Positions 1 to 64,000 of a stretch of 64,000 nt of DNA are shown here, piece by piece. The stretch is taken from NCBI GenBank assembly GCA_963749655.1, contig CAVVOB010000021.1, positions 50,786 to 114,785 of the forward strand. Reading direction: 5' to 3'. The first letter of the stretch is position 1. Each line of letters starts with the position of its first letter. Position numbers and translations under genes: made by a program. The stretch is from Nitrospirota bacterium (GTDB lineage Bacteria; Nitrospirota; UBA9217). The notes beneath the pieces were generated by a model. It did no database searches, was not told where the DNA came from, and saw only the letters and a list, made by a program, of their open reading frames with translations.

Positions 1-703
1 GGCCGCGCACCATGTACTCCCGGCCGGACCATTCCACCACCCGGCCTTCGACGTCGCGGTTGCTCCTGCCGGACCGCCTCCATGATCTTCGATGAGCGAC
101 AGCTTGTAGGCGAAGAGCCGGTTCGGGATCGACGGTGATCTGGTACTGCTTCACGAACCCGCCCACGCTCGCGACCTGGGACACGCCGGGCACGGATTCG
201 ACAGCGTATTTGAGGGTCCAGTCCTGGAGCGAGCGGAGCTGGGCAAGGTCGTGCTTGCCGGTCTCGTCGACGAGCGCTACTGGAAGCCCCAGCCCACGCC
301 GGTCGCATCGGGACCGAGCACGGGCGTCACGCCCGCGGGGAGCCTGCCGGGCACGCCCTGGAGATATTCGAGGACGCGGCTCCGCGCCCAGTAGATGTCG
401 GTGCCGTCCTCGAAGATCACGTACACGAAGGACAGGCCGAGGAAGGACTTGCCGCGCACCACGCGCACCTTGGGCGCCGAGAGCATGGACGAAACGATGG
501 GATAGGTGATCTGGTCCTCGACCAGGTCCGGGCTCCTGCCTGCCCATTCGGTGAAGACGATCACCTGCGCGTCGGACAGGTCGGGGATCGCGTCGAGCGG
601 CGTATGGTACACGGCCCAGACGCCCCAGCGCGGTCAGGAAGACGACAGCGAGAAAGACGAGGAACTTGTTCCGGGCGGATAGTTCGATGATTTTTGCTAA
701 CAT
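1..703 (-). CDS. cusA: CusA/CzcA family heavy-metal efflux RND permease, N-terminal part (runs off the window; apparent frameshifts near 631 and 278)
   Basis: ATG at 703 gives [17 protein letters not shown] 277-612 carries the CusA motifs [40 protein letters not shown] and [10 protein letters not shown]. The sequence continues in another frame as [20 protein letters not shown]. Confidence 0.9.
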
Positions 704-714
704 TGATGACACCA

Positions 715-825
715 TTTTATTAGTTCGGAGTTCATTAGTTCCACAACCCAAAACTCACCACTCAAAGACTTATAACTCTCTACCGCCCTTGTTCCCCAAC
801 TCAAAACTCAAAACTTGAAACTCCG
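715..825. repeat. Degenerate heptamer-periodic intergenic repeat (AAAACTC-type)
   Basis: ctcaaaactcaaaacttgaaactc at ~800-823, plus related units at ~720-780. Confidence 0.6.
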
Positions 826-832
826 CACTGCC

Positions 833-1996
833 CTATTGCCCTGTCCTCAGCTGGCTCTCGGAGTCGATCAGGAAGTTGCCGGACGTCACGACGCGTTCGC
901 CCTTCTTGATGCCTTTCAGGACCTCGACGTACTTTTCCCCGCGCACGCCGAGCGTCACGGTGCGCATCTCGTACACGCCGGGTTTTTTCTCGACATACAC
1001 GATCTGGCGCGTGCCGGAATCGATCACCGCTTCGCGGGGAATGACGAGCCTCGATCCCGAGGAAACGATTGATCTCCACGTTGGCGAACATCTCCGGCTT
1101 GAGGAGCAGACCGGGATTCTTCATCGCAATCCGCACCTTGACCGTTCGGCTCACGGGGTCGAGGACCGGGTAAATATAGTTCACCTTGGCGCGGTAGCGC
1201 CTCGCCGGAGGAGTACGGCAGGGTCACGATGCGCGGTCTGGCCCGTCCTCACCAGGGGCACCTCGTACTCGTAGATATCGGCGATGATCCAGATGGACGA
1301 AAGGTCCGCGATCTTGTAGAGGTTCATCCCCGGCGGTGACGTAGGCGCCGTCGAGCACCATCTTGTCGAGCACGATGCCGTTCAGCGGCGCCTCGATGGT
1401 CATGTCGGTCTCGGGCTTGCCGGTCTTTTCGAGCTCGTCGATCTGCTGCGTCAGTGATGTCCCAGAGCTGCAGCCGCCGCTTCGCCGACTGCGAGCAGCT
1501 CATTGCGCGACGACTCGAGCTCCCCCAGATCGCCGGTCCCGGTCTGCGACGACCGCACGGACCGGAGCGCGATCAGATATTCCTCCTGGGCGGTCACGAG
1601 GTCGGGACTGTAGATCGAAAGCAGCGGCTGCCCTTTCTTCACTTCCTTGCCCGTATAATCGACAAAGAGCTTCTTCACCCATCCCGCGATCTTGGTGTTC
1701 ACGAAGGCCAGCCGCGTCTCATCGGGCTGCGACTTTGCCGACGGTGCGGATGCTGCTTGTCCAGAGGACGCGCTTCGGCAACGGCCGTGCGCACGCCGAT
1801 CAGCTGCACCTTGTCCGGCGATAGGGTGATGATGGGAGCGGGCGTCTCCTGCTTCGGTTCCCGACCCCCTCGCAGCCGCTGCCTTGCCCTGCTGCTGCCC
1901 TGCATGGCCCGCATGCTCCTGGGCAAAGGCCGTTCCGACCGAGATGAAAACGACGAGTGAAAGGGCAAGCGACGATGCGTAGATGCGTGCAAGCAT
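833..1996 (-). CDS. cusB: CusB-like efflux RND periplasmic adaptor subunit (several apparent frameshifts)
   Basis: Consecutive ORF fragments give a signal peptide + QEHAGH, then ITLSPDKVQLIGVRT, GWVKKLFVDYTGKEVKKGQPLLSIYSPDLVTAQEEYL, YIYPVLDPVSRTVKVRI..LKPEMFA and VVTSGNFLIDSESQL. Lies between the TolC-type gene and cusA. Confidence 0.88.
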
Positions 1997-2084
1997 GCGA
2001 TAATGCGCGCAAACTCGCTCCCTATTCCTCTTTCCGCATTCGCACCCCTGCCCCTTGCCCCTTGCTGCTGGACCTGTCTTTTCA

Positions 2085-2118
2085 ATATTCCGAATTCCGC
2101 AATCCGCAATTCGCAATT
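2085..2118. repeat. Heptamer-periodic repeat (ATTCCGC/AATCCGC-type)
   Basis: attccgaattccgcaatccgcaattcgcaatt. Confidence 0.65.
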
Positions 2119-2119
2119 T

Positions 2120-3367
2120 CTACTCATGTTCTTCTCCCGTAATCTCATGAAGCATAGACAGCGTCTTATTGAGGTTCACGATCTCCTCCTGCTCCATGAG
2201 CTGGTATTTAAGCAGCATGTTCTCGCTCTCGACGAGCGACAGGAAGTCGGTCTTGCCGACCTGGTAGTTCGACGTAGCGGACTGGAGCGCCAGCCTTGCC
2301 TGCGGAATGATCCCCATCTCGTAGAGCTGCAGGTGGTGCTCCGAGGTGGTCACCGCGGAATAGAGGTCCCGGACCCGGGCGATCGTGTCGAGCCGCTCGG
2401 CGTCGTATTCGTGTTGCGCTGCACTGAGGTCCGCGGAGGCCGCGTGCACGCCCGCCGACTTGTTCCAGAAGTAGAGCGGAACTCTGAACATGATGCTCGC
2501 CTGCCAGACGTTCGACTTCTCGCCCCGGTCGAACACGCCGCCGGAGACGACCATGTCGGGCAGAAATTCCCTGCGGCTCAGGGAAAGGTCCTCGCGGCTC
2601 TGCTCCACCATGAGCTTCTTCCCCTGCAACGCAGGGGCATGGTTCAGCGCCCGGTCGGCCAGCTCGTCGACGGACATGAGCATGGCCTTCGCCGGCAGTT
2701 CGGCAGGCTTACCCAGGGGGGCCCGGGGATCGCGGCCCGCCAGCTTGTTGATGCGCGTCGCCTGGGTCGCTTTCTTCAGGTCCTCCTCGGCGATCCGGTC
2801 GAGGAGCATGGACACCTCAAGCTGCGCCCGGATCACGTCCTGCTGGGTCCCTACACCGGTCGCGTAGCGAGTTTCTGCGATGCGCTGAAAGTTCTTCATG
2901 AGCTCCTTGGTCTGGTCCAGGATCTCGGCAGAGCGATGGGCGAGATAGTAGTCGTAATAGGCCTGGCGCAGCTCGTTCAGCACCTTGAGCTGTGCAGCGC
3001 GGACCGACTCGTGCATCTGCTCCGCCTCCTTTCCCGCAGCGCGGCCTTTGGTCCCGAGCTTTCCAGGAAAGGGAATCTCTTGGGTGAAGACAACGCCCTG
3101 CATACTCATATCTTCCGAGCCCACGCTCCACGAGAACGGAGCCCCCACATTCTGTACCATGTAGCCGATCATGGGGTCGGGCATGGCGGCGGCAACAGTC
3201 TTCTTGTCGTCGGCAGCCTCGGCCTTCCTGGCTGCCGTAAGTATTTCGGGATTGTTCCCGAGCGCCTCCTGCTCCAGATCTGAAAGCGAGAGCAGCGCCT
3301 CGTCGGCATGGACGCCGGAGGGAATAAGAAATAGAGCTATCACGGCAGAATTCAGGATTGTTCTCAT
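2120..3367 (-). CDS. TolC family outer membrane efflux protein (CusC-like)
   Basis: 415 aa with a signal peptide and OEP-like repeats (QEIPFPGKL, RYATGVGTQQDVIRAQLE, YQVGKTDFLSLV). First gene of the cus operon. Confidence 0.9.
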   Translation of the reverse strand: MRTILNSAVIALFLIPSGVHADEALLSLSDLEQEALGNNPEILTAARKAEAADDKKTVAAAMPDPMIGYMVQNVGAPFSWSVGSEDMSMQGVVFTQEIPFPGKLGTKGRAAGKEAEQMHESVRAAQLKVLNELRQAYYDYYLAHRSAEILDQTKELMKNFQRIAETRYATGVGTQQDVIRAQLEVSMLLDRIAEEDLKKATQATRINKLAGRDPRAPLGKPAELPAKAMLMSVDELADRALNHAPALQGKKLMVEQSREDLSLSRREFLPDMVVSGGVFDRGEKSNVWQASIMFRVPLYFWNKSAGVHAASADLSAAQHEYDAERLDTIARVRDLYSAVTTSEHHLQLYEMGIIPQARLALQSATSNYQVGKTDFLSLVESENMLLKYQLMEQEEIVNLNKTLSMLHEITGEEHE

Positions 3368-3750
3368 CTTCAGGGCCTCCTCGCCGTATTTTGCAAAGTC
3401 CGGGCCATGGGGAGAGCAAAATAATACGACATAAATTCAATTACTTGTAGACAAGGCTGCAGTCCACCTTTATCATGCTGAAGCCTCTGCTTTACTCTCT
3501 GTAGTATTTGAGACAGCAGGAGGGTGTTTGAATCAGCTTTCGAAGATAATTTTACCAGAAAATCCAGCTGTCAGTGGGCGGCATGCATCCGTCAGCTTGC
3601 AGCGAACAGATTCAAAAAACAAGGGAAATGGATAAATGCGGAATTCGGAATGGGTAATGAAAATACGTACTGGCAGTCGGACAAACCGAGGCTTTAGAAT
3701 CTTTGAGTTTTAAGCCGAACGCTGACCGCTGGCTGCTGATTTTACTGCGG

Positions 3751-3791
3751 AAAAAACAACCGGCCGTACCGGCTTGTGCCCGATACGGCCG
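3751..3791 (-). terminator. Intrinsic terminator-like hairpin
   Basis: Minus strand reads CGGCCGTATCGG-gcacaag-CCGGTACGGCCG followed by GTTGTTTTTT. Confidence 0.65.
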
Positions 3792-4085
3792 TATCGCGGG
3801 GGGGTAACCGCACGATTATAGGGAGGATTCGCCTGCATCCATATTGCAGCAGGATCAGAGTATAGTTATTGATACCGTAAATATAGCAGAATGTAAATCA
3901 CCCGGGCGGGGTATTTTCAGGGTAGATGGAATCGGGCAGGAGGCCATTCTGAATTGTGGATTACGAGAACCAGCTAACAGGCGAAGCTTACGAGCTGTTC
4001 AGCTTACATGCCAACCAGCTTGTCGGCTTGCCAGCTTGTACGTTTGCTTCATTCCGCATTCCTCATCCCGCAGTGCGTAACACTG

Positions 4086-5093
<1,008 letters not shown>

Positions 5094-5384
5094 TCAGCGG
5101 TCTATGTCAGCTGACTAGCTTGGTTCATTAACCTGCGCTGAAAGCCGAAGCGGGATTGCTGGCATTCTTCATTTTTGCATTCCACATCTGGAGAGCCTTT
5201 TGTTTGACTGTGATTCGTTGCAAGCTGAGTGCTGATAGCCAACACTGTCCGAAATATACTCTAATCGTGGCGGAAATACAAGGGGAGGGGGCTCTGTTTA
5301 AAAAGGCAGCTGTTAGTGATCAGTCGTTCGTTTGTCAACTCGATTCCTCTACTCGATCGCCTGGCACTCTCCCTGAGACCTCTG

Positions 5385-5765
5385 TTACTGCGGCTCTCTG
5401 TTTTGCAGCCTTAGTTCAGGCAGACGCTTCAGCGATTCCCCTGTCACGCGCAAACGCTTTTTAATTCCTTTAGGCAGCGGATCGATCGCGACCCTGCTTC
5501 CCGAGCTCTTCAGGCTGCCGTCTTTTGCATGCACAGCGTAGTTCCAGTACCCGCTCTTTTCTTCACGCACGATTGTATAGCCGTCGGCAGTCTCCCAACC
5601 GTGCATGCGTTCGTCGCCCCAGAGCACGGCGCAAAACGTTGTTCCGTCGGGCTGTGACAGCTCGCGGACTCCGGGAAACGCGGGAACGGCGTGCGAATTC
5701 TTCGGCCAGGGTACTACGAGTACAAATACGAACATTATGAGAGCAGCGGCTGCAAAATGCCTCAT
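5385..5765 (-). CDS. Small secreted protein resembling the N-terminal pro-region of M6 (immune inhibitor A-like) metalloproteases
   Basis: Signal peptide followed by AVPAFP..QPDGTTF...GDE..H...TADGYTI....GYWNYA. No HExxH catalytic domain. Confidence 0.65.
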   Translation of the reverse strand: MRHFAAAALIMFVFVLVVPWPKNSHAVPAFPGVRELSQPDGTTFCAVLWGDERMHGWETADGYTIVREEKSGYWNYAVHAKDGSLKSSGSRVAIDPLPKGIKKRLRVTGESLKRLPELRLQNREPQ

Positions 5766-6632
5766 TGTTGTGACCCCTGTGCCGGGCGCGATCCCACCCC
5801 TTTGTGCTCATAGAACAGATCGCGCTTTCGGCACTTCCATGCGTCATCCTGTCAAAGGGAACCCCAAGTCCAGTCCAAAGCTTCCTACGCGATCCCGTAG
5901 GACTTATACAGATAGCTAGAAAAAGTGGCCTCTGAAAACGGTATTAGCAAAAGAGCGCCCTCGGGAGCCTGAGGATATCGCTCGTGTGCAATGTGTTGCG
6001 TAATTACAAATTCAAAATTATGACGGCTTGCTACTTGCCCATTGCCACTGGACCCTTGCGTTATTGATTCCGCACTCCGCAATTAGTTTTTTCTCTCCCT
6101 TTCTTCATTATACACGGCACTGCAGGTGATGCGCCAATCCCCACCACTCCCGAACCTGTCTCCAGCTTGCCAGTACCACAGTTTAAAACAGTCATTTCGA
6201 GCAGTGATAACGGCATTTCCTTATCTCCGAGCGACTGCCTGTTTTTTATCAGGATGATTACAAACAGAATCAACGATGTCGACCTTTGATTTCGCCCTAT
6301 GAAGGAGTGACGAATATCGCTGCGGAAGGGATCGGGGCTGCAAATGACCATACGGAGACAGAGGGAGCATCTTGTCTGACATCAAGTCGATAAACCGGCC
6401 AGATGTAGAGTCAGAAGACATATGCTTTATCCTGAATGCGCTCTAAAAGCGGCGGTCTAAATGCACCGCAATGAAAATGACAGGGAGATGCTGCAAATCA
6501 ACACCGACCAAGAAAGACAGAAAAACAAAGCAGGTTTTTTCAACGCAGGATCGCTCTCTTCGTTTAAAATCTTGAGTTTTTTGTGTGCATCTCCGGGAGG
6601 CGATCGAGGGAAGGAATGGTTAAACCCGGCGG

Positions 6633-7502
6633 CTACTTTCCCATCTTGGCGAGCCTACCTTTGGCGATTTCAGCTTCGTTCGTTCCCGGATGCTCCTTGA
6701 TCACCTTGTGAAAATACTCTTTTGCTTTGGCTGAGTTCTTTTCGCCCAGGTAGGAAAGTCCTATTTTAAGCTTGGCTCCTGCGACCTTGTCGCTCCGGGG
6801 ATAGGTCTTGATGACTTTGCTGAAAGCGTCGACGGCTTTTTTGAAATCATTCTTGGAATAATAACATTCTCCGATCCAGTACTGCGCCATGGCCGCCTGG
6901 CTGGCTTCGGGGAACTGAGTGATATAATTCTGGAACCCTGCGAGCGCAAGATCGAAGTTGCCCGCGTCGTAATCACTCTTCGCCTGGCGATAGGCGTCTG
7001 AGGGTTCGATGGTTTTGGGAGGCGCTTGTTTCTCGAAAGCCGCCGATCCGGTCTGTCCCGAGACTGCGCCCGCTGCAGCGCCGGCCTGCTTCAGTTTCTG
7101 CTCGAGTGCTTCGACCCGCGCGGTGAGCTCGACAACCTTGACCCCGCGGTCGTCGACCTTCTGCGCAAGCTCGGCGATCCGATAGTTATTCTCTTCGAGC
7201 TTGCCTTGGAGCAGCTGGATATCGGTCAGCAGCTGGTCGGATTTTGCCCCGTAGTCCGCCATGACCTTCTGCACATCGACCGTTCCCTTGAGGTTCGCGT
7301 CGAGGCTGTCGACATGCTTCTGGAGCGCCTGCACGTCCTTGTCCAGGCGCTTCTGAATATCCTGGACTCGCTGTTTCGTCGTATTCACGTCGTCGCGCAG
7401 GCCGGTCATGTCAGATCTCGTCTTGACCAACTCGGCCTGCGGCGCGCATGCCGAGACCAGAAACAGGACAGCGAAAACAGCAATTGAGCGGCTGATCGTC
7501 AT
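6633..7502 (-). CDS. cpoB: Tol-Pal system protein YbgF/CpoB
   Basis: Lipobox LVSAC, coiled coil, C-terminal TPRs (AQYWIGECYY, AKLKIGLSY). Directly downstream of pal. Confidence 0.92.
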   Translation of the reverse strand: MTISRSIAVFAVLFLVSACAPQAELVKTRSDMTGLRDDVNTTKQRVQDIQKRLDKDVQALQKHVDSLDANLKGTVDVQKVMADYGAKSDQLLTDIQLLQGKLEENNYRIAELAQKVDDRGVKVVELTARVEALEQKLKQAGAAAGAVSGQTGSAAFEKQAPPKTIEPSDAYRQAKSDYDAGNFDLALAGFQNYITQFPEASQAAMAQYWIGECYYSKNDFKKAVDAFSKVIKTYPRSDKVAGAKLKIGLSYLGEKNSAKAKEYFHKVIKEHPGTNEAEIAKGRLAKMGK

Positions 7503-7597
7503 GGGGACCTTTCGCGCAGAGGGAAGATAAAAAGCTGCCGGAACGGGATTACGGGGACCGTAGGAGCACGGCCCGCTTTTCCCGCTCCGGACGTCGG

Positions 7598-8149
7598 CTA
7601 CTCGGCAGCAACGAAATCGTTACGCCGGTTCTTCTGCCAGCAATCCTCCGTGCCTTGTGTGCAGACGGGCTTTTCCTTGCCGTAGCTGATGAGCGAAATA
7701 CGCTTGCCCGATATGCCCAGGTCGGTGAGGTACTTCTTGGCGCTCGCTGCGCGACGCTGGCCGAGGGCCTGGTTGTACTCTATCGTGCCGCGTTCGTCAC
7801 AGTTTCCCTCGATCTTGACCTTGGCCTTGGGATTGGCCTTGAGCCAGTCGGCATTCGCCTTCATGACCGCCTTGGCATCGTCGCGGACAAAGGATTTGTC
7901 GAAATCGAAATAAATCGGCTGCAGGCCTGCCTGGGCGGCCGGGGCCTGTTCCTTCACCTCTTCAGCGGGCTTGGCCGCTTCCGGCGCAGGCGCTGCCGGC
8001 TGCTCGGCTTTCGGTTCTTCCTTCGCAGGCGCGGTCTCGGCGGGCGTCTCGGGAGCGGTGGTCACTTCAGCCTTCTTGGGACATCCCCAGAGAACAAAGA
8101 CACTTAACAATAAAATGATCGGAACATTCATACGAAAGATGCGTTTCAT
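7598..8149 (-). CDS. pal: Peptidoglycan-associated lipoprotein
   Basis: Lipobox LWGC; IYFDFDKS, IEGNCDERGTIEYNQALGQRRA, ISYGKEKP, NRR. Confidence 0.96.
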   Translation of the reverse strand: MKRIFRMNVPIILLLSVFVLWGCPKKAEVTTAPETPAETAPAKEEPKAEQPAAPAPEAAKPAEEVKEQAPAAQAGLQPIYFDFDKSFVRDDAKAVMKANADWLKANPKAKVKIEGNCDERGTIEYNQALGQRRAASAKKYLTDLGISGKRISLISYGKEKPVCTQGTEDCWQKNRRNDFVAAE

Positions 8150-8355
8150 GAGCTCCTCCTCTGTGATTCCATCATTTTTTCATCCGCAAAAATACGCACA
8201 TGAGCATGCTTATTCCCGTCTTTAAAATATCATAGGCCTCCTCCCTTGTCAACCTTTGTCAACGGGAAACAGGGCCGCATCTGTTCGCTTTCGTTGATGC
8301 ATACCTGCGATACAAAAAAGCAGCGGTCAGTAAAAGCAGCGTCAGCTTTTGAACT

Positions 8356-8864
8356 CTACCATCGATTTTCATGCACCCGCGAGGCATCAAATCGGTCAGT
8401 CGCAGTCCTGGTTTCCTCGGGAAAACCCAGCGGGACTAGGGAAAAGGGAACAACGGTTTCCGGCAGCAAAAAAGCTTGCGAAAGTTCGCGACACGGTCAT
8501 CGGTCGGGTAGACACCGCACCACACCGCGCCCAGGCCCTTTGCATGGGCCGCGAGCAGCATGTTCTCCGTTGCCGCCGCACAATCGAGCACCCAGTGACC
8601 GGCGTAACGTTCCAGGGCCGTATCGCCGCAGACGAGAATGGCGACCCGGGCATGCTTCAGCATCGCCGAGTAGGGATGGAATTCCATAATCTTGCCGAAG
8701 ATCGCGGGATCGGAAAGGACAATGAAATGCCACGGCCGCTCATTGCCCGCTGACGGCGCGCTCATCGCGGCTTTCAGGACGTCGTTGACGGCGTCAGGGG
8801 ACACCTGCTTTGCCGCGTAGAGCCGTATGCTGCGTCGCGTAAATATCGCCTCGAGTGCGTCCAT
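8356..8864 (-). CDS. Nitroreductase family protein (apparent 1-base deletion in the A-run at 8468-8473)
   Basis: MDALEAIFTRRSIR, APSAGNERPWHF, DCAAATENMLLAAHAKGLGAVW. Adding one T restores LLPETVVPFSLVPLGFPEE...RFDASRVHENRW-stop at 8356. Confidence 0.9.
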
Positions 8865-8995
8865 GGTGCACCTTCCTTTCAAGAGCTGCTGTCAGCGGCC
8901 AGCCGTCAGCTTTCAGCTTGAACCAAGAAGAGACAAAACTCCTGATTTTTTACTGCTTGCATCGATCTATGCTTTGACACAAGCTGACCGCTGCT

Positions 8996-10060
8996 TTACC
9001 CCATGAAACACTGCGGGTCGTCGGCAAGAAAGTCCTCTCCGCCTTGAGCGCGGGAATAGGCATAAGCGATCGCCCTGCAGCCCCTGCAGAGCGCCCAGCG
9101 GCTGCAGCTCCCGCATTTCCCCGTGTATCTCTTCCGGTCCCTGAGCGCCTCGAGCACGGGAGAGGCGGCCCAGACCTCCCGCAGGGAATCGCGCCTGACA
9201 TTGCCGAGCGAAAGGGGAAGCCGTCTGCAGGGCAGCACGTTGCCGTTCGGTTGAATGGTCAGCCCCGACACACCGGCTGCGCAGCCGCTTACCGCCGTCG
9301 CGCCCGCGTCTCCGTTCGCGGCGATCTTCATCTGCGCCGCGACGGGATCGCCGGTAGTAATATCGAGGTTGACGATCTCCAGGGACAGGAGCGACTGGTA
9401 CAGCTCCCGGAGCGGCTCACGGTCGAGCATGCAGGACATCAGCGTCCGTCCCTTTCCCGAGGGAACCAGGCGGGAGAACCCGATGCGCTGCACGCCGGCA
9501 TGGGAGCCGAAGGCCACGACTTTTTTCGCCTGGTCCGCGTTCAGGCTCGAGAGTGTGATATTGAGGGTCACGGCGAGGCCCGCGTCGACGAGCCGCTCGA
9601 TCCCCGCTGCGGCAGCGGAAAAGCTTCCCCCACCACGGATGGAGTCGTGAACATCTTCCGGACCTTCGATACTCACCTGCACGCCCTTGACGCCGAGGTC
9701 CGCGAGCTTCCGGGCGCGCACCTGGTCCACGAGCGTCCCGTTGGTCAGGAGGAACACGTCGAATCCGGTGTTTTTGATCTCCGCGAGAATGTCGAACAGA
9801 TCGTGCCGCAGGAACGGCTCTCCTCCCGTTACATTTATGCTTCGGGTAAAAGCCATATCGTAGGTCTCGGACCATGCATCGACCAGGTCCGCGGCCTCAT
9901 GCAGGGCTTTCCGGATTTCCGAAAGGGACATCTCGTCGATGCCGCGCTCGCCCTGGTAGCAGTGCCGGCACCAGAGGTTGCAGCGTTCGGTGAGATGCCA
10001 CTGAAAAAAGAAATCAAAGGGCTTGTGGTCTGGCTGACCGTTATGACGGTTAGTAAGCAT
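8996..10060 (-). CDS. Radical SAM/SPASM domain protein, putative peptide maturase
   Basis: QWHLTERCNLWCRHCY (CxxxCxxC), TGGEP, LTNGT. SPASM cysteines in GCAAG...NGNVLPC...GKCGSC....CRGCRA...DPQC. Confidence 0.93.
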   Translation of the reverse strand: MLTNRHNGQPDHKPFDFFFQWHLTERCNLWCRHCYQGERGIDEMSLSEIRKALHEAADLVDAWSETYDMAFTRSINVTGGEPFLRHDLFDILAEIKNTGFDVFLLTNGTLVDQVRARKLADLGVKGVQVSIEGPEDVHDSIRGGGSFSAAAAGIERLVDAGLAVTLNITLSSLNADQAKKVVAFGSHAGVQRIGFSRLVPSGKGRTLMSCMLDREPLRELYQSLLSLEIVNLDITTGDPVAAQMKIAANGDAGATAVSGCAAGVSGLTIQPNGNVLPCRRLPLSLGNVRRDSLREVWAASPVLEALRDRKRYTGKCGSCSRWALCRGCRAIAYAYSRAQGGEDFLADDPQCFMG

Positions 10061-10092
10061 GATTGATGGCAGTTAATGCGATTCCGGAAAAG

Positions 10093-10308
10093 TTACGACG
10101 GCACAGGCCGGAGCGCCCTGCATAGGAAGCAGGCGTCCTCACCCGGTCTGGCCGCCGGGCTCGTTTGTGTTGCTGACCAGCAACATCAGGTCTTTCAGCC
10201 TTTTCATTTGTGACAAAACAGGCCGGGGCTCGATTTGGCCCGCTCTTTCAGGGCCTTCCAATATGCGGCTTCCTTGAGAAGGACCTCCCTGCTCACATTC
10301 TTCTTCAT
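10093..10308 (-). CDS. Putative selenocysteine-containing RiPP precursor peptide with three in-frame TGA codons (40 aa if the third TGA is the stop, 71 aa if all are read through)
   Basis: SD GGAGGTG 8 nt before ATG 10308. Translation is MKKNVSREVLLKEAAYWKALKERAKSSPGLFCHK*KG*KT*CCWSATQTSPAARPGEDACFLCRALRPVPS-TAA. TGAs at 10206, 10197 and 10188. A SECIS-like hairpin follows, and the TAA lies 32 nt upstream of the rSAM/SPASM gene. Confidence 0.7.
10141..10185 (-). promoter_or_regulatory. Candidate bacterial SECIS element(s)
   Basis: Perfect stem UGUUGCU-GGUC-AGCAACA (10185-10168), similar to the E. coli fdhF minihelix GGUUGCAGGUCUGCACC. Second hairpin GCCCGG-CGGCCAGA-CCGGGU (10160-10141). Confidence 0.62.
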
Positions 10309-10343
10309 CCGGTTCTCACCTCCCTTCGCTCCGCATAAAATAA

Positions 10344-10352
10344 AGCATAGCA
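10344..10352 (-). promoter_or_regulatory. Possible extended -10 promoter for the peptide/rSAM unit
   Basis: TG-C-TATGCT on the minus strand, ~35 nt upstream of the peptide ATG. Confidence 0.35.
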
Positions 10353-10407
10353 TATTCCGGCAGTGCCGGACGACAGTCGCAGATACTCACCGCGCAGGAC
10401 TTGATTC

Positions 10408-11169
10408 TCAGGGATGGGCGACAGGCCGTCGTGTAAGCAGAGCTGCGGCTTCGCGATCGATCATCCACGTGACCGTGCCGCGCTCCGGCTTTACGAGCCC
10501 GGCAGGACAGCGTTTCGGATTGCCGTCTTCGAGGATCTCGTGCAGCACAGCCGCCTTTGCGCTGCCCGAGAGGAGGTACAGGACCTTTGCCGCATGGTTC
10601 AGGACCGGGAGCGTCAATGACACACGGTTCAGGTCCGGCGGTTCACGGAAGACGGGAACGGCAAGCCGCGTTCGTTCGCGCAGTGCCGGCGATCCGGGAA
10701 ACAGGGACGCTGTATGACCGTCTGCGCCAGCGCCGAGAAGGACGAGATCGAACACGGGGTAGCTTCCCTTGCCGAAATAGGAAGACAGGGACACCTCGTA
10801 CTCCCGGGCCGCTGCTTCCGGGTCCGCTTCTCCGCGGATCCGGTGTATGTTTCCTTCCGGGATCATGACCTCGTCGAGCAGCGTTCTCTTCAGCATCCCG
10901 AAATTGCTGTTCCGGTCGCCAGGGGGCACGCACCGCTCATCGGTCCAAAAAAGGTGAAGCGAGGACCAGTCGATGCGTGCGCGGTAGGGGTCCGCAGCAA
11001 GGATGCTGAAAAGCCGTTTCGGCGTCGTTCCGCCGGACAGCGCAACGGCGACTCCACGCGCTGGTTTGTCCTTCTGCTCCGAGCAGGAAACGACAACATC
11101 GGCAGCCGCGCTGCTCAGGTCCTCGATGCTGTCGTAGACGCGCACCGCGGGATGTTCATCCTTCCTCAC
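10408..11169 (-). CDS. pgl: 6-phosphogluconolactonase
   Basis: [39 protein letters not shown]. Start overlaps the zwf stop. Confidence 0.95.
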
Positions 11170-12740
11170 AGCTGTCTCCAGGACCGGCCGTCCCGCCCGA
11201 TCAGCTGCTGCGCAACCGAAGGCCCGGCAGTGCCGGCGGCATAACGGGGAATGGTTGCTGCCGTGAGCGAGGCATCGAGTTTCTCGATCGCCGGCGAGAG
11301 GATCGCCCAGGACCGCTCCACATCATCCTCGCGGGTGAAGAGCATATGGTCGCCCTGCATGCAGTCCAGGAGCACCCATTCGTAGGCATCGAGCTCCACG
11401 TCCCGCGGATAGGAGTAGTCCATTACCACGGGAGCCAGGCAGACCTTCGTACCCGGCAGCTTTGCCTGGAAAATGAGGCTCATTCCGTCGTCGGGCTGCA
11501 CCCTGAGCACTAGGACGTTGGGCTCGATGGGTCCCTCTACCGTAGGAGGAAAGAGGAAGTGCGGGACCTGGCGGTAGTGGATCGAGATCTCGGTTATGCG
11601 ACGGGGAAGCCGCTTGCCCGAACGAAGATAAAAGGGCACGCCGTTCCAGCGCCAGTTGTCGATCAATATTTTCATGGCCGCGAACGTGGGGGTCTTTGAT
11701 TGGGACGATACACCCTGCTCCTCGCGGTAGCCCGGCACGGACGCGCCCTGGATGGCACCGCGGTCGTACTGGCCCACGGCGATGAATTCGTCCAGCTTGT
11801 CCGCGGGGAAGGGGCGGATGGAGCGGAACACCTTGATCTTTTCATCCCGCACCCGGTCCGCCTCGAAACCTGCCGGCGGCTCCATGGCCGTGAGCGCGAG
11901 CAGCTGAAACATGTGGTTCTGGAACATGTCGCGGATCACACCGGCATCCTCGTAGTAGCCGGCGCGGTGCTCGATGCCGAGGGTCTCGGCGGCTGTGATC
12001 TGCACGTGGTCGATGTAGCGCCTGTTCCAGAGGGGCTCGAAGATCGAGTTTGCGAAGCGGAACATCAGGATGTTCTGGACCGTTTCCTTCGCAAGATAAT
12101 GATCGATGCGGTAGATCTGACTTTCCTTGTAGTAGGTATGCATGAGCGCATTCAGCTTACGGGCCGATGCGAGATCGCTGCCGAAGGGCTTTTCCACGAC
12201 CACCTGGCTCCGGCCTTTTTCCTCGCTTGCCAGTCCTGTGGCGCCGAGATTGTGGATCACATCCTCGAATACCGTGGGCGGGATGGCGAGGTAGAAGAGG
12301 CGGTTTCCGCCGGTCTGATGCTTCTTCTCCAGCTCCGGGAGCCGGTCCCGGAGGTCCCGAACATAGGAATTCCGGTTGCCGTAGTCGAAGGTGGAGTAGT
12401 ACAGCTGGGGGGCGAAAGCGTCCCAGGCCTTGGGGTCGAAGTCACGCGGCAGGGCGATCTTCACCGCCTCCTCCATGGCGGTCCGAAACTGCTCCGGGGT
12501 CATCTCGATCCGGCTCGTGCCAAGGATGAAGAAGTGTCCGGGCAGGATACGGTTCTTGAAGAGCCGGTACAGGGAGGGAAGGAGCTTTCTTTTCGTGAGG
12601 TCCCCCGATGCGCCGAAAATGACGATGCCCGCAGAACGCGGAATCTCCATGTCGCAGTTCCCGATGGTCCGGTACTCAGGCTCTTCCGGGGAGCTCCGCT
12701 CCAGCACCGCTTCACCGCCTTGTTTATCATGCTGCTCCAT
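11166..12740 (-). CDS. zwf: Glucose-6-phosphate 1-dehydrogenase
   Basis: [55 protein letters not shown]. Confidence 0.97.
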
Positions 12741-13620
12741 AGACCCTCGCTTTCGGCTCGCTGATCAGGGCATTCCAGTCCGCGGAGAATTTCTCCATGC
12801 CCTTCTTCGTGAGCTCATGGTGAATATCGTAGTCTTGCCAGGGTTTGCCGAGGTCGATATGCCGGTACGCGATCGGCCTGAGGCCCCTGCTCTCGTAGTG
12901 GTAATCTTCACGGGGAACCGGCATGCCGGCCTCGCTCCATGTTTTCAGGACCTCATAGGGTGCGGTAATGATGTCCGACCCCAGCCTGAGGGCATAGAGC
13001 ATATGGTCGAGGCTGCGCACGCTCGCGGTAAGGACCTCGACGTGCCCGTCTCCGGCCGCGTACATCTCGAGAATATGGGCGATCAGGTCCATGCCCTCTT
13101 CTCCCCGATCATCGAGCCTGCCGACAAAGGGAGAAACGTAGACCTGGCCTTTTCGCGCGCCCCGCGTTGCTGCATACACTGCAGCGGCCTGCTCCTGGGA
13201 GAAACAGAGCGTCAGGTTCACCCGCATGCCTGCCTGCACGGCCTGCTCCGCCGCGTTCAAGCCCTCCCGCGTCGTCGGGAATTTCACGTGAGCATTCGCG
13301 ATCCAGGAGAACATCTCCTTTCCCTGCCGGAGCATGGTTTCAGCCCGCGATGCTGCGTCCGAGTAGACCTCCACGGACACCGATCCCCCGGGGATCAGTG
13401 CGGAGATTGAGGTGACGACTTCGCGGTAAAAAGCAAGAATCTCTTCAGCGCTGAACCTGCCGCCCGCTTCCAGACGTTTTCGCGCTTCGGGATTCTTTGC
13501 GATCAAGGTCGGATTCGTAGTCTGCCCGTCGAGAAACCCGAGCAGTTCCTTGATCGTCTTTGTTTCGTTCGGATCGCCTCCATCGAGAAATATTCTCGTT
13601 TTCAGATTCTTCGGTTTCAT
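12727..13620 (-). CDS. tal: Transaldolase family protein
   Basis: [50 protein letters not shown]. Confidence 0.9.
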
Positions 13621-13763
13621 ACGCTCGCCTCCTTGTAAATTCAAAGGCCCCGAAGGCTGTTTCTAGGCTCAAGTTTCAAGTCTCAGTTTCAAGCTCCGGG
13701 CACCACGCATTCCTGCGTGCCCCTTGTCTTCATTTCGCATTCCGAATTCAAAACCATTACTTC

Positions 13764-14666
13764 TTACCCTTCCCGGCCCCCGACCTCATGGCCCCCGAAC
13801 TGATTGCGCAGCGCAGAAATGATTTTGCCCGTATAGCTCGGGTTTTTCTGCGACGAGATCCGGAAATCCAGTGCCCCCTCGATGATCGGCGCCGGGATCC
13901 CAAGCTCTCTCGCCGCATCCACCGTCCACCGGCCCTCGCCGCTCTGCGCCGCGGACCCTGAAATGCCGCTCAAGTCCTTCCCGTACTGCTCATAGGCGTT
14001 CTTGAGCCATCCCACGAGACGCGACTCGATCACGCTCCGGTGATTGTAGAGCTCGGCGATGGCGGAGAGATCGAGGTCGAAACCTGATGCCTTCATGACT
14101 GCAAAACCTTCTGCCAACGCCTGCATCATTCCGTATTCAATGCCGTTATGTACCATCTTGACGAAATGTCCGGCCCCGTGCAGGCCCATATATCCGTAGC
14201 CCCCTTCCGTCGCAAGATCACGGAACAGGCCCTCGCAGCGGCTGTAGGCAGCCTTCTTCCCGCCGGCCATGATGCACGCTCCGCGCCGCGCGCCCTCGGG
14301 CCCGCCGCTTACGCCGACATCGAGAAATTCAAGCCCTTTCCCCTTGAGTTCCCCTGCCCGGCGGATCGATTCCTTATAGGGCGAATTTCCGCCGTCGATG
14401 ACCGTGTCTCCCTTTGCGAGGTGCGGCGCCAGGTCAGCCAGCACCGCATCAACGGCCGTGTGCGGGACCATTATCCAGACCAGACGAGGGGCTTCCAGGG
14501 ACTGCGCCAGCGCCGCAACGGATGCCGCAGCCAGAGCTCCTTTTTTCGACAGCGCCTCCACGGCCTCCCGGCCCCGGTCGAATACCACAACCTGATGCCC
14601 CTTCTCCAGAAGCCGTTCGACCATGTTGAATCCCATCTTGCCCAGACCGATATAACCGAGTTTCAT
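13764..14666 (-). CDS. gnd: Decarboxylating 6-phosphogluconate dehydrogenase (short YqeC type)
   Basis: IGLGKMG, DGGNS, DVGVSGG, GAGHFVKMVHNGIEYG, LRNQFGGH. Confidence 0.95.
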   Translation of the reverse strand: MKLGYIGLGKMGFNMVERLLEKGHQVVVFDRGREAVEALSKKGALAAASVAALAQSLEAPRLVWIMVPHTAVDAVLADLAPHLAKGDTVIDGGNSPYKESIRRAGELKGKGLEFLDVGVSGGPEGARRGACIMAGGKKAAYSRCEGLFRDLATEGGYGYMGLHGAGHFVKMVHNGIEYGMMQALAEGFAVMKASGFDLDLSAIAELYNHRSVIESRLVGWLKNAYEQYGKDLSGISGSAAQSGEGRWTVDAARELGIPAPIIEGALDFRISSQKNPSYTGKIISALRNQFGGHEVGGREG

Positions 14667-14830
14667 CCCTGTCTCCTTAGATACATCAGACGTACTATAA
14701 TATTCCACCGCGAAGAGGTGTGGCCTGACTCGCGGGTTTCCATTCCGCATTCCAATTCCGCACTTCTCTTGCTTCATCCCCCGGTATAGCTGAAGGCGCA
14801 GAGATGTTTCGAGATGCTGTTCCGCACTAC

Positions 14831-14853
14831 GATTCCGGACAAGCCGGAATGAC
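14831..14853. repeat. REP-like palindromic unit
   Basis: GATTCCGGACAAGCCGGAATGAC: stem ATTCCGG/CCGGAAT with a GAC tail, as in GTCATTCC-type extragenic palindromes. Confidence 0.55.
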
Positions 14854-14937
14854 GACTTTTTACATCGCAAGTAATATTGTTATCATCACTTCCACAACAC
14901 AAAGCGCAATTAAAGCTTAACTGAAAATCTTCCCCCC

Positions 14938-15030
14938 AATTCGTGATAATTCGTGCAATTCGTGGTCATCACCCGTTTTTTTTCGGTTTCCATTCCGCAT
15001 TCCGCATTCCGCAATCCGCATTCCGCAATT
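14938..15030. repeat. Short tandem repeats (9-mer AATTCGTGn and 7-mer ATTCCGC)
   Basis: aattcgtgataattcgtgcaattcgtgg and cattccgcattccgcattccgcaatccgcattccgcaat. Confidence 0.75.
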
Positions 15031-15038
15031 GTTTCCTT

Positions 15039-15497
15039 TCATCCCAGCTTCGCCGCTTCCTGTTCGATCTTCTTTACTTTATTCAGGCGCCGCACGTGCC
15101 TTTCCTCTCCGGAAAAAGAGGCGCTGAGAAACACCTGCGTTATTTCCTTGGCGAGCTCCGGACCGATGACCCGTGCGCCCAGGCAGAGCACGTTCATGTC
15201 GTCGTCCTCCACGCCCTGGTGCGCGGAGAACGTATCATGGCAGATCGCGGCGCGGACCCCGGGAAATTTATTCGCCGCAATACAGGCGCCCACGCCGCTT
15301 CCGCAGAGGAGAATTCCCCGGTCTGCCCTGCCGTCGATCACGGCATCAGCCACGGCGCGGGCGAAATCGGGATAGTCTGCCGGTTCGCTGCTGTAGGTTC
15401 CCACATCCCTCACGATGTATCCCCGTCCCGTCAGCGAGGCTACGAGCACGCCCTTGAGCTCATAACCGCCATGGTCCGCACCGATAACGATATTCAT
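15039..15497 (-). CDS. rpiB: Ribose 5-phosphate isomerase B
   Basis: IGADHGGYELK, DYPDFA, LCGSGVG...AANKFPGVRAA, MNVLCLGARVIG, ERHVRRL. Confidence 0.96.
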   Translation of the reverse strand: MNIVIGADHGGYELKGVLVASLTGRGYIVRDVGTYSSEPADYPDFARAVADAVIDGRADRGILLCGSGVGACIAANKFPGVRAAICHDTFSAHQGVEDDDMNVLCLGARVIGPELAKEITQVFLSASFSGEERHVRRLNKVKKIEQEAAKLG

Positions 15498-15548
15498 GAT
15501 CCTGCTCTCTTTCCGGTCGGCTCCCGTCGTTTCCCGCGGCAGCCCGCG

Positions 15549-17294
15549 TCAGCAATAGAGGGGGTCTGCGCAGGTAAGCACCTGACTGCTCTTGCTTCCA
15601 CTCCGGAAAATCGTGATGCCCTTCACGCCTTCGCGATAAGCAAGAAAAAAAGCCCGACGCACGTCCTCCTGGGTCGCCTGCGGAGGAAAATTGATGGTCT
15701 TCGACACCGCATTGTCCGTGTGGCGCTGGAAGGCCGCCTGCATCCGCACATGCCACTCCGGCGCGATATCAAAAGCCGTCACGTAGAGACGTTTGACGTC
15801 GTCCGGCACATCAGTCATCCGCTGGATGGACTCGCCTGCCATGAGACGCATCTGAAGCGAGCTGCTGTAGAATCCTCTCTGCTTCGCCGTATCGAGGAAA
15901 TCCCCGTTGACCTCCGGAAGCTCCACGTCCCCAAGTACGTGCCTCGTAAAGAACAGTGCAAAATGAGGTTCGATCCCGCTCGAGCATCCGGCAATGATCG
16001 ACAGCGTCCCCGTGGGCGCCACGGTCGTGACGGTCGCATTCCGGAGCCTCGGCCCTCCCGGCGCGTCGTATCTGCTTCCCGCAAAATTCGGGAAAACTCC
16101 GCGCTCCCGCGCAAGCTCGGCGGACCGCTCCCTTCCCCGCTCGCGGACAAAGCGCATGACTGCCTCACCGGTCTGTAAAGCCTCCTCGGAGTCGTAGGGA
16201 ATGCCCAGGCGGACCAGCAGGTCGGCGAAACCCATGACGCCGAGCCCGATCTTCCTGTTGCCCTTGGCCATGCGGTCGATCTCATCGAAAGGGTAGCGGC
16301 TGACGTCGATGACGTTGTCCAGGAAGTGCACCGCCGTCGCGATGGTCCGTCCCAGCTTGTCCCAGTCGATTTCCAGCGAGCCGCCGCGATCCCTAATCAT
16401 GAGCCCCAGATTGATGGACCCCAGATTGCACGGCTCGTACGGAAGGAGGGGCTGCTCGCCGCAGGGATTCGTGCTTTCCATCTCCCCGAGCTGCGGCGTC
16501 GGATTGTCGCGGTTGATCCTGTCCAGAAACACCACCCCGGGGTCGCCGGTCTGCCAGGCAAGCTCGACGATCCGGTCGAACACCTCGCGGGCTCTGATCG
16601 TTCTTACGGCCTTCCGCGTCCGCGGGTTTATGAGAGAGATCGCGCCGTCCGCTTCCACGGCTTCAATGAAGCCTTCGTCGATTGCCACGGATATATTAAA
16701 GTTGGCCAGTTCCTTATTGTCTTTTTTCGCGGAAATGAACTCAAGAATGTCCGGGTGGTCAACGCGCAGAATCCCCATGTTTGCGCCCCGCCTCGCGCCG
16801 CCCTGCTTTATCACCTCGGTCGCCATGTTGAAAACACGCATGAACGAGACCGGGCCGCTGGCCGCTCCTCCCGTGGTCCGCACGGTATCATCCCGGGGCC
16901 GCAGCCTGCTGAAGGAAAAGCCCGTCCCGCCGCCGCTCTGATGGATCAGTGCCGTGTTCTTGACGCTTTCAAAAATAGATTCCAATGAGTCCTCGATAGG
17001 CAGGACAAAACAGGCCGCCAGCTGCTGGAGAGGCCGGCCTGCGTTCATGAGGGTCGGCGAGTTGGGCAGGAACTCCAGGTTCGCCAGAGCTTCAAAAAAC
17101 TCCTCCTCCGGTGAAGGTCGTCCGGCGGCTCCATGGTACTGGTGGTCTGCCGAGGCTACATTGCGGGCCACCCGGCGGAACATCTCGTCGGGCGACTCCA
17201 CCACCTTGCCGAGCTCGTCTTTTTCAAGATACCGCCGTGTAAGTACGGTGAGGGCATTCGCCGTCAGACGCGCTTCAGTGTCCTTCACTGTCAT
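15549..17294 (-). CDS. nrdJ: Class II adenosylcobalamin-dependent ribonucleotide reductase (short form, 581 aa)
   Basis: [69 protein letters not shown]. Confidence 0.93.
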
Positions 17295-17378
17295 GGGAAC
17301 GCCTCCGTATGTATATTTTACCACTCAGTGCTGCCAAAAGAGGCGTACCGGCACGACAGGGCCCGACGACGGGCGTCT

Positions 17379-18071
17379 TTAGTAGTAAAGGTCGAACAGG
17401 ATGAGGAATACCAGGCTTTTGGCGAGTTCGATCCAACCCGTAGTCCGGAGCCTGACCTGGTATAGGGTGACGGCGACAGCGATGTTGTCCAGGAGCGGCA
17501 GGAGAATGATCAGAGGGAGGTGCATGCCGCGGTACGCTGCGGCGCTCACGAGAACTGCAAGTAAGGTCAGAATTCGATGCCCTGTCGTTTTGAAGAGCAG
17601 GGCTTTGATCTTGAACACGCCTGCGGTGAAGTAGAAAACCACGCCCACGAACAGTCTCACATCGAGCCCGCCGGTGAGCTCGAATTTCGCCAGCACCGCC
17701 GCCAGGCTCAGGAGACAGAATCCGATCCATTCCGTCACGAGGGAATGCTCTCCCGCGTACACACTGGCCAGCAGGTAGGCGGCGGGAATGATGAGCAGGG
17801 GGAGAAGCCTGGGGATGTCATCCCCGAAAACGCCGATCAGGAGGAGCGATGCGGCAATGACCTGGCCCAGAAGCTGGAAGAATGCCTTTTTTTGATCCCT
17901 TTTCCTGACCCACGCCGTGAACGCCAGTTTGGAATTGACGAGCAAGCTCAGGGCGATATAAAGCGGCACCAGCGCCCACGAAAATGTGCGGCAGACCAGG
18001 ACGCCGATAAGAAAGGACGCTGCGAGGACGCTCCAGGAGCCGTATTCTTTTAATAGGTAGCTTTGTCTCAT
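17379..18071 (-). CDS. YwiC-like membrane protein
   Basis: N-terminal KEYGSW (xEHGAW-like) motif, multiple TM helices, C-terminal GWIE. Confidence 0.75.
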   Translation of the reverse strand: MRQSYLLKEYGSWSVLAASFLIGVLVCRTFSWALVPLYIALSLLVNSKLAFTAWVRKRDQKKAFFQLLGQVIAASLLLIGVFGDDIPRLLPLLIIPAAYLLASVYAGEHSLVTEWIGFCLLSLAAVLAKFELTGGLDVRLFVGVVFYFTAGVFKIKALLFKTTGHRILTLLAVLVSAAAYRGMHLPLIILLPLLDNIAVAVTLYQVRLRTTGWIELAKSLVFLILFDLYY

Positions 18072-18235
18072 CGCTATGAGTATACCACGACCCCGCCGGA
18101 CCGGTTATAAGTAAGGATCCATAGAGCGCCCAAGTGATCCTGTTGATCCTGCATGGAGTCCATTATCAGGGTGAAATTTTATTGCCGGAGGGGATGGGCG
18201 AAGGGGCCGCAGTCAACGCACAGCGTGTTCAGCTG

Positions 18236-19159
18236 CTATTCAAATCCGAGGTAGATACCGGCCCCGAGATAGGAGATTCTATCGTTGTAAAACTGACCGT
18301 AGGGCGTAAAGCCCTGGTAGTGTTCGGCGAGAACGCGGATATAGCGTCCGTTGCCCGCCGAGCTGTCAAACTGAAGTCCGGCCTTGAGAGAAGAGTTGAC
18401 GCTCCAGTTGTGCTGCTCTTCGAGCTTCAGGTCCAGCCCGGCGACCACTCTTCCCCTCCCCAGGGCAGGCCCGGAGCCGTAGTATTCCATACCGGTATGG
18501 ATTGTCATCGGTCTTATGTTGGTCGGCCCCTGATGGATGATGTAGTCTCCCCCGTAATAGAGGCGCCAGTTCCGCCATTCCTGCGATCTCAGCGCTTCGA
18601 TGGCCTCGAAGGAAAACTCGACCCGCTGAATATTATTATGCAGCAGGAATTCGTCGCCGAGATGGGAACTCTGGTGGTAAAGGACGACCCGGTAGGACTC
18701 GTTGTCCTTGCGGAAGCTGACGGGAAAACCGATGATATAGTCGGAATTCACCAGGTCAAAGGAAGGCGAATGAAGATTGAACTGGGCATGGATGGCTCCG
18801 CCGAAGTCCGACTGCCAGCTGTATCCTCCGGCGGTATTATTGTGGCGGTAAAGGCCGAACAGCTCTCCGAAGCCGCCTGCCGCGGTATAGAAGGTATCGG
18901 AGCGGTATCTGGATATGCGGTAACTGACGTAGAACCGCGGTTCCTTGGGGTCGGCAATGAGGGGGTAGAAAAGATCTCCCGTGGGAAGAAAGGTCGTCTG
19001 TTCCGCCTGGCTGCTCTGTGCGGCGGGCCGCAGCTGCCCGTCGGCTGCGGGACAGTTCGGCCCCGGGGGGGCAGCAGGCTCGGCAGCAGCGGTCCCGTGG
19101 ACCGCAATGCCCGCGCACACTGCAAGCGCCGCGCATATGATGGCATACTTGATGATCAC
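18236..19159 (-). CDS. DUF1207-like outer membrane beta-barrel protein (start uncertain)
   Basis: Signal peptide, PLIADPKEPRF, LVNSDYIIG, YHQSSHLGDEFL, G..PYGQF, aromatic C-terminal strand. Confidence 0.75.
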   Translation of the reverse strand: MIIKYAIICAALAVCAGIAVHGTAAAEPAAPPGPNCPAADGQLRPAAQSSQAEQTTFLPTGDLFYPLIADPKEPRFYVSYRISRYRSDTFYTAAGGFGELFGLYRHNNTAGGYSWQSDFGGAIHAQFNLHSPSFDLVNSDYIIGFPVSFRKDNESYRVVLYHQSSHLGDEFLLHNNIQRVEFSFEAIEALRSQEWRNWRLYYGGDYIIHQGPTNIRPMTIHTGMEYYGSGPALGRGRVVAGLDLKLEEQHNWSVNSSLKAGLQFDSSAGNGRYIRVLAEHYQGFTPYGQFYNDRISYLGAGIYLGFE

Positions 19160-19212
19160 GTCCACGCTGAAGAAAGGCGGGCTGCTTGTTTCTGAACGGT
19201 TCTCGTTAGCGG

Positions 19213-20667
19213 CTACATAACGCCGGTGATTGAAGCGCGCGCGTAGTTCAGGAGGTCGGCGGGAAACACGCCGATGACGATCACCGCGGTCACCGATATG
19301 GCGAGCGCAAGCGCAAGCGACGGCGAGGTGGTGAGCTCGATGGCCTCCTTCGGCTCGCTCATATACATGACCATGACGACCCGGAGGTAGAAGTAAGCGC
19401 TGATGGCCGAAAAAAGCACGCCGGCAATGGCAAGCCACACGAGGCCGGCCTCTATTGCGGACTTGAAAATATAGAACTTGCCGACGAACCCGGCCAACGG
19501 CGGGATGCCGGTCAGCGAGAACATGAAGATAAGCATGAGAAACGCCGCTGTTTTGTTGATTTTGCCCAGCCCCGCGAAATCGGCGATTTCCTCGCCCCGT
19601 TCCCCTGCTTTCCTGAGCATGATCACGATGCCGAAGGCGCCCATATTCATGAGGGCGTAGATGCAGACGTACAGCATGACGCTCGCGGCCCCTTCCGGTC
19701 CTCCCGCGGCGAGGCCCACCAGGGCGTAGCCGGCATGGGCTATAGATGAGTAGGCAAGCATGCGTTTGATGTTGGTCTGGGACAGGGCCATGATGTTGCC
19801 CACGGCCATGGTAAGGACGGCAAGACCGGCGAGGATCGCCGTGGAGTGCTCGTGCAGGGGCGCCAGGGTGTACAGGAAGACGCGGAGCAGGACGGCGAAG
19901 CCCGCAACCTTGGGGCCGGCCGACATGAAAGCGGTTACCGACGTGGGCGCGCCCTCATACACGTCAGGCACCCACATGTGAAACGGCACGGCCGCCACTT
20001 TGAACCCGAAGCTCACGACCAGCATGATCATCGCGAGAAAGATGACCGGGTTCGTGAGGTCCGCGGTGCGGAGGAACTTCATGATCTCTTCGAGATTCGT
20101 CGTACCGGAGAGGCCATAGAGGAGCGACATGCCGTAGATCATGATGCCCGAAGAGAACGCTCCGAGCACCAGGTACTTGATCGCCGCCTCGTTCGAACGG
20201 TTGCTCCGCCGCATGAAGCCGGCGAGGACGTAAATGGAGAGGGCCATGAGTTCGAGGCCCAGGTACAAGGTGATCAGATCTCCCGCCGACGCCATGAGCA
20301 TCATGCCCGTCGTGGCGAAGAGCATCAGGGCGTAGTATTCCCCGCGGTTGATGTCCTCTACCTTCAAGTAATTGATCGACACCAGGATGCCGAGGCCGCA
20401 GGCAACGTAGAAAACGAACTTGAAGTACGTGGCAAAAGGATCGACATAGAGCGTTCCCCCGAAAAACAAGCCGCTGACGTTCATGAGATTGTAGGTGGCA
20501 ACCGCCGCAAGGACGATGCCGGCCAGACTGAACCATCCGAGAACATGCTTGTACGCCTTCGGCACCAGGAGGTCGAGGATGAGCACGCAGAGGGCTACGG
20601 AAATCATAACGACTTCCGGCGCGATCGGGGCAAGCGTTTGCAGGAACTGCTGATACATGCTGGGCAT
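19213..20667 (-). CDS. nuoN: NADH-quinone oxidoreductase subunit N
   Basis: EAAIKYLVLG, FKVAAVPFHMWVPDVYEGAPT, KRMLAYSSIAHAGY. Confidence 0.97.
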   Translation of the reverse strand: MPSMYQQFLQTLAPIAPEVVMISVALCVLILDLLVPKAYKHVLGWFSLAGIVLAAVATYNLMNVSGLFFGGTLYVDPFATYFKFVFYVACGLGILVSINYLKVEDINRGEYYALMLFATTGMMLMASAGDLITLYLGLELMALSIYVLAGFMRRSNRSNEAAIKYLVLGAFSSGIMIYGMSLLYGLSGTTNLEEIMKFLRTADLTNPVIFLAMIMLVVSFGFKVAAVPFHMWVPDVYEGAPTSVTAFMSAGPKVAGFAVLLRVFLYTLAPLHEHSTAILAGLAVLTMAVGNIMALSQTNIKRMLAYSSIAHAGYALVGLAAGGPEGAASVMLYVCIYALMNMGAFGIVIMLRKAGERGEEIADFAGLGKINKTAAFLMLIFMFSLTGIPPLAGFVGKFYIFKSAIEAGLVWLAIAGVLFSAISAYFYLRVVMVMYMSEPKEAIELTTSPSLALALAISVTAVIVIGVFPADLLNYARASITGVM

Positions 20668-20682
20668 CTGGTTCTCCTTACA

Positions 20683-22221
20683 TTAGTTTCCTATGAGCGT
20701 ATTGACCGTCTGTGCGACGGCCGGCGCCGCCTGGACCTTTGCATGCATGTGCTGGATCAGGTTGGAAACGGAGGCATGCATGACATTGAATGCCGAGTTC
20801 GGGTATAGACCGACCACAAAAACCAGCACGACCAGGGGAAGCGCGGCAGCTGCCTCGCGCAGGTTCATGTCTGCAAGGTGCTCGTTATGGGGATTCGTAA
20901 TCTTGCCGAAGGCGATCCGCTGATACAGCCAGAGCATGTAGCCCGCGCCGAGGATGATGCCGAGGGACGCAATGACAGCAAAGGGCTTGTAATGCAGAAA
21001 GGCGCCGAGCAGGATCGTGAACTCGCCGATGAACCCGTTCGTCCCCGGAAGGCCGATCGAGGACAGGGTGATCACCAGAAGGAACGTGGCATAGACCGGC
21101 ACGCGGGCCGCGATGCCGCCGTAATCAGCGATCAGCCGGGTATGGGTCCGCTCGTAGATCACGCCGACGGCAAGGAACAGCGCTCCCGTCGAAACGCCGT
21201 GGTTCAGCATCTGCAGGATCCCGCCCTCGAGCCCCTGGCTGTTCAGAGCGAACAGGCCCAGCGTGACGAATCCCATGTGGCTCACGCTCGAATAGGCGAT
21301 CAGCTTCTTGAAATCGGTCTGCGCAAAGGCCATGTAGGCGCCGTAGATGATGGCTATGACGGACAGAATCATGATGGCAGGCGTCCAGGCGATGGTCGCA
21401 TCGGGGAAAAAGGGCATCGAGAACCGGAGGAATCCGTACGCGCCCATCTTGATCAGAATGCCCGCCAGGAGGATGCTGCCGGCGGTCGGAGCTTCCACGT
21501 GGGCATCGGGCAGCCACGTGTGGACCGGGAACATGGGGACCTTTACCGCGAAGGCCGCGAAGAAGGCTGCGAAGGCCACCATCTGGAACGTATAGCTGAA
21601 CTTGTAGTTCATGAGCGCCAGCACATCGAAGGTGCGGCCGGCGGCGAAATACACGGCGATGATCGCAACAAGCATGAGAACGCTGCCCACGAGCGTGTAC
21701 AGGAAGAACTTTACGGCGGCATAGAGGCGGTTCGGACCTCCCCAGATGCCGATCAGGAGGTACATGGGGATCAGCATGGCTTCCCAGAAGATATAGAAGA
21801 GGAAGAGGTCGAGGGCCACAAATACGCCGATGACCGCCGCTTCGAGAAAGAGCATGGCGACCATGAACTCGCGGACCCGGTCCTGTATCGCAGTCCACGA
21901 GACCATGATGGATACCGTCGTAAGGAGCGCGGTCAGCGCGACGAAGAGGATGCTGATGCCGTCGATGCCGAGACGATAATTGATGTTCCAGGCAGCGATC
22001 CAGGGCAGGCTTTCCCCGAACTGCATATTCGCCGTCGAGCTGTCGAAATTCATGAGGAGCGGCAGGCAAAGGCCCAGCTCAACGATTGAGAATGCAAGCG
22101 CGATCCAGCGTGCCGTCGCCGCGTTCCGGACGAACAGGAGCAGGAACGCCCCGAGCACGGGAAGGAAGATCATAAGACTCAGCAGCGGATAACCGAGCAT
22201 GTTCATTTTCAATTCGAGCAT
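20683..22221 (-). CDS. nuoM: NADH-quinone oxidoreductase subunit M
   Basis: DLFLFYIFWEAMLIP, AVKFFLYT, VKVPMFPVHTWLPDAHVEAPT, KKLIAYSSVSHMG. Confidence 0.97.
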   Translation of the reverse strand: MLELKMNMLGYPLLSLMIFLPVLGAFLLLFVRNAATARWIALAFSIVELGLCLPLLMNFDSSTANMQFGESLPWIAAWNINYRLGIDGISILFVALTALLTTVSIMVSWTAIQDRVREFMVAMLFLEAAVIGVFVALDLFLFYIFWEAMLIPMYLLIGIWGGPNRLYAAVKFFLYTLVGSVLMLVAIIAVYFAAGRTFDVLALMNYKFSYTFQMVAFAAFFAAFAVKVPMFPVHTWLPDAHVEAPTAGSILLAGILIKMGAYGFLRFSMPFFPDATIAWTPAIMILSVIAIIYGAYMAFAQTDFKKLIAYSSVSHMGFVTLGLFALNSQGLEGGILQMLNHGVSTGALFLAVGVIYERTHTRLIADYGGIAARVPVYATFLLVITLSSIGLPGTNGFIGEFTILLGAFLHYKPFAVIASLGIILGAGYMLWLYQRIAFGKITNPHNEHLADMNLREAAAALPLVVLVFVVGLYPNSAFNVMHASVSNLIQHMHAKVQAAPAVAQTVNTLIGN

Positions 22222-22307
22222 GAATGACTCCTCTGTTTTTTCAGTTCTAGGTTCAGGATATCGAGTTCACCGCTGGGGGCGTGAACGATGAGCCGGGAGC
22301 CGGGAAC

Positions 22308-24242
22308 TTAGTTAATCAGTATGTAGTACAAACCCGCCAGCACGACGAGTCCGAGCCCCATGGTGAAGGCATACTGCTGCAGATATCCGGTCTGGAGTTT
22401 CTTGCCGCGTTCGCTCGTATTACCGATTGCAGCGGCGAAGCCGTTGATGAACCCGTCGATGATCTTCACGTCGCCCACGTTGTGGAGGATCCTCGAGAGC
22501 TTGATGACCAGGCCGTCGACGAAGATATAGTTGTAAATCTCGTCGACCTTGTATTTATTCAGGAGCAGGGTATAGGCGCCCTTGAATTTCTCGGCCCACC
22601 GGTCGGGCCGCGTCGGATTCTTTACGTACCAGAGATAGGCCAACCGGATTCCTGCAGCGGCGACTGCAACCGAGAACACCATCAGCCCGAGCTCCAGCCA
22701 GTGGCTCTCGGCGGCTGCGGCATGCTCCGTACTAGGGAAAAGCGGCGCAAGGTACTCGCCGAACAGGTTGCCGTGGGGGATGAGCGCACCCGGCGCGCCG
22801 ATCCAGCCGATGAAGAAGGAGAAGAACGCGAGAATCATGAGCGGGATGGTCATCACCTTCGGCGATTCGTGAACATGATGTTCCACGTCATGGTCCATGC
22901 GCGATTTTCCGTAAAACGTCAGATAGATCAGGCGGAAGGAATAGAAGGCCGTCATGAGCGCGCCGGCCACGCCGAGCACCCAGAGAGCGCGTCCGAGCGA
23001 CGATGCGTTGTAAGCGCTCCAGAGGATCTCATCCTTGCTGAAGAAGCCCGCAAAGGGGAAGATGCCGGCGAGCGCCAGCGACCCGATAATGAACACCCAA
23101 TGGGTGACCTTGATCTTCGACTTGAGCGCGCCCATCTTGCGCATGTCCTGCTCGCCCGAGAGGGCATGAATGACACTGCCGGAGGCGAGAAACAGGAGGC
23201 CCTTGAAAAAGGCATGCGTGGTGAGGTGGAAGATGCCCGCCGCGTACGCGCCGACACCGAGACCGAGGAACATGTACCCGAGCTGACTGATCGTCGAATA
23301 GGCGATCACGCGTTTGATATCGTTCTGCACCAGGCCGATGGTCGCTGCAAAAACCGCGGTCAGGCCGCCGACGATCGCGACGGTGTTCATTGCGGTCTCG
23401 GAAAGCGAGAAGATCGGCGCACAGCGGGCCACCATGAACACTCCGGCCGTGACCATCGTCGCCGCGTGGATCAGGGCGCTGACCGGCGTCGGGCCCTCCA
23501 TGGCATCGGGCAGCCAGACGTAAAGCGGCAGCTGCGCCGATTTGCCGGTTGCCCCGAGGAACAGCAGGAGCGCGATCAGGGTGATGACACTGATCTCTCC
23601 GCCGAACAGGCGGTAGGTCTGGTCCGTGACCGAGGTCCCCATCGTGGCAAAGACCTCGGAGAAGTCCAGCGTGCCGCAGGTCAGGAAGATGAGCAGCACG
23701 GCGAGAACGAAACCGAAGTCGCCGACGCGGTTCACCACAAAGGCCTTGACCCCGGCATCGGCTGCAGATTTTTTCTCGAACCAGAAACCGATCAGGAGGT
23801 AGGAACAGAGACCGACGCCCTCCCAGCCCACGAACATGACCAGGAAGTTATTGGCCATGACCAGGACGAGCATGAAGAAGGTGAAAAGCGCGAGGTAGGC
23901 GAAAAAGCGGGGATATCCTTTGTCCCCGTGCATGTAGCCCACAGAGTAGATATGGATCAGGGAGCTGAGCGTGGTTACCACGAGCAGCATGACCGAGGTG
24001 AGCTGGTCGATCTGGAAGCCGACGTTTACCGAGAAGGTCCCGATCGATATCCAGGTGTAGAAGTTCTCGTAGAGCTTCACCCCGCCGACAACATCGAAAA
24101 ATGCACTTACGGACAGGATGAAGGCACCGATCACACCTGCGATGGGGAACCAGGCGGCCTTTTCCTTCAAAAATTTTCCGAAGAGCCCCGCGATCAGGAA
24201 GCCGGCGAACGGCAGGAGCGGAATGAATGCATATTTAAACAT
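22308..24242 (-). CDS. nuoL: NADH-quinone oxidoreductase subunit L
   Basis: GWEGVGLCSYLLIGFW, KSAQLPLYVWLPDAMEGPTPVSALIHAATMVTAG. Confidence 0.97.
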   Translation of the reverse strand: MFKYAFIPLLPFAGFLIAGLFGKFLKEKAAWFPIAGVIGAFILSVSAFFDVVGGVKLYENFYTWISIGTFSVNVGFQIDQLTSVMLLVVTTLSSLIHIYSVGYMHGDKGYPRFFAYLALFTFFMLVLVMANNFLVMFVGWEGVGLCSYLLIGFWFEKKSAADAGVKAFVVNRVGDFGFVLAVLLIFLTCGTLDFSEVFATMGTSVTDQTYRLFGGEISVITLIALLLFLGATGKSAQLPLYVWLPDAMEGPTPVSALIHAATMVTAGVFMVARCAPIFSLSETAMNTVAIVGGLTAVFAATIGLVQNDIKRVIAYSTISQLGYMFLGLGVGAYAAGIFHLTTHAFFKGLLFLASGSVIHALSGEQDMRKMGALKSKIKVTHWVFIIGSLALAGIFPFAGFFSKDEILWSAYNASSLGRALWVLGVAGALMTAFYSFRLIYLTFYGKSRMDHDVEHHVHESPKVMTIPLMILAFFSFFIGWIGAPGALIPHGNLFGEYLAPLFPSTEHAAAAESHWLELGLMVFSVAVAAAGIRLAYLWYVKNPTRPDRWAEKFKGAYTLLLNKYKVDEIYNYIFVDGLVIKLSRILHNVGDVKIIDGFINGFAAAIGNTSERGKKLQTGYLQQYAFTMGLGLVVLAGLYYILIN

Positions 24243-24289
24243 AGACACCCCTTAAATGTATCGGCATGGTAATGCTTGAACCCGGAATT

Positions 24290-24592
24290 TCAGCCCTTCA
24301 GAATATTGAACTCATCCACATAAACGGTCCCGCGATTCCGCGCGATCAGAATGATTATCGCAAGCGCCACCGCCGCCTCGGCCGCGGCCACCGTGATGAC
24401 GAAAATAGCGAAAATCTGGCCCGTCAAGGTTTGAAGGTAATGCGAGAAGGCCACGAGGTTGATGTTGGCTGCGTTCAGCATGAGCTCCATCGACATCAGA
24501 ATGATGAATATATTGCGGCGGCTCAGCACACCCACAACTCCGATGGTGAACAGCGCCGCGCTCAGCATGACGTACCAGGACAGGGGAATCAT
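24290..24592 (-). CDS. nuoK: NADH-quinone oxidoreductase subunit K
   Basis: [28 protein letters not shown]. Confidence 0.96.
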
Positions 24593-24607
24593 TAAAACCT
24601 CCAGTTC

Positions 24608-24682
24608 CCATTGCGGATTGTCAATTGCGGATTGAGGAATGAACCACAAAGATTCTCATTCGAAATCCGAAATCCGCAATAG
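24608..24682. repeat. Inverted heptamer-periodic repeat (hairpin) between nuoJ and nuoK
   Basis: ttgcggattgtcaattgcggattgaggaatga ... tcattcgaaatccgaaatccgcaa. Confidence 0.7.
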
Positions 24683-24688
24683 CTTTCT

Positions 24689-25192
24689 TTACTCTTTTGC
24701 GTTCTTCTTCGCCAGCATGACCGCGCCCACCAGCCCGACCAGCAGAATGATCGACGCAACCTCAAAGGGGACCAGGTACTTCTGATACAGCAGTTCGCCG
24801 AGCTCTCTGACGCCGACCGCCTCGACCATGGGCTTGCCGGTGTCGGCGGGAAAGGACCCGCGGGAAACCAGTATCAATATTTCTACGGCGATCAGGATGC
24901 CGAAGGCGACCAGCCAGCCCCAGAAGCGGTTCGCCCGGGGAGAAGTGCTTTCCCGATCGACATTCAGAAGCATGACGACGAACAGGTAGAGGATCATGAT
25001 GGCGCCGGCATAGACGATGAGCTGCACCGCTGCGAGGAACTCCGCATTCAGAAGCACGAAGACGCCGGCGATGTGAAAGAAGAGAAGCAGCATGAACATC
25101 ACGCTGTGCACGGGATTCCGCCTGCTTATGGTGAGCACGGCCGTAACGAGAATGACCGCGGCAAAGTAGAGGAAAATGAGCTTGTTCATCAT
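24689..25192 (-). CDS. nuoJ: NADH-quinone oxidoreductase subunit J
   Basis: NPVHSV, AEFLAAVQLIVYAGAIMILYLFVVMLL, PFEVASIILLVGLVGA. Confidence 0.96.
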   Translation of the reverse strand: MMNKLIFLYFAAVILVTAVLTISRRNPVHSVMFMLLLFFHIAGVFVLLNAEFLAAVQLIVYAGAIMILYLFVVMLLNVDRESTSPRANRFWGWLVAFGILIAVEILILVSRGSFPADTGKPMVEAVGVRELGELLYQKYLVPFEVASIILLVGLVGAVMLAKKNAKE

Positions 25193-25193
25193 T

Positions 25194-25661
25194 TTACTTT
25201 TTTCCCGCCTTCCTGCCCATGTAGTTGTCTCCCACGGCGACGAGACGATCCCTGGTGTAGAATGCGTCCTTTCGCGAATAACAGGCCAGCTCGAACTCGG
25301 GCGTCATGAGGATGGCCGACACAGGACATGCGTCGATGCAGAAGCCGCAGAACACGCACCGGAGCAGGTCGAGTTCATAGGAGTTCACGACTTTCTGGTG
25401 CTCCGGTCCCTCGGAGGTTACGACGGTGATCGCCTTCGAGGGACAGACGGCTTCGCAGAGACCGCAGCCGATGCACGCGGCCTTCCCCTCTTCATCGCGT
25501 CGCATGGCGTGGAGCCCGCGCGATCCGGCGATCGGTTTCCGCTTGAACGTCGGGTACTGGCGGGTGACCGCCGGGGTCAGCATGGTCTTGAGCGTCAGCC
25601 ACATGCCCTGGGCGATTTCTATCAGAAAGATCGTTTTAAACAGCTTTATCACTTTGTTCAT
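25194..25661 (-). CDS. nuoI: NADH-quinone oxidoreductase subunit I
   Basis: CIGCGLCEAVCP and CVFCGFCIDACP. Confidence 0.96.
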   Translation of the reverse strand: MNKVIKLFKTIFLIEIAQGMWLTLKTMLTPAVTRQYPTFKRKPIAGSRGLHAMRRDEEGKAACIGCGLCEAVCPSKAITVVTSEGPEHQKVVNSYELDLLRCVFCGFCIDACPVSAILMTPEFELACYSRKDAFYTRDRLVAVGDNYMGRKAGKK

Positions 25662-25706
25662 TCTCGTTAACTCCTTACGCCTTACTTCTCACTCTCTCAC
25701 GGCTCA

Positions 25707-26786
25707 CTACAGCCATCCCATCTGCTTCATGCCTGCTGCGACCAGAAGCGTGCCCAGCGACAGGGGTAAAAATATCTTCCAGGATATGTTCATCAACTGG
25801 TCGTACCGGTACCGGGGCAGGGTGGCCCGCAGCCACATATAGAAGAAGATAAAGAAGTACAGCTTTCCAAAGAGCCAGAGCGTCGGGGGAATCGCTGCAA
25901 GGAGCCAGTTGATTTTCCCGATCAGCCAGAGGTGGCCGAGCGTTTTCGGAAGGATCTGCACCGGAAGCCAGCCTCCCAGGAACATGACGCTCACCAGGAG
26001 CGACACCACCATCATGTTCACATATTCAGCCATGTAGAAAAGGCCGAACCGGATCCCGCTGTATTCCGTGAAGTATCCTGCCACCAGTTCGCTCTCGGCC
26101 TCGGGCAGGTCGAAGGGCACGCGGTTCGTTTCCGCGATGCCCGATATGAGATAGAGGAAGAACGCCACGGGACCGACGGGCAGCGCAACGATGAACCAGC
26201 GGTCCTTCTGCGCGTTGACGATATCGGTGAGGTTCAGCGAACCGGCCATGAGCACCACGGTAATGATGGCGAAGGCCATGGGAATCTCATAGCTGATCAT
26301 CTGCGCTGCGGAGCGGAACCCGCCCATAAGGGAGTACTTGTTATTCGACGCCCACCCCCCCATGATCACCCCGTATGTTCCGATGCTTGAAAAGGCCAGG
26401 ATATACAGGATGCCGATGTTCAGGTTCGACACCCAAAGCGGTACATCCCGTCCGAAGATTTTCATCACCGGTCCGAAGGGAACCACGGCAATGGCCCCGA
26501 AGGCCATCACAAAAAGAATCAGCGGCGCGAGGCTGAAAAGATCCACTTGTCCGCTTTCGCGGGGATCACGTCCTCTTTCAGAAGGAATTTGACCGCATCG
26601 GCGATCGGCTGCAAGAATCCCGTGCCAGCCCGCACGCATCGGGCCGAGGCGTGATTGCATGTGCGCGAGGACCTTCCGCTCCATGTACGGCAGGTACATG
26701 ATGTTGGCGATATTGAATGCCGCCAGCACGACCGCGGGAATTCCGACGGCAATCACGAATTGCATTATCTGGGTCATATCGGGCAT
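25707..26786 (-). CDS. nuoH: NADH-quinone oxidoreductase subunit H (internal compensating frameshifts at ~26612 and ~26535)
   Basis: [55 protein letters not shown]. The conserved [15 protein letters not shown] segment lies in another frame. Confidence 0.96.
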
Positions 26787-26795
26787 ATCGTGCTC

Positions 26796-28919
26796 CTATG
26801 CTTCTATCTTATAATGACGGATCGTCCCTATTTCGTGGGACCGGGTGATGGTCATGCCGGACGAAAACAGGAGGCGTTCGGCAGTGATCACCTCTTTTTT
26901 CATGATCGAATCCGATGAGAGCGAGAGGTCCTCGGCAAGACCGGCTACCGGTGATTTTTCCCGGGCCCAGCATGCGCCCACTTTGAGATCGCTGTATAAG
27001 GGCACGGACGAGCGGATCTCTTTCATGATATCGCCGGCAGACCCGAAATTCATGGCTCCGCCCATTTTCGCCGCAATGTCCTGGATGATCTGCCAATCCG
27101 GCCGCGACTCGCCCACCGGCTCCTCGGCCCTGTTCAGTTGCTGAAGCCTGCGTTCGAGATTCGTAAAGGTTCCCATTTTTTCCGACGAGCTCGCCGCCGG
27201 CAGCACGACATTCGCCAGCTTGGCCGTCTCTGTCATGAAGATATCCTGCACCACGAGGAATTCGAGCCTTGCCAGGTCCTGCTTCAGACTCTGGTCGCTC
27301 CCTGCGGGATCGTCTCCCATGATATAGAGGGCCGCGATCTTGCCGCTCTTGATCGCGCCGAGCATTTCAACGGCGTTCATGCCGGGCTTGTCGGCCTTCC
27401 GGTAACCGGGCAGATACGCCGGGTTGATTCCCATGTCAAAGGAACCCTGGAAATTGCTGCGCCGCACCAGGGGATAGAAGGTAACGTTCTGAAGACTACC
27501 CGCGAGCGCTCTGATCCCTGCAAGCTCCTTGTCCGAGAGCTGTGCGGGGATCACCATGGCAATGCTCTTTGCTTTCTTCAGAAGCTCGACTGCCTGTTTG
27601 GCCTCATTGCTTCCCGCTGAGGTTGACAGTGCCGCAGCCAGATCCTCGATGGCCCGGTCCGTCGTTGTGGGCAGGACCACTTTCGCGACTTTGTTGAACT
27701 TGTTGAACTCATCGTTGACGAGGATCACCTTCCGGTCCTGTTTGTTGACGGCACGGACGATCTCGATGCCGGTGAGCGGATTGATCTCTCCGATGTTCTT
27801 ATCGAGGATGAGAATGACCTCATGCTCGGCCATGCGGGACAGCTCTCCGGAAAAGAAGGTTGTATTAATGCCTTTCGGCACCTTGAGCCGGGCCAGCATG
27901 TCCACGTTGTTCGTGCCGACCACCTCGCGCAGGAACTTCTGGAACACGTAGCTGTCTTCGTTGGTGGTGCGGACCGAGCCGAGGCCGCCGATGCTGTTGG
28001 CGCCTGTCCGGCTCTTGATCACATTGAGGTTGGTCGCAATGACCGAGAGCGCCTCCTCCCAGGTGCAGTCCACCAGCTCGTTGCCCACCCGGACCTTGGG
28101 CGTCAATAGCCGCTCTGCATGATGGACCGCGTCCCAGCCGAACCTGCCCTTGGTGCAGAGATAGTTGTTCTTTGCGGGACCGACGCGCATGATCCTGCCT
28201 TCCCGCGTTTCATAGGAAACATTGCAGCCGCAGCCGCAATAGTTGCATACCGACGATGTCGCTTCGAGGTTCCACGACCGGGCCTTGTATTTGAACTGCC
28301 GCGTCGTGAGCGCGCCGACAGGGCAGATCTCGACGCACTCGCCGCAGAATTCGCAGTCCAGCGGACGGTCGAAATCGGTGCTGATGCGGGCACGCGTTCC
28401 GCGCCTTGTGAACGCCCACTCGCCCACGGCGTTCTGTTCTTCGCAGATCCGGACGCACTTGCCGCAGAGGATGCAGCGGCTGATGTTGCGCTCGATGATC
28501 GAGCTCTCGTAATCCGGCGGGAGATAGCCCTTCTCGGCGTCGAACCTGCTCGGTCCGAGTCCGTATTCGTGCACTAGGTCCTGCAGGGAGCACTCACCCG
28601 CCTTGTCGCAGACCGGACAATCGAGGGGATGCTTGATCAACAGGAGTTCCAGCACCATCTTCCTTGCTTCAATGAGCGCCGGGGAGGTGGTTTTTACGAC
28701 CATATTGTCCGTGGCCGGCGTGGTGCAGGAAGGCGTGAACTTGCGCGGTGTGCCTTCAACCTCGACGAGGCATATCCTGCACGCGCCGAAGGGATGAAGC
28801 TTATTGTCGTGGCAGAGTGTCGGGACCCGCGCCCCTGCCGCGCTGCAGGCCTCAAGAATCGTCGCTCCCATCGGTACTTCAACTTTTTTTCCGTCAACCG
28901 TTACTGTCATATTTGGCAT
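26796..28919 (-). CDS. nuoG: NuoG-like subunit (FdhF/molybdopterin oxidoreductase-like, Fe-S rich)
   Basis: PTLC...GACRIC...SC, HPLDCPVCDKAGEC, CILCGKCVRIC, CEFCGECVEICP, CNYCGCGC...LCTKG. Positioned between nuoF and nuoH. Confidence 0.85.
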   Translation of the reverse strand: MPNMTVTVDGKKVEVPMGATILEACSAAGARVPTLCHDNKLHPFGACRICLVEVEGTPRKFTPSCTTPATDNMVVKTTSPALIEARKMVLELLLIKHPLDCPVCDKAGECSLQDLVHEYGLGPSRFDAEKGYLPPDYESSIIERNISRCILCGKCVRICEEQNAVGEWAFTRRGTRARISTDFDRPLDCEFCGECVEICPVGALTTRQFKYKARSWNLEATSSVCNYCGCGCNVSYETREGRIMRVGPAKNNYLCTKGRFGWDAVHHAERLLTPKVRVGNELVDCTWEEALSVIATNLNVIKSRTGANSIGGLGSVRTTNEDSYVFQKFLREVVGTNNVDMLARLKVPKGINTTFFSGELSRMAEHEVILILDKNIGEINPLTGIEIVRAVNKQDRKVILVNDEFNKFNKVAKVVLPTTTDRAIEDLAAALSTSAGSNEAKQAVELLKKAKSIAMVIPAQLSDKELAGIRALAGSLQNVTFYPLVRRSNFQGSFDMGINPAYLPGYRKADKPGMNAVEMLGAIKSGKIAALYIMGDDPAGSDQSLKQDLARLEFLVVQDIFMTETAKLANVVLPAASSSEKMGTFTNLERRLQQLNRAEEPVGESRPDWQIIQDIAAKMGGAMNFGSAGDIMKEIRSSVPLYSDLKVGACWAREKSPVAGLAEDLSLSSDSIMKKEVITAERLLFSSGMTITRSHEIGTIRHYKIEA

Positions 28920-28970
28920 TGGTTTACCCTTTAAAGGCTGATAGCTATCGGCTGTCAGCCGTGAGCTGGT

Positions 28971-30761
28971 TTAGTCTATCGACCAGAACCGGCACGCCTT
29001 GATGCAGGACTTGCATTTCGTGCACTTCTCCGGATCGATGTAGGCGACCTGGCCTTTTTCCCACTTGAGAGCGCCTGTCGGGCAGGCCTTGAAGCACTGG
29101 CCGCACTTCTTGCACTTCGACTGGTCTACTACGAACTTGACGAGCGGCGTACAGACCCGGGCAGGACATTTATGGTCCTTGATATGCGCCTCGTATTCGT
29201 CGCGGAAATACCTGATCGTAGTAAGCACCGGGTTCGGCGAGGTCTGGCCCAAACCGCAGAGCGAGGTGTCCTTGATCTGCTGGGAAAGCTGGAGCAAAAG
29301 CTCGATGTCGCCTTCGCGGCCCTCCCCGCTGGTGATGCGCTGCAGTATTGAGAGAAGGGTCTTGTTCCCTATCCTGCAGGGAACGCACTTGCCGCAGGAC
29401 TCATCCTCGGTGAATTCGAGAAAGAACTTGGCCATGGCCGGCATGCAGGTGGTTTCGTCCATCACCACCATACCGCCGGAACCCATGATCGCGCCGGTTT
29501 TGTTGATATTCTCGAAGTCCACGGGCGTGTCGATCAGGGTATGAGGGATGCAGCCGCCCGACGGTCCGCCCATCTGCACGGCCTTGAACTTTCGGTTGTT
29601 TTTGATGCCGCCGCCGATCTCGAAAATGATGGTCTTGAGCGGAGTGCCCATCGGCACTTCTACCAGGCCGATGTTGTTTAACGCGCCGGAGAGGGCGAAC
29701 ACCTTGGTGCCTTTGCTTTTCTCGGTCCCGAGGCTCGCGAACCAGTCCGCGCCGTGCAGGATGATCGGCGGAATGTTCGCGAAGGTTTCGACATTGTTCA
29801 GCACCGACGGCCGCTGCCACAGTCCCTTGACCGCCGGGAACGGCGGCTTGGCGCGGGGCATGCCCCGTTTGCCTTCGATGGAAGCCATGAGGGCTGTTTC
29901 CTCGCCGCACACGAATGCGCCGGCGCCCTGGTAGATCTCGATATCGAGGTCAAAACCGGTGCCGAGGATGTCCTTGCCCAGGAGCCCATGTTCTTTTGCT
30001 GAATCGATGGCGATCTGGAGACGATGGACCGCAAGAGGATATTCGGCCCGGACATAGATATATCCGTAATGAGCGCTGATGGCCTTTGCCGCGATGATCA
30101 TGCCTTCGAGGACGGAATGGGGGTCGGCTTCCATGACGCTCCGGTCCATGAATGCACCCGGGTCGCCTTCGTCGCCGTTGCACAATATATATTTGATCTC
30201 GCCGGGAACACGGGCGCAGAGCTCCCATTTGAGGCCGGTAAGGAATCCGGCGCCGCCCCTGCCGCGAAGCCCCGACTTCTTCATTTCGGTCACGATCTGC
30301 TCGGGGGTCATCTCGGTGAGCGCTTTAGCCGCAGCCATGTACCCGTCGCGGGCGATATACTCCTCGATCTTTTCGGCGTCGATGAGACTTCTGTTCCGGA
30401 GGGCGCGGAGCACCTGGTGCTTGAAGAACGGGATCTCGTTCATCACCGGGATCGTTTTCTTTTCCGCCGGCGGCGTGTACAGGAATTTCTGAACCGGCCG
30501 TCCCTTGATGAAGTGCTCTTCCACCAGATGCGGAACATCTTCGGGCTTTACGAGCTGATAGAAAATGTCCTCGGGATAGACCACCATGACCGGGCCTTTG
30601 GCGCAGAAGCCGTTGCACCCCGTCAGGACTATCTTGACCTCGTTCTGCAGGTTTCGCTTGATGAGTTCGGTCTCAAGCGCGTCCTTCACCTTGAGCGAGC
30701 CGTTTGCAACGCAACCCGTTCCGGCGCAGATCATTATGTTTGAGCGGTATGTCGTCTCCAC
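28971..30761 (-). CDS. nuoF: NuoF-like flavin subunit, long HydB/HndC type
   Basis: N-terminal CAGTGC..GCNGFC [2Fe-2S] domain, SGLRGRGGAGF, DEGDPGAFMDRS, FVCGEETAL, GGPSGGC, ESCGKCVPCR, and two C-terminal CxxCxxCxxxC motifs. Confidence 0.92.
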   Translation of the reverse strand: METTYRSNIMICAGTGCVANGSLKVKDALETELIKRNLQNEVKIVLTGCNGFCAKGPVMVVYPEDIFYQLVKPEDVPHLVEEHFIKGRPVQKFLYTPPAEKKTIPVMNEIPFFKHQVLRALRNRSLIDAEKIEEYIARDGYMAAAKALTEMTPEQIVTEMKKSGLRGRGGAGFLTGLKWELCARVPGEIKYILCNGDEGDPGAFMDRSVMEADPHSVLEGMIIAAKAISAHYGYIYVRAEYPLAVHRLQIAIDSAKEHGLLGKDILGTGFDLDIEIYQGAGAFVCGEETALMASIEGKRGMPRAKPPFPAVKGLWQRPSVLNNVETFANIPPIILHGADWFASLGTEKSKGTKVFALSGALNNIGLVEVPMGTPLKTIIFEIGGGIKNNRKFKAVQMGGPSGGCIPHTLIDTPVDFENINKTGAIMGSGGMVVMDETTCMPAMAKFFLEFTEDESCGKCVPCRIGNKTLLSILQRITSGEGREGDIELLLQLSQQIKDTSLCGLGQTSPNPVLTTIRYFRDEYEAHIKDHKCPARVCTPLVKFVVDQSKCKKCGQCFKACPTGALKWEKGQVAYIDPEKCTKCKSCIKACRFWSID

Positions 30762-30826
30762 GTTACCTTACCCCGTTTTACCGTTTAAACTGTTTGATCG
30801 GATCAAACGGCTTAAACCGAATTTAC

Positions 30827-31204
30827 TCAGTACGTCGTTTCATGCCCAACGACCAGAGCGTACTCCTTGACCGGCTTTCCGCCTACCACATGTTCGGCAA
30901 ATATCTTGCGCGTTTTTTCTTCGGTCAGTGCAATGTACTTCACCGGGGGCTCGCCGACCAGCTCGATGGTCGCCATCGGCTCCTGGCTGCAGAGGCCGGC
31001 GCAGCCCGACGTCGTTATCGCAACGTCTTTGAGGCCGGCCTTGCCGAGCTCTTCCATGACGGTGTTCATGATGGCACGGGCGCCTGCCGCGATTCCGCAG
31101 GTCCCCATGTGCACCGTTATCTTGACCCTGAACCCGCCTTCACGCAGTCCCTGGTGGTATTCTTCCTTGATCCGCTTCAAATCAGCAATCGTCAGTTTAG
31201 CCAT
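30827..31204 (-). CDS. Thioredoxin-like [2Fe-2S] ferredoxin (HndB/HydD-like)
   Basis: VHMGTCGIAAGAR, SGCAGLCSQEP, HVVGGKPV. Confidence 0.88.
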   Translation of the reverse strand: MAKLTIADLKRIKEEYHQGLREGGFRVKITVHMGTCGIAAGARAIMNTVMEELGKAGLKDVAITTSGCAGLCSQEPMATIELVGEPPVKYIALTEEKTRKIFAEHVVGGKPVKEYALVVGHETTY

Positions 31205-31219
31205 GTTTGTCCATCCTTA

Positions 31220-31258
31220 TTAATCCGCATTCCGAATTCAGCATTCCGAATTCAGAAA
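31220..31258. repeat. Heptamer-periodic repeat
   Basis: aatccgcattccgaattcagcattccgaattcagaaa. Confidence 0.7.
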
Positions 31259-31768
31259 CTACTCGTACTTCTTGACGATGTCCATCACCTTCGTCGCGGC
31301 TACGTCGCCGTACGTATCCTGACCGATCACCACGACGGGAGCGAGTCCGCAGGCACCGAGACACCGCACGGCCTCGAGCGAATATTTCTTGTCCCGGGTG
31401 ATCTCGCCGACCTCGATGTCCAGCTCATCTTTCAGCTTGTCGAGGATCTCCTCGCTTCGTTTCACGTAGCATGCCGTTCCCAGGCATACCCGGATGACGT
31501 GTTTGCCACGCGGAACGAGGGTGAAAAATGAATAGAACGTTGCCACGCCGAAGACCACGCTGGGAGACATCTTCATCCCCTTGGCGATGTAGCGCTGCAC
31601 GGCGTGCGGAAGATAACCGCATACATCCTGTGCCTGTTGAAGCACGGGGATGAGCGAACCGGGCTTGTCCTTGTAGCGCTCGACGATTGCGTCGATCTTC
31701 CGGTACTGCTCGGGCGAGAAGCTGTCTGGAGGAGCTATGGGTTGTGCAACGGTATCGTTACTCATCAT
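31259..31768 (-). CDS. nuoE: NuoE-like [2Fe-2S] subunit (HydC/HndA type)
   Basis: LIPVLQQAQ..GYLP, VATFYSFF, VCLGTACYVK, RCLGACGLAP. Confidence 0.93.
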   Translation of the reverse strand: MMSNDTVAQPIAPPDSFSPEQYRKIDAIVERYKDKPGSLIPVLQQAQDVCGYLPHAVQRYIAKGMKMSPSVVFGVATFYSFFTLVPRGKHVIRVCLGTACYVKRSEEILDKLKDELDIEVGEITRDKKYSLEAVRCLGACGLAPVVVIGQDTYGDVAATKVMDIVKKYE

Positions 31769-31797
31769 CTACCTCTTTTTTACCGTGGTAAACGGGG

Positions 31798-32331
31798 CTA
31801 TTTGATTTTTATCTCTTCCCGCAGCAGCCCCCGAATGGCATTGAGCGCTTCTGCGGCATTGATCGGCACATCATCCAGTTCCGCCTTGATGTCACGGGTG
31901 TCGAACCGGAAGGTGCAGTCATGATCCTGTTCGACATAGAGGACATCGATTCCCGGATGCCCCGCAATCAAGGCGATCAATGTATCGGCAATATTCCCGA
32001 TTGCCGGGCGGTCGACATTGCTCCAGCCGAAGGTAACCGCCACCTGCGTCCCTGCGCCCGGCTGAGAATCTATGGCCAAGGTACCGCCGGCCATTTCTGC
32101 TGCCTGGGCCAGGAACGGGATGCCGAGGCCCGTCTTCTTGCCCTTGGTGGTGAAGAAAGGATCCCGGACCCGGGCAAGCGTCCCCGCATCCATCCCTCTT
32201 CCATTGTCCACCACCTCGATGCGGAGCAGGTCCTTTCCGATGTCCCTGCTGACATTGATCGTTATCAGCGTTGCATCGGCCCGGATCGAATTTTCGGCGA
32301 TATCCAGGATGTGCAAAGAGAGGTCCTGCAC
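31798..32331 (-). CDS. Stand-alone histidine kinase-like ATPase (HATPase_c)
   Basis: LSLHILDIAENSIRA (N box), DNGRGM (G1), DPFFTTK (F), GLGIP (G2). Confidence 0.88.
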   Translation of the reverse strand: MQDLSLHILDIAENSIRADATLITINVSRDIGKDLLRIEVVDNGRGMDAGTLARVRDPFFTTKGKKTGLGIPFLAQAAEMAGGTLAIDSQPGAGTQVAVTFGWSNVDRPAIGNIADTLIALIAGHPGIDVLYVEQDHDCTFRFDTRDIKAELDDVPINAAEALNAIRGLLREEIKIK

Positions 32332-32335
32332 CGCT

Positions 32336-33082
32336 TCAGCACTCGAACTTTCTGCCGTCCCTGCCCGTTAATGCCTTCTTGATTTCGTCTACCGTACCGT
32401 CTGCAACCGTGAACCACGTAAAACGTTTGCCCACATCGTCGGGGCTGTGAGCATCGGAAGAGGTAATGATCGGGTACTTCCCGCAATCCGGGAACCGCTC
32501 CACGAGCTTGTCCGGGACGGATTGAGCCGAAACCTCGACAGCATCCAGTCCCAGAGAAGGAGGTATGAACCCGAGCTGCCCGATCAAGCTGAAGGACTCC
32601 CGGTCCACATGAGCTGCAATCACGAGGCTTCCGCCCCTCGCCGCCCTCGCTGCCGCTACGATTTTCTCTGCCGGCAGCGCCGTGGCCGCGATCAGCAGCC
32701 GGTCACAAAACCCGCTTACTCCATCCTCATCGTCCGCGATCACCTGCAAGCCGAAACTGTGTTCGTCATTGGACCCGCTCAGATTTCCATAAATAAGCTT
32801 CTGAAAGTCCAGCAGATCCTCGTCATCTTCAAAGAACGTCAGGATGTGAGCCTCTTCCGAGGAGGTGACCTCCATCCCGCCCAGCACCATCAGTCCGTTC
32901 CGTTTGCCGGCCTTTTTCACGGCCAGGACGTTTTCCGCCGAGTTGTGGTCGCAGACGCCGATGAGGTCGATGCCCTTCTGGAGGGCTGCATTCACTACTT
33001 CACGCGGCGACATATCCAGATCAGAGCAGGGAGACAGACACGTATGGACGTGCAGATCGGCCTTAATGCGCCTAAGCGCCAC
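32336..33082 (-). CDS. PHP domain metal-dependent phosphoesterase
   Basis: DLHVHTCLSPC, CDHNS, GMEVTSSEEAH, AHVDR, SSDAH. GTG start overlaps the upstream gene. Confidence 0.88.
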   Translation of the reverse strand: MALRRIKADLHVHTCLSPCSDLDMSPREVVNAALQKGIDLIGVCDHNSAENVLAVKKAGKRNGLMVLGGMEVTSSEEAHILTFFEDDEDLLDFQKLIYGNLSGSNDEHSFGLQVIADDEDGVSGFCDRLLIAATALPAEKIVAAARAARGGSLVIAAHVDRESFSLIGQLGFIPPSLGLDAVEVSAQSVPDKLVERFPDCGKYPIITSSDAHSPDDVGKRFTWFTVADGTVDEIKKALTGRDGRKFEC

Positions 33083-33413
33083 GGATTCCCGCCTTGTACA
33101 GTCTGCCCACAAGCTCGAACGCCGACAGGTCGGTGACCATGATGGGAATCTGCTCTGCCTCGGCTTTTGCCACTGTGTCCTGTTCCGGAGACCTGCCCTG
33201 AACCAGCACGATTCCCGCCAGACCTTTGTGCGACGCCACTGCAACGATATTCTGATGGATGTGAAGAGTGACCCACAAGACGCCGTCATCGGCATGAGCC
33301 AGAACGTCCGAGAGAAGGTCGCTCACATACCCCCCGGATACTTCGGTATCGAGGTTTCCGGCACCTGCCTTCACGTCCAGACCGAACTCTTTTACGAGAT
33401 CACTCAGCTTCAT
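33072..33413 (-). CDS. DRTGG domain protein
   Basis: GGYVSDLLSDVL, LWVTLHIHQNIVAVA, FELVGRLY. Confidence 0.85.
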   Translation of the reverse strand: MKLSDLVKEFGLDVKAGAGNLDTEVSGGYVSDLLSDVLAHADDGVLWVTLHIHQNIVAVASHKGLAGIVLVQGRSPEQDTVAKAEAEQIPIMVTDLSAFELVGRLYKAGIRGA

Positions 33414-33502
33414 GGATGGTGGCGCCCTTCTTGCGGAGACCGACGGTTCTCTGGCTGACCGGTCGTCCCGCTGTCCCGCCGGCATCGTGCCGTATCAGGG
33501 AA

Positions 33503-34456
33503 TCAGCTCGTATAGTAAAATTGCATGGTCAAATGCGTTCCGTCCGGGACCGAGGATTTCAGCTCCATTTCATCGGCGCATTTTTTCATGTTCACCAGCC
33601 CCATGCCCGCGCCGAATCCCAGTTCCCTGACCCACTCCGGTGCCGTCGAGTAGCCCGGTTGCATCGCTTTTTCAACATCCGGGATCCCGGGTCCGCTGTC
33701 CACGGCCTCTACGATGATCCCCCACTTCTCTACCTGCGCCCTGATCTGGCCGCCCTTGGTGTATGAGGCAAGATTGATCTCGGCTTCATACGTTGCAACG
33801 CCGATCCGGCGGAGGAGCGGCGGACAGACACCCAGCTTCTTGAGCGCGTTCTTCAGTTCACTCGCCGCCTTTCCCGCCTCTTTCAAGGTCTGGCCGGCGA
33901 CGTTGTATCTGAACGCAAAACTTATTTCATCGGCGGAGACGTCCTCGAAAAACTTCCTCATCGTCGGACGGTGACGGGTCAACGCCGCCTTTGTTTCAGA
34001 CTGTTCGTACTCTACTTCAAGCTTTCGCAGCAGGCCTTCGACAATGCTTCCCTTGGTAATGATCCCTACCAGCCGATCCTGCCGGTCCAGAACCGGGTAT
34101 CGCCGGTACCCCAGCTTGGAAAACTTGGCAATGCAGTGAACAAGCAGCTCATCGGTATACAGACATTCGACCTTGGGCTTCATCCGCTCCCGCACGGGAG
34201 TATTGATAGCATTATCATACAGGGCATTGATCAGGTCTTCGATGCTGACCATGCCTACCAGTTTGCCGTTCTCGACAACCGGCGTTCCGGAAATCCGATT
34301 GTCCCGCAGGAGGATCCGGAACTCCGCCATGGTCTGCTCAGGCCCGACGGTGACCATCTTGGGGGCCATGACTTCGCCGACGGTGATCTCATAGACCATC
34401 TCCTGCGTCTTGGTCACCCGGTCGAGTGTTCCTTGATCTTTGCCCTGCTGTTCCAT
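33503..34456 (-). CDS. CBS-pair / RsbT-like anti-sigma Ser/Thr kinase fusion
   Basis: Two CBS repeats (ISGTPVVENGKLVGMVS; YPVLDRQDRLVGIIT) followed by a HATPase domain (YEAEINL, DSGPGI, GYSTAPEWVRELGFGAGMGL). Confidence 0.87.
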   Translation of the reverse strand: MEQQGKDQGTLDRVTKTQEMVYEITVGEVMAPKMVTVGPEQTMAEFRILLRDNRISGTPVVENGKLVGMVSIEDLINALYDNAINTPVRERMKPKVECLYTDELLVHCIAKFSKLGYRRYPVLDRQDRLVGIITKGSIVEGLLRKLEVEYEQSETKAALTRHRPTMRKFFEDVSADEISFAFRYNVAGQTLKEAGKAASELKNALKKLGVCPPLLRRIGVATYEAEINLASYTKGGQIRAQVEKWGIIVEAVDSGPGIPDVEKAMQPGYSTAPEWVRELGFGAGMGLVNMKKCADEMELKSSVPDGTHLTMQFYYTS

Positions 34457-34460
34457 CAGA

Positions 34461-34817
34461 CTATTGCCGCTCTTCCACTCCCCGCAGGCCGCTCATATAC
34501 AGGATGCCGCATGCTTCGAACATGGTCAGCTTGGTAATGAAAAGCGGGATATCTTTCTGTTTTGCGAGGGCCACGGTTTCAGATTCCGGCAGCTTCCCCC
34601 GCACGACGCAGACCGCTTTGATATCTGCGATATCAGCAGTCCGTACCGCCTGGGGATTGGTGATCCCCGTAATCAGGATGCCGTTCGCATGGTTCCTGCC
34701 GAGCACGTCGCTCATAAGGTCGGCACTGAAGCACCGGTCCACCTCAATCTCGTCCAGGAGACCCTCGCCGACGAGAACCTGCGCCTGAAGAAGGTTGATG
34801 ATTTCTCTCAATATCAT
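34461..34817 (-). CDS. DRTGG domain protein
   Basis: SADLMSDVL, LITGITNPQAVRTA, VRGKLP, MFEACGILY. Confidence 0.85.
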   Translation of the reverse strand: MILREIINLLQAQVLVGEGLLDEIEVDRCFSADLMSDVLGRNHANGILITGITNPQAVRTADIADIKAVCVVRGKLPESETVALAKQKDIPLFITKLTMFEACGILYMSGLRGVEERQ

Positions 34818-34832
34818 CCACGTCCCTCTCCG

Positions 34833-36029
34833 TTAGCGGTCGCACTCGCCAAGCACGATGTCGATGGTACCGATGCACGCAATGACGTCGGCAACCATAT
34901 GGCCGGTCACCATCTTCGGAAGCGCGCTGACATGCACATACGAGGGTGCGCGAATCTTGATGCGGTAAGGTCTTCCACTCCCGTCGCTGACGATATAGAA
35001 GCCAAGCTCGCCCTTCGGCGCTTCCGTAGCCACATACACCTCGCCCTTGGGCATGGGAACCCACTTGCTCATGAGCACGAACTGGTGTGCAAGCGACTGC
35101 ATGCTCTGCATGACCTGCGTTTTCTCGGGTATGGCGTAACGCGGATCGCTGGTCGTGACGGGACCGGGCTGAATCATGTCGAGACACTGCCGGATTATCC
35201 GGTTGCTCTGGCGCATCTCATTGATGCGCACGATGTACCGGTCGTACACGTCGCCGTTCTTGCCGAGCGGCACCTCGAAATCCATCTTGTCGTAGGCGGC
35301 GTAGGGCTCGACCTTGCGAAGGTCGTAGTTAACGCCCGAACCGCGCAGCGTACCGCCGGTCAGGCCGTAATTGACTGCATCCTCGGCCGTCATCACGCCG
35401 ATCCCCACGGTCCGCTTAAGCCAGATGCGGTTCTGGCGAATGAGGGTATCGTAGTCTTCGAGGCGCTTGGGGAACAATTCGGTGAACTCACGGCACTTGT
35501 CGATGAAGTCCCGGGGGATATCGTTTCTTACGCCGCCGATCCGGACGTAGCTCACTGTCTGCCGCGCGCCGGTCACCATCTCCGTGAGATCGAGTATGAG
35601 CTCCCGCTCCCGCAAGGTATACATGCAGACCGTCATGGCGCCGATATCGAGGGCATGGGTGCCGAGCCACACGAGATGCCCGGAAAGCCGCGTCAGTTCC
35701 GCCATCAGCGTCCTGATGAATTGAGCCCGCTCAGGAACCTCGATGGCGGCGAGTTTTTCGACCGCCACAACGTAGCCGAGGTTGTTGTTCATGCAGGTAA
35801 TGTATTCCAGGCGGTCGGTCATGGGGATGATCTGGTGGTAGGTCCTGCTCTCCATCCATTTCTCGATGCCGCGATGGAGGTATCCCGGACGCGGATCGCA
35901 GCCGACCACGGTCTCGCCCTGCAGATCAACCACCAGGCGCAGCACGCCGTGCGTGGCCGGATGCTGAGGCCCCATGTTCAGGGTTATTTCTTTTTGCACG
36001 ATCTCTTTTTGCGTATCGGTAGGAGACAT
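34833..36029 (-). CDS. nuoD: NADH-quinone oxidoreductase subunit D
   Basis: LNMGPQHPATHGVLR, GYLHRGIEK, DRLEY, EAPKGELG, DIVLGECDR. No [NiFe] CxxC pairs. Confidence 0.97.
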   Translation of the reverse strand: MSPTDTQKEIVQKEITLNMGPQHPATHGVLRLVVDLQGETVVGCDPRPGYLHRGIEKWMESRTYHQIIPMTDRLEYITCMNNNLGYVVAVEKLAAIEVPERAQFIRTLMAELTRLSGHLVWLGTHALDIGAMTVCMYTLRERELILDLTEMVTGARQTVSYVRIGGVRNDIPRDFIDKCREFTELFPKRLEDYDTLIRQNRIWLKRTVGIGVMTAEDAVNYGLTGGTLRGSGVNYDLRKVEPYAAYDKMDFEVPLGKNGDVYDRYIVRINEMRQSNRIIRQCLDMIQPGPVTTSDPRYAIPEKTQVMQSMQSLAHQFVLMSKWVPMPKGEVYVATEAPKGELGFYIVSDGSGRPYRIKIRAPSYVHVSALPKMVTGHMVADVIACIGTIDIVLGECDR

Positions 36030-36083
36030 AGATTCACCATTGGGTCAGGGTCCGGGTCCAGCGTCCGGGCCTCAAGTTATTTA

Positions 36084-36554
36084 TCAATAGCCTTTCAGCG
36101 GATATTCCTTCCTGAGCGGGTGTCCTTCCCAATCCTCGGGCAGCAGGATCCTGCGGAGGTCCGGATGGCCGTCGAACAGGACCCCCATGAGATCATAGGT
36201 CTCCCGCTCATGCCAGTCGGCCGTGTGCCATACCGAAGAGACCGTTGCGATCCGCGGATCATCTTCCGGCACCCGTACCTTCAGCCGGATCCGGTGATGA
36301 TGAACCGTTGATATCATATTGTACACGACCTCGAAGCGGGGACCCGAGTCTCCGGGGTACTTCGAATAGTCAACAGCCGTAAGATCGGCCAGATGGTCCA
36401 TCTTCAGGGAAGGTTCGTCTCTCAGGAACAGGCATATCTCCCTGATCATGTCCCTTTTGACCGACACGGCGACCTGCCCCGCGTAGTTCGCCGTACCCAG
36501 CACGTGGCCGGCAAATTTTTCTTCTATAATTTTTGCGATTTGTAGGGGGTCCAT
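36084..36554 (-). CDS. nuoC: NADH-quinone oxidoreductase subunit C
   Basis: RFEVVY, ADWHERETYDLMGVLFDGHPDLRRILLPEDWEGHPLRKEYP. Confidence 0.97.
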   Translation of the reverse strand: MDPLQIAKIIEEKFAGHVLGTANYAGQVAVSVKRDMIREICLFLRDEPSLKMDHLADLTAVDYSKYPGDSGPRFEVVYNMISTVHHHRIRLKVRVPEDDPRIATVSSVWHTADWHERETYDLMGVLFDGHPDLRRILLPEDWEGHPLRKEYPLKGY

Positions 36555-36643
36555 GCTACCTCGTCCTTGCCCGCGCAGCCTGAACACTCTGAGTGCGCGA
36601 TTCTCGCTTCGAACATCGGTACATTAATGTTTGAGGTGGTTTG

Positions 36644-37123
36644 CTACTTCCGGATGTAGTGCTCTTTCTTGATCTTTTCCTGAAGCTGCATGATGCCGTT
36701 CATCAGGGCCTCGGGCCGCGGCGGACAGCCCGGGATGTAGACGTCAACGGGAACGATATTGTCCACACCCTGCACTACGCTGTAAGTGTTGAAGATCCCG
36801 CCGGATCCGGCGCAGCTGCCCATGGCGATAACGTACCGCGGCTCGGGCATCTGGTCATACACGCGCCTTACGATAGGCGCCATCTTTTTCGTCAGCGTGC
36901 CAGCGACGAGCAATAGGTCGGATTGTCTGGGCGAGGGACGCGGCACGGTGCCGAAACGGTCAAAGTCATGTTGCGGAGCGGAATAATACTGGATCATCTC
37001 GATAGCGCAGCAGGCGAGCCCGAACGTCATGGGCCAGATGGAATAGGACCGCGCGAGGTTCAAGAGTTCGTCGAGTTTCGTGGTGACGTATCCTTCCTCG
37101 AATACGTTCTGAATTACTCCCAT
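36644..37123 (-). CDS. nuoB: NADH-quinone oxidoreductase subunit B
   Basis: [35 protein letters not shown]. Confidence 0.97.
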
Positions 37124-37488
37124 TCAAGTGCCCCTTTCTTCCATGCGTAGACATACCCCACAACCAGAATGGCGATGAAGACGACCATCTCTACGAAGCC
37201 ATAGAGGCCGATATGGTTGTACGCAACAGCCCAGGGGTAGAGAAACACGGCTTCAATATCGAAGATGAGGAACAGCATTGCGATGATGTAATAGCGGATG
37301 GAAAACTTCTGATGGGCGTCCGTGAAGGGGGTTATGCCGGACTCGTAGGTGATAAGCTTTTCGGGATAGGGGTTCCGCGGCCGGAGAATCCGGCTGGCAA
37401 CCAGCATCCCAACGCCTACCGCGATGCCTACCAGGAGAAATACCACAACTGGCAGGAAGTGTTCCGGAAGATAGGTACTTGGTGTCAT
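37114..37488 (-). CDS. nuoA: NADH-quinone oxidoreductase subunit A
   Basis: [35 protein letters not shown]. Confidence 0.97.
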
Positions 37489-37544
37489 ACACTACTCCCT
37501 GTTAATATTAAATTTTAAATTAGCATAACTTCTAAAACGCGTGC

Positions 37545-37573
37545 ATAATAAGACAACTCAAAACGTTTGTCAA
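37545..37573 (-). promoter_or_regulatory. Sigma70-type promoter of the nuo operon
   Basis: TTGACA (37573-37568), 17 nt spacer, TATTAT (37550-37545). Confidence 0.75.
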
Positions 37574-37680
37574 GAAAAACATTGTAACAGGACCTATTCG
37601 GTTTTGTATGGCGGGGTTATGAAACTGCGATATCCTGCAATCTGCAGCCTCTCTTGTTTTCAGCTCCATGATGCAGTACA

Positions 37681-38344
37681 ATGGACTGCATAATTTCGGA
37701 GGACTTTGTGGACCCTTACGCCAAGGAACAGCTCCTTTCGTTCTACAACTTTCATCTTCGGAAATTCGGCGATCGTCCCGAGGCGCTGCGATGGACGCCG
37801 CAGGGACAGTTGAGACGGTATCAGATGCTGATGGATATCGCGCCGGTGTCGGAACTGAACAACAGCACCGTGCTGGATTACGGATGCGGAACCGGCGATT
37901 TTTACCGATTCCTGAAGCGACGGGGCATCAAAGTAAAATACACCGGCATCGACATCAACGAGAACTTCATCGGCCTCGCGAAACAGAAATACCCCGAGTG
38001 TACCTTCAGCGTCATGAATGCAGATGCAGATGATGATGAGCTCGAGGGTTACTTCGATTACATATTCATCTGCGGCGTCTTCAACCTGGAGGTCCCCGGC
38101 GTCGACGACGACATGAAGAATGCACTAGTCACGTCTCTTCCAGCACTGCAACAAAGGCCTTGCCCTCAACGCCCTGTCATCTCATGCCCCCTTGCGGGAC
38201 CCCGAACTTCACCTGACATCTCCGGAAGACATGCTCAAGTTCGCGATCGAAAACCTGTCGCCTTCCGTTGCGCTCCGCCACGATCGGATTCCGAACGACT
38301 TTACGCTGTACATCTATACCTCGCACAACGAGATCGACTTGTAG
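37681..38344 (+). CDS. Class I SAM-dependent methyltransferase (apparent frameshift near 38134)
   Basis: VLDYGCGTGD, YTGIDIN, FDYIFICGVFN. The shifted frame continues LFQHCNKGLALNALSS...LRHDRIPNDFTLYIY to TAG at 38344. Confidence 0.85.
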
Positions 38345-38631
38345 CCGTCATCGCCCGGTACTATCCTGTATTGCCTTTATTGCCTTCTTTAACGGGATTA
38401 GGGTCATCTAACCTCTTTCCTCTGCATCTCCCCTCGCCCGCATCTTTTGCATTCGAACGAAGGCATGATGACCGTGCCGCGCGCCTCAACGCCTGATACT
38501 TTATGACGAAGCCGTGCAAACCAACACCAAAACACTCCCGTATTAACCGGTCTGTGGTATAGTTCTAATATCAGCCCTGAAAGTCGTCCCGCCTCCGGTT
38601 CGATCGTGTGGCTGAACGCGGAGAAAATATT

Positions 38632-40194
38632 ATGCTAAGCCCCCGCCGTATGATCATAAAGAGCGTCGTCGTGACCGCGACAGGTGTGCTCCTGACCGCC
38701 TGCGTCGTGGGCCCTGACTTTCGAAAACCTTCCCCGCCCGACGTGAAAGCGTACACATCCCGGGAGCTACCCCAAAATACGGAATCAGCGGCCGGCCCGA
38801 CCGGCGCTGCCCAGCATTTTGTGACAGGACTGGATATCCCGGCTCAGTGGTGGCAGCTTTTTCAATCCCCGTCTTTGGACCAGGCCATCCGCCAGGCGCT
38901 CGCGGACAATCCGAACCTTGCCGCAGCGCAGGCAACGCTGAGACAGGCGCAGGAAAACGTGAACGCAGCGGTCGGCTCGGCGCTCTTTCCGGCCGTGGAT
39001 GCCAATGCTTCGACTACGCGCCAGAAGATATCGGGCGCCTCTTTCGGGCAGCCTGACACCCATTTTCCACCGTTTACGCTCTACAATGCATCGGTAAGCG
39101 TCACCTATGCCCTGGACTTCTTTGGCGGAGCTCGGCGCGAACTTGAAGCGCTTCGGTCACAAGTGGACTATCAGTGTTTTCAGTTCGAAGGCGCCTACCT
39201 GACGATCGCTTCGAACATAGTCACCAACGCTGTAAAGGAAGCATCCCTTCGCGCCCAGATAGCAGCAACAAAGGAAATCATAGCCGCAGAAGAAAAACAG
39301 CTCGACCTCGTCGAGCGGCAGTTTCAACTGGGGGCAGCGTCACGGCCTGACACCCTGGCGCAGCGGACGCAGCTTGCACAGACGCGGGCTACCCTGCCGC
39401 CGCTCGAAAAGGCACTCGATCAGAACCGCCATCAGCTGTCCGTCCTTGTCGGAAAGCTGCCGGGCGACGCCGCAACATTCCCGACGTTCGACTTTGATGC
39501 CCTGAAGCTGCCGCAGGATATCCCGGTCAGCCTGCCCTCGGACCTGGTCCGGCAGCGGCCGGACATACGCGCTGCTGAATCGCTCCTGCACGCCGCAAAC
39601 GCCCAGGTCGGCGTTGCCACGGCCAATCTCTACCCCCAGATCAAGTTGAGCGGCAGCTTCGGATCGGAGTCGCTCACAACAGGACGCCTTTTTACCGGAG
39701 GATCCTCTGTCTGGAGCGCTTCGGGAGGGCTGACTCAGCCGCTCTTTCACGGCGGTGAACTGACTGCCCAGCGCCGCGCTGCTATCGCCGCCTACGATCA
39801 GGCGCTGGCCCAATATCGCGCCGCCGTTCTGCAGGCGTTTCAAAATGTCGCAGACGTCCTGCGCGCCCTCGATGCCGATGCGGCTGCACTCAAGGCTGAG
39901 TCAGAGGCAGAAGCGGCAGCCCGTGACAGCCTCGAACTGTCGAAGAAGCAGTTTCAGCTCGGCGCCGTAAATTATCTCTCGCTGCTAAATGCGCAGCGCG
40001 GATATCAGGAAGCGAGGATCGGCACCGTACAGGCGCAGGCACTTCGCCTGGCCGATACGGCGGCCCTGTTCCAGGCGCTCGGTGGCGGCTGGTGGAACGA
40101 GGAACGCTCCGGGAGCAAGGCGGTCTCCGCTGAAAAGATAGCGGGAAAAGACAGCGGTGACGTGAGGGAGAAGTCGACAGGAGATATACCATGA
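38632..40194 (+). CDS. RND efflux outer membrane lipoprotein, NodT family
   Basis: Lipobox LTACVVGPDF, WWQLFQS, LPSDLVRQRPDIRAAE, LFQALGGGW. Confidence 0.93.
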   Translation: MLSPRRMIIKSVVVTATGVLLTACVVGPDFRKPSPPDVKAYTSRELPQNTESAAGPTGAAQHFVTGLDIPAQWWQLFQSPSLDQAIRQALADNPNLAAAQATLRQAQENVNAAVGSALFPAVDANASTTRQKISGASFGQPDTHFPPFTLYNASVSVTYALDFFGGARRELEALRSQVDYQCFQFEGAYLTIASNIVTNAVKEASLRAQIAATKEIIAAEEKQLDLVERQFQLGAASRPDTLAQRTQLAQTRATLPPLEKALDQNRHQLSVLVGKLPGDAATFPTFDFDALKLPQDIPVSLPSDLVRQRPDIRAAESLLHAANAQVGVATANLYPQIKLSGSFGSESLTTGRLFTGGSSVWSASGGLTQPLFHGGELTAQRRAAIAAYDQALAQYRAAVLQAFQNVADVLRALDADAAALKAESEAEAAARDSLELSKKQFQLGAVNYLSLLNAQRGYQEARIGTVQAQALRLADTAALFQALGGGWWNEERSGSKAVSAEKIAGKDSGDVREKSTGDIP

Positions 40195-41341
40195 TAAATA
40201 TCAAGGACTCATTCATGAACAAACGAATGCTGACCATGCTCGCCATTGTCGGGGTCCTGTTCGGCGGCGTCTTCGGCTTCAAGGTGGTCCAGGCGAGGAT
40301 GATGCAGAAATATATGACGTTCCAGATGCCCCCGGCAGTGGTGACGGCGATCAAGTCTGAGGTGCACCCCTGGCAGCCGCAGCTCAAGGCTGTCGGAAGC
40401 CTTCGTGCCGTGCGCGGAGTCGACGTGACGAGCGAGATCGCAGGCCTCGTCCGGGAGCTTGATTTCAGGTCCGGAGAGGCGGTCACGGCGGGACAGGTGC
40501 TGGTCCAGCTGAACGCCGACGCGGATATAGCCCAGCTCCATGCGCTCCAGGCGGCGGCTGACCTGGCGAAAACAACCTTTGAGCGCGACAAAAAGCAATT
40601 TGAGGTGCAGGCGGTCAGCCAGGCAACGCTCGACGCCGAGGCAGCCGACCTGAGGAGCAAACACGCCCAGGTCGCGCAGCAGCAGGCGTTGGTCGACAAG
40701 AAGACCATCAGGGCGCCCTTCAGCGGCCGTCTCGGCATCAGCACGGTCAATCCCGGCCAGTATGTGAATCCGGGCGACAAGATCGTGACCCTGCAGGAGC
40801 TCAATTCGCTCTATGTGGACTTCTATCTTCCCGAGCAGGAACTTTCGCGCATTGCTGCGGGACAGCCTGTTGTCGTCAGGACCGATACCTATGGGGGCCG
40901 CACCTTCAGCGGCAAGATCACGGTCATCAATCCCAAGGTCGATGCCGACACGAGAAATGTCCAGGTCGAGGCCACGATCACCAATCCCCGGCGCGAACTG
41001 CTGCCGGGCATGTATGCGACGGTCGAGGTGCAGGCCGGTACAGCGCAGCAGTACCTCACCGTGCCGCAGACCGCCGTCACGTACAACCCCTATGGCAATA
41101 CGGTCTTCATCGTGCTGATAAAGGAAAAGGCCCCGACGGCAAACCGCTTCTCGAAGTCCAGCAGACCTTCGTTACGGTCGGACCTCGGCGCGGCGATCAG
41201 GTAGCGATTCTGACCGGCGTGCAGGAAGGCGACCTGGTGGTCACGAGCGGGCAGCTGAAGCTGAGGAACGGCAGTGCCGTGGTGATCAACAACGCGGTCC
41301 AGCCCTCGAACGAGGCCGCGCCGAAGACGGAAGACCAGTAG
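40191..41341 (+). CDS. RND efflux periplasmic adaptor subunit (apparent frameshift near 41118)
   Basis: AVGSLRAVRGVDV, IRAPFSGRLGI, LLPGMY, VPQTAVTYNPYG. The shifted frame gives GPRRGDQV...VVTSGQLKLRNG to TAG at 41341. Confidence 0.9.
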
Positions 41342-41344
41342 CGG

Positions 41345-41410
41345 CAGTTTTTGAGTTTGTCAGTTATGAGTTTTTAGTTGGATAACTCAAAACTAAAAAC
41401 TTAGAACTCG
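41345..41410. repeat. Inverted heptamer-periodic repeat
   Basis: gtttttgagtttgtcagttatgagtttttagtt ... aactcaaaactaaaaacttagaact. Confidence 0.7.
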
Positions 41411-41423
41411 ATACGAGGTACTT

Positions 41424-44400
41424 ATGCATTTCACCGATCTCTTCATAAAACGACCCGTGCTCGCCACGGTGGTGAGCCTGTTGATCCTGGTCCTGGGACT
41501 CCGCTCGATCGGGCTCCTGCCGGTCCGCCAGTATCCGCTGACCCAGAATGCGGTGGTGACGGTCCAGACCGTTTACTACGGCGCCGATCCCGGCCTGGTG
41601 GCGGGATTCATCACGACGCCGCTCGAAAACTCCATTGCCCAGGCAAACGGCATCGATTATCTCACCTCATCGAGCAGGCAGAGCGTCAGCACCATCCAGG
41701 CGACCCTGCGCCTGAACTATGATTCGAACAAGGCCCTGACCGAGATCAACACCCGGGTCAATGCCGTGCTGAACCAGCTGCCGCGGGACACGCAGCAGCC
41801 GGTCATCACCGTGGCCATCGGCGAGACCATCGATTCCATGTACATCGGGTTTTCGAGCAAGGTCCTGCCCACGAACAAGATCACCGACTATCTGATCCGG
41901 GTCGTGCAGCCGAAGCTGCAGGCCGTGGACGGCGTGCAGACGGCCGAGATCCTCGGCAAGCGCCAGTTCGCGCTTCGGGCCTGGCTCGACCCGGTGAAGA
42001 TGGCGGCCTTCGGCGTGACCGCCACGGACGTGAGCAACGCCCTGGCCTCGAATGACTTCATCTCGGCGCTCGGCCGCACCCAGGGACAGATGGTGACCGT
42101 CGACCTGATCGCGGACACCAGCCTGCATTCGGTCGAGGAGTTCCGGAACCTCGTGATCAAGTCGAAGAACGGCGCCCTCGTCCGCCTGGGCGATGTGGCC
42201 AAGGTGACGCTCGGCGCGGAGGACTACGACACGGCGGTCACCTTCGACGGCCAGAGCGCGGTCTACATCGGCATCAAGGTCGCGCCCACGGCCAACCTCC
42301 TGACGGTGATCGACGGCGTGCGCAAGGTCTTTCCCGTCGATCGCGGAGCAGCTGCCCGAAGGCCTGGACGGCCGCATCGTCTACGACGCCACGAAGTACG
42401 TGAACAGTTCGATCCGCGAGGTGGTCAGGACGCTGGTCGAGGCGCTCCTGATCGTGACCGTCGTGATCTTCCTGTTCCTCGGCACGGTGCGTTCGGTGAT
42501 CATCCCGACGATCGCCATGCCGCTGTCGCTGATCGGCGCCTTCTTCATCATGCTGGTGCTCGGCTACACGATCAACCTGCTGACCCTGCTCGCGCTGGTG
42601 CTGGCCATCGGGCTCGTGGTCGACGACGCGATCATCGTGGTGGAGAACGTCCACCGCCACATTGAAGACGGCATGAAGCCCCTGCCGGCGGCGCTCCAGG
42701 GGGCGCGCGAGCTTGCCGGTCCGATCATCGCCATCTCGGTGGTCCTCATTGCGGTCTATATCCCCATCGGATTCATGGGCGGGCTGACCGGCGCCCTGTT
42801 TACGGAGTTCGCCTACACGCTGGCCGGCGCCGTTGCCGTGTCGGCTGTCATCGCGCTCACGCTGTCGCCCATGATGGCCTCGCGCTTTCTGAAGCCCTAC
42901 AACCATGACGGACAGGGTCGTTTCGCCGCCTTCATCGACCGCCAGTTCGCCGGTCTGCGCCGCGGCTACGAGCGGCTGCTGCACGGCTCGCTCAACACGC
43001 TGGCGGTGACGGGCGTGTTCGCCGCGCTCATTTTCGCGAGCATCTATTTCCTCTACGCGACCTCGAAGAGCGAACTTGCGCCGCAGGAGGACCAGGGCAT
43101 CATCATCGCCCTGACCACGGCCGCTCCCGACGCCACGCTGGAGCAGACGCAGCTCTCGACCCGGCAGGTGTTCGATGTCTTCACCTCGTTTCCGGAGACG
43201 GACCATGTGTTCCAGTTCGCCGGCGCGAGCGCGCTGAACATCGCCTTCGGCGGCATGGTGTTCAAACCCTGGGACGAACGGAAGCGCACGTCGATGGAGC
43301 TGCAGCCCCAGGTGCAGATGAAGCTGGGCCAGATCGCCGGTTCACGGTCGGCCGCGTTCCTGCCGTCGCCGCTGCCGGGCAGCAGCGGACTGCCGGTGCA
43401 GTTCGTGATCGGCACGACGGAATCCTTCGAGCGCCTGAACGAGGTGTCCCAGGCGCTCCTGGCAAAGGCCTACGCCAGCGGCGTCTTCGCGTTCCTCGAT
43501 ACGGACCTCAAGATCGACAAGCCGCAGGTCACCGTGGATATCGACCGTGACAAGACGGCCCAGCTCGGCCTCACCATGCGCGACGTGGGCGGCGCGCTGG
43601 GGTCCATGCTGGGCGGCGGCTATGTCAACTACTTCAGCCTCGCCGGCCGCTCCTACAAGGTCATCCCGCAGGTGATGCAGCGCGACCGCCTGAACGCGGA
43701 GCAGCTCGGTAACTATTACATCACCACGCCGAACGGCTCGTCGGTCCCGCTCTCGACGATCATCCGCCTTAAGACGGACGTCGTGCCTGAATCGCTGAAC
43801 CATTTCCAGCAGCTCAATTCGGCGACGATCTCGGGCGTGTTGATGCCGGGGGTCACCCTGGGCCAGGCACTGGAGACACTCAAGGGTCTTGCTCGGGAAA
43901 TCCTGCCCCAAGGCTACAGCGTCGATTATGCGGGCCAGTCGCGGCAGTACGTGCAGGAGTCGAGCGCTTTGTTGATCACGTTCGTCTTCTCACTGATCAT
44001 CATCTTCCTGGCGCTTGCCGCCCTGTTCGAAAGCTTCCGCGATCCTTTCATTGTGCTCGTCAGCGTGCCCATGTCGATCTGCGGGGCCATGATCTTCATC
44101 AGCCTGGGCGTGGGCGGGGCGAGCCTCAACATCTATACGGAGGTGGGCCTCGTGACTCTGATCGGCCTGATCAGCAAGCACGGCATCCTGATCGTGCAGT
44201 TCGCCAATGACCTGCAGCGCGAGGGCAAGGGCAAGCGCGAGGCAGTGGAAACGGCCGCCGCGATCCGGCTCCGGCCCATCCTGATGACGACTGCGGCCAT
44301 GGTCCTGGGAGTGCTTCCGCTCGTGACTGCGTCGGGTGCGGGCGCCGCGGGCAGGTTCAACATGGGCCTGGTGATCATGACCGGCATCGCTATCGGCACG

Positions 44401-44514
44401 CTGTTCACCCTCTTCGTGGTCCCGGCAATGTATCTGTTCCTCGCCGCGGAGCACCGGCAGGAGGGCCAAGCCCGTGAAACAGCTGGGGGAATGCCGCAGG
44501 CCGCTCATTCGTAA
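41424..44514 (+). CDS. RND efflux permease, AcrB/MexW-MexI-like (apparent frameshift near 42338)
   Basis: FIKRPVLATVV, LAIGLVVDDAIIVVENV, LTLSPMM, GLISKHGILIV, RLRPILMTT. Two ORFs join across one indel. Confidence 0.93.
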
Positions 44515-44685
44515 CGCCGACAAACCGGAACCAAAAAACTTGGGCCGCAATAACCCGCACTGTTCGCAGGACGGCAAATACCTTTAAGATCTCAGGTCGG
44601 GATCTATGCATTCTCCGCATTCATCGCGTTCTGCGGAAGATGGTAGACATTGTTATGAAGATTTCGGGCCACCCGGAGGGCGGCA

Positions 44686-45633
44686 ATGAACAAGCGGAAC
44701 CTTGGAAAAGCCGGTTTGAAAGTAAGCGCGCTCGCGCTGGGAACCAATGTCTTCGGCTGGACGGTCGATGAACCGACGGCATTTGCGATCCTGGACGCCT
44801 TTGTAGATGCGGGCGGCAGCCTGATCGACACTGCAGATACCTATTCCCGGTGGGCTCCGGGCAACAGGGGCGGAGAATCGGAGACCATTATCGGAAAATG
44901 GCTCAAAAAAAGCGGAAAGAGGAGCAAGGTCGTCATCGCCACGAAGGTCGGGAGCGAGATGGGCCCGGACAAAAAGGGGCTTTCCCGGGGCCATATTCTC
45001 CGGGAGGTGGAGGCGTCGCTCCAACGGCTGCAGACCGATTATATTGATCTGTACCAGTCCCACAAGGATGATCCGAATACGCCGATCGAGGAAACACTCG
45101 GCGCATATGCGGAGTTGATTGCCGAGGAGAAAATCCGCGCGATCGGCGCGTCGAACTTCAGCGCCGAGCGGCTTGCCAGGGCGCTGGAGATCAGCGACAA
45201 AGCGAATTTGCCGCGCTATATAAGTCTGCAGCCCCGGTATAATCTATACGATCGCACGGAATATGAGCAATCTCTGCAGCAAGCCTGCCTCGGAAAGGGG
45301 CTCGGCGTGATTACGTACTATTCGCTGGCAAGCGGGTTTCTGACCGGCAAGTACCGGTCGCCGCAGGATCTTGCAAAAAGCATCCGGGGGCAGGGCATTG
45401 TCATCTATATGAACCAGAGAGGATTCCGCATCCTCGACGCTCTGGACCGCGTGGCGAAGCAGTACAACTCGTCTCCTGCGGCCGTCGCACTGGCCTGGCT
45501 CATGGCGCGGCCCGCCGTCACAGCGCCTATTGCCAGCGCGACAAGCGTCGCTCAACTGCAGGCACTGATAGCGGCAACGACGCTTAACCTGGACCGCCAG
45601 GCGATCGAAGTCCTTGACCGTGCAAGCGCGTAA
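44686..45633 (+). CDS. Aldo/keto reductase
   Basis: IDTADTY, SETIIG, IATKVG, SLQRLQTDYIDLYQSH, IGASNFS. Confidence 0.94.
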   Translation: MNKRNLGKAGLKVSALALGTNVFGWTVDEPTAFAILDAFVDAGGSLIDTADTYSRWAPGNRGGESETIIGKWLKKSGKRSKVVIATKVGSEMGPDKKGLSRGHILREVEASLQRLQTDYIDLYQSHKDDPNTPIEETLGAYAELIAEEKIRAIGASNFSAERLARALEISDKANLPRYISLQPRYNLYDRTEYEQSLQQACLGKGLGVITYYSLASGFLTGKYRSPQDLAKSIRGQGIVIYMNQRGFRILDALDRVAKQYNSSPAAVALAWLMARPAVTAPIASATSVAQLQALIAATTLNLDRQAIEVLDRASA

Positions 45634-45815
45634 GAATTTCCCCTTGCAACCGCCACCGCCGATTTTCCCTTTTCCCCGCCCGATCTGATCTGATCGCCGA
45701 CGTCGCACCCCCGTTTTTGCCGTCTTACGGCGAGTTGACAGGTTGCCTTTCCGGTGCTACGTTCAAAGCAGAAGCAGATTTCGAGCCCACCGTCGGCCGA
45801 GAGGAGGAGTAAGGT

Positions 45816-46358
45816 ATGAAAATTCCACTGCAAATCACCTTTCGAAACATCCCGCACTCCGCCGCAATCGAAGCAAAGATCCAGGAAAAGTCAGAGAAAT
45901 TGGACCGGTTCTACGACCGTATCATGAGCTGTCGGGTCGTGGTCGAGGAATCGCAGCGAAGACATCGCCAGGGAAAACTGCATTGCGTACGCATCGATCT
46001 AACGGTGCCGGGCAAGGAAATCGCGGTCAGCCGCCACGAGAATGAAGACGCCTATATCGCCGTCCGCGACGCCTTTGATGCCGCCGTCAGGCTCCTTGAG
46101 GAGCACGGGCGCCAGCTTCGCGGTGTGGTGAAGACACACGCGGAGCAGCCCGTGGGGCGTATCGTGAAGATTTTTCCCGATGCCGACTACGGCTTCATAA
46201 AGACACCTGATGAGCGGGAGATCTATTTCCACCGCAACAGTCTTCTCGACACCATTGACTTCAGGGCGCTGAAATTCGGAACAGAAGTGACGTTCGTCGA
46301 AGAGCAGGGAAAAGAAGGCCCCCAGGCCGCGCGCGTCGCAATCAGCGGCAGCCGCTGA
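45816..46358 (+). CDS. HPF/RaiA ribosome-associated protein fused to a cold-shock domain
   Basis: QITFRN..HS..IE, RIDLTVPG, AVRDAFD. C-terminal YGFIKTPDEREIYFH...GPQA. Confidence 0.88.
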   Translation: MKIPLQITFRNIPHSAAIEAKIQEKSEKLDRFYDRIMSCRVVVEESQRRHRQGKLHCVRIDLTVPGKEIAVSRHENEDAYIAVRDAFDAAVRLLEEHGRQLRGVVKTHAEQPVGRIVKIFPDADYGFIKTPDEREIYFHRNSLLDTIDFRALKFGTEVTFVEEQGKEGPQAARVAISGSR

Positions 46359-46519
46359 CGCCAGGATGTCGGAACTTAGTGTCAGTCGCCACACGCCGTA
46401 AGGAGAGCGCAACACAACCGCTTCAACACGGAGGCGGGCACCCCTTCTTCCGAGGACCGGGAGAGAAGGTGTCCGACTCCTGAATTCGTACGTACCGCCA
46501 TCCGCATCCATCATCCCTC

Positions 46520-46548
46520 TTGACAGCGCTGCAGTGTCCCGGTATATA
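46520..46548 (+). promoter_or_regulatory. Sigma70-type promoter upstream of htpG
   Basis: TTGACA (46520-46525), 17 nt spacer, TATATA (46543-46548). Confidence 0.6.
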
Positions 46549-46677
46549 TAGTATCCGATTTCGGCCCATAGCCCCGCGCCCCAGGGTTCAGGCAAAAACC
46601 CGGCGCAGATCCGGCGGAGTCATCATCCGGCGCCGTCCGGCTGTCCGGAAATACAATCATAAACGACGAGGTGCACA

Positions 46678-48585
46678 ATGACCGCTGAAAAGATGGACTT
46701 CAAAACCGAGGTAAAGGAACTCCTGAACCTGATGATCCACTCCCTCTACTCGCACAAGGAGATTTTTCTGCGCGAGCTTATCTCGAATGCCTCCGATGCC
46801 ATTGACAAGGCACGTTTCGCATCGCTCACGAACAAAGACATCTTCGCCGCCACGGGAGAGTGGAAGATAAAGATCACCGCGGACAGGAACGCCGGTACTT
46901 TGACCATAAGCGACAACGGCATCGGCATGACGCGGGAGGAGGTCATCAGCGAACTCGGGACCATCGCCCACTCAGGCACCAAGGACTTCCTGCGGGCGCT
47001 CCAGGATAAGGCCTTGAAGGACAAACCGGACCTGATCGGCCAATTCGGCGTCGGGTTTTACTCGTCGTTCATGGTCGCGGACAAGGTCGCGGTCATAAGC
47101 CGTAAGGCAATGGAACCGGCGGACAAAGCGACAAAATGGGATTCCGCTGCCGACGGCACCTTCACCATGGAAGAGGCGGTACGGGACCGGCCCGGAACCG
47201 ATGTGGTTCTCCATCTCAAGGCAGAGGAGAAGAAATACCTCGACGAATGGGAAATCCGATCGATCGTCCGGAAATACTCTGATTATATCGAGCACCCCAT
47301 CGTCATGGACGTTGAACGGGAAAAGGAGGACCCTCTTGACAAGAGCAAAAAGATCAGGACCGCAGAAGAGGAGACCTTGAACTCCCGCAAGGCGATCTGG
47401 CTCAAGGACCCGTCAGAGATCAAACCGGAGGAGTACAACGAGTTCTACCGGCACGTTTCCCATGATTTCGGCGATCCGGCCAAAATCATTCATTACCGCG
47501 CCGAGGGCACATCGGAATTCAGCGCGCTCCTCTACCTCCCCGCAACGGCGCCCTACGGAATTTTGTACCGCGACTTCAAGATCGGACCGATGCTCTACGT
47601 CAAGCGGGTTCAGATCATGGACCATTGCGAGCAGCTCCTCCCGGAGTACCTGCGCTTCGTACGGGGCGTTGTCGACTCGTCGGACCTGCCCCTCAACGTG
47701 TCGCGCGAAATCCTCCAGTCCAACCGTCATATGGAGGTCATCAAGAAAAACATCACCAAGAAGGTCCTCGATACCCTGGCGGATATGAAGAAGAACTCAG
47801 GCGATGCATACCTCGCGCTCTACCGGGAGTTCGGCAGGATCCTGAAAGAGGGAATCCACTTCGATTCATCCCGCAGGGAACAGATCGCCGATCTGCTGCT
47901 GTTTCCATCCACCAAAACTGAGTCCGGCAAATACACGACCCTTGAGGATTATGTAAAGAATGCGCCGATCGCCCAGTCCGAGATCTACTACATTACCGGC
48001 AGGTCTGACGAGAATGTATTGCAATCCCCCTATCTCGAAGCGTTCCAGGAAAAGGGCTACGAAGTCCTGGTCATGACCGACGACATCGACGACATCATCA
48101 TGTCATCCCTGGCCGAATACAAGGGAAAGAAGATCAAATCGGTGATCAAGGGCGATATATCCCTCGACAAGACGGATACGCCGGAAAAGGAGCGGTCCAA
48201 GGAGAAGTTCGGCAAGCTGCTCGAACGCATCAAGGATCAGCTGAAGGACGACGTGAAGGACGTGCGCCTGTCGGGAAGGCTCAAGGACTCGGCATGCTGT
48301 CTGGTCTCCGAAGAAGGCGGACTCGACCCGCAGATGGAAAAGCTGCTCAAGTCCATGGGACAGGAGGTTCCCGCTCAAAAAAGGATCCTGGAGATCAATC
48401 CCTCCCATCCCGTTTTCGAAGCAATGCATGATCTGATCGAACAGGGCGGCAGTGACGATGTCATGAAAGAATATATCAGCCTGCTGTACGATCAGGCGCT
48501 GTTGCTGGAAGGATCGAAGCTGAAAGACCCGGCCGCATTCACCAAGCGCGTTGCCAGGCTGATGTTCAAGAACGTCAAGAAATAG
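46678..48585 (+). CDS. htpG: Molecular chaperone HtpG (Hsp90)
   Basis: LYSHKEIFLRELISNASDA, DNGIGM, LGTIAHSGT, IGQFGVGFYS, DLPLNVSREILQ. Confidence 0.98.
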   Translation: MTAEKMDFKTEVKELLNLMIHSLYSHKEIFLRELISNASDAIDKARFASLTNKDIFAATGEWKIKITADRNAGTLTISDNGIGMTREEVISELGTIAHSGTKDFLRALQDKALKDKPDLIGQFGVGFYSSFMVADKVAVISRKAMEPADKATKWDSAADGTFTMEEAVRDRPGTDVVLHLKAEEKKYLDEWEIRSIVRKYSDYIEHPIVMDVEREKEDPLDKSKKIRTAEEETLNSRKAIWLKDPSEIKPEEYNEFYRHVSHDFGDPAKIIHYRAEGTSEFSALLYLPATAPYGILYRDFKIGPMLYVKRVQIMDHCEQLLPEYLRFVRGVVDSSDLPLNVSREILQSNRHMEVIKKNITKKVLDTLADMKKNSGDAYLALYREFGRILKEGIHFDSSRREQIADLLLFPSTKTESGKYTTLEDYVKNAPIAQSEIYYITGRSDENVLQSPYLEAFQEKGYEVLVMTDDIDDIIMSSLAEYKGKKIKSVIKGDISLDKTDTPEKERSKEKFGKLLERIKDQLKDDVKDVRLSGRLKDSACCLVSEEGGLDPQMEKLLKSMGQEVPAQKRILEINPSHPVFEAMHDLIEQGGSDDVMKEYISLLYDQALLLEGSKLKDPAAFTKRVARLMFKNVKK

Positions 48586-48836
48586 GTTCCGAAGTCAAGG
48601 ACACACATGACAACAACCGGGGGGCGTTCATCGTGCCTCTGCGTCGGACGGTGTGAGAAGTCAGCTTCCCCTTCAGCGGGATGGTCCCTTCTTCTACGGT
48701 CGTGCCAACCGCCCTTCCCGATGCTGAAAATTCTTGCAATTACCCGCCCTTTATTATATCCTCTTGACTAGGGAAGGGTGACCCAGAGGATACTATCCTC
48801 TCCGGCGACGCGTCGGATGGGGGGAAACGTGCTTCC

Positions 48837-49763
48837 ATGCAAAGGAGAGCCTTCATGATGAGACTGCCCGCTTCGTTTCTGCTGACCCTGTGCCTGGTCC
48901 TTACCTGTGCCGGAAACGCTCTTTCTCTGGACTCAATGCCGGCAAGCTACTTTGCGAAGCGCAGCGACGTCGCTCTGCTGCCCATCCTGGATCAGACAAC
49001 CTCCCGTCCGCCCACGTTGCAGGGCCTGACCGGCCTCGTGCTCACGAACAGCGCCTATACCTTGCCGAAGGGCCGGGTGACGATCGGGGCAGCTCTCACC
49101 AGCGAAGACAGTTCGAATCCCGATTTCAGCCTTCAGCAGGTGCCGGTGACCTTCACCATGGGCCTCGCAGACCGGATCGAGATCGGCGCCAAAGCCCAGG
49201 TGATATCATTAAAGAGCGGGTCCTCTTCGCGCGAGACCGGACTGGGCGATTCCGAGATCATGATCAAAGGACGCATAATCAACGGCGACTCCTATATTCC
49301 GGCAGTTGCCGTCGGCCTGGGTGTTATTCTTCCCACGGGGGATCGGACAAAGGGGCTGAACGAAGTACATGACTGGGGTGCTAAAGCTTCTCTCATGGTA
49401 TCGCAGGAATCCCTTATCTTCGGCGAGCATTTCGTCGGGGCGTATTTGGAGATGCAGGCAATTTTTGTAGACACCGTCACCGAACCCACCAAGCCGGGAC
49501 AGGACAGATACCTCCAGGCCAACGCCGGCGTGCTCATACCCCTGATCGAAGATAACGAGCTGCAGCTTATCCTTGAGTACAGCAGAATCGGAAAAAAGAA
49601 CAACTTTACTCTCAACGAGGCGAATTACGCTGCATATGCACCAGCCCTCCGCTATGCCGCGAAAACGTTCAGTGCCACCTTCGGAGCGCAATATCTGAGT
49701 AAACTGTCCGGTGAGCCGGAAAATTCAATACGGTATGTCGCCGCTCTCAGCCGGAGCTTCTAG
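48837..49763 (+). CDS. Hypothetical exported protein, probable outer membrane beta-barrel
   Basis: Signal peptide, GLTGL..SAYTL, GLGD..I..K, LPTGD, amphipathic strands, terminal Phe. Confidence 0.65.
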   Translation: MQRRAFMMRLPASFLLTLCLVLTCAGNALSLDSMPASYFAKRSDVALLPILDQTTSRPPTLQGLTGLVLTNSAYTLPKGRVTIGAALTSEDSSNPDFSLQQVPVTFTMGLADRIEIGAKAQVISLKSGSSSRETGLGDSEIMIKGRIINGDSYIPAVAVGLGVILPTGDRTKGLNEVHDWGAKASLMVSQESLIFGEHFVGAYLEMQAIFVDTVTEPTKPGQDRYLQANAGVLIPLIEDNELQLILEYSRIGKKNNFTLNEANYAAYAPALRYAAKTFSATFGAQYLSKLSGEPENSIRYVAALSRSF

Positions 49764-50108
49764 ATTTCAGGGGCTCCTGCCGCCTACCTTGGGTCCCTTG
49801 GAGTGCCGCACAGGTTCCTTTCACGCCCCCGGCCCCGTCGATCATGAAATCCACCTTACCGGGAGCTGTCCCCCCGGCAAGCACGTCTCATGTTTTATCC
49901 TCAAGCTTTTTATCCTGTACGTACAACCTGATTTCGCAGCCGCCAGATACAACCGGCCTCGACTGGTTCCAGGGATCTACGTCTTCCTGATCATCACACG
50001 CCCTTCCTCTCTGCAGACAGATTTTTTTCTTCTATAATTATGGAAGAAAGGGCGATTTTGACCCGCTTTCCTTATATCAGGAAACCGCAGCAGGAGAAGG
50101 AGGAAACC

Positions 50109-50573
50109 ATGAAATGGATTACCCGAGAAAAAGTCAAGGTTGACCGCGTTGCCTGTCCCTGGCTTATCAAGAAGTTTGTAGACAGCGATGCCGAATTCCT
50201 GTTCGTCCCTGCCGAGCGCGTACAAAGCGAAGCTGCCCGCCTGGGGGCAATTCCCTTCGACGTGCCGAACGTTGAGCTCGGTCACCACGGCAAAGAGTGC
50301 TCCTTTGACGCCATTGTGAAGAAATACGCTCTTGCGAAGGATCCCGCTCTTGTGCTTCTCGCCAGGATCGTGAACGGCGCAGACACGGACAACAGCCTCC
50401 ACCACCAGCCCGAGGGACCGGGGCTCAGCGCAATTGCCGAAGGATTCAGGCACCTGGGATACACTGACGACCATGCGGTCAACCGGGCTGAATGGATCGT
50501 CTACGACGCACTCTATGCCTACTGCAGCGAGATGACAGCAAAAGGAAAACTCTATGGCGCATTCGCGGCGTGA
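50109..50573 (+). CDS. Chromate resistance protein ChrB C-terminal domain protein (ChrF-like)
   Basis: MKWITRE..KVDRVACPWLIKKFVD..AEFLFV, PFD, CSFDA, IVNGADT, YDALY. Confidence 0.85.
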   Translation: MKWITREKVKVDRVACPWLIKKFVDSDAEFLFVPAERVQSEAARLGAIPFDVPNVELGHHGKECSFDAIVKKYALAKDPALVLLARIVNGADTDNSLHHQPEGPGLSAIAEGFRHLGYTDDHAVNRAEWIVYDALYAYCSEMTAKGKLYGAFAA

Positions 50574-51789
50574 CGTTCGCCTGCTCTTTGCCGCGCGCAG
50601 CGTGCGCCTCTTCGCCTACGGCGCTCTTTCGGTGGTCCTGGCCCTCTATCTCCATGAAACCGGCCTGACCGACGCGCTCATCGGCCTCTTATTCACGCTT
50701 ACGCTCGCGGGCGATGCAGGAGTCTCCCTCTGGATCACTACCACGGCGGACCGCATCGGCAGAAAACGCATGCTGCTGGTCGGGGCGGGGCTCATGATCC
50801 TTGCGGGCTTCGTGTTCAGTCTGACCGCAGACCCGCTGCTCCTCATCATAGCCGCCGTCATCGGCGTTATAAGCCCCAGCGGCAACGAGATCGGTCCCTT
50901 CCTCTCTCTGGAGCAGGCCGCTTTATCGCAACTCATCCCCCCGGAACGCCGCACCGCCTCCTTCGCATGGTACAAGCTTGCGGGCTCGCTCGCAACGGCA
51001 ACCGGCGCCCTATGCGGTGGACTTCTCTCCCGGTCGCTCAAGCATATGGGGCTTTCCGATCTGGCGTCCTACCGCGCTGTGATCGTGGGCTATGCCCTCT
51101 GCGGCATGGTCCTCGCACTCCTCTTCACTTATCTATCTCCCCGGGTGGAAGCAGAAGCGGCTGCCGCAGCCGGCAAGCGAATCCTCGGGCTTCATGCTTC
51201 CCGGCGGGTAGTGGCGAAACTCAGCGCCCTGTTCGCCCTCGACGCCTTTGCCGGAGGATTCGTGCTCCAGAGCATGGTCGCTTACTGGTTTCATATCCGG
51301 TTTAACGCCGACGCCGGGATGCTGGGGGCGATCTTTTTCGGCGCCAATATCCTTGCCGGAATCTCGGCGCTCCTCGCGGCGCGCATTGCCGCGCGCATCG
51401 GCCTGATCAACACGATGGTTTTCACGCACATTCCGTCGAACGTGCTCTTATGTCTCGTGCCGCTCATGCCGGCCCTCGGTCCGGCCATCGCCGTCCTGCT
51501 CCTCCGGTTCAGCATTTCGCAGATGGACGTGCCCACGCGCCAGTCCTATACGATGGCAGTCGTCGCGCCGGACGAGCGCTCGGCAGCATCGGGAGTCACG
51601 TCCATCGCCCGGTCCGTAGGCGCATCGCTTTCCCCGGCGCTGTGCGGCATCCTGCTTGCTTCTCCGGCGTTGCTGGCCGCCCCCTTTTTCGTGGCAGGTG
51701 GGCTCAAAATTGTCTATGATCTGCTTCTCTACCGGAGCTTCCGGTCCGCGAGTTCCGATACCGCATCTTTGTCGGGTACCGGCAGCTGA
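50554..51789 (+). CDS. MFS transporter
   Basis: ADRIGRKRML (motif A), SPSGNEIGPF, MVFTHIPSN, SQMDVPTRQSY; about 12 TM helices. Confidence 0.92.
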   Translation: MAHSRRDVRLLFAARSVRLFAYGALSVVLALYLHETGLTDALIGLLFTLTLAGDAGVSLWITTTADRIGRKRMLLVGAGLMILAGFVFSLTADPLLLIIAAVIGVISPSGNEIGPFLSLEQAALSQLIPPERRTASFAWYKLAGSLATATGALCGGLLSRSLKHMGLSDLASYRAVIVGYALCGMVLALLFTYLSPRVEAEAAAAAGKRILGLHASRRVVAKLSALFALDAFAGGFVLQSMVAYWFHIRFNADAGMLGAIFFGANILAGISALLAARIAARIGLINTMVFTHIPSNVLLCLVPLMPALGPAIAVLLLRFSISQMDVPTRQSYTMAVVAPDERSAASGVTSIARSVGASLSPALCGILLASPALLAAPFFVAGGLKIVYDLLLYRSFRSASSDTASLSGTGS

Positions 51790-51860
51790 TTTTCCTGAGG
51801 CATTCTATTCCGCTGCCCCCTCCTCACTCGGCGGTATTCAAAGGAAGCTTGCTCTTTTCC

Positions 51861-52757
51861 CTATGCGGCTTTCTTCTGATTGAAGACCGGCACGAATACC
51901 TCGTCGCAGAACGCCTCCAGCGAAGTCGGCGTCGTATTGTCCGCCCTGCGCGGCTCATAGATGATCCTGTTGTCGTTAAAGGCCTTGCTCATTTCCACAT
52001 ATTCCCTGCTCATGTTGCCGGACAAACCCATGGCGATCATCGCTTTTTCCGCGTCGTCATAGGGGAACATAACATAGGAAAGACCGGGCTTGCCGATCTT
52101 CCGGCCGATGATATCTGTTGCCTCGATCAGGGAAAGGTCGCGCTCGCCGAGGAGGTATCTGACCGACGAACCGGTGAAATCCCTTTTAACAAGGCGGTCT
52201 GCTGCGAAGGCCGCGATGTCCCTCGTCGCGATAATGGGCATCTTCTTATCGCCCCGTATCGCGCTGCCGGCAATGCCTTTCGATCTTATCAGGTCGATAT
52301 TCCCGAGCAGATTTTCCATGAAGTATGTCGCCCGCAGATGCAGTACGTTGAGTCCCTTGATGCAGTTCAGCCGCTCCTCCTGATTGTGAAGACCCTTGAT
52401 CGGCCCTGTCCCCTCTGTCAATTCGCCGCCGACGCTCGAAAGATTTACGACATGCTTCACCTTCGCAATCTGCAGTGCTTTGCCGATACTCTCGCTGATC
52501 TCACCGGCGTGCTTCATAAAACTTTCAGTCCTGGCATTCGGCGGAAGGAGCGTAAATACGGCATCTGCGTCCTTGAACGCATTAACCAGAAACTCCTTGT
52601 CCGCAATATTGCCGGCCATGGCCTCTGCATTTTTGCGGACGAGCGGCCTCAGCCGGTCTGCCGTTCGTGCAACGAGCCGCACCGGCTCGCCCCGCTGGAT
52701 TAAAATGTCGGCAATCTTGCCGCCGACGTGGCCTGTTGCTCCCAAAATCGTAATCAT
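51861..52757 (-). CDS. NmrA family NAD(P)-binding protein
   Basis: ILGATGHVGG, VVNLSSVG, LRATYFMEN, IATRDIA. Confidence 0.9.
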   Translation of the reverse strand: MITILGATGHVGGKIADILIQRGEPVRLVARTADRLRPLVRKNAEAMAGNIADKEFLVNAFKDADAVFTLLPPNARTESFMKHAGEISESIGKALQIAKVKHVVNLSSVGGELTEGTGPIKGLHNQEERLNCIKGLNVLHLRATYFMENLLGNIDLIRSKGIAGSAIRGDKKMPIIATRDIAAFAADRLVKRDFTGSSVRYLLGERDLSLIEATDIIGRKIGKPGLSYVMFPYDDAEKAMIAMGLSGNMSREYVEMSKAFNDNRIIYEPRRADNTTPTSLEAFCDEVFVPVFNQKKAA

Positions 52758-53147
52758 GGTGAATCTCCCTTCTCCCTCGCTCTCAGCCGGCGAGAAAAAC
52801 CGAAAATGAGGATGCAATTCATCCTCTCTAAAAATGGTAGCACCCGCACATGGCCGCGTCAAACAGACCTGCGCCGGACAGGACCCCGATCATCCTTTGG
52901 TTGCAAAACTCTCTCTAGCCGAAATTGGACCACCTATTCGAAAATCGAATGGCCTGTTTTCGATAATCGCATGATCCTCACCGGTTGAAGAGTATTCAGT
53001 TCCTATCATCGCAGTCATGCTTCCCATCTCATTGATATTGCTGCTGCTGACCCATCCTCCCTGTCCTGTGCGGCTGGGCACGCCCTATGCATTTTCTCTC
53101 AATAGAACGGACGCTGATACGGAACCCTCTAACCGAGGCTTAGCTCT

Positions 53148-53933
53148 ATGAACCGCGCACTAGTGATCATCATCCTCATGGCTGCACCATTGCTGGCCAA
53201 CGCAGAAGAGACCGTTCGTTCTCACGCTGACGCATCTCTGCAGGGGAGTTCTGAAAAGGCTGCAACAGCTGAAGACAAATCCGACATTGAGATGCGCGCG
53301 GCTCTTCTCCCGAAATTGAATCGGACCGGTTCCCTGGACCGCGACCTCATCCTGAGCTGGCGCGAACGGGTGTTTAAAAGCGTGTCGCAATTCGCGGACC
53401 AGGGCATGGCGGAACCGGAAAGAGGCACCCGGTTACTCAGCCATCAAGAACAGGCTAAGCGCTCACAGGAGGGCAGGATCATAACAAGGACCATCCTGAA
53501 TGAAACCTGGAAATTCACCCAGGAAAAGCTGCCTGACATCGACAGACTGGTAAAGTCGCTGAGGCTGGAGGTGTCAACGGAAAAGCCCTCGCCGGAGAGC
53601 TCACCGGTGCCTGAGGGTGCGGACAACGAGAAAATACAGCCCGTTGCCCCTCACCGGTTGGGCGACAGGGTCTTCATAAAATCAGGCCTGCGGGTGCCGG
53701 TAGAAAGCGGAAAGTTGAGCCTTCTGTCCGAGACCGAAGCTGTCTTTGGCGCGCTTTCTACGTTCTTCAAAATTTACATCGACGGACGGTATGACAACAG
53801 CGCAGGCATGGCTTACGTCGTCGCCAAAGACATACGTCTCCAGGTCGAACAGCGGACTGCCCACACCGGAACCGAAGAAGGGAAACAGGAACTTTCCCAT
53901 TTAAGCTTGATGCAGTTGGTCTGTGCTTTCTGA
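53148..53933 (+). CDS. Hypothetical exported protein
   Basis: 261 aa ORF with GAGG SD, signal peptide (LLANA-EE), beta-rich C-terminus ending in Phe. Confidence 0.6.
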   Translation: MNRALVIIILMAAPLLANAEETVRSHADASLQGSSEKAATAEDKSDIEMRAALLPKLNRTGSLDRDLILSWRERVFKSVSQFADQGMAEPERGTRLLSHQEQAKRSQEGRIITRTILNETWKFTQEKLPDIDRLVKSLRLEVSTEKPSPESSPVPEGADNEKIQPVAPHRLGDRVFIKSGLRVPVESGKLSLLSETEAVFGALSTFFKIYIDGRYDNSAGMAYVVAKDIRLQVEQRTAHTGTEEGKQELSHLSLMQLVCAF

Positions 53934-54218
53934 AGAACGCGGTACGCTGGAACGTCGGCTTTCTGCGAACCGCGAACTGTATGCCCGGCATTTATTCTCC
54001 TGCTGAACGCTCCCTCCTGCCGTCTTTCATTCCTGGTCCAAATCTGGTATCGTACAATCGGATTTGGCCGTGACTCCACGAGCAGGCCCTGCCCGTGGCG
54101 CGCAATTCTGTCGCCTCCTGCCGGTCAATACCGACGCGACATTCGAAACCCTTGCATTAAGACAGGGTGAACGATATACTGAAAGCACAAAGGGTCTTTT
54201 GCCCCCGGGAGGTGCGTC

Positions 54219-54476
54219 ATTATTACGCTCATCTTCGTTATCGCCGTCATCGCCGTGGTAACGGCGTTTTCCGTCCAGAACGCGTCTCCTGTCGCGGTTT
54301 CCTTTCTTCACTGGCGCTTTGAAGCCTCGCTGGCGGTCGTCATCGTATTGTCCCTCATTGCCGGCATGATCATCGGCATGACCTTGCTGTCCTGGATACG
54401 GCTGCGACGGTCCCTGCGGGGAAAACGGTCATCCCCTGCAGTGAATCAGGCCTCTACCAAACCCCGCGCAAACTAG
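54219..54476 (+). CDS. LapA/DUF1049 family small membrane protein (apparent ATT start)
   Basis: TM helix + FSVQNASPVAVSFLHW..EASLAVVI..S..AG; SD GGGAGGTG just before ATT at 54219. Confidence 0.75.
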   Translation: MITLIFVIAVIAVVTAFSVQNASPVAVSFLHWRFEASLAVVIVLSLIAGMIIGMTLLSWIRLRRSLRGKRSSPAVNQASTKPRAN

Positions 54477-54495
54477 TTCACGGAGGATTGTCTCA

Positions 54496-55524
54496 ATGAA
54501 CAGCGAAGCAATGAAGCTCATCATACCTGCAGCAACAGCGCTGGGATGCACCGTGGCGCTTCTTATTGTGCGCTCGGTGTTATTCCGCATTCTTCATGCC
54601 TGGGCGTCGCGAACGGAAACGCTGTTCGACGATATCATCATTAATGCGGTCAAACGGCCATCGGTCCTTCTTGCCATCGCGGTCGGCATCCACATCGGCC
54701 TGTCTTTTTCCGGCATACCCGAGCGGCACATGGCGTACCTCGGCAAAATCCTCCATGTCATCATCATCCTGTCCGTGACCAGCGCCATTTCGAGCATGTC
54801 CGGCGAAATGTTCCGGAATTATATCCAGAAAAGCAACATCCCGATCCCGGCCACCGGCCTCGCCTACGGCATCCTGAAAGGAACGATCTACACTATAGGG
54901 TTCCTTATCATTCTGACCGATCTGGGGATTTCCATCGCTCCGCTCATCACGGCCCTGGGTGTGGGCGGGCTTGCCGTGGCCCTGGCGCTCCAGGACACGC
55001 TGGCAAATCTCTTTGCCGGCGTCCACATCCTCATGGAGAAATCCATCAGGATCGGAGACTTTGTCAGACTGGAGACCGGCCAGGAGGGATACGTAGACGA
55101 CATCACCTGGCGCACGACGCGCATCCGCATGCTGCCGAACAACATCGTCGTGATCCCGAACAACAAGCTCTCCCAAAGCATTGTGACGAATTATTACCTT
55201 CCCGAAAAACGCATGGCGCTGTCCCTGCCGGTGAGTGTAAGTTATGACGCAGATCCCGATTACGTCGAGAAAGTAGTGATTGAGGAAGTGAAAAAGGCCG
55301 CGCAGGAGATTCCGGGCCTTTTGACGGAGCCGGGGCCGTCCGTGCGCTTCATTCCCGGTTTCGGCGAAAGCTCCCTGGATTTCACGCTGGCCTGCCACGT
55401 GGCCGAATTCACGGATCAATTCCCGGTCCAGCATGAACTGCGGAAACGGATCTTCAGAAGGTTCAAGGCAGAAGGCATCGAGATCCCCTACCCGCACAGG
55501 ACCGTCACGGTCCGCAAGGAATAG
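54496..55524 (+). CDS. Small-conductance mechanosensitive channel (MscS family)
   Basis: LITALGVGGLAVALALQDTLANLFAG, IRIGDFV, WRTTRI, IPNNKL, GIEIPYP. Confidence 0.94.
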   Translation: MNSEAMKLIIPAATALGCTVALLIVRSVLFRILHAWASRTETLFDDIIINAVKRPSVLLAIAVGIHIGLSFSGIPERHMAYLGKILHVIIILSVTSAISSMSGEMFRNYIQKSNIPIPATGLAYGILKGTIYTIGFLIILTDLGISIAPLITALGVGGLAVALALQDTLANLFAGVHILMEKSIRIGDFVRLETGQEGYVDDITWRTTRIRMLPNNIVVIPNNKLSQSIVTNYYLPEKRMALSLPVSVSYDADPDYVEKVVIEEVKKAAQEIPGLLTEPGPSVRFIPGFGESSLDFTLACHVAEFTDQFPVQHELRKRIFRRFKAEGIEIPYPHRTVTVRKE

Positions 55525-55573
55525 GGCGGAGCTTCGGCCGGCGACACCGCCGAAACGGACAGGACTGGACCCC

Positions 55574-56263
55574 ATGAGTACCGCGCTCTCGCAAAAACAG
55601 CTGGATCTTTTCGTGGACCGCAGCGAGGCAGGCCTCAGACTCCATCTCGAGGATATCCTCAGGAGGCCCGTGGCCCTGGTCCTTACCGAAAACTCCACGA
55701 GCATGCTTTCAGCCCGGATCAGAGCCGGAGTACTGCACGTCCGTCTTCATCGCATGTTTCTGGCCGCAGACGAACCAGTCCTGGACGACATCACCTCATT
55801 TCTGAAGCACCGCCGGGGCTCCATGCCCCATTTTCGCCGGTTTCTTCGCGAGCAGCGGGAACAGATCGGCAAAAAACCGCCGAACCGGGTTCTGGTCAGG
55901 ACCCAGGGGAAGGTGTATGACCTCGGAGAGCTGTTCCTTGAAATAAACAGCGAGTACTTTGGCGGGACGGTCACTGCCGCGATCACCTGGGGAACGCGGA
56001 GCGCCCGCTCATCGGTTCGCAGAAGGACCCTCGGCAGTTTCAGCGCACGTTCGAAAACCATCAGGATCAATCCTCTGCTGGACAGGACAACGATCCCCCG
56101 GTATTTCATTGCTTTCATCGTCTACCACGAAATGCTGCACGCTGCCATGGGTGCGCCTCTGCGGGGCGCACGGAGAAGCATCCACTCGCGGGAATTCAGG
56201 ATGCGGGAGAGGTGTTTCAGGGATTACGATAAGGCGCTGGCGTGGGAACGAAAGAAAAAATAA
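55574..56263 (+). CDS. SprT-like / YgjP-like zinc metallopeptidase domain protein
   Basis: INSEYFGG, LGSF, IRINPLLD, IVYHEMLH (HExxH), HSREFR. Confidence 0.8.
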   Translation: MSTALSQKQLDLFVDRSEAGLRLHLEDILRRPVALVLTENSTSMLSARIRAGVLHVRLHRMFLAADEPVLDDITSFLKHRRGSMPHFRRFLREQREQIGKKPPNRVLVRTQGKVYDLGELFLEINSEYFGGTVTAAITWGTRSARSSVRRRTLGSFSARSKTIRINPLLDRTTIPRYFIAFIVYHEMLHAAMGAPLRGARRSIHSREFRMRERCFRDYDKALAWERKKK

Positions 56264-56414
56264 TGAGGGCGATCTTCGGATTGCCGCTTTTTCAACTGAC
56301 AGGAAAACAGCTGGTTCGAATCCCTTCAAAGGGTGATGCGCTCACGCCGGAACAACGTGCGGTCTGCGCAAGAAGCTCATAAGCGGTCAGGGATGGAAAG
56401 GACGGCAGCCGGCA

Positions 56415-56747
56415 TCAGACATAGAAGTTATTGCTCGCAAAATCGGGAAATCGGGCATCGGTGATCCGGATGAAATAGGCATCGGCGCTTCGGCCTATGC
56501 GGGTAAGATGGCACTGGCCATCTTCTCTCGTGACCTGGCCGGCAAAGGGTATTTTCTCACCGCCTTTGTCAACCAGTACCTCGACCTCTGCCCCTACCAG
56601 AAGCTTCAAGGGGCTTCCAACTTTGATACCGCCGCGGGACACGTCGATCATGTAGACTACTTTCATCCCGCTTTCCATTTTGACGCCCACGACGAGTTCT
56701 TTCTTTATTCTTATTCCGTTCCGTTTGTCATTCGCCCGTGCGTTCAT
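56415..56747 (-). CDS. Stand-alone PilZ domain protein
   Basis: RxxxR (KRNGIR) and DxSxxG (DVSRGG) c-di-GMP binding motifs. Confidence 0.75.
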   Translation of the reverse strand: MNARANDKRNGIRIKKELVVGVKMESGMKVVYMIDVSRGGIKVGSPLKLLVGAEVEVLVDKGGEKIPFAGQVTREDGQCHLTRIGRSADAYFIRITDARFPDFASNNFYV

Positions 56748-57199
56748 GGGACTCTCCCTCTGTCGTGTTCTCGCCTTTCCCTCCGCGAAGTGCTGAACGG
56801 ACCGGTTCCGATTCCGATAATTAAGGAACGGATCTGCGATAGACGATGTGTAATTTTCTGTTTACTATACTGTAACCAGGAAGCGAAAGATATAGCCGCG
56901 CCGGGGTATTTTCAGGGTATGGAAAATTTGTAACATGAATCGCTGGTGCTGATGCTGAGAGGAGGACTTTAGTACTCTTTTGCTGCTTACCTCTTGTCGT
57001 CACGGACGGAGGGGGCTGAGTAAAAACAACCGGGCCGTCCAGCAGGATCGCTTGAGATTCCGTTCTCTACCCTTCATTGAACCAGCAATGCTCTTTTGCT
57101 ATACTGAATTCATCGAAGTTCAAAGACCGAACGTTTCGAAATATATTAAATTTCAGCAACAATTGCGCGGGACATCGCCATTGCGCATGAGGGCTCGTT

Positions 57200-58432
57200 G
57201 TGGCACACCCGAAAATTCTGGCCTTCATACTCGCGGGAGGCAAGGGAGAGCGTCTCGCGCCCCTGACCGATTTCCGGTCAAAGCCTTCGGTCCCCTTCGG
57301 CGGGCGTTACCGGATCGTGGACTTCGCGCTGAGCAACTTCGTTAATTCCCATATCTATTCCATTTACCTTCTGGTTCAGTACAAGTCCCAGTCGCTCATT
57401 GAGCATGTCCGCCAGAACTGGGTCCTTTCCCCGATCGTCAAGGAGCACTTCGTCACCGTGGTCCCGCCGCAGATGCGCATGGGGCCCGAGTGGTTCCAGG
57501 GCACGGCCGACGCGGTGTATCAGAACATAAGCCTGATCCACGACCAGCAGCCGGAGCTCGTGGCCGTGTTCGGCGCCGATCACATCTACCGCATGGACAT
57601 CAGGCAGATGATCGACTTTCATCTCGAGCGAAACGCCGCAGTGACGGTCGCGGCACGTCCCGTGTCCCTTGAGCGGGCCTCGTCCTTCGGCGTGATCGTC
57701 ACGGACAAGGAGCGGCGGATTTCGGGGTTTCAGGAAAAGCCTGCTCAGCCCGCTGCCATGGCGGACGACCCGCACCGGGCCTACGTTTCCATGGGAAACT
57801 ATGTCTTCAATACCGATGTCCTGATCGACGCCCTCGTCAGGGGGCAGCAGAAGAACCAGCACGATTTCGGCAGCCATCTCCTTCCCGACCTGGTCCCGAC
57901 CGGCAAGGTGTTTGCCTACGACTTCGCCTCGAACGTCATCCCCGGCGCATCGCCCTTCGAAGAACAGGGGTACTGGAGGGACGTGGGCACGATCCCGGCG
58001 TATTTCAATGCTCATATGGACATGCTCGGCAGACGGCCGCTTTTCGCTCTTCACAACAAGCTCTGGCCGATCCACCCCGCAGAATACCAGGGGCCGGCAG
58101 CCATGATCCTGGAGGGCGACATCCGGAACAGCTTTATAGCAGAGGGGGTGATCGTGGAAAACGCCCGCATTGTCAATTCGGTGATCAGAAGGGACGTGGC
58201 CATCGAGAGCGACGTTGTTATCGAGGACTCGATCATCATGGACCACTGCGTGATCAGGACAGGCTGTCGTCTCAAACGCGTGATCGTGGACAAATTCAAT
58301 GTCCTGGACGAAGGCGAACAAATCGGCTTCGACCCCGACACGGACCAGCTTCACTGCGCCTGTTACCGCGACCCCTCCGGCATCGCAATCATCCCCAAGG
58401 GCGAACGAATGACGAAACGCCCTCCCTGGTGA
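57200..58432 (+). CDS. glgC: Glucose-1-phosphate adenylyltransferase
   Basis: ILAGGKGERL.PLT..RSKPSVPFGGRYRIVDF, GTADAVYQN, GADHIYRMD, FQEKP, YWRDVGT. Confidence 0.96.
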   Translation: MAHPKILAFILAGGKGERLAPLTDFRSKPSVPFGGRYRIVDFALSNFVNSHIYSIYLLVQYKSQSLIEHVRQNWVLSPIVKEHFVTVVPPQMRMGPEWFQGTADAVYQNISLIHDQQPELVAVFGADHIYRMDIRQMIDFHLERNAAVTVAARPVSLERASSFGVIVTDKERRISGFQEKPAQPAAMADDPHRAYVSMGNYVFNTDVLIDALVRGQQKNQHDFGSHLLPDLVPTGKVFAYDFASNVIPGASPFEEQGYWRDVGTIPAYFNAHMDMLGRRPLFALHNKLWPIHPAEYQGPAAMILEGDIRNSFIAEGVIVENARIVNSVIRRDVAIESDVVIEDSIIMDHCVIRTGCRLKRVIVDKFNVLDEGEQIGFDPDTDQLHCACYRDPSGIAIIPKGERMTKRPPW

Positions 58433-58569
58433 TTGTCCGGAACAGGAACCCGCTCTCCGTGCACGAGGCGTACGCACTCAAAAAGAACGTGCCGGCAACA
58501 GGCAACGATCGACCATGAATGCCCGGGCCGGCCTTTTTATTTCAATGTCTCTTCGCCGGGACTGAATAT

Positions 58570-59367
58570 ATGACGAAAACCATCATCTTCACTGATCTGG
58601 ACGGAACGCTCCTCCACCCGGAAACGTATTCTTTCACGGAAGCACTCCCTGCCCTGAATTTGATCAGATCACGGGGCATCCCGCTCGTGCTCTGCTCCAG
58701 CAAAACGAAAGCGGAAATAGAAGTCTGCCGAAGGCGATTACAGAACAACGACCCCTTTATCGTGGAAAACGGCGGAGCGATCTATTTGCCTGCAGGATAT
58801 TTCGAATTTCCTGCGGGAGCACCGAAAGGCACGGACTATACGGTAACCGAATTCGGAAAGCCTTATTCCGAGATCAGAAACACGTTCATGGCCCTCCGTC
58901 GCGATCTGAACGCAGCCGTCAGAGGATTCGGCGATATGTCGGTGCAGGAAATTTCCAGGCTAACGGGCCTTTCCGTCGAGGAAGCGGCTCGCGCTCGCGC
59001 GCGGGAGTACGAAGAGCCGTTCATCTTCGAGCAGGGCGAGGATGAACGCTTTCTCAGGACCATAGAAGAACGGGGGCTTCGGTGGACCAGGGGGATTTTT
59101 TATCATCTCATGGGAGACCAGGACAAGGGCACGGCAGTGCGCCTGCTCAAACAGTGGTATGAACGCAAGTATGATAAACTTATTACCATCGGACTGGGGG
59201 ACGGGCTGAATGATCTGCCGCTGCTCAGGGAAGCCGATCATCCTGTTCTCATCCAGAAGGGGGACGGAAGCTATGATCCAGGCGTCCGGCTTCCGCGTCT
59301 CGTCAAAGCAGAAGGGATCGGGCCAACGGGATGGAATCACGCATTGCTGGAGCTGCTGAATCAATGA
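58570..59367 (+). CDS. gpgP: Glucosyl/mannosyl-3-phosphoglycerate phosphatase (HAD-IIB)
   Basis: FTDLDGTLL, CSSKT, PFIVENGG, REYEEP, GLGDGLNDLPLL, GPTGWN; clustered with gpgS. Confidence 0.85.
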   Translation: MTKTIIFTDLDGTLLHPETYSFTEALPALNLIRSRGIPLVLCSSKTKAEIEVCRRRLQNNDPFIVENGGAIYLPAGYFEFPAGAPKGTDYTVTEFGKPYSEIRNTFMALRRDLNAAVRGFGDMSVQEISRLTGLSVEEAARARAREYEEPFIFEQGEDERFLRTIEERGLRWTRGIFYHLMGDQDKGTAVRLLKQWYERKYDKLITIGLGDGLNDLPLLREADHPVLIQKGDGSYDPGVRLPRLVKAEGIGPTGWNHALLELLNQ

Positions 59368-60698
59368 ACAGGGAACTGTTGATGGATATCTTCAATGCGG
59401 CCGTGGCTGCGGTGGACCCCTATCATGCCGTGACCAGGGCGCTCAGGCTCGCAGAAGGAAGGCTGCTCGCTGCCGGCGGGGCGTATGACCTCGCCGCCTT
59501 TGACCGCGTCAGTGTCGTCGGTGCGGGAAAGGCGACTGCCCGCATGACAGAAGCTGTTGAAGAACTCGTCGGGAGCGCCATAACCGACGGCATCATCATC
59601 GTAAAATACGGCCATCGAGGCCCTCTCAAGGTCGTCGAGCAGATCGAGGCCGCCCATCCCGTTCCCGACGAGGCGGGCGTGCGGGGAACGGAGCGCATTC
59701 TTGAACTGGTGCGAAGAGCCGACGAAAAAACGCTCGTTCTCTGCCTTCTCTCGGGAGGCGGATCGGCGCTGCTCGTTTCGCCGCTGCCCGGCCTTACACT
59801 CGAGGACAAGCAACTGACCACGGACCTTCTTCTGAAGGCAGGCGCGAACATTTACGAATTGAACGCCCTCCGCAAGCACCTGTCGGCAATCAAGGGCGGC
59901 AGGCTGGCGCGGACGGCCCATCCCGCAACCGTGATCACCTTCATCCTCTCCGATGTCATCGGAGACCGGCTCGACGTGATCGCATCGGGCCCCACTGCGC
60001 CGGACAGCACGACCTTCGCCGATGCAGCGCTGGTGATCGAGAAGTATGGGTTGAAGACTTCGCTTCCCCCGCGCGTCTCCGCGTTTCTCGAAGGAGGGGT
60101 CGCGGGGCAAGAGCCGGAAACGGCAAAAAGCGGGGAGGCCTGTTTTCTCAAAACCCGCAATGTGATCGTCGGCGGGATAGATCAGGCGCTCACTGCGGCC
60201 AGGGACAAAGCGAAGTCCCTGGACTGGCCGGCTGAAATCGTGTCAACAGACATCCAGGGAGAGGCCCGCGACGCAGCCCGGACCCTGGCCCGGGCCGCAT
60301 TCAGGGCGCATGACGGCCTGAAGTCCGGCGAACGCCGGTGCCTGCTGTTCGGCGGCGAGACCACGGTTACCGTCCGCGGAGCAGGAAGAGGCGGCAGAAA
60401 CCAGGAACTGGCCCTGGCCTTCGCCCGGGAGATCGCCGGCGTGAAGGGGATCACACTCCTTTCTGCGGGCACCGACGGAACGGACGGTCCGACAGACGCG
60501 GCGGGCGCCCTGGTCGACGGGAACACGGCGCTCCGGGCCAGGGAACAGGGCATCCATCCGGAGGCGTACCTCGGGAATAACGATTCGTACACGTTTTTTC
60601 AAAAAGTGGATGCTGCCGGCAGCCGGAAGCATCATCTCGTTACCGGCCCGACAGGGACCAATGTCATGGACATCCAGATCGTCCTGATTGAAGGCTGA
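59364..60698 (+). CDS. Glycerate kinase, class II (MOFRL family)
   Basis: GAGKA, AAHPVPD, LLSGGGSAL, RKHLSAIKGG, GGETTV, GGRNQE, GTDGTDG, TGTNVMD. Confidence 0.93.
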   Translation: MNRELLMDIFNAAVAAVDPYHAVTRALRLAEGRLLAAGGAYDLAAFDRVSVVGAGKATARMTEAVEELVGSAITDGIIIVKYGHRGPLKVVEQIEAAHPVPDEAGVRGTERILELVRRADEKTLVLCLLSGGGSALLVSPLPGLTLEDKQLTTDLLLKAGANIYELNALRKHLSAIKGGRLARTAHPATVITFILSDVIGDRLDVIASGPTAPDSTTFADAALVIEKYGLKTSLPPRVSAFLEGGVAGQEPETAKSGEACFLKTRNVIVGGIDQALTAARDKAKSLDWPAEIVSTDIQGEARDAARTLARAAFRAHDGLKSGERRCLLFGGETTVTVRGAGRGGRNQELALAFAREIAGVKGITLLSAGTDGTDGPTDAAGALVDGNTALRAREQGIHPEAYLGNNDSYTFFQKVDAAGSRKHHLVTGPTGTNVMDIQIVLIEG

Positions 60699-60767
60699 TC
60701 ACGGACTGCTGATTTCAGTGTCTCCATGGTCCGCACGTACTGTCGTCGAAACAGGACAGGGAAATCA

Positions 60768-62027
60768 ATGGAAAGAATCGTCCAACGAAAGGAAGTCCGC
60801 AGCCAGCTCGAAGCGATCGGGCGAGCCGACATCGTCGTGGGCATCCCGAGCTTCAATAACGCCCGGACGATCGGCCATGTGGTCCGCGCAGTGCAGGCCG
60901 GGCTTGCCAAATACTTTCCGGACCGCAAAAGCGTGCTGGTCAATTCGGACGGGGGCTCCACCGACGGCACCATCGACGTGGTCCAAAAAACATCCATCGA
61001 AGACTTCGACGCCATCCTGCTGCATCATCGTGTGGAGCCGGTGTTCAAGATCGCCACGCCCTACACCGGCATCCCGGGAAAGGGCAGCGCCTTCCGCACG
61101 ATCTTCGAGCTCGCCGACGCCCTCGATGCACAGGCCTGCGTGGTCGTGGACTCGGACCTCCGGAGCATTACCCCCGAGTGGATCGAACTCCTTGTGAAGC
61201 CCGTTCTCGACGACGGGTTCGACTATGTGGCCCCCCTCTATCACCGCCATAAATACGACGGGACCATCACGAACAGCATCGTCTATCCCCTGACACGGGC
61301 GCTCTACGGCAAACGAGTCCGTCAGCCCATCGGCGGGGACTTCGGCTTTTCCGGAAGCCTTGCCCGGTACTATCTGACCAAGGACGTCTGGCAGACCGAT
61401 GTGGCGCGATTCGGCATCGATATCTGGATGACAACGACGGCCATCGCAAACGCCTTCAAGGTGACCCAGTCGTTCCTGGGCGCCAAGATCCACGACGCCA
61501 AGGACCCGGGCTCGGATCTGAGCGCCATGCTCTACCAGGTGGTAGGCGCTACCTTCGACCTCATGGAAACCTATGCCGGGGCATGGAAGCTTATTCAGGG
61601 GTCCGAACCCGTGCCGGCCTTCGGCTTTGAATACACGGTGGGACTGGAGACGATCAACGTAAACGTGACGAGAATGCTGGGCCTCTTCCGGCAGGGGCTG
61701 CAGGGCTTTCGTGAACTGTGGACCTCCGTGCTGGGGAGGGGCGACCTTCTCGAAGTCGAGCGGCTCGGAACAATGAGCGAAAAGGACTTTCACTTTCCCC
61801 TGGCGCTTTGGACGCGGGTTGTCTACGACTATGCCATCGCTTATCATGAAAAAGTACTGCCGTCCGAGCACCTGATCAAGTCGCTGACGCCGCTCTACCT
61901 GGCCAAGACCGCCTCATTCATCAGAGAAGCGGAGCACATGGGTCAGAGCGAGGCCGAAGTCGAGATCGAGAAGCTCTGCATTGAATTCGAACGGAGCAAG
62001 AACTACCTCGTGACCAGCTGGAAGTGA
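60768..62027 (+). CDS. Glucosylglycerate synthase-like glycosyltransferase (Ggs/MgS-like, single-step)
   Basis: VGIPSFNNARTI, NSDGGSTDGT, GIPGKGSA, DSDLRSITPEW, RHKYDGTITN, RQPIGGDFG, FGIDIWMTT. Confidence 0.8.
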   Translation: MERIVQRKEVRSQLEAIGRADIVVGIPSFNNARTIGHVVRAVQAGLAKYFPDRKSVLVNSDGGSTDGTIDVVQKTSIEDFDAILLHHRVEPVFKIATPYTGIPGKGSAFRTIFELADALDAQACVVVDSDLRSITPEWIELLVKPVLDDGFDYVAPLYHRHKYDGTITNSIVYPLTRALYGKRVRQPIGGDFGFSGSLARYYLTKDVWQTDVARFGIDIWMTTTAIANAFKVTQSFLGAKIHDAKDPGSDLSAMLYQVVGATFDLMETYAGAWKLIQGSEPVPAFGFEYTVGLETINVNVTRMLGLFRQGLQGFRELWTSVLGRGDLLEVERLGTMSEKDFHFPLALWTRVVYDYAIAYHEKVLPSEHLIKSLTPLYLAKTASFIREAEHMGQSEAEVEIEKLCIEFERSKNYLVTSWK

Positions 62028-62078
62028 CGGCCGGCCGGGCCTGTCCAGAGCAGGAGACCATTTTTCGGGAGGTGTCCC

Positions 62079-62780
62079 ATGACCGATTTTCTCAATCTCA
62101 TACTCGAGCCCCTGCAGGAGGTTTACCATGCTTTTAAGGCCTTCCTGCCCAACCTGCTGGCGATGCTCGTCATCCTGAGCCTCGGCACTTTGCTGGCCCG
62201 GTTTCTCCGATTTATCCTCGTACGATTCCTGACGGCGATCGGCTTCGACAGCTGGTCCGACCGGATGGGCGTTACAGCGCTGCTGCGCAAAGGCGATTTA
62301 TGGGCCAAGCCCGCGCGGGCACTGGGCGCCATTTTCTTCTGGATCCTGATCATCGTCGTCGTGATGACGGGCTTGAGCGCTCTCAAGATAGGAGCTATCG
62401 ACCGCCTGGTGGAACAGTTCTTCGCCTATCTCCCCCGAGCCTTTTCCGCCCTCCTGATCCTGATCTTCGGGTATGTGCTCGCGGGCTTTGTCGGCCGGAC
62501 GGTGCTGATCGCCGCGGTAAACAGCGGCTATCACTACGCCAAGCTCCTGGCCGAAGCGGTCCGCATTCTGCTGACCCTGCTGATCCTCGCCATGGCGCTT
62601 GAACAGCTCCAGGTTGCTCCGGGCATCGTCCTGTCCGCCTTCTCGATCATCTTCGGCGGCATCGTAGCGGCGCTCGCCATCTCCTTCGGCGTGGCGGGCA
62701 TCGAAGCAGCCAAGCGTATGATCGAACGGGAGGACCGGGAAAAGAAGGCCGGAGACGGGGACGAGATCCAGCATCTGTAA
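62079..62780 (+). CDS. Membrane protein with conserved TM_helix repeats (CmpX / MscS N-terminal-like)
   Basis: FLPNLLA and YLPRAFSA repeats, ALEQLQVA, LAISFGVAG. Confidence 0.75.
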   Translation: MTDFLNLILEPLQEVYHAFKAFLPNLLAMLVILSLGTLLARFLRFILVRFLTAIGFDSWSDRMGVTALLRKGDLWAKPARALGAIFFWILIIVVVMTGLSALKIGAIDRLVEQFFAYLPRAFSALLILIFGYVLAGFVGRTVLIAAVNSGYHYAKLLAEAVRILLTLLILAMALEQLQVAPGIVLSAFSIIFGGIVAALAISFGVAGIEAAKRMIEREDREKKAGDGDEIQHL

Positions 62781-62796
62781 AGAGGGCCGGAAAGAC

Positions 62797-64000
62797 ATGA
62801 CCGATTTCTACCAGACCGGGATCATCACGACGCTTCACCGGCTCGGCAATCCCTCGATCGAGCGGCTCGAATCGGAACTGGGCCAGTTTGCCAAAACGCG
62901 CCCCGTGGCGCTGGTCCTGCCCGCGCTCTATTCCGAGTTTGAAGGCCCTGCCATGCCCGGCATCGTCCGGGAACTTTCCAAGATCGCCTATCTGTCGGAG
63001 ATCGTACTGGTGCTGGACAAGGCGTCGGAAAAGGACTTTCAGCGCGCTCGGGAATTCATGTCTCCCGTCAAGACCGACGTCAGGATCGTCCACAACGACG
63101 GCAAGCGGATCACGGAGATCTACGAAACCCTCGCCAGAAACGGCCTCGATGCGGGCCGGCCCGGAAAGGGCCGCTCCGTCTGGCTCGCCTACGGATACGT
63201 GCTGGCCCGGGGCCGGTCGGACGTCATCGCCCTTCATGACTGCGATATCGTAAGCTACAGCAGGGAGCTGCTCGCGCGGCTGTGCTATCCTGTCATGAAT
63301 CCCAACCTGGACTATGTGTTCTGCAAGGGCTTTTACAGCCGCGTGACGAACAAAATGCACGGCAGGGTCACCCGGCTCCTCATCACGCCACTCATACGCT
63401 CCCTGCAGCAGCTGATCGGACCGCACCGCTTTCTCGTGTTCCTCGACAGCTTCCGCTATCCCCTGGCCGGCGAGTTCTGCATGACAACGGACATGGCGCG
63501 GGTCAACAGGATCCCCTGGGATTGGGGCATCGAAGTCGGGTCCCTTGCCGAGGTGTACCGGAACTATTCTCCCCGCGGGGTATGCCAGGTCGACATCGCG
63601 GCGACCTACGAACACAAGCACCAGTCGCTCTCAGCCGACGACCCGGAACAGGGCCTCATGAAAATGACGATCGACATCTGCAAATCCATATTCCGGACCC
63701 TGGCGTCCGAAGGGGTCGTCTTTTCAGAAGGCCTGTTCAAGTCTCTCGCCGTCTCCTATTTGAGAAGCGCCGAAGACACTATCATGAAGTACGAGGCCGA
63801 TGCAGCCATCAACGGCCTCGATTTCGACCGGCACGAAGAGGCGAAGGCGGTCGAAGCCTTTACCCGGGCAATCGAGCTGGCATCGCAGAAATTCATGGAA
63901 AAACCCCTGGGCACTCCCCTCATTCCCAACTGGAACCGCGTGACGTCGGCTATCCCCGGCATCCTGGAGATGCTGAAACAGGCGGTTGACAGGGACAACG
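62797..64000 (+). CDS. gpgS: Glucosyl-3-phosphoglycerate synthase (runs off the window end)
   Basis: Missing from the ORF track because there is no stop in the window. Reads MTDFYQTGIITTLH, LVLPALYSE, GKGRSVW, LHDCDI, FCKGFYSR, GRVTRL, FRYPLAGEF, DWGIEVG, YEHKHQ, IPNWNRV. Confidence 0.85.
   Translation, partial: MTDFYQTGIITTLHRLGNPSIERLESELGQFAKTRPVALVLPALYSEFEGPAMPGIVRELSKIAYLSEIVLVLDKASEKDFQRAREFMSPVKTDVRIVHNDGKRITEIYETLARNGLDAGRPGKGRSVWLAYGYVLARGRSDVIALHDCDIVSYSRELLARLCYPVMNPNLDYVFCKGFYSRVTNKMHGRVTRLLITPLIRSLQQLIGPHRFLVFLDSFRYPLAGEFCMTTDMARVNRIPWDWGIEVGSLAEVYRNYSPRGVCQVDIAATYEHKHQSLSADDPEQGLMKMTIDICKSIFRTLASEGVVFSEGLFKSLAVSYLRSAEDTIMKYEADAAINGLDFDRHEEAKAVEAFTRAIELASQKFMEKPLGTPLIPNWNRVTSAIPGILEMLKQAVDRDN

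What the first reader, a model, noticed from the sequence alone, without database searches (positions are those of the whole stretch)
10093..10308. Hidden multi-selenocysteine RiPP precursor (C-x-x-U-x-x-U-x-x-U-C-C) upstream of a radical SAM/SPASM gene
Seen: a strong SD (GGAGGTG) and ATG at 10308 open a Lys/Glu-rich, leader-like 31 aa segment (MKKNVSREVLLKEAAYWKALKERAKSSPGLF). The core then reads TGT CAC AAA TGA AAA GGC TGA AAG ACC TGA TGT TGC TGG. The three in-frame TGAs sit exactly three codons apart, in register with a preceding Cys, with no TAA/TAG until 10095. A later CxxC (CFLC) follows. A SECIS-like hairpin starts immediately after the third TGA, and the rSAM/SPASM gene comes next. Gene callers would miss or truncate this ORF. 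Knowledge: UGA plus a downstream SECIS encodes Sec in bacteria, periodic Cys motifs are typical rSAM peptide substrates, and Sec-containing precursors have a precedent (SbtA), though this leader does not look like the hydrophobic SbtA leader. Inference: a probably undescribed selenopeptide natural-product system with 2 Sec (ending ..CHKUKGUKT, 40 aa) or 3 Sec (71 aa).
Basis: partly seen in the sequence, partly recalled or inferred. Interest (0 to 1): 0.93.

Follow-up and report, generated by a model that had tools for sequence, protein, structure and literature searches.

The report
Two-selenocysteine peptide beside radical SAM enzyme
A tiny gene that annotation pipelines always cut short encodes a 40-residue peptide with two selenocysteines, and it sits next to a radical SAM enzyme that probably modifies it in many anaerobic bacteria, which points to an undescribed selenium-dependent peptide product.

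Summary
On the minus strand, 10308-10189 encodes a 40-aa peptide ending C-H-K-U-K-G-U-K-T. The two in-frame TGAs (10206-10204, 10197-10195) are kept in every homolog examined. The third TGA (10188-10186) is the true stop: homologs carry TAA or TAG there and lose the frame after it. The 3-Sec/71-aa reading and the 'CFLC' motif are therefore refuted.

An 18-nt hairpin with a GGUC loop (10185-10168) follows the stop. All 6 of its pairs covary. It lies 9-11 nt from UGA2 and shares the apical GGUC with the hairpin after the UGA of this genome's own selD. The genome has selA, selB, selD and tRNA-Sec.

The peptide and the radical SAM/SPASM gene (10060-8996) form a two-gene cassette. It occurs in 73 of 401 sampled genomes of the window's phylum (relatives are titled Nitrospirota) and in 22 of 401 of a second phylum.

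Public databases hold at least 173 clusters. All 26 sequences I read end at the first TGA, and any name given is 'hypothetical protein'. No Pfam or NCBIfam model matches, and no Cys form was seen.

A co-fold of enzyme and leader scored 0.88 against 0.00 for the controls.

The chemistry (Se-C cross-links?) is inferred. I found no description in print.

The parts
10344..10352 (-). Promoter-like extended -10 box (TGCTATGCT) about 35 nt upstream of the ATG
   Evidence: The same box (TGCTATGAT or TGATATCAT, preceded by a T-run) stands at this place in most members of the own family. In more distant loci a TTGACA-N17-TGnTAnnAT promoter is visible. This part is inferred from conservation. The simple consensus scan did not call a minus-strand promoter here.
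10316..10324 (-). Strong Shine-Dalgarno site GGGAGGTGA, 7 nt before the ATG
   Evidence: (A)AGGAGGTGA stands at this place in nearly all loci examined.
10189..10308 (-). 40-codon ORF of the peptide MKKNVSREVLLKEAAYWKALKERAKSSPGLFCHKUKGUKT. It has a helical leader (invariant E13, W17) and a C-terminal core C32-x-K34-U35-x-x-U38-K-x.
   Evidence: alignment A1, 29 sequences; alignment A6, 38 sequences from two phyla. The invariant residues in A6 are M1, E13, W17, C32, K34, U35 and U38.
10204..10206 (-). UGA-1 (codon 35), read as selenocysteine
   Evidence: TGA in 29 of 29 loci. All family-level and phylum-level HMM matches that span the site carry it. The hairpin stem starts 18-20 nt downstream in 50 of 52 loci.
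10195..10197 (-). UGA-2 (codon 38), read as selenocysteine
   Evidence: Same calls as for UGA-1. The hairpin stem starts 9-11 nt downstream in 50 of 52 loci. One low-depth RNA-library contig of a relative reads CGA here.
10186..10188 (-). True stop codon (TGA here)
   Evidence: In 64 homologs codon 41 is TAA in 33, TGA in 22 and TAG in 7. The other 2 extend by one or two codons before a stop. The frame is lost after it.
10168..10185 (-). SECIS hairpin TGTTGCT-GGTC-AGCAACA
   Evidence: tabulates the hairpins. (56 distinct sequences): 99.4% of cells pair, all 6 pairs show compensatory changes, and 0 of 500 shuffles reach the observed values. One search shows the same apical GGTC in the hairpin after the UGA of this genome's selD. 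Rfam's models did not match.
10096..10157 (-). Long GC-rich hairpin followed by TAACTTTTCC: a terminator- or attenuator-like element between the peptide gene and the enzyme gene
   Evidence: about -34 kcal/mol. In many homologs a hairpin with the arms GGCAGATATG...CATATCTGCC, followed by a T-run, stands at the same place. Its function is inferred. The fold of the whole intergenic RNA in the window is not better than shuffles (z = -0.26).
8996..10060 (-). Radical SAM/SPASM enzyme of 354 aa, the probable maturase
   Evidence: PF04055 covers residues 23-170 and PF13186 covers 260-319; below the cut-off of every NCBIfam model (best is AhbD, 181.5 against 500). C27, C31 and C34 plus seven SPASM cysteines are invariant or nearly so; the co-fold with the leader passed.

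Best explanation
This is a two-gene cassette.

Gene 1 has its own promoter-like box and a very strong ribosome-binding site. It encodes a 40-residue peptide with a lysine-rich helical leader and a C-terminal core, Cys32-x-Lys-Sec35-x-x-Sec38-Lys-x. Both Sec residues are inserted at UGA codons 9 nt apart. A single SECIS hairpin with an apical GGUC, placed directly after the true stop codon, directs both insertions. The genome's SelA, SelB, SelD and tRNA-Sec supply the machinery.

A terminator-like hairpin then lowers read-through into gene 2, a 354-aa radical SAM/SPASM enzyme without a separate peptide-recognition domain.

The enzyme binds the leader helix on its SPASM and core surface and threads the C-terminal core towards auxiliary cluster 1. 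That cluster has only three conserved Cys ligands, so one iron is free to take a substrate thiolate or selenolate.

The chemistry I think most likely is SAM-dependent hydrogen abstraction followed by formation of Se-C (selenoether) cross-links, in the manner of sactipeptide and ranthipeptide maturases.

The product is probably an intracellular, housekeeping-type peptide, whether a redox, metal-binding or cofactor-like species, and not a secreted antibiotic.

Status of each step:
- Shown by comparison: the ORF, the two recoded UGAs, the stop, the hairpin and the gene pairing.
- Supported by a model: the leader binds the enzyme.
- Inferred: that the peptide is modified, what the modification is, and what it does in the cell.
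For: 1. Recoding.
- TGA stands at codons 35 and 38 in 29 of 29 loci, while the terminal stop varies: TAA 18, TGA 9, TAG 2. In 64 loci it is TAA 33, TGA 22, TAG 7 (those loci were selected by a pattern that requires the two TGAs).
- Independent HMM searches that read through stops find 2 TGAs in all full-length matches: 37 of 64 genomes of the family, 73 of 401 of the phylum and 22 of 401 of a second phylum. The shorter matches were read by eye and also have both TGAs.

2. Translation continues past the UGAs.
- The residues between and after them change at the amino-acid level (KG, KS, NS, SS; K or R; S, T or A). Wobble changes occur as well.
- Ser is encoded by both codon families: AGC/AGT 57 and TCG 2 at position 40, AGY 17 and TCC 1 at position 37.
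- Length changes inside the ORF are whole codons, whereas the spacer after the stop varies by 0-3 nt.

3. The SECIS hairpin.
- 99.4% of cells pair, 6 of 6 pairs have compensatory changes and 0 of 500 shuffles reach the observed values.
- The stem starts 9-11 nt after UGA2 and 18-20 nt after UGA1 in 50 of 52 loci.
- The hairpin after the UGA of this genome's selD has the same apical GGTC.

4. The Sec machinery.
- selA scores 611 bits and selB 367 bits. selD has its own in-frame TGA, and a tRNA-Sec is present.
- In the phylum sample, 68 of the 73 peptide genomes have selA, against 193 of 401 overall. Families without selA (0 of 76, 0 of 28, 0 of 40 and others) have no peptide.

5. Pairing with the enzyme.
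- In the 64 genomes of the family, 36 have both genes, 2 have only the enzyme, 1 has only the peptide (at a contig end) and 25 have neither.
- The adjacency holds in 20 further loci of other families while all other flanking genes change. It also holds in loci whose records are titled Syntrophorhabdaceae, Syntrophus, Desulfuromonadales and 'delta proteobacterium'.

6. Binding.
- The co-fold of the enzyme (49-row alignment, with SAM and three 4Fe-4S clusters) and the 34-aa table-11 form of the peptide (41-row alignment) gave ipSAE 0.88 in all 3 runs. The best of 3 controls gave 0.00. Partner pLDDT was 79-80, and at least 85% of contacts were shared between runs. In the tool's calibration, 58 of 80 solved complexes and 2 of 110 mismatched pairs reached the mark.
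- The invariant leader residues E13 and W17 touch the invariant enzyme residues W63, R294 and W297. Cys32 touches G259-C260, the first SPASM cysteine.

7. Feasibility of the chemistry.
- PapB and Tte1186 make selenoether bridges from synthetic Sec-substituted peptides, with Se bound to iron of auxiliary cluster 1 (PMC10177961, passages read).
- The closest solved relatives by sequence are peptide or protein maturases: SkfB 6efn at 2.4e-22, then PqqE, anSME and CteB.
Against: - There is no experiment. No Se labelling or mass spectrometry exists, and no cultured carrier was identified; all named relatives are MAGs.
- The classical criterion, Cys in homologs aligned with U, is not met. No Cys form was found anywhere.
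- Rfam's families, which include bacterial SECIS models by my recollection, gave no match in 8500-11500 at E up to 10.
- 5 of the 73 peptide-bearing MAGs show neither selA nor selB over the cut-off. They are 63-96% complete. In G000 these genes share one contig.
- One RNA-library contig of a relative, at depth 2.3, reads CGA at codon 38.
- One hairpin would have to serve two UGAs at different distances. I know of no experimental demonstration of that in bacteria (recalled, not searched).
- In two lineages the hairpin lies further away: 16 and 25 nt in L079, and 32 and 41 nt in L084.
- The enzyme has no recognisable peptide-recognition (RRE) domain.
- No protease, transporter or other gene is conserved beside the pair.
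- The co-fold used the peptide truncated at Lys34, so the two Sec residues were not modelled. Peptide-bound SPASM maturases have been solved, so part of the score may come from memory. The tool says it supports binding but does not show it.
- On energy alone, the intergenic RNA of the window is unremarkable (z = -0.26).
Confidence: 0.75

Rival explanations
1. The peptide is a genuine two-Sec small selenoprotein but is not the enzyme's substrate. It would work with the radical SAM enzyme as an accessory subunit: an electron or selenium donor, a cluster- or metal-binding partner, or a chaperone for another, unknown substrate. Alternatively it works on its own as a redox or soft-metal-binding peptide, and the two genes are merely co-regulated.
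For: - The motif C-x-x-U-x-x-U resembles iron-sulfur and metal-binding motifs (my own knowledge).
- The whole 40-mer, leader included, is highly conserved: mean column identity is 80% within the family and 66% across two phyla. That looks more like a small protein than a disposable leader.
- No protease or exporter is conserved nearby.
- One genome (G343) carries an extra copy without an enzyme, next to FtrD-like and NosL-like genes; the NosL-like product has a His/Met-rich stretch.
- The predicted interface fits a stable subunit as well as it fits a substrate.
Against: - The enzyme's nearest characterised and solved relatives are maturases that act on peptides or proteins.
- In the model, Cys32 is placed at the first SPASM cysteine, where substrates of thioether-forming maturases bind (PMC10177961).
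- A highly expressed small gene, an attenuating hairpin and then the enzyme gene is the usual layout of precursor-maturase pairs (my own knowledge).
- Conserved housekeeping substrates of SPASM enzymes exist: SCIFF, PqqA and MftA (recalled).
Confidence: 0.17
2. The ORF ends at the first TGA, giving a 34-aa peptide ending in CHK. The conserved 45 nt that follow would be a purely regulatory RNA, such as an attenuator or a protein-binding hairpin for the downstream enzyme gene.
For: - All 26 database entries I read stop there.
- Rfam's models do not match.
- No Cys homologs exist.
- The codons between the TGAs are also strongly conserved at the nucleotide level, and a weak 4-bp stem can be drawn there.
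- One RNA contig has CGA at codon 38.
Against: - A plain stop would drift among TAA, TAG and TGA, as codon 41 does. Codons 35 and 38 are always TGA.
- Ser switches between the AGY and TCN codon families after the first TGA. Indels there are whole codons, and the frame breaks only after codon 41.
- The peptide occurs only in Sec-using lineages: 68 of 73 carriers have selA, and there are no carriers in selA-free families.
- The hairpin shares its apical GGTC with the selD hairpin of this genome.
Confidence: 0.05
3. One reading: three Sec residues followed by CC, and a 71-aa product with a second CxxC (CFLC).
For: In the window itself the frame stays open to 10095-10093 if all three TGAs are read through.
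Against: - Codon 41 is TAA or TAG in 40 of 64 homologs.
- The spacer to the hairpin varies by 0-3 nt, and the downstream 'protein' is not conserved in any frame.
- The hairpin starts 0-3 nt after this codon, too close for SECIS action by the known spacing rules (recalled).
- 'CFLC' lies inside the terminator-like hairpin.
Confidence: 0.01

Closest known systems
SbtA/SbtM (NCBIfam TIGR04082 'thio(seleno)oxazole modification radical SAM maturase SbtM'; the precursor SbtA is recalled as TIGR04081)
   Same: This is the only precedent I know of a ribosomal precursor with a genetically encoded Sec next to a radical SAM/SPASM maturase. It also occurs in anaerobes, and the Sec is also near the C-terminus (recalled; the reference Lewis et al. 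2021 was seen only in a reference list).
   Different: - The enzyme scores 127.9 bits against a cut-off of 350, and it aligns only to model positions 199-516 of 516. It therefore lacks SbtM's N-terminal ~200 residues.
- The peptide matches no NCBIfam model at E up to 10.
- There are two Sec residues in a C-x-x-U-x-x-U register instead of one.
- The leader is lysine-rich and helical.
Thioether (sacti/ranthipeptide) maturases with their peptides: SkfB, CteB/Tte1186 with SCIFF, PapB
   Same: - They are SPASM or twitch radical SAM enzymes. SkfB is the best PDB match (6efn, 2.4e-22), and CteB (5wgg) also matches.
- The substrate chalcogen binds auxiliary cluster 1, and these enzymes can make selenoethers from Sec-substituted synthetic peptides (PMC10177961).
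- SCIFF is likewise a short, highly conserved, housekeeping-like peptide (recalled).
   Different: - Natural substrates of those enzymes use Cys. Here Sec is obligatory.
- This enzyme has no N-terminal peptide-recognition domain: its CxxxCxxC motif starts at residue 27.
- It lies below every NCBIfam cut-off.
- The cross-link chemistry is not shown here.
Cofactor-forming SPASM systems: MftA/MftC (mycofactocin) and PqqA/PqqE
   Same: A small, conserved peptide is modified near its C-terminus by a SPASM enzyme, and the product is used inside the cell. MftC (143.6 bits) and PqqE (88 bits; PDB 6c8v) are among the hits.
   Different: - Those systems need further conserved genes: a chaperone with an RRE domain, peptidases and oxidoreductases (recalled). 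None is conserved here.
- The scores are far below the cut-offs of 265 and 381.
- Selenium plays no part in those systems.
Known multi-Sec and C-terminal 'UXX-star' selenoproteins listed in the 2026 review PMC13188914 (UXX-star families NF041114 and NF041211; UxxU in NF041115 and in FmdB-family TIGR02605)
   Same: Sec stands three residues from the C-terminus (U-x-x-stop). Two Sec residues are spaced U-x-x-U, with one hairpin region after them (motifs as listed in the review's table; passages read).
   Different: None of these models matches the peptide. Those families are not described in the passages I read as partners of a radical SAM/SPASM enzyme. I could not read Haft and Tolstoy 2025 (not held).
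AhbD 'AdoMet-dependent heme synthase' (TIGR04545), the name some sources give the enzyme
   Same: It is the best-scoring NCBIfam model, aligned over the full length, with a similar size and SPASM layout. Some JGI entries carry this name.
   Different: 181.5 bits against a cut-off of 500. The gene is tied to a peptide gene, not to heme genes. The name is most likely an over-annotation.

Membership tests
Bacterial selenoprotein (UGA recoded by SelB and a SECIS element) | In-frame UGA conserved among homologs, with coding conservation continuing after it | tested here: met
   TGA is always present at codons 35 and 38, while the terminal stop varies. Ser switches between codon families after the UGAs.
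Bacterial selenoprotein (UGA recoded by SelB and a SECIS element) | Stem-loop shortly downstream of the UGA with G/U in the apical loop | tested here: met
   The loop is GGUC, 6 of 6 pairs covary, the stem starts 9-11 nt after UGA2 and 18-20 nt after UGA1, and the loop motif is the same as in the selD hairpin of this genome. Rfam models gave no match.
Bacterial selenoprotein (UGA recoded by SelB and a SECIS element) | selA, selB, selD and tRNA-Sec in the genome | tested here: met
   for G000. In the phylum sample 68 of 73 carriers have selA. The other 5 are MAGs that lack both selA and selB.
Bacterial selenoprotein (UGA recoded by SelB and a SECIS element) | Cys-containing homologs aligning with Sec (the usual supporting criterion) | tested here: not met
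   No Cys form was found in 802 genomes of two phyla or in the 120 listed of 173 database clusters. This feature is usual but not obligatory.
Bacterial selenoprotein (UGA recoded by SelB and a SECIS element) | Selenium physically present in the product | not testable with these tools
   Needs 75Se labelling or mass spectrometry.
Radical SAM/SPASM enzyme | CxxxCxxC motif and the seven-Cys SPASM motif; Pfam PF04055 and PF13186 above their cut-offs | tested here: met
   83.7 bits (cut-off 29.5) and 44.1 bits (cut-off 21.5). C27, C31, C34, C260, C278, C316, C319, C325, C328 and C351 are conserved.
SbtA/SbtM selenopeptide system | Enzyme reaches the TIGR04082 cut-off over the full model; the peptide matches the SbtA model | tested here: not met
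   127.9 bits against 350, covering model positions 199-516 only. The peptide matches no NCBIfam family.
AhbD heme b synthase | Reaches the TIGR04545 cut-off | tested here: not met
   181.5 bits against 500.
RiPP-type precursor-maturase pair | Short precursor gene conserved next to the modifying enzyme gene | tested here: met
   In 64 genomes, 36 have both genes, 2 the enzyme only, 1 the peptide only and 25 neither. The adjacency is kept while the flanking genes change.
RiPP-type precursor-maturase pair | The enzyme binds the precursor | tested here: inconclusive
   co-fold ipSAE 0.88 against 0.00 for the controls. This is model support only, and only the 34-aa truncated form was folded.
RiPP-type precursor-maturase pair | Post-translational modification of the core, and leader removal | not testable with these tools
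   No conserved protease or exporter gene was seen. The chemistry is inferred from relatives.
SCIFF and other curated rSAM target peptides in NCBIfam or Pfam | The peptide matches a curated model | tested here: not met
   none of the 29 members matches any relevant model at E up to 10.

The most novel reading that the evidence does not exclude
The cassette makes a housekeeping peptide product that strictly depends on selenium. This could be a Se-C cross-linked peptide, or a diselenide or selenylsulfide macrocycle serving as a redox cofactor or a soft-metal binder. It is shared by anaerobic Nitrospirota-type and Desulfobacterota-type bacteria, and sulfur cannot replace selenium in it, since no Cys form exists anywhere. 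A single SECIS hairpin recodes two UGA codons only 9 nt apart. Together that would be a new class of natural selenopeptide and a new case of bacterial Sec decoding.
Probability: 0.45. Interest if true: 0.92.

Novelty: new variant of a known kind. Interest (0 to 1): 0.86.

Why it matters
If true, this adds a selenoprotein family that every pipeline truncates. At least 173 database clusters exist; all 26 sequences I read end at the first TGA, and any name given is 'hypothetical protein'. It would be the second known kind of natural Sec-bearing substrate for a radical SAM maturase.

Two features make it unusual. First, selenium looks obligatory, because no Cys version was found in more than 800 genomes or in a 5.8-billion-protein index. 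The product's chemistry should therefore need Se itself. That makes the question 'what can Se do in a peptide that S cannot' directly testable with a 40-mer and one enzyme. Second, one hairpin appears to serve two UGAs at 9-11 and 18-20 nt, which bears on the spacing rules of bacterial SelB/SECIS decoding.

In practice, it gives annotators a model to add, and it gives natural-product chemists an enzyme that may install Se-C bonds on a genetically encoded substrate.

Tried and rejected
- The 3-Sec, 71-aa reading is rejected.
- The AhbD, NirJ, GeoRSP, ACGX, MftC and SbtM assignments of the enzyme are all far below their cut-offs.
- Rfam scan of 8500-11500 at E up to 10: only a chance CRISPR-DR20 hit and no SECIS family.
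- RNAalifold on a MAFFT alignment mis-aligned the loop because of loop-length differences. I replaced it by my own hairpin table and by a covariance-model alignment. That alignment is fitted to the structure, which favours pairing.
- Clustering the flanking ORFs to find a third conserved gene was swamped by shadow ORFs of the enzyme gene and gave nothing usable. The tblastn synteny check shows no conserved third gene, but the flanks held were only 0.3-1.5 kb.
- My automatic terminator count (14 of 64 with a T-rich tail) is crude. The conserved GGCAGATATG...CATATCTGCC hairpin was mostly seen by eye.
- Sequencing runs: no run holds half of the stretch. What was laid are contigs of relatives, including RNA-library contigs across the peptide gene (X2 record 9, X4 record 20). 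RNA libraries can contain DNA, so this does not show transcription. Parts without cover mean nothing.
- The weak hit in G317 (L085, E = 0.0014, 'QGTVCHKCKAEGC' inside another frame) was not followed up.
- The four '1 TGA' short matches (G676, G648, G704, G776) were not inspected.
- Papers. Haft and Tolstoy 2025 (PMC12013261) and Lewis et al. 2021 (PMC8935624) are not held, and supplements are closed, so a mention there cannot be excluded. The statement 'not in print' rests on searches, on passages of PMC13188914, PMC13326102 and bioRxiv 10.1101/2022.07.06.499078, and on the absence of any NCBIfam (June 2026) or Pfam model.
Full report
THE OBSERVATION

The Shine-Dalgarno site GGGAGGTGA is at 10324-10316 and the ATG at 10308. 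The leader MKKNVSREVLLKEAAYWKALKERAKSSPGLF follows. Then come TGT CAC AAA TGA AAA GGC TGA AAG ACC TGA, and directly after that a perfect 7-bp hairpin, TGTTGCT-GGTC-AGCAACA (10185-10168). The next gene (10060-8996) is a radical SAM enzyme with a SPASM domain (Pfam PF04055 at 83.7 bits and PF13186 at 44.1 bits). Upstream lies a pentose-phosphate operon (gnd, tal, zwf, pgl). Downstream lie a small nitroreductase-family ORF, an OmpA/Pal-like gene and a TPR (CpoB-like) gene.

IS IT A GENE, AND WHERE DOES IT END?

I searched the 64 genomes held for the window's family with the enzyme. 38 have a homolog. I translated all three frames upstream of 30 of them. 29 of the 30 have the same small ORF; the exception is L035.

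In these 29 loci, codons 35 and 38 are TGA without exception. Codon 41 is TAA in 18, TGA in 9 and TAG in 2. After codon 41 the spacer to the hairpin varies by 0-3 nt, so no frame is kept. The third TGA of the window is therefore the real stop. The product has 40 residues and two UGA-encoded positions. The 71-aa reading, with a third Sec, 'CC' and 'CFLC', falls.

A wider set of 64 loci gives codon 41 as TAA 33, TGA 22 and TAG 7. In the remaining 2 loci, one or two extra codons come before a stop. These 64 were picked with a pattern that requires the two TGAs. The evidence that the TGAs are invariant is therefore the pattern-free, not.

Translation beyond the first UGA is shown by the way the sequence varies.
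- The residues between the two UGAs are KG, KS, NS or SS.
- Position 39 is K or R, and position 40 is S, T or A.
- Lys and Gly codons wobble.
- Ser is written with both codon families: AGC/AGT 57 and TCG 2 at position 40, AGY 17 and TCC 1 at position 37.
- Length changes inside the ORF are whole codons.

THE HAIRPIN

In 50 of 52 loci the stem starts 9-11 nt after UGA2 and 18-20 nt after UGA1. The two exceptions (L079, L084) have insertions. The loop always contains GGT, mostly as GGTC. The stems differ between lineages: GTTGCT/AGCAAC, GTTGCC/GGCAAC, CTGCC/GGCAG, GCCGCC/GGCGGC and GTTGCA/TGCAAC.

I built a covariance-model alignment of 62 matches, 56 of them distinct. In it 99.4% of cells pair and all six pairs show compensatory changes. 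None of 500 shuffles reaches the observed values, and slid controls collapse. That alignment is fitted to the structure, which favours pairing.

The UGA of this genome's own selD (active site SCAGU) is followed, 25 nt on, by a hairpin with the same apical GGTC. A spacing of about 11 nt and a GGUC loop are what I recall of the E. coli fdhF SECIS; that is recollection, not a test. Rfam's models found nothing here.

THE MACHINERY

G000 has selA (611 bits), selB (367 bits), tRNA-Sec and a Sec-containing selD. In a 401-genome sample of the phylum, selA is present in 193 genomes. It is present in 68 of the 73 genomes that carry the peptide. Families that lack selA altogether (for example 0 of 76, 0 of 28 and 0 of 40) have no peptide. 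The five carriers without selA also lack selB. They are MAGs of 63-96% completeness, and in G000 selA, selB and tRNA-Sec share one contig. One of these five, G048, also has a TAA inside its enzyme gene, so the system may be decaying there.

DISTRIBUTION AND ANNOTATION

The peptide occurs in 37 of 64 genomes of the family. It occurs in 73 of 401 of the phylum, across at least 12 families. Record titles of close relatives read 'Nitrospirota bacterium'. Loci found through the enzyme in records titled Syntrophorhabdaceae, 'delta proteobacterium', Desulfuromonadales and Syntrophus carry the peptide too. A 401-genome sample of the phylum of the Syntrophus-titled genome has it in 22.

Across two phyla the invariant residues are M1, E13, W17, C32, K34, U35 and U38.

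The 5.8-billion-protein index holds 173 clusters, of which 120 were listed. Nearly all are 34 aa long. Any name given is 'hypothetical protein', and none has a Pfam domain. I read 24 entries of other lengths and 2 of the 34-aa entries. All 26 end at C-H/R-K, that is, at the first TGA. The 24 of other lengths owe their extra residues almost always to an earlier start codon; one has a one-residue insertion. No entry has Cys at 35 or 38.

Neither NCBIfam release 20 nor Pfam has a model for the peptide. The enzyme is below every NCBIfam cut-off. Sources name it 'radical SAM protein', 'radical SAM protein with 4Fe4S-binding SPASM domain' or, wrongly I think, 'AdoMet-dependent heme synthase'.

THE PAIRING

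In the 64 genomes of the family, 36 have both genes and 25 have neither. 2 have the enzyme only: G039, and G047, where the enzyme gene has an internal TAA. 1 has the peptide only (G053), and there it lies 65 nt from a contig end.

Outside the family, zwf, pgl, pal and the nitroreductase gene are gone from the neighbourhood, but the enzyme still follows the peptide in 20 loci. The exceptions are a second, orphan copy in G343 (L080), a frameshifted third copy there (L082), and G177 (L083).

Between the two genes many loci have a long hairpin with the arms GGCAGATATG...CATATCTGCC followed by a T-run. The window has a hairpin of about -34 kcal/mol (10157-10096) followed by TAACTTTTCC. With the conserved strong ribosome-binding site and promoter-like boxes, this looks like a highly expressed small gene with attenuated read-through into the enzyme gene. 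That is the usual layout of precursor-maturase pairs (my own knowledge).

THE ENZYME AND BINDING

The enzyme keeps CxxxCxxC (C27, C31, C34). It also keeps seven SPASM cysteines in the pattern C260-x12-G-x4-C278 ... C316-x2-C-x5-C-x2-C328 ... C351. With seven cysteines for two auxiliary clusters, cluster 1 should have one iron without a protein ligand; this is inferred from what is known of SPASM enzymes. There is no room for an N-terminal peptide-recognition domain. The nearest solved relatives by sequence are SkfB, PqqE, anSME and CteB.

I then used only the window's proteins and proteins from the database searches, with the peptide in its table-11, 34-residue form. The result was ipSAE 0.88 in three runs and 0.00 in the best of three controls. 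Partner pLDDT was 79-80, and at least 85% of contacts were shared between runs. In the tool's calibration, 58 of 80 solved complexes and 2 of 110 mismatched pairs reached the mark. The tool says this supports binding but does not show it.

The leader helix (residues 9-20, with the invariant E13 and W17) lies on enzyme residues W63, Y67 and R294-S300, which are themselves invariant or nearly so. Val31 and Cys32 touch G259-C260-261, at the first SPASM cysteine. Peptide-bound SPASM maturases have been solved, so part of the score may come from memory. The two Sec residues were not in the model.

HOW IT MOST LIKELY WORKS

- Shown by comparison: a 40-aa ORF with two recoded UGAs, one covarying hairpin after the stop, and obligatory pairing with a SPASM enzyme in Sec-using anaerobes.
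- Supported by a model: the enzyme binds the leader and holds Cys32 near auxiliary cluster 1.
- Inferred: the core Cys32-x-Lys-Sec-x-x-Sec-Lys-x enters the active site. A selenolate or thiolate binds the open iron of cluster 1. The 5'-deoxyadenosyl radical abstracts a hydrogen from a neighbouring residue, and a Se-C bond forms.

PapB and Tte1186 do exactly this with synthetic Sec-substituted peptides (PMC10177961, passages read). I put about 0.9 on the two-Sec peptide being real, about 0.75 on it being the enzyme's substrate, and about 0.35 on selenoether formation specifically. Other chemistries known in this enzyme branch remain open: C-terminal decarboxylation or heterocycle formation as in MftC and SbtM, or epimerisation.

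There is no conserved exporter or protease, the cassette sits among core genes, and the peptide is highly conserved. This argues for an intracellular, housekeeping role like that of SCIFF, mycofactocin or PQQ, and not for an antibiotic. The orphan copy next to FtrD-like and NosL-like genes in G343 is a single hint towards metal handling.

COMPARISON AND NOVELTY

The kind, a Sec-bearing peptide with a radical SAM/SPASM maturase, has one precedent that I know of: SbtA/SbtM. This cassette fails the membership test for it (127.9 bits against 350, no N-terminal domain, and the peptide matches no model). It also fails those for AhbD, MftC, PqqE and the other curated SPASM systems.

The 2026 review of prokaryotic selenoproteomes lists UxxU and 'UXX-star' families. 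In the passages I read there is none with this motif or this partner. BSepDB's text mentions no radical SAM or peptide family. Seven literature searches found no description. Two relevant papers and all supplements could not be read.

I therefore file it as a new variant of a known kind. Three features are unusual: Sec is obligatory with no Cys forms, two Sec residues sit three residues apart, and one hairpin serves both UGAs.

WHAT SPEAKS AGAINST IT

- There is no experiment and no identified cultured carrier.
- There is no Cys homolog and no Rfam match.
- Five carriers lack detectable selA and selB.
- One low-depth RNA-library contig of a relative reads CGA at codon 38.
- The spacing from UGA1 is longer than the canonical one, and two lineages place the hairpin further away.
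- The co-fold covers only the truncated peptide.

VERDICT

This is a real, widespread, systematically mis-annotated selenopeptide gene coupled to a radical SAM/SPASM enzyme. The chemistry and the function are unknown but directly testable.

Noticed in passing
G000:C21:1685-2611 (minus strand; locus L010), same contig as the window but outside it: selD of this genome is itself a selenoprotein (active site SCAGU with an in-frame TGA). Its UGA is followed 25 nt later by a hairpin with apical GGTC. I used it as an internal comparison for the peptide's hairpin.
   Followed up: partly
L080, L081, L082 (genome G343): One genome has three copies of the peptide gene. One is followed by the enzyme gene. 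One is an orphan followed by FtrD-like (PF10080) and NosL-like (PF05573) genes; the NosL-like product has a His/Met-rich stretch. One has a frameshifted leader, beside a fragment weakly similar to the enzyme (38% identity over 72 residues). The orphan's neighbours hint at metal handling.
   Followed up: partly
window 10195-10197, seen in run X4, record 20: A 196-nt contig from a metatranscriptome library, about 95% like the window, has G instead of A at plus-strand position 10197. That turns codon 38 from TGA into CGA (Arg). Its depth is 2.3, so it may be an error or a variant that has lost the second Sec.
   Followed up: no
window 10096-10157 and the same place in many loci (e.g. L037, L071, L073, L089, L095): A hairpin between the peptide gene and the enzyme gene whose arms are conserved in sequence (GGCAGATATG...CATATCTGCC), often followed by a T-run. 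Conservation of the arm sequence, and not only of the pairing, is more than a plain terminator needs, so it could also be a binding site.
   Followed up: partly
L039 (G048) and G047:C3:9828-10814: Two genomes of one genus have an internal TAA in the enzyme gene. G048 keeps the peptide gene but shows no selA or selB. G047 has selA but no peptide. These are possible stages of loss of the system.
   Followed up: no
L085 (G317:C16, about 64533-64610): A weak profile hit (E = 0.0014) reading QGTVCHKCKAEGC, with Cys where the family has Sec, inside a different frame context and not next to a close homolog of the enzyme. It is probably chance but was not examined.
   Followed up: no
window 8436-8882 (minus strand): A short nitroreductase-family ORF (148 aa, PF00881) directly after the enzyme gene. 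It is present after the enzyme gene in 12 of the 29 family loci other than the window's own (L012-L040) and in none of the loci of other families held. Nitroreductase-fold dehydrogenases take part in some peptide maturation pathways (recalled), but the linkage here is weak.
   Followed up: partly
window 10204-10353 (minus strand): A table-11 ORF list gives a 49-aa ORF from an upstream ATG at 10353 to the first TGA. Database entries of 41-64 aa show the same kind of N-terminal over-extension.
   Followed up: yes
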